The translations under genes and the position numbers were made by a program. This document shows positions 1 through 64,000 of a stretch of 64,000 bases of DNA, in pieces. The first letter of the stretch is position 1. Each line of letters opens with the position of its first letter. Origin of the DNA: Macrostomum lignano (Eukaryota); contig NIVC01000110.1 of NCBI GenBank assembly GCA_002269645.1, forward strand, positions 124,001 through 188,000, given 5' to 3'. The notes beneath the pieces were generated by a model. That model was not told the origin of the DNA and made no database searches. It saw only the letters and a program-made list of their open reading frames with translations.

Positions 1-868
1 CCATGGTGTAGGATATCACTATTTTATTTTCCATAGAGGCAGATTTAGAATTATCTACATTATTTAAATCTAAATAGTGATTAATTTTTTAGCTATTACC
101 AATCCTAGGTTAATCCATTTCTGCTGCTTTTCATCCACATTTAACCAATATATCCATTCTACATCTACATCTATTTCTGCCATCCGAATTTTACCTCTTA
201 GCCTATTTCTATATTCTGCATTTTATCCACTGCATCTGGTCTATATCTGCATCCATATCCACATTTTATCTGGTACACTAAATTATTTCTAGATTGACAT
301 AATTTACAATAATAAAAATGCTTTGTATCTAATAATAATACTAACTAGGTATTTATAATAAAATAATTTATAAAAAACATTTAAAATAGACTATAGAGCC
401 CTAGCTTTAGGTCTAGGCCTAGTTTTAAAAGTTTAAAAATTCATTAGGCCCTAACTTACTCCAAAGCTATTTCTTATTGTCAATATCAAAGGTTTTCTTT
501 TTCTTTTCAAAAAGGCCCCTAATAAAAGTTATATAAAATAGGCTCTAGGGTAAGGCCTAGCCTATACTTGACTAGGGCCTAAGGCTAGACTAGGGCCTAA
601 AGGTAAAGTTAAAAAAATAACAAAATCATTGTGACTTTTTTAAGTTGAAGTTTTAAGCTTCTAGTTTTAGACTAAAATGGAATTGACATTTTTATTATTT
701 TAAACAATAAGCTTAATAAATATTTAAATTTCTCTGCACTAGGCCTTATTACCTATTTATTGCTTGGTCATTTTGTAGACTAGAAATGTTAATGGATAGA
801 CAAATAAATAGGCCCAATTCTTAAATAGTCAACATGACCATAAGGATAATGTAGGGCCTAGGCCCCCT

Positions 869-1626
869 GGATGCCTGTCAAAACGGCCACACGCGGAACG
901 GCCACACGACAAAACGGCCACATAAAACAAAAAGGGTTGCAGATTGACTTTGTTCTATTTGTTATGTTAAGGAAGCTTTGTTATGTTAAAGCAGTAGCAG
1001 CTGAGCTGGGTGCTAGGAGGCAATTCAGACAAAACCATGGCATCGTCTCATTCTTCATGGCATTGTAGCAAGCTATAGAAATGGCTGCGTAGCAGCAGAT
1101 ATACAATAATTACCAATAACAGTTAATTCAAATAATTACAACTATAACAGCATACTATAAATAGCAACTCACCTTTCAGACAAAGTTGATTGTGCCATCT
1201 GCTGCAGCGATTGCAGCACAATGCATGCTGGCGAGGTCTGACTCTAAGTAGACACTTTGGACAACTGACGTCCATTGTTAAAAATGAAAAATGAAATGAA
1301 AAATTTCGCATCAAAGATAACTACTAACTGCCATAAGATATTTTGCGCTGTTGTTAAATTGTTATTTGAGTAAAGGTGGATGGTTGCAGCTCCTCTCTCT
1401 GCAACCATCCACCTTTATTCTTAATTGACCAGTGCCTTGGCCCCCATGTATGTATGCCACCCCCCCCCCCGATTGTTCATCATTTATCTTTCTACTTAAA
1501 TGTACATTCAACCCTCCACTTCTCTTATCTCTTATTATTACAAATTATTACATCGTGTGGCCGTTTTGATGGTGTGGCCATTTTGTCGTGTGGCCATTCC
1601 ACATGTGGCCATTTTGACGGCACCCT
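869..1626. mobile_element. Non-autonomous MULE/Foldback-like DNA transposon derivative retaining a PHD-finger exon
   Basis: The left end GGATGCCTGTCAAAACGGCCACACG... is the inverted repeat of the right end ...TGTGGCCATTTTGACGGCACCC. Both ends are built of AAAACGGCCACAC subrepeats. GGCCCCCT flanks both sides (861-868, 1627-1634). A minus-strand exon 1275-1173 (ATG to a GTGAGT donor) encodes MDVSCPKCLLRVRPRQHALCCNRCSRWHNQLCLK, which has PHD-like Cys/His spacing. Confidence 0.65.
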
Positions 1627-3159
1627 GGCCCCCTATATAAAAGCACATATTAATATTTGTCAGACTTAAAGAAGTGCCAAGCCAATAAAAACACACCAAG
1701 ACCATTAAAATATTGCCTTTTCTTACTATTCTGTTTGTTGTCTAAAGCAAAAAAGCATAGGGCCTAGGCCTACTGTGGTGACTCGCCTTTGACTGGCTGT
1801 GAGCTGTGACCTGTGAGTAGGCCCTACTATACTAGGCCTACTTATGCGATACTCCTTCGTCCTTAATAGGTTTTAGTCACAAGCGAACTAGGGCTGGGTT
1901 CGTCCAGAGCTAGGTCTACTAAAAGCTCTAGGGCAATAACTAGGCCTACTAACATGACAAAAGTTGAGAATAGGCTATCTACTATCTAGGCCTAGGAGGT
2001 TACTCTCGTAATAAAAATCGCATTAAATAAATAAATATACAACAAAATCTACGAACACAACGAAGCCTTTACCATATATATTTTCCACTATGTAGACTAA
2101 ACTACTTGTCTGCATCGTACGTAATGACATGCATTTGACCGTACTGTACAGATGTAGGCCCTATAGTATTATTATAACTAGAAACAATTATGTACGGCTG
2201 TGTCACGCACGTGCAGATATTTAACTAATTTAAAAAAGTCTCAAACTAAAACAAAATAGACGTCAAAGTCAGCTTTTTTATAAGATATAAAATATGATAA
2301 TCAAATTATTTTTTTTATTTACAAAACAAGTATTCATATACCTTTCTTGTACATCATGCTATCCATGGTAACAGCTAGCTTCCCCTTTCTTTACTTTAAG
2401 ATTTGGATAAATGTAAGAAACAAGAAGCAATAACGAATGTAGGCAATTAATGCAGCAATTAATAAATACTATAATATCAATAACAATATGTTATTACATA
2501 ATACATGCAGTTTCATCGTCTAAATTTTGTAATGTTTGCATATATGGCGTATTTTATAGACAATTGTTACGTGAAGGTGCAGGTGATCAGGTGATGGGAT
2601 CTGCACTGGCCCACAAACACGTGAAAGTTTGAAATCCCTAGACTGATATGGACTCAAAAGAATGTGAATTAATTTATTGTGATTGTAAAGTGAGTCTATT
2701 TCACATACTAGAAAATTTGGATTTTTATTAGGTTTCTTTCTACGAGCGTACATGTAGATCTCTGTCATGCTTCCGGAAGTTCTTTGTTTACAGTACCGCT
2801 CGACGCTCGAAGCTAGTTTAGCTAAGCACAAGCACAGTAGGTACTACGTGCTGTAGATCATTATATGAGCGTCTATATCATATGTGTGCTGCATGCAAAT
2901 ACATATATGCATGTAAGTATTCAATTCCTTCTCTCTTGTCCCATAATTTTTACATGTTCTTCAATCGCTACAATTTCAATTTATACACGTACACGTGATA
3001 TGGCCGTTCCAGCAGGATGATTGATAGAAAAATTATTTGATAGTGTAGAGAGAGGGACTGCACACTGTTTTTTTTCAGATCAGAGTATAAGGCGTAATTG
3101 GCTATAGCAAAAGTACATATGTTACACATGTATTTTGCGCCTTCCAGTGTTGGCGCCCT

Positions 3160-3275
3160 CGCGGAGCCCCCCGTTGTTGGCGCCCCCAGTGCTGGCGCCC
3201 CCGGTGCTGGCGCCCTCGGTGCTGGCGCCCCCGGTGCTGGCGCCCTCGGTGCTGGCGCCCCCGGTGCGGCGCCCC
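3160..3275. repeat. GC-rich 15-bp minisatellite (GGTGCTGGCGCCCCC)n
   Basis: About 6 direct copies. The unit is nearly the reverse complement of the array unit at 17845-18665. Confidence 0.8.
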
Positions 3276-4132
3276 TGAGTGAGAAACAAATAAAACTGAT
3301 CAAATTTTATCTCTATAACCGATAGGCCACGCCTAAGGTATATACATGACGTAAAAACAAGTCTAACAGGCAATTCAAACGACCAGCGCTGTCTTTTGAA
3401 TACCATGTACGAACAATGCATGCACACTATTATATACTAGCTTTACTCATATATGTAGGCAAACAAAATAGACGCGACAGACCGCTTGTCGAAGACAGCT
3501 GCATCTTGAGTAGTTCACGGAGTGAAGAGGGAGTGAGAGTGAGATGGGGATCTGTTTGAGAGGCAAACGCGCAAATTAAGGCTCCAGCAGGCGCTACCGC
3601 TGGAGGGAATTGCAGGGAATTGCAGTGGATTTAAATTTTCTTGGTCTCGGCCTACAAAACTTGTTCGTGAATTCTTTCTCCCAATTTTCCCATCGGATGC
3701 CTGCAGCCTGTGGGGATCCGGAATTCCCTGCCGTGTTTGCACACTTTTTCATTCCACGCCTCAGAGCTGCCGTCTGCGCGCGCTGACTTCCAGTCCTGAT
3801 GGGTGGCACTTTGCTTAATCCAATCCGAGTCTTCGAAGGCGCGTTCTCGTTACACGGGACATCCGGGCCTTTCGAGTTCATCGATGCATGCAAATCGATT
3901 ATTGGAGAGTAATTACTCGAGGGTGGCGAAGGGCAATTGCTCCGTAGGGAAATTTCTGCGAAGAAAATTGACTTCTTTTGAGCTTTTGGCAATTTTAACC
4001 AATGTTACTGGAACAATGTTCCTTAATGCGTGTAAATTTGTTGCATTTTCTACTAAAATTTACGTGTAGTGCGTTCTTTTTTCAAAGTATTTTTGTTATT
4101 TTGCTTGATTTTTGCTGCTGCAGGCTCTGAGT

Positions 4133-5065
4133 ACAAAACCCCAATCTTCACACCATCTCCATTCTTCACACAATCCCCAATCTTCACACAATCTCCATTC
4201 TTCACACAATCCCCAATCTTCACACAACTCCTAATCCTCACACAACTCCTAATCCTCACACAATCCCTAATCCTCACACAACTCCTAATCTTCACACAAT
4301 CCCTAATCCTCACACAACTCCTAATCTTCACACAATCCCTAATCCTCACACAACTCCTAATCCTCACCCAATTCACAATCTTCACACAATTCACAATCTT
4401 CACACAGTCCCCAGTCTTCATACAATCCCAATCTTCACACATTCCTCAATCTTCACACAACCCCCAATCTTCACACAATCCCCAATCTTCACACAATCCC
4501 CAATCTTCACACAATCCCCAATCTTCACACAATTCCCAATCTTCACACAATTCCCAATCTTCACACAATTCCCAATCTTCACCCAATTCCCAATCTTCAC
4601 ACAATTCCCAATCTTCACCCAATTCCCAATCTTCACACAATTCCCAATCTTTACACAGTCCCCAGTCTTCACGCAATCCCAATCTTCACACAGTTCCCAG
4701 TCTTCACACAATCCCAATCTTCACCCAATTCCCAATCTTCACACAATTCCCAATCTTCACCCAATTCCCAATCTTCACACAATTCCCAATCTTTACACAG
4801 TCCCCAGTCTTCACGCAATCCCAATCTTCACACAGTTCCCAGTCTTCACACAATCCCAATCTTCATACAATCCCCACTCTTCACACAATTCCCAATCCTC
4901 ACATAATTCCCAATCTTCACACAATCCCCAATCTTCACACAATCCCCAATCTTCACATAATTCCCAATCTTCACACAATCCCCAATCTTCACATAATTTC
5001 CAATCTTCACACAATCCCCAATCTTCACATAATTCCCAATCTTCACACAATCCCCACTCTTCACC
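4133..5065. repeat. 18-bp minisatellite (CACAATCCCCAATCTTCA-like)
   Basis: Degenerate tandem copies; they explain the repetitive ORFs at 4053-5197. Confidence 0.9.
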
Positions 5066-5489
5066 TCGTGACGTCATGAGTAAAGCGGTTTTGAATCGCA
5101 ATGTCCAAATTCTTTTGAAGTCCGTACAGTCTGAGAGTGCAATGCAATGAAGAAGCGCGGATGCAGTGTATATTATTAGTAGGAGCGTAAATATCAAATA
5201 TTGATAATTAAAAATGAAGGAACTCAGTGCTTCTCTGATCCGGCAGTTAGTAACGCAACAATATTAATTACAGTACTCTTGAAATAACCGCTTTCCTGAT
5301 TACTTGCTTCTTGTTTATAAACAAATAATATATTGTAACAATAGCATCTGTTCGCTTAACTTTATAAATACAATAAGCCCGTAGTTTCCTAATGACCTGA
5401 TTGCTTCTTTACGGTTGCTATGAGCGCAGTGAGCACATGTAGATTTGAATGGGGAATTTTTTTGTGCGAAATACAACAATTTTTCAACA

Positions 5490-6045
5490 CTTCAGTTTTA
5501 GCGCCATCAGCTCAGATCCTGCAGCTTTGGCGCCATCAACTCAGATTCTTCAGTTTTAGCGCCATTACCTCAGATCCTTCCGTTTTGGCAATTTTGGTGC
5601 CATCAGCTCAGATCCTTCAGCTTTGGCGCCATCAGCTCAGATTCTTCAGCTTTGGCGCCATCAGCTCAGATTCTTCAGCTTGGGTGCCATCGCCTCAGAT
5701 GCTTCAGTTTTGGCGCCATCAGCTCAGATCCTTCAGTTTTGGTTCCATCAGCCCAGATCTTTCAGTTTTGGCGCCATCACCTCAGTTCTTCAGTTTTGGT
5801 TCCATCAGCCCAGATCTTTCAGTTTTGGCGCCATCACCTCAGTTCTTCACTTTTTGGTGCCATCACCTCAGATCCTTCAGTTTTGGCGCCATTGCCTCAG
5901 ATCCTTCAGTTTTGGCGCCATCACCTCATTTCTTCAGTTTTGGTGCCATCACCTCAGATCCTTCAGTTTAGTCGCCATTGCCTCAGATCCTTCAGTTTTG
6001 GCGCCATTGCCTCAGATCCTTCAGTTTAGGCGCTATCATCTCAGA
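5490..6045. repeat. About 29-bp minisatellite (GGCGCCATCAGCTCAGATCCTTCAGTTTT-like)
   Basis: Degenerate tandem copies lying just beyond the DEG/ENaC stop codon. Confidence 0.85.
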
Positions 6046-6125
6046 TGTCCGGAGCTGGAGCCAACACCTCTCGGTTGCTTCAGCTACAATGGACACCCAG
6101 TGCCAGCCACCGTCACAAGAAGCAG

Positions 6126-11433
<5,308 letters not shown>

Positions 11434-11492
11434 TGCTAGCTGCTCAGCACTAAAGTTATGCATTTCTGAGATCTGGGTAATTTTGTACTTTA

Positions 11493-12802
11493 CGAGGGTC
11501 ACTCAGAAAGTCTTTAGCCTGAGTAGGATCCACGAGACGTAGAAGCATGAAATTTGTCTATGGTAAAGACCAACTTTTAAAAGTATCGCAGCAAAAATTT
11601 CAAACAGAAGCAGCCACTTTTGAGTCCACTGCAGCGAGTTAAAGTCAGTTCACCCCCTGAGTTCTTCAATTCAACAATGAAGCTGGAAAATCGCGACTTC
11701 AGAGCAATGATGTACCTGCACTTCAAGCAAGGCAAGTCGCCGGCCGAATCGTATCAAACTTTACAGAACGTTTTCACCCATGTATGCCCTTCATACGCAA
11801 CCGTCAAAAACTGGTTCGCTGAGTTTCGCCGAGGTCGAGAAAGCCTCGAAGATGAACATCGATCCGGGAGACCCTGTGACGCAGTGACTCCAGAAAATAT
11901 CTGCGCTGTGTCCAGCATGATTGCCGCTGACCAGCGAGTGACCTACCAGCAGATCCAGCAGGAGATCGGTATTGGATCGGGGAGTGTGCACGCCATTATG
12001 CACGAACACCTTGGAGTGCGGAAGCTGGCTTCCCAGTGGATCCCCCATCAGCTGTCGGACGTGCAGAAGGACACCAGGGTGGCTTGGTGCCAATTCATGC
12101 TGCAGAAATTCGAATCCGGGACCAGTCGGCGTATCTGGGACATCCTCACGGGCGATGAGACCTGGATTTATCAATACGACCCCGAAAGCAAGCGCCAGTC
12201 AGCCATGTGGACCTTTGGAGACGAGGACAGCCCCACAAAGTTTCGACGCAGCCGGAGTGTCGGCAAGCAGATGGTGGCCTGTTTCTTCATGCGCACTGGG
12301 CATGTGGCTTCCGTTTCACTTGAAGATCGCCAGACAGTCACCGCTGACTGGTACACAACGGTTTGCCTGCCCAAGGTCTTTTCTGCTGTGAGCCAGAGGC
12401 GCCCAAGGTGCGGAATGCGTGGGGTGCTTCTGCACCACGACAACGCCAGCGCGCACACGGCGGCTCAAACTCTGGAGTTTCTGGCTGACTGTGGGGTCCA
12501 GCTGATGACTCACCCTGCTTACAGTCCAGACCTGGCACCGTGCGACTTTTTTCTGTTTCCGAAGTGCAAGGAGATTCTGAAGGGCCAGGTTTTTTCTTCA
12601 CCGGAAGAAGCTGTAAATGAGTTCAAAAACATCATCGAGGAGCTCCGGGATGAGGATTGGCGGCATTGCTTCGACAGCTGGTTTCACAGGATGCAAGCCT
12701 GTATCAATGCCGGTGGAGAGTATTTTGAGCACTTGTAGTCGTTTTTTAGTTCATTTGTTGCGGTTTTCTTGTTCAGGCTAAGAACTTTCTGAGTGACCCT
12801 CG
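11493..12802 (+). mobile_element. Full-length mariner (Tc1/mariner, D,D34D) transposon
   Basis: 30-bp TIRs CGAGGGTCACTCAGAAAGT(CT/TC)TTAGCCTGA, TA duplication at 11491-92 and 12803-04, 1310 bp, one intact transposase ORF. Confidence 0.97.
11677..12738 (+). CDS. Mariner transposase (353 aa from the ATG at 11677)
   Basis: N-terminal HTH region, WIPHQL linker, catalytic TGDETW / HDNASAH / YSPDLAPCD with 34 residues between D2 and D3; no stops or frameshifts. Confidence 0.96.
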   Translation: MKLENRDFRAMMYLHFKQGKSPAESYQTLQNVFTHVCPSYATVKNWFAEFRRGRESLEDEHRSGRPCDAVTPENICAVSSMIAADQRVTYQQIQQEIGIGSGSVHAIMHEHLGVRKLASQWIPHQLSDVQKDTRVAWCQFMLQKFESGTSRRIWDILTGDETWIYQYDPESKRQSAMWTFGDEDSPTKFRRSRSVGKQMVACFFMRTGHVASVSLEDRQTVTADWYTTVCLPKVFSAVSQRRPRCGMRGVLLHHDNASAHTAAQTLEFLADCGVQLMTHPAYSPDLAPCDFFLFPKCKEILKGQVFSSPEEAVNEFKNIIEELRDEDWRHCFDSWFHRMQACINAGGEYFEHL

Positions 12803-13625
12803 TATTCAAGTCACAATCTTATTTTTTAACGGGGATCAATACCGTACTATATAACCAAACGTGGTCAAGAAGTGCAATCGTTTCTTTCCAGCTATTGGAC
12901 TGACTGCATTCCAGCCTATGAAATGATCTTTCGAGGCAGCTTGAAGTGGCTGACCGTGACCCGCACCTCCTCAACTGTGCCCTCGGCCGGTTATAAAGTT
13001 ATAAAGGAATGGGCTGGAGACTGGAGAGAGATTTCTCTCAATCAAATTTGTCTATGGCACAACCCACTCGTTTCTAGTAAAATCGAGTGTATACAGCGCT
13101 CCACTGCAGTTTTCGATTCTGTCAAAATATAGGTCAATTGAAAAGTTCATTTAGTACTTTAATTGCTTGAAAAAAATAACTCTTGACTTTGCCGCCACTT
13201 GAGAATGAGATAAAATAATTGGATTTCAACAGGCTCAGTTCACCAATTAGTGTTGAAGTGTTGTTTGAGTTTCTAAACCGTCAACGAAAACAAGTTTAGC
13301 CTCTGATTTATAAAATTACTTTTATATGTATAGTTTAATAAAAGTTTACGAACCTTATCTCTAATTAAAGATTGTAAATTAAAATAGCGCCTGCACACGC
13401 CGCTTTAAAAACTGGCAAATCAAGTGTACTGATTTGGTTGAGACTGCACTGAGCAGAGAGGGAACTAATTTGAGATAGAGGTGACGAATTTACATGTAAA
13501 TAATTAATTACCACTTTGCTACCGATTCGCTAGTGCCGTTTAGTGGAATGGGGCTTAACTAAGAACTGTACTGACTGAGAATACTGTAAATATAAGATTA
13601 GTAAACTGGTTCTTAGCCCTCTCAT

Positions 13626-14050
<425 letters not shown>

Positions 14051-14654
14051 GATTTGCTCACCTGGAAACAGTTGGTCAGCTGCTGTGATGTCACAGCAGG
14101 GGCAGCCTTCAACCCTTCTGACTTTCTGCTCACACAGGCTGATGGGACGGTATTTATGCAATATTTTTTCAGTTTTTTTTCTCTTCCCTTAAATACCTCA
14201 CCCAGCTTTTCAACTGCCATTCGGCCTTTCCATTCTTCGTTGGATTAAAGGGATAAAGAGTGAGCGCGCAGAATCTGTGACCCGGAACCGACACCCGAGG
14301 CTCCGAATGGGAGAAATAAAAATCATTTTAGAAGAAACCTTCGCCAATGCCTTTTTTGCTGACTGTCGACCCAGCCGGAAAGGAAGGCAAGCCGGCGCTC
14401 CGTCACTTCAACTGGCCTCGCGAGTGGCTGCCCGACAAAAGACGGAGCGAAGGACCCTCTTCAGAGCGCTGGGGTGATGGGCCGTTTTAAGGATTTCACA
14501 CGATGATGAGGGGATCAGCGAGGAGAAGCTGGGGATTGGCGGCCCCCGTTCGCTAACTAGATTGATTTTTTTCTAGAATTGATTTATTGATCGGCCTGAA
14601 AAAGCCGTTTGTTTATTTTACTTGTAATGGAAATCTGTTTGTTCTCTACGAGTA

Positions 14655-15175
14655 ACAGGTGACAGGTGACAGGTGACAGGTGGCAGGTGACAGGTGACAG
14701 GTGACAGGTAAAAGGTGACAGGTAAAAGGTGACAGGTAAAAGGTGACAGGTAAAAGGTGACAGGTAAAAGGTGACAGGTAAAAGGTGACAGGTAAAAGGT
14801 GACAGGTAAAAGGTGACAGGTAAAAGGTGACAGGTAAAAGGTGACAGGTGACAGGTAAAAGGTGACGGGTGACAGGTAAAAGGTGACAGGTAAAAGGTGA
14901 CAGGTAAAAGGTGACAGGTAAAAGGTGACAGGTAAAAGGTGACAGGTAAAAGGTGACAGGTGACAGGTAAAAGGTGACGGGTGACAGGTAAAAGGTGACA
15001 GGTAAAAGGTGACAGGTAAAAGGTGACAGGTAAAAGGTGACAGGTAAAAGGTGACAGGTGACAGGTGACAGGTGACAGGTGACAGGTGACAGGTGACCGG
15101 TGAAAGGTGACAGGTGACAGGTGACAGGTAAAAGGTGAAACAGGTGAAAGGTGAAAGGTGACAGGTGACAGGTGA
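14655..15175. repeat. GGTGACA/GGTAAAA 7/14-bp minisatellite
   Basis: Alternating heptamer units. Confidence 0.92.
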
Positions 15176-15192
15176 GGCATCTGTCTAAAACA

Positions 15193-15375
15193 GGGGGGCC
15201 GTAGCCCAGTGGTCCAATGCGGCGCTCTGGTGTGCCAGCGGCCCAGGCTCGATTCCAAGTGCAGTCGCATTAATTTGGGGCTAAATTGGAATCTCGGCTT
15301 GGCTCTGCTCGTGCAATTAACGGCCTTGAGGGCCAACCCCCAAGGCACAGTGAAGTGTACATGCCTAACGATAAA
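15193..15375 (+). mobile_element. tRNA-derived SINE-like sequence
   Basis: A-box-like TAGCCCAGTGG and B-box-like GGCTCGATTCC at tRNA spacing. The acceptor and T stems do not pair, so it is not a functional tRNA. Confidence 0.45.
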
Positions 15376-15848
15376 TAAAGTCAGGGCCGCTGTGCACTCC
15401 TGCGTGAGTGTGTGCCTGTGCGTGTGACTGCGTACGTATCCGCGCGCTTGTGTGCCTGCTCAGGGGAGTCGGCGGAATGGGCAGCAATGCCTCTCGCCGG
15501 TTGTGCGACAATGTCGCTTAAAGTGCACACGGCCTCTAGTCTCTAAAAGATCTGTCCGTAACAGGTAAGGCACTTGCTGCTCTGCATGCATTTGATGTAT
15601 GGCGTATTTTCATTATATACATGCGAAATTTGCAACGGTTTGCTGTCAGAAGTTTTGCGTGCGCCTAATCTAATCCAATCAGTTTCAATCTACAAAAACG
15701 TTCTGAAAATGTCTATGACAGAAACTATAAAAACCAATTTTATGGATTTTCATTATATTGCGCAGATCAATTTGTTGAATGTATTGAAGTTCAATAAATC
15801 TCAGTTTTATTTTTTTATTACTAAAACTGCTGTTTAAACTGATTCTCT

Positions 15849-17312
15849 ATGCTTTGGCAACGCAGTGGCGGGAGTGCCAAGCTAGTCCTGTGCCTGCTAA
15901 TTCTCCTGATTGGGCTCCACACCACTTACTGCTGCGCCAGAGGTAAGTTCCGCGCCAGCAGCAACCTGTTCCTCTGCTTTTCTACTTTCTTTCTGAAAAT
16001 TCTTTCTGAAGATTCCTGACCCACTCGACTAACATCCCTGACTCACTCGACTAACATCCCGACTTACTTGAATAATATCCCTGACTCACTTGAATATTAT
16101 CCCCTAACTCACTTAACTAAATATCCCTGACACACTTGACTAATATCCCTGACTCACTTGACTAGATATTGCTGACTCACTAGACTAATATCCCTGACTC
16201 ACTTGACTTAATATCCCTGACTCACTTGACTTAATATCCCTGACTCACTTGACTAATATCCCTGACTCACTTGACTAATATCCCTGCCTCACTTGACTAA
16301 CATCCTAGCTGACTCACTTGACTAATATCCCTGACTCACTTGACTAATATCCCTGACTCACTTGACTAACATCCTAGTTGACTCACCTGACTAATATCCC
16401 TGACTCACTTGACTAACATCCTAGCTGACTCACTTGACTAATACCCTGACTCACTTGACTAACATCCTAGTTGACTCACCTGACTAATATCCCTGACTCA
16501 CTTGACTAACATCCTAGTTGACTCACCTGACTAATATCCCTGACTCACTTGACTAACATCCTAGTTGACTCACCTGACTAATATCCCTGACTCACTTGAC
16601 TAACATCCTAGCTGACTCACCTGACTAATATCCCTGACTCACTTGACTAACATCCTAGCTGACTCACCTGACTAATATCCCTGACTCACTTGACTAACAT
16701 CCTAGCTGACTCACCTGACTAATATCCCTGACTCACTTGACTAACATCCTAGCTGACTCACCTGACTAATATCCCTGACTCACCTGACTAGTATCTCTGA
16801 CTCACTTAATTAGTATCTCTGACTCACTTGACTAATATCCCTGACTCACTTGACTAGTATCTCTGACTCACTTGACTAGTATCTCTGACTCACTTGACTA
16901 AATATCCCTGACTCACTTGACTAGTATCTCTGACTCACTTGACTAGTATCTCTGACTCACTTGACTAAATATCCCTGACTCACTTGACTAATATCCCTGA
17001 CTCACTTGACTAGTATCTCTGACTCACTTGACTAGTATCTCTGACTCACTTGACTAAATATCCCTGACTCACTTGACTAGTATCCCTGACTCACTTGACT
17101 AATATCCCTGACTCACTTGACTAGTATCTCTGACTCACTTGACTAGTATCTCTGACTCACTTGACTAAATATCCCTGACTCACTTGACCCATCCCTTGAC
17201 TCCCTGAACACTCTCAGATACGCTGAACTTCCTGGGCGGCTACAAGAAAGTGGCAAAGGGACATAACCCAATGTACTCGCCAGTGGATGGCAGACTAATG
17301 GGCTATCATTAA
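15849..17312 (+). CDS. Small secreted peptide precursor (62 aa), candidate distant member of the N-terminal-Cys family
   Basis: Exon 15849-15942 encodes MLWQRSGGSAKLVLCLLILLIGLHTTYC|CAR and ends at a phase-1 donor G|GTAAGT. Exon 17218-17312 (CTCTCAG| acceptor) gives DTLNFLGGYKKVAKGHNPMYSPVDGRLMGYH*. The start codon is uncertain because a further donor lies upstream at 15565. Confidence 0.55.
16010..17190. repeat. About 21-bp minisatellite (ATCCCTGACTCACTTGACTAAT-like), intronic
   Basis: Tandem copies with higher-order alternation, filling the intron of the 15849-17312 gene. Confidence 0.92.
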
Positions 17313-17844
17313 ATCAGCCTGTGGGACTTTAACACTCTGAGATCAACATTTTTTAACCCGAGCTTTTTTATGTACAGGTTTGTTCAATTTACTTTGAATT
17401 AAGCCTCAGTAGAGTTGTCAGTAAAATGCTTTTATATATTTTTTATTACAAAGATAAGGAAGATGTAAATGCCACCTGGTCAGTAATTTAGCTGGTCCTA
17501 AAGGTACATATACGTATAGACTTTCATTTTGTACTACGGCTGATAAAAAATATACTAGATTAAAGTCATTGAGATGTACATGCTACTTTAGCAGTAGAAT
17601 ATATACACATTTGTAAGTGAAACAGTATGTGCAGTGCGTGTAGTTTTTAATTGTCCGTACAGTATGACTTGCCAGCGTATTATTTACTTAATTAGCAAAA
17701 CAGTTCATGTTTCTAAATTCATGTTTTAGACCAAGTAGCTAATGTTTGAGGGTTGCACGGTCGGTTTCTACATGTATGTACAGGCTACTGTACTATATTT
17801 CAGCATTTATAAAGAAAATTAGTTTTGGTTCCTGTGACAGGAGC

Positions 17845-18665
17845 TTTAGCAGTTCGCCATGCAGCACCAGGGGCTTTAGCAACATGGGCTTTAGCACCAG
17901 GGGCTTTGGCACCAGGGGCTTTAGCACCAGGGGCTTTAGCACCAGGGGCTTTAGCACCAGGGGCTTTAGCAACATGGGCTTTAGCACCAGGGGCTTTAGC
18001 ACCAGGGGCTTTAGCACCAGGGGCTTTAGCACTAGGGGCTTTAGCACCAGGGGCGCCAGCACCAGGGGCGCCAGCACCAGGGGCTTTAGCACCAGGGGCT
18101 TTAGCACCAGGGGCTTTAGCACCAGGGGCTTTAGCACCAGGGGCTTTAGCACTAGGGGCGCCAGCACCAGGGGCGCCAGCACCAGGGGCTTTAGCACTAG
18201 GGGCGCCAGCACCAGGGGCGCCAGCACCAGGGGCGCCAGCACCAGGGGCGCCAGCACCAGGGGCGCCAGCACCAGGGGCGCCAGCACCAGGGGCGCCAGC
18301 ACCAGGGGCGCCAGCACCAGGGGCGCCAGCACCAGGGGCGCCAGCACCAGGGGCGCCAGCACCAGGGGCGCCAGCACCAGGGGCGCCAGCACCAGGGGCG
18401 CCAGCACCAGGGGCGCCAGCACCAGGGGCGCCAGCACCAGGGGCGCCAGCACCAGGGGCGCCAGCACCAGGGGCGCCAGCACCAGGGGCGCCAGCACCAG
18501 GGGCGCCAGCACCAGGGGCGCCAGCACCAGGGGCGCCAGCACCAGGGGCGCCAGCACCAGGGGCGCCAGCACCAGGGGCGCCAGCACCAGGGGCGCCAGC
18601 ACCGCCAGAGGCGCCAGACCCAGGGGCGCCAGAACCAGGGGCGCCAGAACCAGGGGCGCCAGCAC
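17845..18665. repeat. GC-rich 15-bp minisatellite (ACCAGGGGCGCCAGC / ACCAGGGGCTTTAGC)n
   Basis: More than 50 copies; a stop-free unit length divisible by 3 produces spurious ORFs in several frames. Confidence 0.95.
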
Positions 18666-20639
18666 CATGGTGCCATACACCCAGCAGGAGTGTGAGTTTG
18701 CGTACGTATCCGCGCGCTTCGTGCCGATCCTCAGGAGAGTCCATATAGCTATACATGTACGTCGGAATAGATTATTGAGAAATTGTGATTGAAGAAAGGA
18801 CGGATTGATCGGAACTATAGTGCTCCCCCGCAGACGAAAGGTGCCAAAGAGACTGGGGAAGATGTGGAGAGTGCCATTATAATTTATCAATAACCCCATG
18901 AAGCATATTTTCGCCATCAGTTCTGTGAGTTTTTGGATCTCATTAACAACCAAATTTAATTCTGACTGCTAATTCAACCATAGCCAGTGTATTATAGAAA
19001 GTGCGGGAAATCAAGCAAGTATACGTGATACCGCGGCCATGCAGAGCCTGCCGTCCTGTGAGAAACTATATGCATGTACAGGTGTACCTGTAGATCTACA
19101 TGTAGATCTTCAGAATGTACAGTACAAGTGTGCCGCTCCAGATGCCAATGAAGGCAGCGAAGGTTTACGAGTATGGGAATGTGCTGTGCAACATACATAT
19201 TACATTTTACATGCAAGAATTAATAGTGACGATGATAGCTGGAGGTAATGGAGAAGCGTCTTTGCCAAAATTAATTATGATGGATGATGGAGTACAGACT
19301 GTAGCCAAGATTTTACCTGACGTATACCTTATAGCCTAATATCTTGATGATATATTTTGAAAGCAGGAGACTGCATGCATGCAGGGGACAATACTGAGGA
19401 TCTTAGAGACAATTATTGCTTGCATTAGGGCCAATTTTTATAAAAGGGCCAATGAACACTAGGTGCAATTAAATTCTGCATCGATTCCCTGACCAAGGAC
19501 TGCTCAATACTCGGGACTTGATCAACGACAATATTTGCATGGTCGATCTAGATCGATTATATAATAACTTATATATGAATACATGTATAGTCCACGAAAA
19601 AGCATATTATTTCAATTATTCAATTATTCAAGGTTCTACTACCTTGTAGTCAGTGAGTTTGTGCCTGTGGTATAAACCTATTCAAGTGATGTATATATAA
19701 TAACTTGGTCCTTTGTCTTGCATCAATGATTCCGACGTTAGCTTGTCTAGTCCGAAAAAAAATAAATGAGCCGCAGTTACATTACGTCTTTGTAGTTTTT
19801 TTCGAAATTCAAGCTAGGGTCAATAGAGTTTTTGTCTCTGTTGGAAACCAAGCTACTATACCCTTGTTTAAAAAAGAGAATGCCAGCAGCAATAATTCAT
19901 GAAATTCGACGAGTTCTTTTTGCTTAAATAAACCACCGTTTCTAAATTCCAGGATAAACGCTAAATTCAAACCGAAGGCCGCTATAATATTTTTTGTTCA
20001 ATGGCTCCAGATGGCTGGCCAAGTAAGGGTCACAACTCACATCATGACATCAATCGCGTCTATCATTGACGTGGATCTACACTGCACTTCCAGGATCCAT
20101 CCAAGTGTGTGTACATGTAACATGCAGTTACTAAGTAGTTCGTATTGTTGTTACAGTGGTAGATATGAGTGCAATTTGGGTAAAAAATAAAAATGGACTT
20201 TTGAAGTTTTGATTAACATAGGCCTATGTATTGGGGGGGGGGGCTAATCCAACACTTGCTGATGAGTCCTCCATCCCATAAAAAATATGGGCCTAGGCTT
20301 ATGGTTAATGTATTCAATTTTTATTGGAACTACTGTAGTCAATGTAATTTAATATTGCCAAGTCAATTAAACCAAATTAAGCTTACTAAATTTGGCCTAG
20401 GCCTATTTACTATTAACTAATAAGACTTGTAGTTGCATTTGTTAATTGTACTTAAAGTTATAAGGAATCTTTTTGTGTTACATGGCAAAAATAGTCCATC
20501 TTTTTTAGTAGCCTAGACCTATTTGTAACAACATAGGCCTAGTCAATTGTCAATAATTAAGGGTTAATCATTCTTTTTGGTTTTAGCTTTTACTAGGCCT
20601 AGCAATCAGCGCCCCCCATTGGGGAGCCAAAAAATGCAG

Positions 20640-21640
20640 TACAAGTTTTTTAATAAACTACATATAGTGTCTCTTTGTAATATACCTCAGTAGTCCTTCC
20701 TTTGTAAGCCTTGAAATCTCATCAATTCCCCCTACAAGCCTTAACATATCAACCCCCCTTGACATCTTAGCGATGCCCCCCATAAGCCTTGAAATCTTAA
20801 ACAATCTGTCAACCTTCTAACCCTAACCCTAACCCTAAGGCATTTTAGTAGGCCTAATTCTTTGCAAGCCTCGATATTGTAGTAATTCCCAAATGAATCT
20901 CTTAGGCCCTATCTTTGACATGACACTTCTTTTCTTTTTTACATTACGCTTTTTCTATTAGTGACCCAGGAGTTAACAGATAATATAATAAAAAGTTTTG
21001 AATAAACTTCATGTAGCTTCTGACTTAAGCCTTGACATCTCAGTTATTCCCCCTTCCCCCTATAAGGTTTGATATCATAATAGGCCTAATTATTCTTAAG
21101 AGTCATAGCACACAGTTTCATGTGAATTTTTTTATATAATGCTTTATTTATGTCTGACATGACATTTCTTCTATTTTTGACAATACACTTCCTTCATATT
21201 TGACTTGATGCTTCTTTTGTCAAGGCTTTATTCTACTTTTGAATAAACTACATGTTTAAACTATAGCTTCTCTTTGCAATAACCTTAGCAATCCCTAGTG
21301 AGCCTTGACATCTCAGCTATGCCTCTTGCAAGCCTTGACATCTTAGCAATGCCCCCCAAAAAACCTTAAAATCTGAAAAATCCCTTGTCAACCTTAGAAC
21401 TTCCTAACCCTAAAGGCCTAAACCCAAACCTAACCTAAACCTAACCTTAACCCTAACCCTAAAGCCTTGACATCTCAGCAATTCTTCTCCCCTAAGCCTA
21501 AGAATCACAACATTATGGCAATTCCCTCCAAGCCTTGACATCATAGAAATTCCCAAATGAATCTTTAAACTTTGACATGACTCTTCTATTACGTCTACTT
21601 AATGCTTTTTTTTCTTTTTTATATGACACTTCTTCTATTT
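20640..21640. repeat. Diverged tandem duplication with short interstitial (CCCTAA)n tracts
   Basis: Shared blocks AATAAACTACAT...AGCCTTGACATCT...TTCCCAAATGAATCT...TTTGACATGAC recur at about 20650, 21000 (partial) and 21240. CCCTAA repeats occur at about 20818-20837 and 21445-21462. Confidence 0.5.
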
Positions 21641-22518
21641 GCCACCCCCCCCCTATGGCAAGCCAACAAAGAAGTAAAAAGAGCAAAGCTAGAGAGATTC
21701 AATCTTGTGGCCATCTTGCAGTGTGGCCATCTTGATATTATATTGTAATGTATATGGCATATCTTAAAGTAATTGTTATTACAATGTTGTGACTTTCCAT
21801 TGAATTGCCACAGTGTGACAGTGTCATTTTAATATCTTGCTAACTCCTCATCCAAAATTGATATTGTCATTATTATTAGTATTATTATCATTATTATTAC
21901 ATAGGCCTATTGAATTTTTAACTTTGCAAATCTTATTTGCCTCAATCTTAGGGTCATTTGGTCATTCTAAGCAAAGGTGGCAGGTAAGCAAATTTTAAAT
22001 TAACAGTTTTAACAATAAAAAAGTTTTAACAAAGATACTTGATACTATTTAGTATTTAGTTGTTTATTTGGAAGATTTGTAAAACAGTGAAAACAAAAAG
22101 ACAATTTTTAACAGATTTATTTTAAGGTTCTCTATTCCAATAAGCTGCCATGGGGATAAGCTAAAAATTATTGACATGGATCTGTGTAGATAAAATTGGA
22201 ATTATTGACATGGTCTATAGACTTGAATGGTGGCAGCTTATTTCAATCCTGTATTGTAAAGATAAGCTGGAAATTATCAACATGGATCCATGTGGATACA
22301 ATTGGAATTATCAGCACAGGACCGTGGGGATAAGCGATTCCAATAAAATTTACCTAGAGGCTTTCTATCTCTATTATCAATTCAAATTAAAATGAAATTT
22401 TAAATTTTAGTTAGTCACTAGGCCCTAGTGCATATTTAGCTTCAAAACTATGCCACATAAAATTAAATTTTATTGTGGATAGGCCTATGCCTATTAATTA
22501 TAGCATTATATATTATTA

Positions 22519-23309
22519 TGAGGGGTGTTGCAAAAGTTTCCAGACTAATGCTCTTCATGGTGATAATTTTAGTCTGATTCAGCAAAAAAATTAAATAGAC
22601 AAACAGGCAACTTGTATTATATAATATTATAAAGTTTCAGAAAGTTTGGAGTTGATGGTTAATAGTAATAAGCGATTGTACACTAGCTTATTTATAGTCA
22701 TGAAATATGATTTCCGAGTTACAGCTACTAATCACTATCACTGTCGTTTCTATCGCCGGATGCGTCCACAGATTGATTGCTGGCTGACTCCATGTATTTG
22801 CGATTTATGGAGATGCATTTTTGGTAGCGCTCAATCAGCTTGTCAAAGCCAGACTCCCAGAAGCTGGCATAAAACTGACGCAGAGACTTGTTGGCTGCTT
22901 CGATGACCTCCTCACGCATTGTGAAGATCTCGCCACACATTGGCATCTTCATTGGGCTAAAGAACACCAAAAGCAAGACGCACCTCATCAAAGGTCTGTG
23001 TTGCTATTTTGCCCTATCGTTGGCATGCCATGATAAAGTGGCGCTGGCTTTCCTTAGACCCAAACTCCGATGGATTCTTTGATCAACTCATTTTTGCTCA
23101 CTTTTGGTTTGTGAAAAATCGTGTCAACAGCTTCAAAGGGTTGCAACTTATTTTGGCTCTGATGTATGCTGTGATTGACTAAGCTGCAAAAAATTTTAGA
23201 AAAAGTTTTTTTCTATGGCTGAATACCATAGACATCAATTTTCAGCCAAATCAAACATGAATTGTCACCAGGATTAGCATTAGTCCGGAAACTTTTGCAA
23301 CACCCCTCG
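22519..23309 (-). mobile_element. Internally deleted non-autonomous mariner (different family from 11493-12802)
   Basis: TIRs (T/C)GAGGGGTGTTGCAAAAGTTTCC(A/G)GACTAATGCT with TA at 22517-18 and 23310-11; 791 bp. The minus strand keeps a transposase C-terminal remnant (MKMPMCGEIF..EEVIEAA..GFDKLIERYQKCI, 22728-22991). Confidence 0.9.
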
Positions 23310-23760
23310 TATTAAAGATTATTATGTAAGCTAGTTTTGAATCTTTTTTACTTATTAAAAGTTAATTATTAGTAATATTACCCAATTACTTAGTATTCAA
23401 ATGACAAATCTTAATCTAAAATTAAGTCTATAAACTTCATTTCTTTGTCTTACTTGAATTTGAAAAAAAAAATTATAGTTCAAATCTATTATATAACTAT
23501 ACAGCTTAGACCTAATTGTTTGATTTCTAAGACTACCAAAAATGGGTAGGATGAATTGGGTAGAGAATGTTTCTTATTAATATGCTAAGCATTATTGCTT
23601 AGGCCTTGTTTATATAGTAATAATAAAATTTTTATAAGGCATTTTAAACATATCAGTATTTATAAAAAAATTCTGTTGAAGAACCTGAGGATTTTAAAAA
23701 TCTGTGCTTCACATGCATCTTGGAATTAAAAATTTTTAGCCATGTATGGTTATATATCCT

Positions 23761-24010
23761 AGTGGTTATAGCCTGGTAGTTAGAGCATCAGACTCATGGC
23801 TTGAAGGTTAGGGGTTTGGTTCTTGATCCCATTGGAAAAATTTGTGTCTGAGTAATACATTTAACTCTGCACAGCTTCAGTTCACATAGCTGTAAAGTGG
23901 ATACCAGCATTAGCTAGGGTAATTGACGTTGGTTGTGGCAACCCCCCATTTGTTAGACTGAATAGCCATTAGGGCAAGTATAATCCATAGCCTAGAAGGC
24001 ATCCACACAC
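23761..24010 (+). mobile_element. tRNA-head CORE-type SINE, diverged copy
   Basis: Homologous to 45604-45897; contains TTAACTCTGCACAGCTTCAGTTCACATAGCTGTAAAGTGG. Confidence 0.6.
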
Positions 24011-24665
24011 TAGAGAATTCTGTTATGCAAAAAAATCTTGGCGTATAGGTTGGCGTGCGCTATGGCTCTAGAAAATTTTTGGCTTATATTAGAATCTAAG
24101 AAATTTGGCATGCTGAAAGCTATGCCTTCAACATTGTGTCTATGTTTACAAATATAATGCTATTTATCTCACATTCAAATTTGAACATTCTTTTACTATA
24201 TTGATAGTAGAAAGTTTAAAATAAACTGAAATGGCCATATTTTATATGGTATGGCAACTTCATTAAAAAAATTGCTATTATTAAAATTGTTTTGTTATAG
24301 TAATGTATGGTAAGTATATTTTTCAATATTTTAATTTTTCGATATTTCAATTATTGACTTTGGTATGTGGCCCACAGGTAATTATTTTGGGGTTTTGCAC
24401 TTTGGTATAATGTGGTGTGCACAGAAAAAATTCTCATTCATCATTCCGGCATACACTGGACACCTTCCTGACTATGGGGTGTAATCAATTATTATTTAAT
24501 ATTATTGTCGTATGTATTGGTATATGGATTATATGAATTATTTTTGCTATATCATTGATATAAAGGTTTTTCACAAAAAGTAACCAGTTTTGCTATAAAC
24601 CTAGCCATTTTGGCTTTCACTATCTAGCATCTGTACTGTAACTATTCCAGCTAAACCCCAACAGC

Positions 24666-27000
24666 ATGGCCACTACCAATGAAGCCCCTGACACTGTCAC
24701 CATAGCCGATGGAATCAGCAAGAGAGTTGTGAGTGCCGCCCCAGACTCCGGCAGTGCCTCATCTCCGCCGTCCTATCCAACAGAGAGTCATTTCGCATTC
24801 GATTTCGTGGTTCGAGTTGCCGCCACAGGCGCTGTGCTTGACGATTCCCGGCTTCATCCGAAGCGTCCAGTCTCCCTGTACAGCGGCCGCGGCTTCCAGA
24901 TCGGCTTCTGGGAGACCTGCTTGGAAACCATGCGACCTGGCGAGGTGTCGGAGTTCGCCGTGGAGCCCGAGCAGCTGGGCCTGTTCCCTGTGCAATACAG
25001 GAAGCTGCGGGATTACCTGCTGGATAGGAAGTCTGCTCACTGCTGTGGAATGGCCGGAGTTCGAGATGGTGGCGGATTAGGGTTAGTTATTAAGTTGCAC
25101 TTTTGTTTGTTTGGAATTTTTAATACTTTATTTCCATATGGTTTTATGCTTCATTCTTATTCCTACTCATTAATCTCTAATCCCTAATTATCCCGCATCC
25201 CAATTATCCCACATCCCTAATCACCCAATTCCCTATTTATCCCACACTATTTATGTCACATACCTAAATATCCCGTATCCCAATTATCTCACATCCCTAA
25301 TCATCCCACATCCATAATTATCCCACAACCCTAATTATCCTATCCCTAATCCCTAATTATTCCAAATCCCTTAATTATCTCAAATCTCAAATGTTTCCAC
25401 ATCCTTAATTATCCATAATCCCACTGTCGTTAATTCCTACAGGCCCCTCAAGTATCCCGTCGCCCTAATCTCGTGGCCACAAACACTATCCCACTGTGTG
25501 ACCCATCATCATCACTCAAATTCTCCCTAAACCTATACGCAGTTACGCAGACCTTGACGACCTCTTGGCAAAGCCGCAGCGCTTACTATTCGAGTTTCAC
25601 CTGCGCGAGGCCAAACTGCCGCACGAGTTCCGCAAGGAGGCTTGGATTATGCGACCGGAGGAGAAGCGCGCCGCGCTGCCCCAGCTGCGGCAGGAAGGCA
25701 ACGATCTTTATAAAGCTGGCAAAACTGCCGATGCGGCTGCCAGGTACACCGAGGCTCTGGCGATGCTGGAGGATCTGGCCGCGATGGAGCGGCCGCAGGA
25801 TACAAAGTGGCTGGAGTTGGATAAGGCCAAGGTGGGTGTGGGTTGGTGTTGCTGCATTTTATTCAATTTAAAAAGACAGGACAGGCCCCTCAGGACAGGC
25901 CCCTCAAGACACCCCCTCAAGACACCCCCTTCAAGACAGGCCTTTTAAAGACACCCCTTCAAGACAGGCCTCTCAAGACATCCCCTCAAGACAGGCCCCT
26001 TAGGACAGACCCCTCAGGACAAACCCCTCAAGACACCCGTTTCAAAAAGGCCCCCTTAAGACAGGCTCCTCAAGACAGGTTCCTCAAGACAGGTTCCTCA
26101 AGACAGGTTCCTCAAGACACCCCCTCAAGACAAGACCCCTCGGTCTCAAGACAAACCCTCAAGACAGGCCCTCCGGATAGGCCCCTCAGGACAGGCCCCT
26201 CAAGACACCCCTCAAGACACCCCTTCAAGACAGGCCTTTTAAAGACACCCCTTCAAGACAGGCCTTTTAAAGACACCCCTTCAAGACAGGCCTTTTAAAG
26301 ACACCCCTTCAAGACAGGCCTCTCAAGACATCCCCTCAAGACATCCCCTCAAGACAGGCCCCTCAGGACAAACCCCTCAAGACACCCGTTTCAAAAAGGC
26401 CCCCTTTCAAAAAGGTCAAAAAGACAGGCTCCTCAAGACACCCCCTCAAGACAGCCCTCTCAAGACACCCCCTCAAGACAGCCCTCTCAAGACACCCCCT
26501 TAAGACACCCCGTCAAGACACCCCCTAAAAACAGGCCCATCAAGACACCCCCTCAAGACAGCCCTCTCAAGACACCCCCTTAAGACACCCCGTCAAGACA
26601 CCCCCTAAAGACAGGCCCATCAAGACAGCGCCCCATGAGCAAGAATGTTTAGTTTCAACTATCTGCTCGCACTGGTCCAACCGCTCCTCAGGTGCCATTC
26701 CTGCTGAACCTGGCGCAGTGCCAGCTGCTGCTAGGCGACAACTACCAGACCATCCGGCTGTGCACCGAGGCCCTCAGCCGCGAGCCGGACAACGTCAAGG
26801 CTGTTTATCGTCGGGCCAAAGCGCACGCAGCCGTATGGGATGTGGCTGAGGCCAAGCAGGATTTCTCTAGGGCTGCCCAGCTGGACCCGGGCCTGGCTGC
26901 GGCCTGCGATGCAGCTGTACGCGACTTGACTGATAAGGTGCGCGAGAGGGAGCGCCTGGAGAAAGAGCAGCTTAGGGGAAAACTCATTGCTGGGGAGTGA
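24666..27000 (+). CDS. AIP: Aryl hydrocarbon receptor-interacting protein homolog (FKBP-like domain + TPRs), 337 aa
   Basis: Exons 24666-25081, 25543-25831 and 26692-27000, all GT-AG and in frame. Motifs: VLDDSR, FWETCLETMRPGEVSEF, HCCG, GYADLDDLLAKPQRLLF, LRQEGNDLYK, PFLLNLAQCQL, NVKAVYRRAKAHAAVWD, LDP. Confidence 0.93.
25870..26630. repeat. AGACACCCCCTCA / AGACAGGCCCCTCA degenerate minisatellite, intronic
   Basis: Fills AIP intron 2. Confidence 0.85.
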
Positions 27001-27029
27001 CAGTCTGTTCTGTACGGTACTGTCTTAAT

Positions 27030-27950
27030 TGCTGTCAAATTGGCTGTCATCAGTTCTGCTGTTGCTGTCAAATTTGCTGTCATCAGTTCTTTTGCTGTCA
27101 AATTGGTTGTCATCAGTTCTGCTGTTGCTGTCAAATTGGTTGTCATCAGTTCTGCTGTTGCTGTCAAATTGGTTGTCATCAGTTCTGCTGTTGCTGTCAA
27201 ATTGGTTGTCATCAGTTCTGCTGTTGCTGTCAAATTGGTTGTCATCAGTTCTGCTGTTGCTGTCAAATTGGTTGTCATCAGTTCTGCTGTTGCTGTCAAA
27301 TTGGTTGTCATCAGTTCTGCTGTTGCTGTCAAATTGGTTGTCATCAGTTCTGCTGTTGCTGTCAAATTGGTTGTCATCAGTTCTGCTGTTGCTGTCAAAT
27401 TTGCTGTCATCAGTTCTGCTGTTGCTGTCAAATTGGTTGTCATCAGTTCTGCTGTTGCTGTCAAATTTGCTGTCATCAGTTCTGCTGTTGCTGTCAAATT
27501 GGCTGTCATCAGTTCTGCTGTTGCTGTCAAATTTGCTGTCATCAGTTCTGCTGTTGCTGTCAAATTGGCTGTCATCAGTTCTGCTGTTGCTGTCAAATTG
27601 GTTGTCATCAGTTCTGCTGTTGCTGTCAAATTGGTTGTCATCAGTTCTGCTGTTGCTGTCAAATTGGTTGTCATCAGTTCTGCTGTTGCTGTCAAATTTG
27701 CTGTCATCAGTTCTGCTGTTGCTGTCAAATTGGTTGTCATCAGTTCTGCTGTTGCTGTCAAATTTGCTGTCATCAGTTCTGCTGTTGCTGTCAAATTGGC
27801 TGTCATCAGTTCTGTTGCTGTCAAATTGGCTGTCATCAGTTCTGTTGCTGTCAAATTGGCTGTCATCAGTTCTGTTGCTGTCGAATTGGCTGTCATCAGT
27901 TCTGTTGCTGTCGAATTGGCTGTCATCAGTTCTGTTGCTGTCGAATTGGC
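27030..27950. repeat. 33-bp (30-bp variant) minisatellite CTGTCAAATTGGTTGTCATCAGTTCTGCTGTTG
   Basis: About 28 copies starting 30 bp after the AIP stop; source of the repetitive ORFs at 26805-28026. Confidence 0.95.
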
Positions 27951-28449
27951 TTTTTGTGAACCTCAAAGCTGGGTAAATCGGGATCCGATAGTGAACTTAA
28001 AATCCAGTGTCATTAGATCTCTTTAAACTGTTTACATGTTGTCTTGTCTTGAGCACTTTCACTCTCACAATAGTTTCTGCATTGTTGATGTTGTTTGCTA
28101 TGTCGCATAAATTAAATATGTGTATTATTACCCCCTGTTAACTATGCGATACGTTTGTTTGTAATAAAAAAATAGTATTCGATTTTTAATCAGTACAAAA
28201 ATGTAATCTAGCATTTTAAAATTTATATTTTTGAGAATTTTGTCAATGCCGAGATTTCGGTGAAAATATGCGAAATATATACACACAGACAGACCAATAG
28301 AACAGATTTTTTAAAACACTTCTGAGCTCCGTATATACCTATTGATATATTATTATTTCTGATAAAATGGCCCCGATAATTATTGTTTATTTTTAGACTG
28401 TAGACTTTAAAGTGACTACCGGTAAAAGTAAAATGAGAGATCGTCAAAG

Positions 28450-30170
28450 ATTGATGAAGCGGAGAGGCAGAGGATTCTCAAGAATTGATGGAGCGGAGAG
28501 GCAGATTCTCAAGTGTTGATGGAGCGGAGAGGCAGATTCTCAAGAATTGATGGAGCAGAGAGGCAGATTCTCAAGTATTGATGGAGCGGAGAGGCAGATT
28601 CTCAAGTATTGATTGAGCAGAGAGGCAGATTCTCAAGAATTGATGGAGCGGAGAGGCAAATTCTCAAGTATTGATGGAGCAGAGAGGCAGAGGATTCTCA
28701 AGAATTGATGGAGCAGAGAGGCAGATTCTCAAGTATTGATGGAGCAGAGAGGCAGAGGATTCTCAAGAATTGATGGAGCGGAGAGGCAAATTCTCAAGTA
28801 TTGATGGAGCAGAGAGGCAGAGGATTCTCAAGAATTGATGGAGCAGAGAGGCAGATTCTCAAGTATTGATGGAGCAGAGAGGCAGAGGATTCTCAAGAAT
28901 TGATGGAGCGGAGAGGCAAATTCTCAAGTATTGATGGAGCAGAGAGGCAGAGGATTCTCAAGAATTGATGGAGCAGAGAGGCAGATTCTCAAGTATTGAT
29001 GGAGCAGAGAGGCAGAGGATTCTCAAGAATTGATGGAGCGGAGAGGCAAATTCTCAAGTATTGATGGAGCAGAGAGGCAGAGGATTCTCAAGAATTGATG
29101 GAGCAGAGAGGCAGATCCTCAAGTATTGATGAAGCAGAGAGGCAGAGGATTCTCAAGTATTGATGGAGCAGAGAGGCAGATCCTCAAGTATTGATGAAGC
29201 AGAGAGGCAGATTCTCAAGTATTGATGGAGCAGAGAGGCAGATTCTCAAGAATTGATGGAGCAGAGAGGCAGATTCTCAAGTATTGATGGAGCAGAGAGG
29301 CAGATCCTCAAGTATTGATGAAGCAGAGAGGCAGAGGATTCTCAAGTATTGATGGAGCAGAGAGGCAGATCCTCAAGTATTGATGAAGCAGAGAGGCAGA
29401 TTCTCAAGTATTGATGAAGCAGAGAGGCAGAGGATTCTCAAGAATTGATGGAGCGGAGAGGCAGATTCTCAAGTATTGATGAAGCAGAGAGGCAGAGGAT
29501 TCTCAAGAATTGATGGAGCGGAGAGGCAGATCCTCAAGTATTGATGAAGCAGAGAGGCAGAGGATTCTCAAGAATTGATGGAGCAGAGAGGCAGATCCTC
29601 AAGTATTGATGAAGCAGAGAGGCAGAGGATTCTCAAGAATTGATGGAGCAGAGAGGCAGATTCTCAAGTATTGATGAAGCAGAGAGGCAGAGGATTCTCA
29701 AGTATTGATGGAGCAGAGAGGCAGATCCTCAAGTATTGATGAAGCAGAGAGGCAAGGACCACTAGTAGTCCGTGCAGAGAGGCAGATTCTCAAGTATTGA
29801 TGAAGCGGAGAGGCAGATTCTCAAGTATTGATGAAGCCGAGAGGCAGATTCTCAAGAATTGATGAAGCGGAGAGGCAGATTCTCAAGTATTGATGAAGCC
29901 GAGAGGCAGATTCTCAAGAATTGATGAAGCGGAGAGGCAGATTCTCAAGTATTGATGAAGCGGAGAGGCAGAGGATTCTCAAGAATTGATGGAGCAGAGA
30001 GGCAGATCCTCAAGTATTGATGAAGCGGAGAGGCAGATTCTAAAGTATTGATGAAGCGGAGAGGCAGATTCTCAAGTATTGATGAAGCGGAGAGACAGAT
30101 TCTCAAGGACTGATGGAGCGGAGAGGCAGATTCTCAAGAATTGATGGAGCGGAAAGGCAGAGGATTCTCA
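28450..30170. repeat. 30/33-bp minisatellite GATTCTCAAGTATTGATGGAGCAGAGAGGCA
   Basis: Long tandem array with alternating variants. Confidence 0.95.
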
Positions 30171-30889
30171 AGGATAGGGATATCAAAGTAAACAAAAAAG
30201 CCAGTTTTCAATAATTTTTTAATTAAAATTCTGACAGATACAAAAGCAAGAAAAAGAGGAGGGTGTTAAAACAATTATATTCTTTTGTCTGAAAGCAACA
30301 ACATCTACAATTATAAATGTAAAAATAAACACGCGCAAACAAGTAAATAACCTGATGATGCAGCTCGCCAAATATACGATGTGGCTTTGAAGTTAGATTT
30401 CGATCATAAAACTTCAGCTTGAAGGCCAACCTGCAGGGCACGGAGAGTGCATGTACATGACTGACGATTTGAAAGTCTGGGCCGCTGTACGAGTACACCC
30501 TGTGTGAGCTGCGTGCCCCGTGCTCAGGCGGTTAGCGGAATGACTACTAAAAGCGCTAATTTCTCCCAGACACAAAATAACTTCACAAATATCACAAAGA
30601 CTAGCAAGGCAAACAGGACGACAGCCAGGAATAAAGAAAAAGCCTAAGCAATTCCTATAATTGTGCAATGTGCAGTACATGTAGAGATAAAACTGTGCAA
30701 CAAACTCAGACCGCCTTAGAGTTTTACATTATCACACGGTGGGCGCGGGGTTAATAAAAAAACTCTTCATTGTAGAAGTGGGTAATTTTTTCAGAAGAAA
30801 TCCGATATTACGTGTGTATTACTCGTATGTTTGCTTAAAGCGATAAAAAATTCTGCTCTGATGTACGCCTAAGAGCCCAATAAAATGAG

Positions 30890-31685
30890 GTGGTCTGGAG
30901 GCTGGCCCAGCAACTGAGGATCTGGGAGGGTGGCCCAGCAACTGAGGATCTGGGAGGGTGGCCCAGCAACTGAGGATCTGGGAGGCTGGCCCAGCAACTG
31001 GGGATCTGGGAGGGTGGCCCAGCAACTGAGGATCTGGGAGGCTGGCCCAGCAACTGAGGATCTGGGAGGCTGGCCCAGCAACTGGGGATCTGGGAGTCTG
31101 GTCCAGCAACTGAGGATCTGAGAGGCTGGCCCAGCAACTGAGGATCTGGGAGTCTGGTCCAGCAACTGAGGATCTGAGAGGCTGGCCCAGCAACTGAGGA
31201 TCTGAGAGGCTGGCCCAGCAACTGAGGATCTGGGAGGCTGGCCCAGCAACTGACACTCTGGGAGGCTGGCCCAGCAACTGAGGATCTGGGAGGGTGGCCT
31301 AGCAACTGAGGATATGGGAGGCTGGCCCAGCAACTGGGGATCTGGGAGTCTGGTCTAGCAACTGAGAATCTGGGAGGCTGGTCCAGCAACTGGGGATCTG
31401 GGAGGCTGGCCCAGCAACTGAGGATCTGGGAGTCTGGTCTAGCAACTGAGAATCTGGGAGGCTGGTCCAGCAACTGGGGATCTGGGAGGCTGGTGGCTCA
31501 GCAATTGAGGATCTGGGAGGCTGGCCCAGCAACTGAGGATCTGGGAGGCTGGCCCAGCAACTGAGGATCTGGGAGGCTGGCCCAGCAACTGGGGATCTGG
31601 GAGGCTGGTGGCTCAGCAACTGAGGATCTGGGAGGGTGGCCCAGCAACTGACACTCTGGGAGGCTGGCCCAGCAACTGGGGATCT
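30890..31685. repeat. About 28-bp minisatellite GGAGGCTGGCCCAGCAACTGAGGATCTG
   Basis: Tandem array just beyond the ankyrin-gene stop codon. Confidence 0.93.
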
Positions 31686-31727
31686 GGTAGGTTGTCATCC
31701 AGACCGTCTTGAAGGGCAGGCAAGCAG

Positions 31728-38707
<6,980 letters not shown>

Positions 38708-41365
38708 GGCTTATTTATAGACTTAAAAAAATAAATAGTTTGAAACTGAAAAGGAAAATTGCAAAATAGAGTTCAGTCAACTATTCAAATATGTGAATAG
38801 CTATACAAAAGCTAAAGTTATAAAAATTTATCAAAGTTTCAACAGCCATTTAATTTCTGAGCATAATGAAATGATCTGCACTCTTTTTATATTCTTGTTT
38901 TTTAAGAATGCGAAGCACCTAATTAATACTAAGAAAAATCCCTATACTAAGAATCAATATTGAAATCTGAATATAGTGAGCATAGTGGTATATTTTTATT
39001 CAATTTTTTTACTTGAATTTCAGCTATGAAATGACTTCTATCTAAAGCCTATACGTCACTTGTTTTATAACCACTTTGGACAACTAGGCATTGCTAAAAT
39101 TAAAAATATTAACTGTTTTAGAATTAGCTAAGTGGCTTAGATTAATAATAATACAATCAATATAGAAGAATCAACTTGAATAGTAATGATATTTTTAGTG
39201 TTATTAGTTATTATTTTTCAGTTATTAAGTAATTACTATCTCTATACCTGAGTATTTAATAAATGTTATCATTATAGATTTTTATCATGCAAAACAGCAA
39301 ACAAACCTTTTTCATTATAAAATATAAAATATTTTTGCCCTTTTCATTGTAACATAAAATATTATAAATAAAATACTAAAGCACAGTGCATGTTTCACCC
39401 AATTTTAAGGTCAGAATTTGAGTGAAAGAATGTTTAATTCAGCTATAAACAAATTTGTCATTTTACAAGCCATTCTTTAAAGTTGTCATTGCACATTCCG
39501 AAGTTAGCTACATATATTAAAGCTAAATAGAATTCAGTGTAGCCATGCAATAAACTACCAAGGCGACTGCGACTGCGTTAGCGATTCCAAATCTTGTATT
39601 ATACAAATCACAGTCATCGTTCGCAGCTTGAACAGTTGAGCGAACGATCTATATCTAACTAGTACGATAAATTAAAAAACTATTTAAATATCAAACTTTC
39701 GTAACTTCGCTGTTTACGTGAAAATTCTATAATAACGACAAATGAAACGATGCAAAAAATTAAGCCAGAGCTAAGTATCAGCAAATTTGCTTATTTGCTT
39801 GCTTAATATAATAGTTTTACATTATGTTTAAGAGTATAGCTATATTTTGCATTATTTCGATGCAACATCGACAACTGAATTGATCTAATCTGCATTTCAA
39901 TTTTGTAGTTTGCCTGCTTTTATAGTACCGTAGTGTAAGTGAATTTTAGTCGCTGCTTTTGGTTTGATTCCTATTTCTTTGAATGGATCATCTTCCCTGG
40001 AGTTGGGAAAAATTTCAGAAAACTTTTGGCAGAATTTTGTTTCGTTGATCAGATCAAAATGTCGGCAATTGATGAGTCGGCACAAGAAAAAATGGTTCAA
40101 ATTTGATGCAGTCAGAACCATGGATCAAAAACAACATGTACTCGTAACATACATATACAATAAGTTTGTTGCAGTATTGCATGTAGTCTCTCTCAGTTTT
40201 TAACAGGATTAGAATTCTATAGACACCCGGTCACAGCAATATGCTGGGAAATGAGTTCGCGATTTCCTCGCCAAGGAGCTGCATGGCAGCACCCAATTAT
40301 GTAATTCACGTCTGGTGATGCTTACCCATTCCTATTGCAATACATTAGGTCGCAAATCTCCCGCAATATTAGCAACAACAGCTTCACTGAAACAGTTGCA
40401 CTAGCTGACTACAGGCAGCTACCTGCATGCATGCACTGCAATGCCAAACACCTGAACAGGATCGGAAAAATCTCTAATCGAATTACACACGTAGCTAGCT
40501 GATCTCACTTAACAGTAGTAGACCTCAGGGAGATGTGCATGGTCCTAACCAGCCATGGATTCTTCCTGCTGAGACATCTCGTTGCAAACCGGTTGCGCTC
40601 CCACCTGCTCTTCTGTTTCATAAGAGCTGGAGACCGCGGAGCATCACTGCACGTCAACTTCTGCCAATTTACTTCAATTTGGCGCGGTAATTAAAAAACG
40701 GCCTCCCTCGGCCACGTCCAGCAAATCGAGAGCTGACGACCCCGCATAACATCCGTGACATTCGCACCTTCGTCGGACACCGGGCCGCACCGGATGAGGG
40801 TCGCCGATGTCTCCTCAGTGAACCTGCCGACTACTGGCGGGGGCTGCAGGGCGCAGCCCAAGGTTAAACCTTGGTTTAAATAAATGTATTTTACATGTAC
40901 CTTGAAGTTGCATTGCGATTAGGGGCCTCGCGGTGTAATCGCGCCGCTTGAGCCCTGCACTCTGTCAGTATAGTATACATTTCATAGTTAAGACATTTTA
41001 TACGGACATGAGATGTAATATATAACATACATCTTATTGCATGCATGGCCCCACACTCCCACAATCTTACCTATGCTACATACTACATGTATATACCATG
41101 ATTGCCAATTTTTTCTATGAAATACATATTTTCCTCCGTAAATATAATTAACTCCATGGTTTTGTCTGTGGCTTAATCCATTTGATTTTTTATTGCATGC
41201 AGTTTATAATTAAATTAGCCAATCTGCAGTTCATATACAAATATTTTCTTTTTTGTGGTGTTTCTCAATTTTCTAAAAGCGATCTTTTTGTCGTAAATGT
41301 GACGGTCACATGCACATGTATTTGCATGAATACGACTAATATAGCATTTAGCAATCCAGATTCAA

Positions 41366-42937
41366 ATGAACTTTGCCTTGAAGCCTGCCACGTCTCAAAT
41401 TATCTTTGGAGTTTGTCTGCTGCTTTGGATTCTCCGCTGTGCAGAGTGTTGCCCCATTAGTAAGTTATTAATTTGTTGGTAAGTCTTGCACAAGCATACA
41501 CGTACATATGACCAGGGACGTCGCCATGGATTTTATGGTAGGGAGCAGGACAGATTGAGCGCCACAGGCTCTCATTTTAGCACTTAAGGCACTCATTTTA
41601 GCGCCGCAGGCACTCATTTTAGCGCCGCAGGCACTCATTTTAGCGCCGCAGGCACTCATTTTAGCGCCACAGGCACTCATTTTAGCGCCGCAGGCACTCA
41701 TTTTAGCACTTAAGGCACTCATTTTAGCGCCGCAGGCACTCATTTTAGCGCCGCAGGCACTCATTTTAGCGCCACAGGCACTCATTTTAGCGCCGCAGGT
41801 ACCATTTTAGCGCCTCAGGGTACCATTTTAGCACTTCAGGCACTCATTGTAGCGCCACAGGCACTCATTTTAGCGCCACAGGCACTCATTTTAGCACTTC
41901 AGGCACTCATTTTAGCACTTCAGGCACTCATTTTAGCGCGGCAGGCACTCATTTTAGCGCCGCAGGCACTCATTTTAGCGCCGCAGACACTCATTTTAGC
42001 GCCGCAGGCACTCATTTTAGCGCCGCAGGCACTCATTTTAGCGCCACAGGCACTCATTTTAGCACTTCAGGGTACCATTTTAGCGCCACAGGCACTCATT
42101 TTAGCACTTCAGGGTACCATTTTAGCGCCGCAGGCACTCATTTTAGCGCCGCAGGCACTCATTTTAGCGCTGCAGGCACTCATTTTAGCGCTGCAGACAC
42201 CATTTTAGCGCCGCAGGCCCTCATTTTAGCGCCGCAGGGACTGTTTTGTCGACCTGAAGCAAAATTATTGATTTTAATAATTGGTCAACAAAGGTGGGGT
42301 GTGGAGACGAAGCATTGGCATGTTCCTCCTTATTTTTTACTGTAGGGGGGGGGGACATGTCCCCGCTGCAAATGACATTTCCTTCTGAACAGTCGTTCTG
42401 TGTATTTTCTCGCTGATATGCATTTCTTAATGCGTGATCAGATACTTAATAAGTTATTCAAACTTAAATTACAGCTCCGTGCAAAAATCCTAGCTAGCCT
42501 AAAGTACATGATGTACACGCGTACAAAGGCTAATGTCTAACTTGTGCATGTTAATGTTACTGACCCCAAATTTTTAGCAAAGTCACACTTTATTTTGATA
42601 CTCCGCGTACCAACCAACCGTATCGACCGCAGAAATAGCAAAGGAGGTCACCAAGAGTGCGTTCAACTTCGGCCAGAAGAAAGTCAACAAGCAGCTGTAC
42701 AAAATCTCCGACAAAATTCACAAACCCGATGAAGTGGCCAAACGGGTGTCCAAAATTGAGGCTAAAATGGCGGCCGATGCGTCTAGGCGGGCGGCGGCCC
42801 AGGCGGCCGAGAAAGCGGCCAAAGAGGCGTCCGAGCGGGCGGCCAGAGAGGCGGCCGAGGCGGCTAAGAAGGCAGCCGAGGAGGCCCTGAAGGCGTCTAG
42901 AGATGCGGCCAAAGCTAAGAATAATCGATGGGGTTGA
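41366..42937 (+). CDS. Secreted cationic helical peptide precursor, cluster member 1 (132 aa)
   Basis: Exon 41366-41459 MNFALKPATSQIIFGVCLLLWILRCAEC|CPI (phase-1 donor A|GTAAGT) plus exon 42633-42937 KIAKEVTKSAFNFGQKKVNKQLYKISDKIHKPDEVAKR...Ala/Lys/Glu-rich tail...NNRWG*. Confidence 0.85.
41565..42240. repeat. 21-bp minisatellite GGCACTCATTTTAGCGCCGCA, intronic
   Basis: Tandem copies inside the intron of the 41366-42937 gene. Confidence 0.93.
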
Positions 42938-43428
42938 CCAGCAGAAACTGGGAAGCAGTCGCGTGTGTGATTGACTTTTATAAATTTGTTCTACCTATCT
43001 AATCATTTGGAGTTCATAGGCAGCTTCTGGATGTTGAACTTTTGCGGCCGGGTCGACTTGTGAATTTCGAGATAGTCACGTGATGCGGCAAAAATTTTCC
43101 GGGTTTCTTACTTTTACAGATTTGTTTTACTTATTTAAGGATTTTCTAATTCAGCTTACCCAGTATTTGATGGATTTGGAGCTTAGATGTAAAATGCATG
43201 TAAATGGTAAGTTTCTTATTTTTATCACCCTTGTTTCTAAAGAATATAGTTTATTTTTTCGAAAATATTACAACTATTGTTTTATGTATGCTTGCATTTC
43301 ACGCTCGTATTTTTACAGTAAATAAAACGTATTATTTAGCTTACCACTGACTTGCTTAATAAGTATACATGCACATGCATTATGTTTTAGCAAGTTTATG
43401 CTTTTTCTTACTTTATTGTAGCCCATTT

Positions 43429-43530
43429 GGGGGGTGTAGCAGCCTTGTGGTCAGAGCGTCGGACCTCACGATTCGAAAATCGAGGGTTCGATTCCCGATC
43501 CCATTTGTGTCTTTAAATTCCAGCATTGCT
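43429..43530 (+). mobile_element. Truncated tRNA-head SINE
   Basis: A-box-like TAGCAGCCTTGTGG and B-box GGTTCGATTCC, then CCGATCCCATTTGTGTCTTTAA shared with 45604-45897. Confidence 0.55.
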
Positions 43531-43734
43531 TACAACAAGTATAATTACATTAGGTAGAAAACAATGTTAGAGCTGTTTGCGTCGTGACTTATTTAGAGAC
43601 GAATCAATAAATTTAGTTCTGCTTCCGGGTGCCAAAATTAGACGGCAGAGAGCAACGAGCGACGGTCTGCTGCGACAGAAGCTGCACCACGTACGCTCGT
43701 ACCCGCTTACAGGCTGAAATTATTGATGTGGGGG

Positions 43735-44970
43735 GGGGGAGTGGTGCTAATCTGGGGAGTGGTGCTAATCTGGGGGAGTGGTGCTAATCTGGGGGAGTGG
43801 TGCTAATCTGGAGGAGTGGTGCTAATCTGGGAGAGTGGTGCTAATCTGGGGGAGTGGTGCTAATCTGGGGGAGTGGTGCTAATCTGGGGGAGTGGTGCTA
43901 ATCTGGGGGAGTGGTGCTAATCTGGGGGAGTGGTGCTAATCTGGGGAGTGGTGCTAATCTGGGGGAGTGGTGCTAATCTGGGGGAGTGGTGCTAATCTGG
44001 GGAGTGGTGCTTAGTGGGGGGAGTGGTGCTAATCTGGAGGAGTGGTGCTAATCTGGAGGAGTGGTGCTAATCTGGGAGAGTGGTGCTAATCTGGGGGAGT
44101 GGTGCTAATCTGGGGGAGTGGTGCTAATCTGGAGGAGTGGTGCTAATCTGGGAGAGTGGTGCTAATCTGGGGGAGTGGTGCTAATCTGGGGGAGTGGTGC
44201 TAATCTGGGGGAGTGGTGCTAATCTGGGGGAGTGGTGCTAATCTGGGGGAGTGGTGCTAATCTGGGGAGTGGTGCTAATCTGGGGGAGCTGTGCTAATCT
44301 GGGGGAGTGGTGCTAATCTGGGGAGTGGTGCTTAGTGGGGGGAGTGGTGCTAATCTGGAGGAGTGGTGCTAATCTGGAGGAGTGGTGCTAATCTTGGGGA
44401 GTGGTGCTAATCTGGAGGAGTGGTGCTAATCTGGAGGAGTGGTGCTAATCTGGGAAAGTGGTGCTAATCTGGGGGAGTGGTTCTAATCTGGAGGAGTGGT
44501 GCTAATCTGGGGAGTGGTGCTTAGTGGGGGGAGTGGTGCTAATCTGGGGAAGTGGTGCTAATCTGGGGGAGTGGTGCTAATCTGGGGGAGTGGTGCTAAT
44601 CTGGGGAGTGGTGCTAAGCAGGGGGACTGGTGCTAATCTGGGGAGTGGTGCTTAGCGGGGGGACTGGTGCTAATCTGGGGGAGTGGTGCTAATCTGGGGA
44701 GTGGTGCTAATCTGGGGGAGTGGTGCTAATCTGGGGAGTGGTGCTAATCTGGGGAGCGGGGGAGTGCTTAGTGGGGGGAGTGGTGCTAATCTGGGGAGCG
44801 GGGGGAGTGCTTAGCGGGGGAGTGGTGCTAAGCAGGGGAGCGGGGGGAGTGCTTACCGGGGGGAGTGGTGCTAAGCAGGGGGAGCGGGGGGAGTGCTTAG
44901 CGGGGGGAGTGGTGCTAATCTGGGGGAGTGGTGCTAATCTGGGGGAGTAGTGCTAATCTGGGGGAGTTGT
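43735..44970. repeat. 18-19-bp G-rich minisatellite GGGGGAGTGGTGCTAATCT
   Basis: About 1.2-kb tandem array. Confidence 0.95.
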
Positions 44971-45471
44971 GCCAAAGTTATCACACAATGATGGGGGGAC
45001 TTTGAAATAGCTAAAACAAGACTGGAATTTTGCAATAAAGTAATATATAATTATAAGAGAGTTCAGAGTTGCAAAAAAGGCTTTTTCAACGTATTTTCCA
45101 TACATTTCTACTTTTTAAGTACATTTGTAGAATAGTTATTAAAATTTTTTTATAAATGTTAAATAATTAAATATTTTTTTTTCGCGTTTTTACTACTGTA
45201 AATAATGCAGAAATAAAATGCTAGATATGTTTGATGGTATTTGAAGCTCACTTAATTTATTGATTCCGATTGTTTTCTGTAGCGCCAGAATGTATTTATA
45301 GATTTGTTACAACTGAGTGCAGATAAGCGTCTATGGCACTCGCGCCTCAGCCAATCTGTTCACATATAGAGAGATCAAATTTTTATTACGGCGGCAATTT
45401 AAACAGAAAAAAGGTAGCATTATTATTCTGCAGATACTTCTGGCTCGGCTGCGGAGTCTGCTTTCATCGCC

Positions 45472-46478
45472 ATGCATTTGGCGACCAGAGCGCTGCTTCT
45501 GGTTGGTGTTCTATTGCTGCTTTCAGAGTTTATTCAGACTGGCGATTGCTGCAATCCTGCGAGTAAGCTTTTTCAAAGCATAATTTTAACATTAGCCTTG
45601 CCTGGGGTTGTAGCCTAGGGCTAGTGGTTAAGATTTGAAGGTCGGGGAATCGATTCCCGATCCCACTGGAACAATTTGTGTCTTTAAGAAAGATGCTTAA
45701 CTCTGCATTGCTTCAGTTCACCCCAGCTGTAAAATGGGTGCCAGCATTAGCTGGGGTAATTGAGGCTGTGTGTGGCGACCCCCCAGTCCTTGGACTGAAC
45801 AGCCGTACGCAGCCTTCAGATGCGCCGCGCAATAGCTGCGGCTGAGCTGTCGGTTGCACATCTGGCCCCATTGGGGCAGGTGTAATCAATTATTATTTTT
45901 TAAGCATAATTTTGCTTTTCAAAAGAGGCTTCCACGATTGCAGATGGCGTCAAATCACAAATGCAGATGGCGCCATACCACGAAAGATGGCGCCAAATCA
46001 CAAATGTAGTTTGCGTCTAACCACAAATGTAGATGGCGCCAAATCACAAATGTGGGTGGCGCCAAATCACAAATGTGGGTGGCGCCAAATCACAAATGTG
46101 GGTGGCGCCAAATCACAAATGTGGGTGGCGCCAAATCACAAATGTAGATGGCGCCAAATCACAAATCTAGACGGCGCCAAATCACAAATGTAGATGGCGC
46201 CAAATCACAAATCTAGACAGCGCCAAATCACGAATGTAGATGGTATTTAGCGGTGTTTACAAACAGTATATTGAAAAAATGTCACTTTATTTTCCTAACC
46301 CAATTGTTGGCCCGCAGAAGCAATTAAGTTCATTACGAAGGCCCCACTTAAGGCCTCAAAGAAGTTCTTTACCAAGTACATGCGTCGCAGGTCTCAGCAA
46401 CTGCCGGAACAAACTAAAAAATTGAAAGCACAGGAAGCTTTGTTGAGAGCAAGGTCAAATACGAATTACAAGTATTGA
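45472..46478 (+). CDS. Secreted cationic helical peptide precursor, cluster member 2 (83 aa)
   Basis: Exon 45472-45562 MHLATRALLLVGVLLLLSEFIQTGDC|CNPA (phase-1 donor A|GTAAGC) plus exon 46318-46478 KAIKFITKAPLKASKKFFTKYMRRRSQQLPEQTKKLKAQEALLRARSNTNYKY*. Neither frame appears in the ORF track. Confidence 0.8.
45604..45897 (+). mobile_element. tRNA-head CORE-type SINE, near full length, intronic
   Basis: tRNA-like head; central CTTAACTCTGCATTGCTTCAGTTCACCCCAGCTGTAAAATGGG resembles the MIR/CORE domain; 3' end GTGTAATCAATTATTATT, also seen at about 24479-24500. Confidence 0.65.
45945..46235. repeat. 23-bp minisatellite GGCGCCAAATCACAAATGTGGGT, intronic
   Basis: Tandem copies. Confidence 0.9.
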
Positions 46479-46639
46479 GAACAAAGACTTGCAGACTGGA
46501 GTTCGCTGCGTTTTTTATTATTCCACTTCTGCGGCTGCTTCGACAACAGCCTTTGGACATCGGCCGTCTACTGGGTTGTTTGAGTAGTTGCTGCTCAGTG
46601 CGACCGTGTGCGACCTCAGACTTAACCGCCTCTAAACTC

Positions 46640-46935
46640 TACAACTCCTAAACTACACAACCCCTAAACTACACAACCCCTAAACTACACAACCCCTAAA
46701 CTACACAACCCCTAAACTACACAACCCCTAAACTACACAACCTCTAAACTCCACAACCCCTAAACTTCACAACCCCTAAACTACACAACCCCTAAACTAC
46801 ACAACCCCTAAACTACACAACTCCTAAACTACACAAGCCCTAAACTACACAACCCCTAAACTACACAACCCCTAAACTACACAACCCCTAAACTTCACAA
46901 CCCCTAAACTCCACAACCCCTAAACTCCACAACCT
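46640..46935. repeat. 16-bp minisatellite CTACACAACCCCTAAA
   Basis: Tandem copies. Confidence 0.92.
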
Positions 46936-47576
46936 CAAAACCTATATAACCACCACAATCCTGGGACATCCTAGTCTTACAACTCTAACCTAATAGTCAG
47001 AGAACTTCAACACTGTAGTACACTCGGTGTAAAACACTCTTCAGCTGCATGCCAGTCAGATATTTCAGAAGCGCATCACTGAAGTAACTTTTTGCGATGA
47101 CTGTCCCGTAAAACTTCTAGGTGCCAAAAAACAAGAGTGAATTTCCATTTAAGCCTATCTCAATAGGTACATGCCAAAAGGTTTTCTAAAGTATATTTTT
47201 TAAATACTTTGTCAGGTCCAAATTATTTATTAAATATAAAGGTGCACTTAAATGTTTAATTTTATTAATCAAAAGCTGTTGTAAATCATATTTTACTTTC
47301 GCTTTAATTGTCTCAGTGTTATTAACCAAAAAAGCTATATTTGAAAGCCTCATAGTGAGCATTGGCGAGTCAATTGTTTCGTCTATGGTTAAACCTACCT
47401 GTTTCAAATTCTTCAACCAGGTAGAATATGCATGAGAAGTCTTGATTTAGACTCTCAGCCATTTTAGACTAGTTTTTTAAGCACACGAGTTTATTTGTCG
47501 TCAAACTAATTGATCAAACCAAATAAATGGGTGCTGGTTGCTATCACTGAATAACTGAAGCTGAGAGTTGATTCCA

Positions 47577-49202
47577 ATGAGTACGAGCTTGACGCACTTT
47601 ATCGCAGTGCTCACTGTTCTCTTAACAGCTTCTCAACTGGTGGATTTGGGACACGGATGTCCCATCTGTAAGCTTATTTATTAAATTTTAACAAACCATT
47701 TTTTACACAAAATGTAATGAGCTAGCTGATACAAAGTTTATTGAGCTAACACAAAATGTAATGAGCTGACACAAAATGTAATGAGCTGACACAAAGTTTA
47801 ATAAGCTGACACAAAATGTAATGAGCTGACACAAAACTTCTTTTACCGACACAAACTGAAGCGAACTGACACAAACTGACATGAACTGACACAAACTGAC
47901 GCGAACTGACACAAACTGACATGAACTGACACAAACTGACGCGAACTGACACAAACTGACGCGAACTGACACAAACTGACATGAACTGACACAAACTGAC
48001 GCGAACTGACACAAACTGACATGAACTGACACAAACTGACATGAACTGACACAAACTGACATGAACTGACACAAACTGACATGAACTGACACAAACTGAC
48101 ATGAACTGACACAAACTGACGCGAACTGACACAAACTGACATAAACTGACACAAACTGACATGAACTGACACAAACTGACGCGAACTGACACAAACTGAC
48201 ATGAACTGACACAAAGTGATGTGAACTGACACAAACTGACGCGAACTGACACAAACTGACATGAACTGACACAAAGAGATGTGAACTGACACAAACTGAC
48301 ATAAACTGACACAAACTGACATGAACTGACACAAACTGACATGAACTGACACAAACTGACATGAACTGACACAAAGTTATGTGAACTGACACAAACTGAC
48401 ATGAATTGACACAAACTAACGTGAACTGACACAAACTGACATGAACTGACACAAACTGACGCGAACTGACACAAACTGACGCGAACTGACACAAACTGAC
48501 GCGAACTGACACAAACTGACATAAACTGACACAAACTGACATGAACTGACACAAACTGACGCGAACTGACACAAACTGACATGAACTGACACAAACTGAC
48601 GCGAACTGACACAAACTGACATGAACTGACACAAAGTGATGTGAACTGACACAAACTGACATGAACTGACACAAACTGACGCGAACTGACACAAACTGAC
48701 GCAAACTGACACAAACTGACGCGAACTGACACAAACTGACGCGAACTGACACAAGCTGACGCGAACTGATGTTTAGAAAAAAATGTTATGAGCTTGCGTG
48801 AGAATTTGACACTCAGAAAACGCTAACAGACTGACACTAATCTCAATTGCAGCTTTAACCAAGTCAATTGTTAAGAGTTCATTTAAAGGCGGCCAAAGGT
48901 TCGTTAACAAGAAGCTGTACCAGCTGGCTGACAAAATCCACGACCCCGGCAGGAACACTGTCGCTGCCACCACCCAGCGCATGGCGGAGGCGGCAGCCAA
49001 CAAGGCCACAGCCAAAGCTGTTAACAAGCACGGCCTGGCGCGGCCGGGTCAGCTGCCGGGTCAGCTGTCGCCGGGTAAGGTGCCGCCCCAGAGTAAGAAG
49101 GTGGAGAACTTGAACAAAGTAATGAGCGGTCTGGACAAAGTGAAGACTAAAGTAGAAAAAGAAGCCGCCAAAAAAGCTATGAAGCAGGCAATGGGCAGGT
49201 AG
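47577..49202 (+). CDS. Secreted cationic helical peptide precursor, cluster member 3 (146 aa)
   Basis: Exon 47577-47667 MSTSLTHFIAVLTVLLTASQLVDLGHG|CPI (phase-1 donor T|GTAAGC) plus exon 48853-49202 SLTKSIVKSSFKGGQRFVNKKLYQLADKIHDPGR...KEAAKKAMKQAMGR*. Confidence 0.85.
47705..48770. repeat. 10/20-bp minisatellite ACAAACTGAC / ATGAACTGAC, intronic
   Basis: Fills the intron of the 47577-49202 gene. Confidence 0.95.
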
Positions 49203-49664
49203 ATTGCAACACTTATTTGTTAAATTTAAATATTTTCTGACTACGTGCTCTTATTGCTTACTTTAAGTAGCACTTTTAGACCTATTTTATTGTCTTGGAG
49301 TAGTAAGAAACTCGAGTGAACCATTAATAATCTGTGTTAGGTAATGCGAAACCTTTTGCATGACTGGTAGAAGTAATTTTTTTGTTTTTTTTTCATTGAA
49401 ACACGACAACACGACGCTATGTCGATAGTGGTTACAAGTTTTATTTTGTTGAAAATGCAATTTGGGAATTTCATTGTTAACAACATTAAATAAACAAAAA
49501 TATAAAAGAAAGGAAATATTTAAGTTACGTGTAACTATTTTTGAAGTATTTTTAACTGAAAACAAGAATTTACATCTTAACTTTAAACGAGATTTATTTA
49601 AAGTTAGACATTTACAGTAAATTTTCTGAAACGTTCCTAATCATCTGATTTAACCGCATTTAAC

Positions 49665-50440
<776 letters not shown>

Positions 50441-50679
50441 GTAAGTTATTTTAAAACCGAGTAGTGTAAGTTAACTGGTTAGACCATAGAGATACTGCAA
50501 TCATAAGTTAGATTACTTATTCTTTTAAGGAACGAATTACTGAGAACTTGGGAATGCGTTCTTACAAAATATGATGCGCAATTGATGCATCTACTTTATA
50601 GCCATCGCAAGCCATTTCAATAACAAGTAAGTCATCCTGCTGTCTATTGAGCAGTTTAGCAGCTCAACCCGCTATCGAC

Positions 50680-52063
50680 ATGCGCATGTGGCGGTTTCTG
50701 TTCATCATAGCAGCACTCAGTCTCGTCATCATGAGCACCTCAGTGGCTGACGGATGCCCAAAGAGTAAGTTTTTTGGATGTCGCCAAAATTTTATTTGCA
50801 CAGATTTGCACGCAAGTAGACTCCAGTGCTAGCTGTTAGATAGCTATCTCAAGTGTTAGACTCTGATGTCAGCTGTTAGAGACATCTGATCCGTTAGACA
50901 CACAGCTGTTGGACACACCACAGCTGTTAGACACACCACAGCTGTTAGACACACCACAGCTGTTAGACACACCACAGCTGTTAGACACACCACAGCTGTT
51001 AGACACACCACAGCTGTTAGACACACCACAGCTGTTAGACACACCACAGCTGTTAGACACACCACAGCTGTTAGACACACCACAGCTGTTAGACACACCA
51101 CAGCTGTTAGACACACCACAGCTGTTAGACACACCGCAGCTGTTAGACACACCACAGCTGTTAGACACACCACAGCTGTTAGACACACCACAGCTGTTAG
51201 ACACACCACAGCTGCATGTTAGACACACCACAGCTGTTAGACACACCACAGCTGTTAGACACATAAGAGCTGCATGTTAGACACACCACAGCTGTTAGAC
51301 ACACCACAGCTGTTAGACACACCACAGCTGTTAGACACACCACAGCTGTTAGACACACCACAGCTGTTAGACACACCACAGCTGTTAGACACACCACAGC
51401 TGTTAGACACACCACAGCTGTTAGACACACCACAGCTGTTAGACACACCACAGCTGTTAGACACACCACAGCTGTTAGACACACCACAGCTGTTAGACAC
51501 ACCGCAGCTGTTAGACACACCACAGCTGTTAGACACACCACAGCTGTTAGACACACCACAGCTGTTAGACACACCACAGCTGCATGTTAGACACACCACA
51601 GCTGTTAGACACACCACAGCTGTTAGACACATAAGAGCTGCATGTTAGACACACCACAGCTGTTAGACACACCACAGCTGTTAGACACACCACAGCTGTT
51701 AGACACACCACAGCTGTTAGACACACCACAGCTGTTAGACACACCGCAGCTGTTAGACACACCACAGCTGTTAGACACACCACAGCTGTTAGACACACCA
51801 CAGCTGTTAGACACACCACAGCTGCATGTTAGACACACCACAGCTGTTAGACACACCACAGGTGTTAGACACACCACAGCTGTTAGACACTGGTGCCATC
51901 TGTTAGACGTAAAAGGTAAAATTTCAAAACTCAAGTGAATGCCAAAAATTTGCATGCAGGAGTCGCGATCGCCGTACTGAAGGCTCCGTACAAAATCTTC
52001 AAGAAAGAGGCAAACAAGGGACTGTTCAAGCTGGCGGACAAAATCCACGGAGTTAGATATTGA
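50680..52063 (+). CDS. Secreted cationic helical peptide precursor, cluster member 4 (62 aa)
   Basis: Exon 50680-50764 MRMWRFLFIIAALSLVIMSTSVADG|CPK (phase-1 donor A|GTAAGT) plus exon 51960-52063 RVAIAVLKAPYKIFKKEANKGLFKLADKIHGVRY*. Confidence 0.85.
50845..51890. repeat. 18-bp minisatellite ACACACCACAGCTGTTAG, intronic
   Basis: Fills the intron of the 50680-52063 gene. Confidence 0.95.
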
Positions 52064-52446
52064 GCAGTCAGCCTTGCTGTATTGCCGAACTACAATCGGT
52101 GCAACAGTGAACGTTTATTGGCTTAAACAGTGTAGCGTTGTAATGATAGAAGTAGTTAATACTGCAGCATAAGTACGTGTATTCGCTTATGTGTGCCTTG
52201 TAGAACCTTCGAAGAATGGGTTTTATTTTATGTAGACTCTCCAGTACAATGTTTTAGTGAACCGCAATATGAATAATAAAAATAGTTTGCAACAAAAATC
52301 TCTTCCCACGCTACTGCAGCTGAGTTTCGTAGCTGTACATGCACATGCATGTATTCAAAGGCGCGTCACGGGTCATCAGAGCAGCTCTCAGCTGTAAACT
52401 CGTCTGGCTCTCGATCGCGTCATTTGTCCGGTTGTCGCGCCATTCT

Positions 52447-52778
52447 CGCTCATGAGGGCCAACCTCAGTGTACATGACTGAAAATCAGAAATTCATGCCC
52501 GCTGTGTACACCCTGCGTGAGTAGTGTGTCGCTCATGAGGGCCAACCTCAGTGTACATGACTGAAAATCAGAAATTCAGGCCCGCTGTGTACACCCTGCG
52601 TGAGTAGTGTGTCGCTCATGAGGGCCAACCTCAGTGTACATGACTGAAAATCAGAAATTCAGGCCCGCTGTGTACACTCTGCGTGAGTAGTGTGTCGCTC
52701 ATGAGGGCCAACCTCAGTGTACATGACTGAAAATCAGAAATTCAGGCCCGCTGTGTACACCCTGTGTGAGTAGTGTGT
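52447..52778. repeat. Four tandem copies of an 83-bp unit
   Basis: Units start at 52447, 52530, 52613 and 52696; near-identical, with no unique spacers. Confidence 0.92.
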
Positions 52779-53047
52779 TTATAAGTGAGTGAATCAGGAG
52801 CCAGGATTCTAGCGGAATTAACTGAAATTGCCTCAGCCATTCACGGTTGTGAGGGGACCTAAAATTAAAGCGTCCCCACAATTAGAGGGTCGCAGGAGTT
52901 TGGTGCCCCCGGATCCCGGATCCTCAGTTTTGGCGCCTGAGGCGAGGTTATTCATTCTTGGATTCAGTTTGGATTCAAGAAGGAACAATCAAACAAAAAA
53001 TTACACTTGTGAGTATTCAAAATTGCAACTAATTAATTTGACTTGGG

Positions 53048-53724
53048 ACTACTATATGAACCCGTATCCGTTGATTTTGCGAAGGTCCGTCGGGCTGATG
53101 TCGGCCTCTAGCACCGCGGCAAGGTGCTCCCTCGGGGTGTACCACCTCCCCCGGGGTGTACCTCCAGCGGGGTGGGCGTCCAGCAAGTGTACCTCCAGCG
53201 GGGTGGGCCTCCCGCGAGTGTACATCCGGCCGGGTGGGCGTCCAGCGAGTGTACCTTCAGCGCATGGGCCTCCCTCGGGGTGTACATCCGGCGGGGGGAT
53301 TCCCGCCCCTCCCACCAATGTCGTGTGCACGCGGTTAGTGTAGGAAGGAAACCCCCGATGCTGACGCAGCCCTGTACACTGAGCAACCGGCCCCCCATGC
53401 GGGGGACAGAGAGCAGCCCTGTAGCTGGGGACAGAGAGCAGCCCCTGTAGCAGGAGGGGTAGTGCGTGGAGAGCCGCCATCCCCCTGTAGCAGGGGACAG
53501 ATAACAGGCGACCCCTGTAGCAGTATGAGGTGGGGTACAAAGAGACACGGGGTGCTGGGACAGAGAGTGCGTGGAGGCACCCTGCGCTGCCCTGGCATGT
53601 CGCAGCACGCGGCGTGGACAGAGAGGGAGTGTGAGTCACACCCCCCGCGGAGAGAGCGGCCCAGTCTGGAGGCGTGGGACAGACCGGCGGCGAGTGATAG
53701 AGAGCTCCCCAGGCTGCAGAGGAC
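53048..53724. repeat. Left terminal inverted repeat
   Basis: 53048-53641 matches the reverse complement of 63009-63602 (594 bp, no mismatch seen by eye); an imperfect extension runs to about 53724. Confidence 0.95.
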
Positions 53725-53804
53725 TTGAAAAGAAAAAAACACGTATTTTAGTTGTTTCAGGTTCAGGCCATCCGGCAAACAGAGCAAAGCTCTCCAACAG
53801 TGTT

Positions 53805-54434
53805 TTATTTAGCATAAACTACGGGGTAGCGCCCCAACACATTAGCATAGTAGCGAACAGATGCGTTCTGCAAGCAATTAACAATCAAGTAGGAGTAGGG
53901 CTCCCTAGTGGCGTCTTCGTACATTTGAACAAAACTTTTTGGGTTAGCGGGGACAAGCTGCTTTGCAATATGGGCGACTGTACTAACGTCCCGTACATTG
54001 CGGAACAATACAAGGTAGTTTGCGTTAAGGGATTGAGTGCGGTGCTCCTTGCCCTTGGCAAACAGGTTTTGTACAAGGTACCAAAGCCGGAATCCCACAT
54101 GGCTGACTTTGCGAGTGAAAAATGCGGTAAAAGCAGCGTTTTTTTCCATGGCTTGCATTTGATCATCGACAACGAGTAGAATATTCGGAGCGGGAACATA
54201 GGTTTCAGGGTTAAATGTAGACGAGCGAAAATTGACAGGGTACGGTAATTCAAACAGTTCCGGGTCTGGATAGTGCCCAAACCAATCAACGCGAACAGGC
54301 TTAGGGTCCTGAAAAAACTCGTTTCGCAGCAATTCTTTAACAAGAGTTGTTTTTCCGCTCTGGTTAACACCAGCAAAAATCGCCGAAGTATTTGGAGCAA
54401 ACTTTAGAGCGTCAGGATCAATTGTTTGGTACAT
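53805..54434 (-). CDS. A32/FtsK-like DNA packaging ATPase
   Basis: Walker A GVNQSGKT, Walker B LLVVDD, and SH..LWYLVQNLF typical of Polinton ATPases. First ATG at 54434; the frame is open to 54458. Confidence 0.92.
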   Translation of the reverse strand: MYQTIDPDALKFAPNTSAIFAGVNQSGKTTLVKELLRNEFFQDPKPVRVDWFGHYPDPELFELPYPVNFRSSTFNPETYVPAPNILLVVDDQMQAMEKNAAFTAFFTRKVSHVGFRLWYLVQNLFAKGKEHRTQSLNANYLVLFRNVRDVSTVAHIAKQLVPANPKSFVQMYEDATREPYSYLIVNCLQNASVRYYANVLGRYPVVYAK

Positions 54435-54468
54435 TTTCAGGGCGAGTTGACACTCCAAATATTAAAAA

Positions 54469-54906
54469 CTATTTTATTTGTAGAACATGTTTTCGAACCA
54501 TCAAATCATTTTCAAGCAGATTGGTAGAGTAACATTCCCTTAAAATCTTTTCAATCGACAACCCCTCTAAAAAGTGCTTTTCGGCCACAAAAATCACATG
54601 CGGCCCACACGCTACACTTAGAGGGTGTTGAACAGGGTGACGATTCATAGCAACAGGTGAATGTACATGCATCGAGATCCAAGCCGAGAGCAATTCCGGC
54701 ACGGGTTCAATACACAGGGGGTCAAAAAATGTCACACTCTTATCATCGTGTAGGCAAATCAGTCCCCAGTGGGTGCCTGGCAGATTACCCGTGTCAAAAT
54801 TAATTACATATGCAGCAGGGTAAACAGGTGCAGGAATTCTGTCGAGAGGGCAAACGTGCACTTCCACAGGTAGTTTTAAACGCTCCAAAATTTCCAACGT
54901 GTTCAT
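54469..54906 (-). CDS. Adenain-like cysteine maturation protease
   Basis: GTHW, FFDP and Q..S..CG give the His-Asp-Cys triad with oxyanion Gln. Confidence 0.92.
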   Translation of the reverse strand: MNTLEILERLKLPVEVHVCPLDRIPAPVYPAAYVINFDTGNLPGTHWGLICLHDDKSVTFFDPLCIEPVPELLSAWISMHVHSPVAMNRHPVQHPLSVACGPHVIFVAEKHFLEGLSIEKILRECYSTNLLENDLMVRKHVLQIK

Positions 54907-56184
54907 ACGTAGTCCAGAATGGGCTGGCGGCCTCTAGTGATTTGCACCGCGTTGTCAAAGTAACCAAACACCAAAACGTTAATCCCGGCAGGTAGGGCTG
55001 CAGAAAACTTTATCTGTAGGGTCAGATTCCCTCTCTCGCGAGGCATGCTATGTCCACCCAGTTCCATGTCGGGCATTAGATTCCACGCAAATAAGCAGTA
55101 ACCGGCGCGATAATCCGAATATGACAGGTCAATGTCCAAATCGCGATTCATTTTCCCTAGGCTCTTAAACAGCATGGCGTACTCGCGAGCATAGTTTTGG
55201 GCAGCGAACCTTGGAGTGAATGGTTGACCGCACAGACTGACACCGTCCTTGTACAGGGCCACACTGTCAGCCCCAAATGGCTCGAAATTGAACGGATTAT
55301 GGGTAGCCACCCCGTTATATGCGGCACTATTTACCATCCCATAATGACAAGTTTAGGCTTCTGCTCCGGGAAAATATTATTGATTGACACGTCGCGAACT
55401 CCTACAGCGACAGAGGTGTTGTGTACAACGAGGCGCTCGATGGGGTAGACTGCATTCTGAGTTGCCAGCTGTTCTTCAATCTCCAAGGCCAGTTGGGGGT
55501 TAGCCTTTACCCGACGAACGTGTAATTTTGCATTTGAAGAACCAACTTTGCATCAACCCCTTCGGCGTGATTCTCTACAACGAATCCCGAATTTTGCAGA
55601 GTGAGCGTAACCACCATATCAGTGTAGGGTAGCAGCATACGATCGTTGGTGACAAAAAAGTCGAGACTAAGAGGGCCATACAGGTGAAATGTTCGAGAAC
55701 CGGCAGCCATCGCCTTGCGAGTTACAAAGCCAGGATTTCCAACCGCAGCCATTTGACCCCCAGCGTCTTTAGCGTAGCCCATCATCCGCAGTTGGTTAGA
55801 CTTTGAATCAGACCCATAACTCAAGCATGTACGAATGTACGCCTTGTAGGCGTGGTTGTTGTTGCTAGACTCGATATGTGTACCATTTATGGAAAGAGAC
55901 ACGTTTTTGAACATGGTCTCCAAGAGGTAATTGATTGGCGCCACGTTTGAATCCGCCGCCAAATCGGCTCCATTAGCTCTCTTAATACAACCTTTAATCT
56001 CGAGATCAATGTCATTAAGATCGACAAACGTCTCGCCGCCCACAATTCTAAACTCGACCACACTCGCATTTTCGACGCTGGCAACCGGGTGGATTTCTTC
56101 AGTAGTTGAACCTACAGCGGCAATCTGGTGGGCTCGAGGGGCAAAGAGCTCAAACTCGGACTTTGTACACAGACACTCGGACAT
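54903..56184 (-). CDS. Double jelly-roll major capsid protein (Polinton PY/hexon-like), two apparent frameshifts
   Basis: Begins MSECLCTKSEFELF; contains YNG...NPFNF, GYCLFAWNL and GNLTLQIKF. Adding one base at the runs near 55537 and 55338 restores a single frame of about 427 aa. Confidence 0.88.
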
Positions 56185-56213
56185 GTTTAGTAGACAGACT
56201 CGATTCGGCGAAT

Positions 56214-56558
56214 CTAATTGAAGCGGGGCTTTTTATTTATAGTGCTGAAAATGTCTGAATTGAGACGCTTCGGAGCCTTTTTTCTTCTTCGTCCGCTACC
56301 CCTTTGGGTAACCGTGTCTTTAAAGGCGTCCTTGGCAGCCTGAACAGAATTGCGCAGGACAGACTCTTTCAAATTGCCTCCTTGCTCGAGGCTATCGTTA
56401 ACAGTAGTTGCTAGGGCTCTAGTACCATGACGGAGAACGTTTTTACCAAAACTCTTTAGAATTGGCAACGCGAAGCGGGCAATGCTTCCAAACAAACCGT
56501 TGCCCCTCTGGGCGCCCGCGAAAACAGGCAAAGCTCCACCAATCAGAATAGAAGGCAT
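56214..56558 (-). CDS. Small basic core protein (pVII-like Polinton protein)
   Basis: QRGNGLFGSIARFALPILK amphipathic segment and QRGSGRRRKK basic tail; the Q-x-G-x-G motifs resemble adenain cleavage sites. Confidence 0.7.
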   Translation of the reverse strand: MPSILIGGALPVFAGAQRGNGLFGSIARFALPILKSFGKNVLRHGTRALATTVNDSLEQGGNLKESVLRNSVQAAKDAFKDTVTQRGSGRRRKKAPKRLNSDIFSTINKKPRFN

Positions 56559-56601
56559 GATTAAGCACTAGGATATAGTTTACTGAGGCTGTGCTGTTTA
56601 T

Positions 56602-57740
56602 TTATAGCTTCTTTTCGCGGATGTTAACGCTCAAGACGGTCTTGCCCCTCATTACTTTTGTCATATCCCTGCCCATATCATCGTTAATTTGTACTTCAAT
56701 AGTTTTGAATGGGTGCTTAACCAGTGGTAGATATGCCGGATTGACAAACTCGTAGTACTCGCGACCGCCCTGAACTTTGGGATCCATCGGTATAGCTCCC
56801 AACAGAGGAACTTTAACGTCTCCTACAATAACAGAATCGACTATGCTCGAATAGATGTACATTGTTTGTATTCCACCGGTTAATTCCATTGATGCGTTTG
56901 CGTAGAAATCCGATATACCGAAAAATGGGGTTGTATAATCATGCTCTGGGAAACCAAGCACGCTGGTCAAGCGCCCCAGCCCAAACATGTAATCCGTCGA
57001 GCCAATGTAATAACACCTATTCGTAACTTCGCTGTATCTGAAAAAGTCCGTTCTAGGTGCTGGAGCCGCTATGAGATCTTTGATATGTTTCCAAATTATA
57101 TCGTTGAGTTCCTCCACCAATCTTTTAGGTGTACTATAGTATCCTCCCTGCATAAAAAGATTTGATCAGACGCTGCGCTAGTAACTTGTCTTATTATTGG
57201 AGCATGGTCCATTGACTGTACAGTCGGTTCCTCAACAACTGCGGTGATGGAGGCTGCACACCCCGCGTGTAATACGAGTTCAGTAGGTAGATCCTCATTA
57301 GACTCGAAGCCGGCGACTAGTTTAAACACCTTGGGTAGGGTATCCGGGAATTTGATGCCGACGGTGGATTTTGAAGTATTCACAATCATAAAGGCGGTTG
57401 GGGATGTTCTTAAAAAGACAATTTTCTTATTATCCCCTTCAACGTATCGGATACCGTTTAGAAAGCCGGAAATACATTCTTCAGGGGTTTTCAGACCCGC
57501 TGCGAGACAAAGGTTTGCAAACGACGAAGCCGTCAAGAGGCCCTCCTGTTCGCGAATGGTGATCGGTATAGATTTTTTGAAAGATTCAAATTCTTTGGTA
57601 AAGTAGATCCGTTCGAGGCAAACCTCATGATTCGGAAAGTGGAGAGTGTCCGGTAAATTAATAAAATAATGAGCCGGATTATTTTCGGGATAGTGCTCGG
57701 GGCACGCATTGCTAGGCAGAAAGAGATGCATGGTAGCCAT
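56602..57740 (-). CDS. Minor capsid protein (penton, Polinton PX), one apparent frameshift
   Basis: N-terminal LFLPSN...YP.N....INLP; C-terminal MYIYSSIV...VGDVKVPLL...Y.P......IEVQI.DD.G. The two ORFs join if one base is added at about 57154-57163. Confidence 0.85.
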
Positions 57741-57743
57741 GCA

Positions 57744-58820
57744 TTAGTTATTATTACGTTGACGTATATTTATAACTTCATTTACAGGTACAAATGAATT
57801 AAAAGTGTCGGGATAACCGCGCCAGCTAACGTAATGGTGCGCAACACCATTTATTAACACGTTTCTACGCAAAACTTTATTGATTACAAAACGCTCGGGT
57901 CGGGTAGATTTGGACAGTTCATTGTAGTAAAACCGTCCCTCAATCACTTCACCAGACAAATCAGAAATACGATAAAAATGTGGGGGTCCAGGACAAACTT
58001 TGGATATAATGTACACCTCCTCACTATACATGTCGTACGCCTCCTTGTCGAATGCCCGCGAGATTTCGAAATTCTCACAAAATCCCCCTTTTTATATACG
58101 GGTCGTCTTTTTGCTGATCCGGGTAGAGCTTTTCCCACACACGCTTCTGATTGTGGAACCCTACACTTGACGGTTTCATCTCAATAGTAGAATGCGTCGT
58201 GTTGTTGTAATTACCTACCAAATTGGTAAGTAGTCAACCCAACGCCACGTGTTGTTGTGCTCAAAGTAGCGAGCCAGACGCTTTCGAAGAGTTCTAATCA
58301 GCCTCTCGGCCATGTTTGCCTTGTACACAGAGTTGGTGCTGTACATTTTAACATTATTGTCTTTTAGTATGCGGCGCATTCGCTGATTATAAAACTCGGT
58401 ACCCCGATCCACGTGCAGGTAAAGGGGGCGGGCAGGGAAATCATTCGCCAACATTGACTCAAACGCTGCGGGGGTATCACTCTTTAGTTTAATTGCCCTA
58501 CAAAAAGCCTGCTTACTAAGCACATCAATAACAACTAGTATATATTTATGTCCGTCATTCCAACGTTTGTATCGCGACATGTCCATCAAATCGGCTTGTA
58601 GAGTTTCCATGAATCCTCCCGACATTACTTTTCCCGTTTTAAATGTCCTGTTGACTCTCCGGTGACGGGTGTAACTCGGTTGGGTTTCTAGCCATTCCCT
58701 GGTTTGGCGTCTTGTCAGGTTTGGCGCCAGACGTTTGGCCTCCTGATAGACACGGGCAGCATTTGAAAAAGCGGCGGCTCCTTGTTCGTAAACTCGACGA
58801 AGAGCGGTTAGAGCCCTCAT
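57744..58820 (-). CDS. Retroviral-like (rve) integrase with C-terminal chromodomain-like region, three apparent frameshifts
   Basis: DDE motifs QADL / VDRGTEF / AERL; YILVVIDVLSK; downstream KKGDFVRISK and G.FY..EL; VSWRGYP..FNSFV. Single-base losses at about 58223, 58121 and 58055. Confidence 0.9.
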
Positions 58821-58997
58821 TGACAACAAGTGTGGATGCGCAGCATGAATAGTTGCACGTAATGTCGGCTGGGGAGTTGTCTACACAAAGCTTTGACGCG
58901 GCTGCTGCTGCGCCCATGACCGCCGGGCGCGCGGTTATGTTTGGACTAGGGTTCTATTTATAAAGAGTCACGTATTTTTTCTTTTTCTCGGGTGGTC

Positions 58998-59579
58998 TTA
59001 GTTGGTAATCGTGATATTTACCCACCCGGTACCTTGATCGACAAGTTTGGGCATAGCATTTACACCTTTGTTGCGCGTGGTCGTTAAATCGCGGGTGTCT
59101 GTCGCAATTGTGTGCTCATATTCATCGCGGTAATCGTCGGTACCAACCATATGGTCAACCTTCTTTTCCTCCACAGGGAGCTGTTTCCGACCGAGCATAG
59201 ACATTGGTATACGGGCCTTGTCTAGCAGAGCCCAGAAAGCGGTCGAATATTTCGGGTGATTATTAGTGTTGGTGGTGACGGCTTGTAGAAGATCAAAAAC
59301 GTTGCTGCCACCCCAAGTTTCACCATCAAAAACGACTTCCCACGATTGGTTGTAATTTAGGCTGGGGTGCTTTTCTGTTAGTATATTCCATATACGTTGT
59401 TGCCTATCAGAAAATAGCTGCTTTGTCGTCTTTTGGGGTTTTACTTTAGCCAATTGGGTCTGTAGCTTTGCATTGTACTCTACAAGTTTTTCGTACTCCG
59501 ATTTTGGGGCAATTTCTCGCGGAGTACCCTGTCTAAGCTGATTGAATTCCTCCTCGGGGACCACAACGTACTTGTCCAT
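58998..59579 (-). CDS. Conserved Polinton-type hypothetical protein (193 aa)
   Basis: YVVVP N-terminus, coiled-coil segment, and a W.VVFDG...GGSNVFDLL motif resembling a recurrent Polinton protein; family not assigned. Confidence 0.6.
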   Translation of the reverse strand: MDKYVVVPEEEFNQLRQGTPREIAPKSEYEKLVEYNAKLQTQLAKVKPQKTTKQLFSDRQQRIWNILTEKHPSLNYNQSWEVVFDGETWGGSNVFDLLQAVTTNTNNHPKYSTAFWALLDKARIPMSMLGRKQLPVEEKKVDHMVGTDDYRDEYEHTIATDTRDLTTTRNKGVNAMPKLVDQGTGWVNITITN

Positions 59580-59581
59580 TT

Positions 59582-59971
59582 TCAACGTCGTTGTCCTAGC
59601 AGACCACCAAACAGTCCAGTGATTAACGGTGCAGCAATCTTGGCGAGAATTGGTAGGAATCCTCCAACTTGAGGGTCCGATAGTATCATATTCTTCTTCC
59701 TATTTATAGACAGTTTTTTGTCGGCCATGTCATGCAGGGCTTCTCTATAACGTTTCAACCTTGCAAACTGTCTAGGGGATAGATCGATATTGCCCTTGAG
59801 TACATTGTGGCTTAACTCGCACAGACACTGCATCAACTCATTATCGGCTCCCCTAATAATGGCCCTCCTTCGATGTGGTCGCGCGTCACCGAGCTCCTCT
59901 AGCTCGCGACGGCAAGAACAAAGACGAGAAATTCCGTTTGTCATTATTAAGGTGGTAAGCATTGCGTGCAT
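59582..59971 (-). CDS. Small protein with C-terminal amphipathic helix (pVI/Cah-like)
   Basis: C.CE...NVLKGN..L core and QVGGFLPILAKIAAPLITGLFGGLL tail, typical of Polinton/adintovirus membrane-active proteins. Confidence 0.7.
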   Translation of the reverse strand: MHAMLTTLIMTNGISRLCSCRRELEELGDARPHRRRAIIRGADNELMQCLCELSHNVLKGNIDLSPRQFARLKRYREALHDMADKKLSINRKKNMILSDPQVGGFLPILAKIAAPLITGLFGGLLGQRR

Positions 59972-60009
59972 ACATGTGCATATTTTGTTTATTTATAAGC
60001 AAAGCATAA

Positions 60010-60528
60010 TTAGAGTTGCAGAATAGCAGTCACGTGGTCGTACATTTTACACAGTTCGTCATAGTTTCGTATTCCTAGGAACACTAACCGACCATTCTTT
60101 CCGCACAGCAGGCACTTGGCCTTGCGGAATGGGGACTTTATTACAAGCCCATTGAATACCTCACTCTCCCACTCAACCCAGCGCGAGCTCGAGTTGGCAA
60201 GGCGGAAAAAGTTTGGCTTAACATTAACTTCTGCACGATAAGTACCGGTAGTGATAACAACAGAGTTTGGTTTACATTGAGCAAAAAGACGCAGCACATC
60301 GTTGGTTGATTGGCAACCAAAAACAATGGCAGATAATGAACGTTTGAAAAAGTTTATTGTACACTTTCCGATCCTCAGGTTGTACAATGCCCGGGGTCTA
60401 TGAAACGTTCTAGCGCGCGCCCAGTCCAAGTTCGGTAGGTGGTTCCACCTTGCGCAAAACACCCTGTTTACGCACACGACGTTCTGCAAGCGGTTTTTTC
60501 GGTTGCTTTTGTTTCCGCTCAGCTCCAC
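60010..60528 (-). CDS. TATA-binding-protein-like ORF
   Basis: LQNVVC at the start resembles TBP LQNIVS. The C-terminal repeat EWESEVFNGLVIKSPFRKAKCLLCGKNGRLVFLGIRNYDELCKMYDHVTAIL resembles TBP [34 protein letters not shown]...IYPIL. No in-frame ATG precedes the domain. Confidence 0.6.
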   Translation of the reverse strand: MELSGNKSNRKNRLQNVVCVNRVFCARWNHLPNLDWARARTFHRPRALYNLRIGKCTINFFKRSLSAIVFGCQSTNDVLRLFAQCKPNSVVITTGTYRAEVNVKPNFFRLANSSSRWVEWESEVFNGLVIKSPFRKAKCLLCGKNGRLVFLGIRNYDELCKMYDHVTAILQL

Positions 60529-61090
60529 CAGCTCCGCGCTTGCGTCCTACCTTGATTTTTAACGGTGGAATCCAGTAGCAGCGGTCAAACGCCTGCTTGG
60601 GAGCTTCTATGAATTGCAGTTGTTGAATTTTCGGCACCGCGGTTAGAACCGAGTCGTGAATCACCGCCGTGTCTAGGGCGAACAGTACTCTATAGTAGCC
60701 CGTCTTGTTCTTGTAGTCGGTGCACAACTTGCCGCTCTTGTCGTACATTTTAAAGTCGTGAGCCAATCCGAATGCAGCGCTGTCGCAGCCAAAAGTGGGG
60801 TTGTACCCCAATAGCGCCATTCCTTGGATAGAGAGCTGGTGACACACGGAATTGAACGCTTCTGGTATGCAGCTCTCCAAGTGCTTTTGGGAAAGAATGA
60901 TGAATTCGCGGCCTTCATTGTCGGTTCTCACACCCTTGACAATCAGTACGGGCGTCGCATTGGCAAGATAGAGAGGGCCCTGTTCGTCGTACTCAATGTC
61001 GTACGTCTCGGTTCCGTTGTAGCTTGGACCTCTCGACTTGAGAGAGAATAGGTCGATCCTAACACTATTGTAGTCTTGAACGGTATCCAT
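60410..61090 (-). CDS. Hypothetical protein (226 aa from ATG 61090), beta-rich, basic C-terminal tail
   Basis: Intact ORF preceded by TATATAAG; no recognisable family. Confidence 0.65.
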   Translation of the reverse strand: MDTVQDYNSVRIDLFSLKSRGPSYNGTETYDIEYDEQGPLYLANATPVLIVKGVRTDNEGREFIILSQKHLESCIPEAFNSVCHQLSIQGMALLGYNPTFGCDSAAFGLAHDFKMYDKSGKLCTDYKNKTGYYRVLFALDTAVIHDSVLTAVPKIQQLQFIEAPKQAFDRCYWIPPLKIKVGRKRGAGGAERKQKQPKKPLAERRVRKQGVLRKVEPPTELGLGAR

Positions 61091-61178
61091 GTTGCTGCTG
61101 CTGCTGAGAGTGGGTCTCGCTCCTGAGCGCCTCCTTATATACCCTTGGCGCGGAGGGTGGGGTGGCTGGGCGTTTTTG

Positions 61179-61694
61179 TTATAGTCCTTCTTTAACGACA
61201 CTTTCCGGTGTTGGAAATCCGGAAAAAATAAACCTTTTGTTTCGATCTTCTGGTCGAGGGGTTTGAGGCGTGTCGTGAATGCAGCTGCAGTGAGGGTTGA
61301 TAGTCAACTTCGCTAGCACTGGTCTACTGTGTTTAGGTCGCCAAATCCTTTGGTGTTCCGTCCACGAGGGAGCAATCGGCTGGTGATTCCGGTACCGTAT
61401 TTTCTCACGATGATCCTCTTGTAATATTGGGGCAATTATCTGCTCCATTCTTTGAAGATTGGCTTTGAAATGCATCTTGTCTCTAAAGTAGTAGTCAATT
61501 CGGGCATCTGTATATTCTTGGGTGCTGTAAGGCCCTTGCCCAATTTCGTCTACCTCGACATTAAAGGTGACTAATCGTTCGGGAATTGGTTTGCCGTGAC
61601 AAATGCATAACCAGTCTGTGGACTTTTTCAGGGTCTCGTACTCTGCCCTTTCTTTGCTCGATAAAAGCGGGTAGTCTCGAGAAATCCAGCTCAT
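61179..61694 (-). CDS. Hypothetical protein (171 aa)
   Basis: Intact ATG-initiated ORF whose start overlaps the stop of the upstream ORF (ATGA). Confidence 0.65.
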   Translation of the reverse strand: MSWISRDYPLLSSKERAEYETLKKSTDWLCICHGKPIPERLVTFNVEVDEIGQGPYSTQEYTDARIDYYFRDKMHFKANLQRMEQIIAPILQEDHREKIRYRNHQPIAPSWTEHQRIWRPKHSRPVLAKLTINPHCSCIHDTPQTPRPEDRNKRFIFSGFPTPESVVKEGL

Positions 61695-62044
61695 TCCTCT
61701 GACTCGTCAGATTCGTCGAGAAAGAAATAGTGGAAGAAATTGTCGACTCTATTCTTTTCAACTGCACAAAGTATTTTGTCTGACAGGTGAAATTCGCAGT
61801 CTCCTTTTACGTACAGGCGCTTCCCGTCGATAACTTTGATAGATGCGCCGCCTCCGAGATCGTAATCTGTGCAGCTAGTGTCCAGAAATTTCATTCGATG
61901 CCATTGTGCTCGACTAAACACGGCTCCTGGACAGCTACAGTTTTGACAGTGGATGCGGAAACGCGGTTTGTTTGGGTCCCAATATCCCACTTCCAGCACT
62001 GCGTTGTCAACGTGGGTGTACACTATTTCCGATTGCCAGTACAT
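61691..62044 (-). CDS. Hypothetical protein, possible PC4-like ssDNA-binding fold
   Basis: GAVFSRAQWHRMKFLD resembles PC4 GISLNPEQWSQLKEQI; acidic C-terminus; TATAAATA lies 32 nt upstream of ATG 62044. Confidence 0.5.
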   Translation of the reverse strand: MYWQSEIVYTHVDNAVLEVGYWDPNKPRFRIHCQNCSCPGAVFSRAQWHRMKFLDTSCTDYDLGGGASIKVIDGKRLYVKGDCEFHLSDKILCAVEKNRVDNFFHYFFLDESDESEE

Positions 62045-62078
62045 TTCGATATTGTTGAGAAATACCAATTTTATTTAT

Positions 62079-64000: not shown

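Follow-up and report, generated by a model that had tools for sequence, protein, structure and literature searches.

Analysis of a 64,000-nt window of the Macrostomum lignano genome (contig NIVC01000110.1) revealed a Polinton-like element with a gene for a TBP-like protein that is conserved, bears the signature of purifying selection, and has no start codon of its own (Table 1). We propose, at about an even chance, that inefficient cis-splicing attaches this frame, as a second exon, to the gene upstream of it and so yields a 337-aa fusion protein. TBP-like genes have been recorded before in relatives of Polintons. What is new is the missing start: neither a start-less nor a spliced TBP of Polintons was found in the titles and abstract openings searched, and supplements and repeat databases may hold such elements. 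Database gene callers assigned the relatives of this gene a TTG or an internal Met as a start; the Met of database protein P0001, for instance, is a TTG. Annotations treat Polintons and their kin as simple rows of ORFs, and the control of their transcription is poorly understood. If a TBP-fold gene under selection requires splicing, it represents a hidden layer that ORF callers overlook, and it would give access to the gene regulation of Polintons in an animal tractable for transgenesis.

Table 1. Features of the Polinton-like element and of its TBP-like gene (window positions).
Feature	Position	Strand	Basis and remarks
Polinton-like element	53048..63602	- (all genes)	10.6 kb; 6-bp target duplication, TIRs, ORF map, rve and Fic matches
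Left terminal inverted repeat (TIR)	53047..53641		595 nt, 100% complementary to right arm
Right terminal inverted repeat	63009..63603		complement of left arm
Fic-domain ORF	62079..62849	-	PF02661, E 7e-14
TATA-like box	61135..61141	-	motif scan; 51 nt ahead of upstream ORF, putative function
Upstream ORF, 226 aa	60410..61090	-	conserved domain to residue 181, then Lys-rich tail overlapping TBP frame; eight-family alignment
Predicted coding exon 1	60551..61090	-	180 codons ending I-K; homology ends at I-K-V
Candidate GT-AG intron (outron end if trans-spliced)	60484..60550	-	67 nt; AAG/GTAGG donor-like, YTNCAG acceptor-like
TBP-like exon	60010..60483	-	157 codons and stop, both TBP repeats; Pfam, PDB, Atlas, AlphaFold2, dN/dS
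Overlapping TATA-like box and AATAAA	59988..59997	-	3' of TBP stop; motif scan, putative function
rve integrase with chromo-like end, split in window copy	57744..58820	-	PF00665, E 6.5e-10; Chromo, E 0.054
Virion-type module: penton-like, basic core, major-capsid-like, cysteine protease, packaging ATPase	53805..57740	-	ORFs

The open frame at 60546-60010 on the minus strand comprises 178 codons, with the earliest ATG only at codon 168. The preliminary description had noted this absence of an ATG before LQNVV as well as an overlap with the tail of the upstream ORF, and both observations hold, the latter ORF running from 61090 to its stop at 60410. In Pfam, PF00352 matched the frame with an E-value of 9.5e-5 at 22.6 bits (gathering cut-off 22.9); its database relatives P0002 and P0001 scored 24.6 and 18.1 bits, and the protein of a second element family (family 2) gave no PF00352 match at E 0.05. 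TBPs accounted for 18 of the 19 sequence matches in PDB, and TBP clusters for 29 of the 30 matches in the ESM Atlas (top match 0.95). The AlphaFold2 model (pLDDT 82), which is biased toward TBP by the host TBP rows in the alignment supplied to it, matched TBPs with Z-scores of 14.3, 14.0, 13.7, and 13.1 (aligned length 157-161 residues, rmsd 3.4-3.5); these included the archaeal, yeast, and human proteins, and the best non-TBP row reached 7.1. The two half-repeats recognised in the preliminary description, which had named a TBP-fold match as its check, are thus predicted by the model to form a complete two-repeat TBP saddle. The protein shares with cellular TBP and TRF2 this full saddle fold, the LQN-V-V-C first strand, and the acidic C-terminal stirrup, but differs in its low identity (~20%) and in helix 2 of repeat 1, which is ~12 residues shorter. 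By alignment to the host TBP, it retains two of the four intercalating, DNA-kinking Phe and one of the two Asn of canonical TATA-binding TBP; because only these are retained, TATA binding by the protein is uncertain. Both Glu of the E-x-E stirrup, presumably the TFIIB-binding element, are invariant in all ten aligned rows. Two AATAAA motifs lie inside the TBP exon, at 60358 (50 nt past the upstream stop) and at 60142, of which only the latter is also present in family 2.

The genome contains numerous copies of the element. A DNA search gave 47 matches; eight of these, the window copy included, were 100% identical over 1301 nt, indicating that family 1, to which the window copy belongs, spread recently, and the element is recently active. 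Family 2 has ~73-75% DNA identity to family 1, and a protein search of the genome gave 92 matches. Our copy survey covered 53 loci (30 of family 1 and 23 of family 2) and did not include L037-L039 and L086-L088, which are incomplete or decayed. The TBP frame had no in-frame ATG in 52 of them, and the remaining locus has a 66-nt spacer through which both ORFs read in one frame, with an error in a homopolymer as the probable cause. In independent runs, short-read contigs crossed the TBP/upstream-ORF junction gap-free and with no indel, and the same contigs do differ from the window copy where its capsid, penton, and integrase frames are split. A sequencing error at the TBP start was rejected on the agreement of 52 copies and these contigs. 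Comparison of the TBP frames of families 1 and 2 (one pair) gave a dN of 0.14, a dS of ~2, and a dN/dS of ~0.07, resembling the values for the other genes of the element. By this measure the frame is under purifying selection and therefore must be translated, and since the selected protein has no ATG of its own, something must supply its start. The split frames elsewhere in the window copy, the single read-through locus, and a TBP exon that is shortened in 16 of 53 copies (full-length in 37) might be taken to mean that the frame is dead or was created by the assembly. However, such a reading is hardly credible, being largely refuted by the selection and by the conservation of the start-less arrangement, which extends to the eight families described below.

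The element has a 6-bp target duplication on both sides. Its ends (53048 and 63602) read ACTACT...AGTAGT, the reverse of Polinton termini, which have AGT first. The integrase is one open frame in family 2. In the virion-type module, Pfam matches were weak and none exceeded the cut-off, although the expected motifs and order are present; the gene names given in Table 1 are our presumptive assignments from motifs and gene order. The capsid-like, penton-like, and integrase frames (54903-59699), split in the window copy, are open in family 2 copies, and the splits are likely copy-specific or assembly-specific. According to the ORF map and Pfam, there is no ORF for a protein-primed PolB (pPolB) between the TIRs, nor in the family 2 copies. 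The assignment to a Polinton-like element made in the preliminary description is borne out by the TIRs, the target duplication, and the rve integrase, with the qualification that pPolB is missing. The element shares the TIRs, the 6-bp duplication, the rve integrase with a chromo-like end, and a putative virion-type module with Polintons/Mavericks and adintoviruses (Starrett et al., PMC8502044; Buck et al., PMC11071296). In contrast to these, the present element is 10.6 kb long, lacks pPolB, and carries a TBP-like gene without a start codon; adintoviruses are defined, in the available portion of the latter report, by a PolB that bears an OTU-like domain at its N terminus (PMC11071296).

A TATA-like box was found 34-142 nt upstream of 8 of the 12 ATG-bearing genes of the element. 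After the box at 61141, the next match to the same pattern in the motif scan occurs only at 59997; 4 of the 12 ATG-bearing genes also have no such box, so the TBP frame is not alone in lacking one. At four positions (62083, 59997, 56606, and 56241), a single motif doubles as TATA box and AATAAA at a gene boundary, where it may serve as a compact end-and-start signal. The ORF at 61691-62044, which had no Pfam match, showed a weak likeness to PC4 as encoded by the larger Polintons (32 aa aligned pairwise, E 0.001), and together with the TBP-like gene it could form a small transcription module.

The upstream protein had no match in Pfam, the PDB profile search, or the Atlas, and its predicted model reached a pLDDT of 39. 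We aligned the proteins of families 1 and 2 with six database relatives (38-55% identity); two long repeat proteins, P0011 and P0012, were also among the matches. In all eight families, homology stops at an invariant I179-K180-V181, and the next residue varies (G, G, R, C, C, R, R, and N). The six distant relatives continue after I-K-V with R, C, C, R, R, or N, a variable tail, and the motif [LIP]-[AS]-E, followed by the TBP frame out of phase, and the overlap of the upstream tail with the TBP frame is retained in all of them. Several nucleotide features can be deduced from these proteins. Val is the sole residue whose codons begin with GT, so V181 supplies the GT of a candidate donor; the codons of G, R, and C share a G that places G at the donor position +5 in seven of the eight families; and, in the overlapping frame, [LIP]-[AS]-E fits a YTNCAG acceptor and makes an ATG at the L-Q position impossible in all eight. 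A fused upstream-TBP protein (124-396 aa) was absent among the four protein-database matches, and no related contigs were found in viral or metagenome collections.

At the nucleotide level, the GT at 60550 and the AG at 60484 are both in phase 0, so that removal of the 67-nt segment would fuse the two frames, as first pointed out in the preliminary description. The AAG/GTAGG donor-like site is present in phase 0 in all 53 copies and the CTTGCAG acceptor-like site in phase 0 in 51, the two copies with an altered acceptor both having broken TBP exons. Families 1 and 2 are identical over 15 nt at the donor and 14 nt at the acceptor, with synonymous sites near saturation. The Lys-rich spacer between these sites measures 67 nt in family 1 but 195-206 nt in family 2, and the two versions do not align. 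The identical stretches at the splice-like sites are not unique in this respect, as the same 1.5 kb holds two 26-nt and three other 15-nt exact runs. Of the two longer runs, which persist despite the saturated synonymous sites, one (60765-60740) lies inside the upstream ORF, where an internal promoter is possible, and the other (59712-59687) contains the TATA box of the next gene.

Spacer lengths deduced for the eight families are 64, 67, 67, 67, 70, 85, 187, and ~197 nt, the minimum thus being 64 nt; 16 sampled host CCT introns measure 196-730 nt, and a predicted host intron of 77 nt exists. Host donors carry G at +5 in 15 of 16 predicted cases, a count favoured by the donor calls having been scored partly on consensus. 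The pyrimidine fraction at the acceptor is 0.35 in family 1 and 0.45 in family 2, versus 0.45-0.80 (median 0.65) in the 16 predicted host acceptors, which agrees with the weak pyrimidine tract noticed earlier, and no clear branch point was found in the candidate intron. None of the 53 loci was an intron-less copy, and none was apparent by eye in the match coordinates of the genome search. Four contig sets, one from an unlabelled run and three from runs presumed to be RNA (none of them recorded as such), covered the whole element evenly and passed through the junction in unspliced form, and neither a joint nor a loose end was listed at 60483; these contigs may derive from DNA or host pre-mRNA, rare forms are dropped from them, and we do not weigh them as evidence.

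We favour cis-splicing because the donor and acceptor ends are exact between families that cannot be aligned in the spacer, because homology stops at I-K-V and the following residues are unrelated, yet +5 G is kept in seven of eight families, and because I-K fills both positions missing from strand 1, which in the model starts at L-Q, two residues ahead of the acceptor. Against this reading, I-K-V could be conserved as a protein constraint, and one of the eight relatives has no +5 G. The weak acceptor, the missing branch point, the greater length of the sampled CCT introns, the exact runs elsewhere in the region, the stop-free 3n+1 spacer, and the absence of a fused protein among the matches likewise speak against it. 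In the scheme that we infer, transcription from the TATA box at 61141 would produce one RNA, from which two proteins are made. Left unspliced, it would encode the 226-aa upstream protein with its basic tail; the spacer is stop-free and of length 3n+1 in seven of eight families, suggesting that the unspliced tail is kept as coding sequence. The host spliceosome would remove the weak intron, probably in a minority of transcripts, and the spliced RNA would encode the fusion of the upstream domain, a Pro-rich linker, and the complete TBP saddle. With I-K at the end of exon 1, strand 1 of the TBP saddle would then open with these two residues instead of L-Q, and I-K followed by N-V at the predicted junction resembles the K-I-Q-N of host TBP repeat 2. 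The fusion would likely be an element-specific promoter factor for the TATA-type promoters of the element that recruits host TFIIB and Pol II. Such a role appears to be the likeliest function of the TBP-like protein; a decoy of host TFIIB is possible.

The start may alternatively come from the host spliced leader, a route that had been missed in the preliminary description, where splicing was placed first. The leader ends in AUG and would join the TBP acceptor in frame (phase 0), and trans-splicing at this acceptor, if it were the main route, would give a stand-alone 158-aa TBP-like protein. That the host is Macrostomum is borne out by a 98%-identical protein with this label in UniRef and by the published end of the leader, which matches the genome exactly at 61 sites; 9 of 12 fetched loci are SL RNA genes reading ATG/GTAAG. 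The TBP acceptor fits YTNCAG, the top host SL-acceptor motif (9551 of 21754 sites), which occurs in just 3 of the 16 predicted host cis acceptors; such hexamers are, however, frequent by chance. The other Polinton TBP-like proteins of this genome stand alone, with a Met 8-11 residues before the first Asn. Start codons donated by the leader are documented in Schistosoma in the available part of a report (PMC9851317), and the genes concerned (Cheng et al., 2006, as cited there) share with the present one the AUG-ending leader, the in-frame acceptor, and the lack of their own ATG. Those are host genes, whereas here the gene belongs to a mobile element and has a competing cis donor. By a rule cited in the accessible text of another report (PMC8629364), cis-splicing should be preferred where, as here, a conserved donor lies 67 nt upstream; under the leader model this donor-like site would have no purpose, and in the structural model Met alone leaves one position of strand 1 unfilled. 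We therefore regard trans-splicing as unlikely to be the main route. Flatworm acceptors are often common to cis- and trans-splicing, as stated in the portion available of a further study (PMC12582326), and both routes may run. It is a tentative possibility, well short of even, that one weak acceptor yields either the domain-TBP fusion in cis or a stand-alone TBP with the leader AUG, with the splicing state of the host switching the programme of the element; if true, a virus-derived element would have relinquished the start codon of its TBP-like factor and would rely on the AUG of the host leader to have this gene translated. As a separate observation, genomic inserts at L091, L092, L114, L115, and L119 start with the spliced leader followed by a shared short start and are apparently retro-copies of one trans-spliced RNA family.

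Initiation at a near-cognate codon, UUG at 60489 (CUG in one relative), by way of an internal promoter, leaky scanning, or reinitiation is rather improbable. It would produce M-Q-N-V-V and complete strand 1 in the model, TTG-CAG is found in both families and deducible in P0001 and P0004, and an NUG is compatible with seven of the eight families. On the other hand, position -3 is a pyrimidine in both families, compared with a purine in 9 of 11 scored ATGs of the element; five ATGs precede the codon on the transcript; and the motif scan gave no internal TATA match ahead of the TBP frame. Furthermore, the overlapping I-S-E of P0006 cannot encode NUG, yet its partner P0002 (taken as the same contig) is an intact TBP. 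Downstream in-frame Met codons of the TBP frame were rejected as starts, as their positions differ between families and strand 1 would be truncated. Programmed ribosomal frameshifting in the A-rich spacer, which would fuse both frames, is very improbable. The overlapping open frames, the A-runs, and the prevailing 3n+1 spacer length accord with it, and it has been proposed for adintovirus genes in the part available of PMC11071296. However, family 2 spacers are 3n+2 in 13 of 23 copies, 3n+1 in 9, and 3n in 1, so that family 1 needs a +1 shift and most family 2 copies a -1 shift, and conservation is confined to the two ends of an otherwise unconserved spacer. The earlier view of a captured transcription factor expressed by splicing, frameshifting, or a non-AUG start is thus partly supported, in its fold, its start-less frame, and the GT-AG segment as lead route, and disfavoured in its other two routes.

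A search of the genome for the TBP family gave 150 matches, mostly intronless multicopy frames. Those multicopy genes that were examined sit in Polinton-type elements, several beside pPolB, and each has its own ATG. TBP-like genes, which the preliminary description did not know as standard Polinton genes, are thus no novelty among these viruses; TBP also appears among the accessory genes of some MELD viruses in the figure legends of Starrett et al. (PMC8502044), an adintovirus paper that in its available text contains no mention of splicing. The TBP-like genes of the pPolB Polintons (L055, L096, L098, and L102) are likewise intronless and overlapped by the tail of an upstream ORF in another frame, but have their own ATG and a different upstream gene, and in the profile-profile comparison they match the start-less protein with an E-value of 2e-5 at ~20% identity. 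The overlap in these pPolB families (G000, e.g. L055-L069 and L095-L106) extends over ~330 nt. Only cellular TBPs were present among the 120 matches listed in a profile search with the other TBP-like proteins. In a tree built without archaeal or large-virus outgroup rows, eight element TBP-like proteins fall on one side of a branch (support 89/85) with very long branches, and on these sequences their common origin is neither shown nor rejected. The presence of two very different TBP-like lineages in the elements of one host suggests that a promoter factor of their own has been repeatedly useful.

Divergent TBP domains that serve virus-specific promoters have other precedents, such as herpesvirus vTBP, where the domain lies inside a larger viral protein. 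The poxvirus proteins VETF-l and VITF-3 likewise have such domains, that of VETF-l within a larger protein, as reported in the portion available of PMC12917281. All three differ from the present gene in belonging to large viruses and being encoded by ordinary ORFs, and poxviruses use their own RNA polymerase. The model of the TBP-like protein matched the vaccinia chain 8p0j_H weakly (Z 5.3). Within the host genome, Polinton-type ORFs adjoin yet another TBP-like gene (L107:4389-4982), the third and a distant one, which starts with an ATG of its own; one pPolB-bearing Polinton with a TBP-like gene also encodes PC4, and the host TBP and TRF2-like genes (L040 and L046) are intronless in their core.
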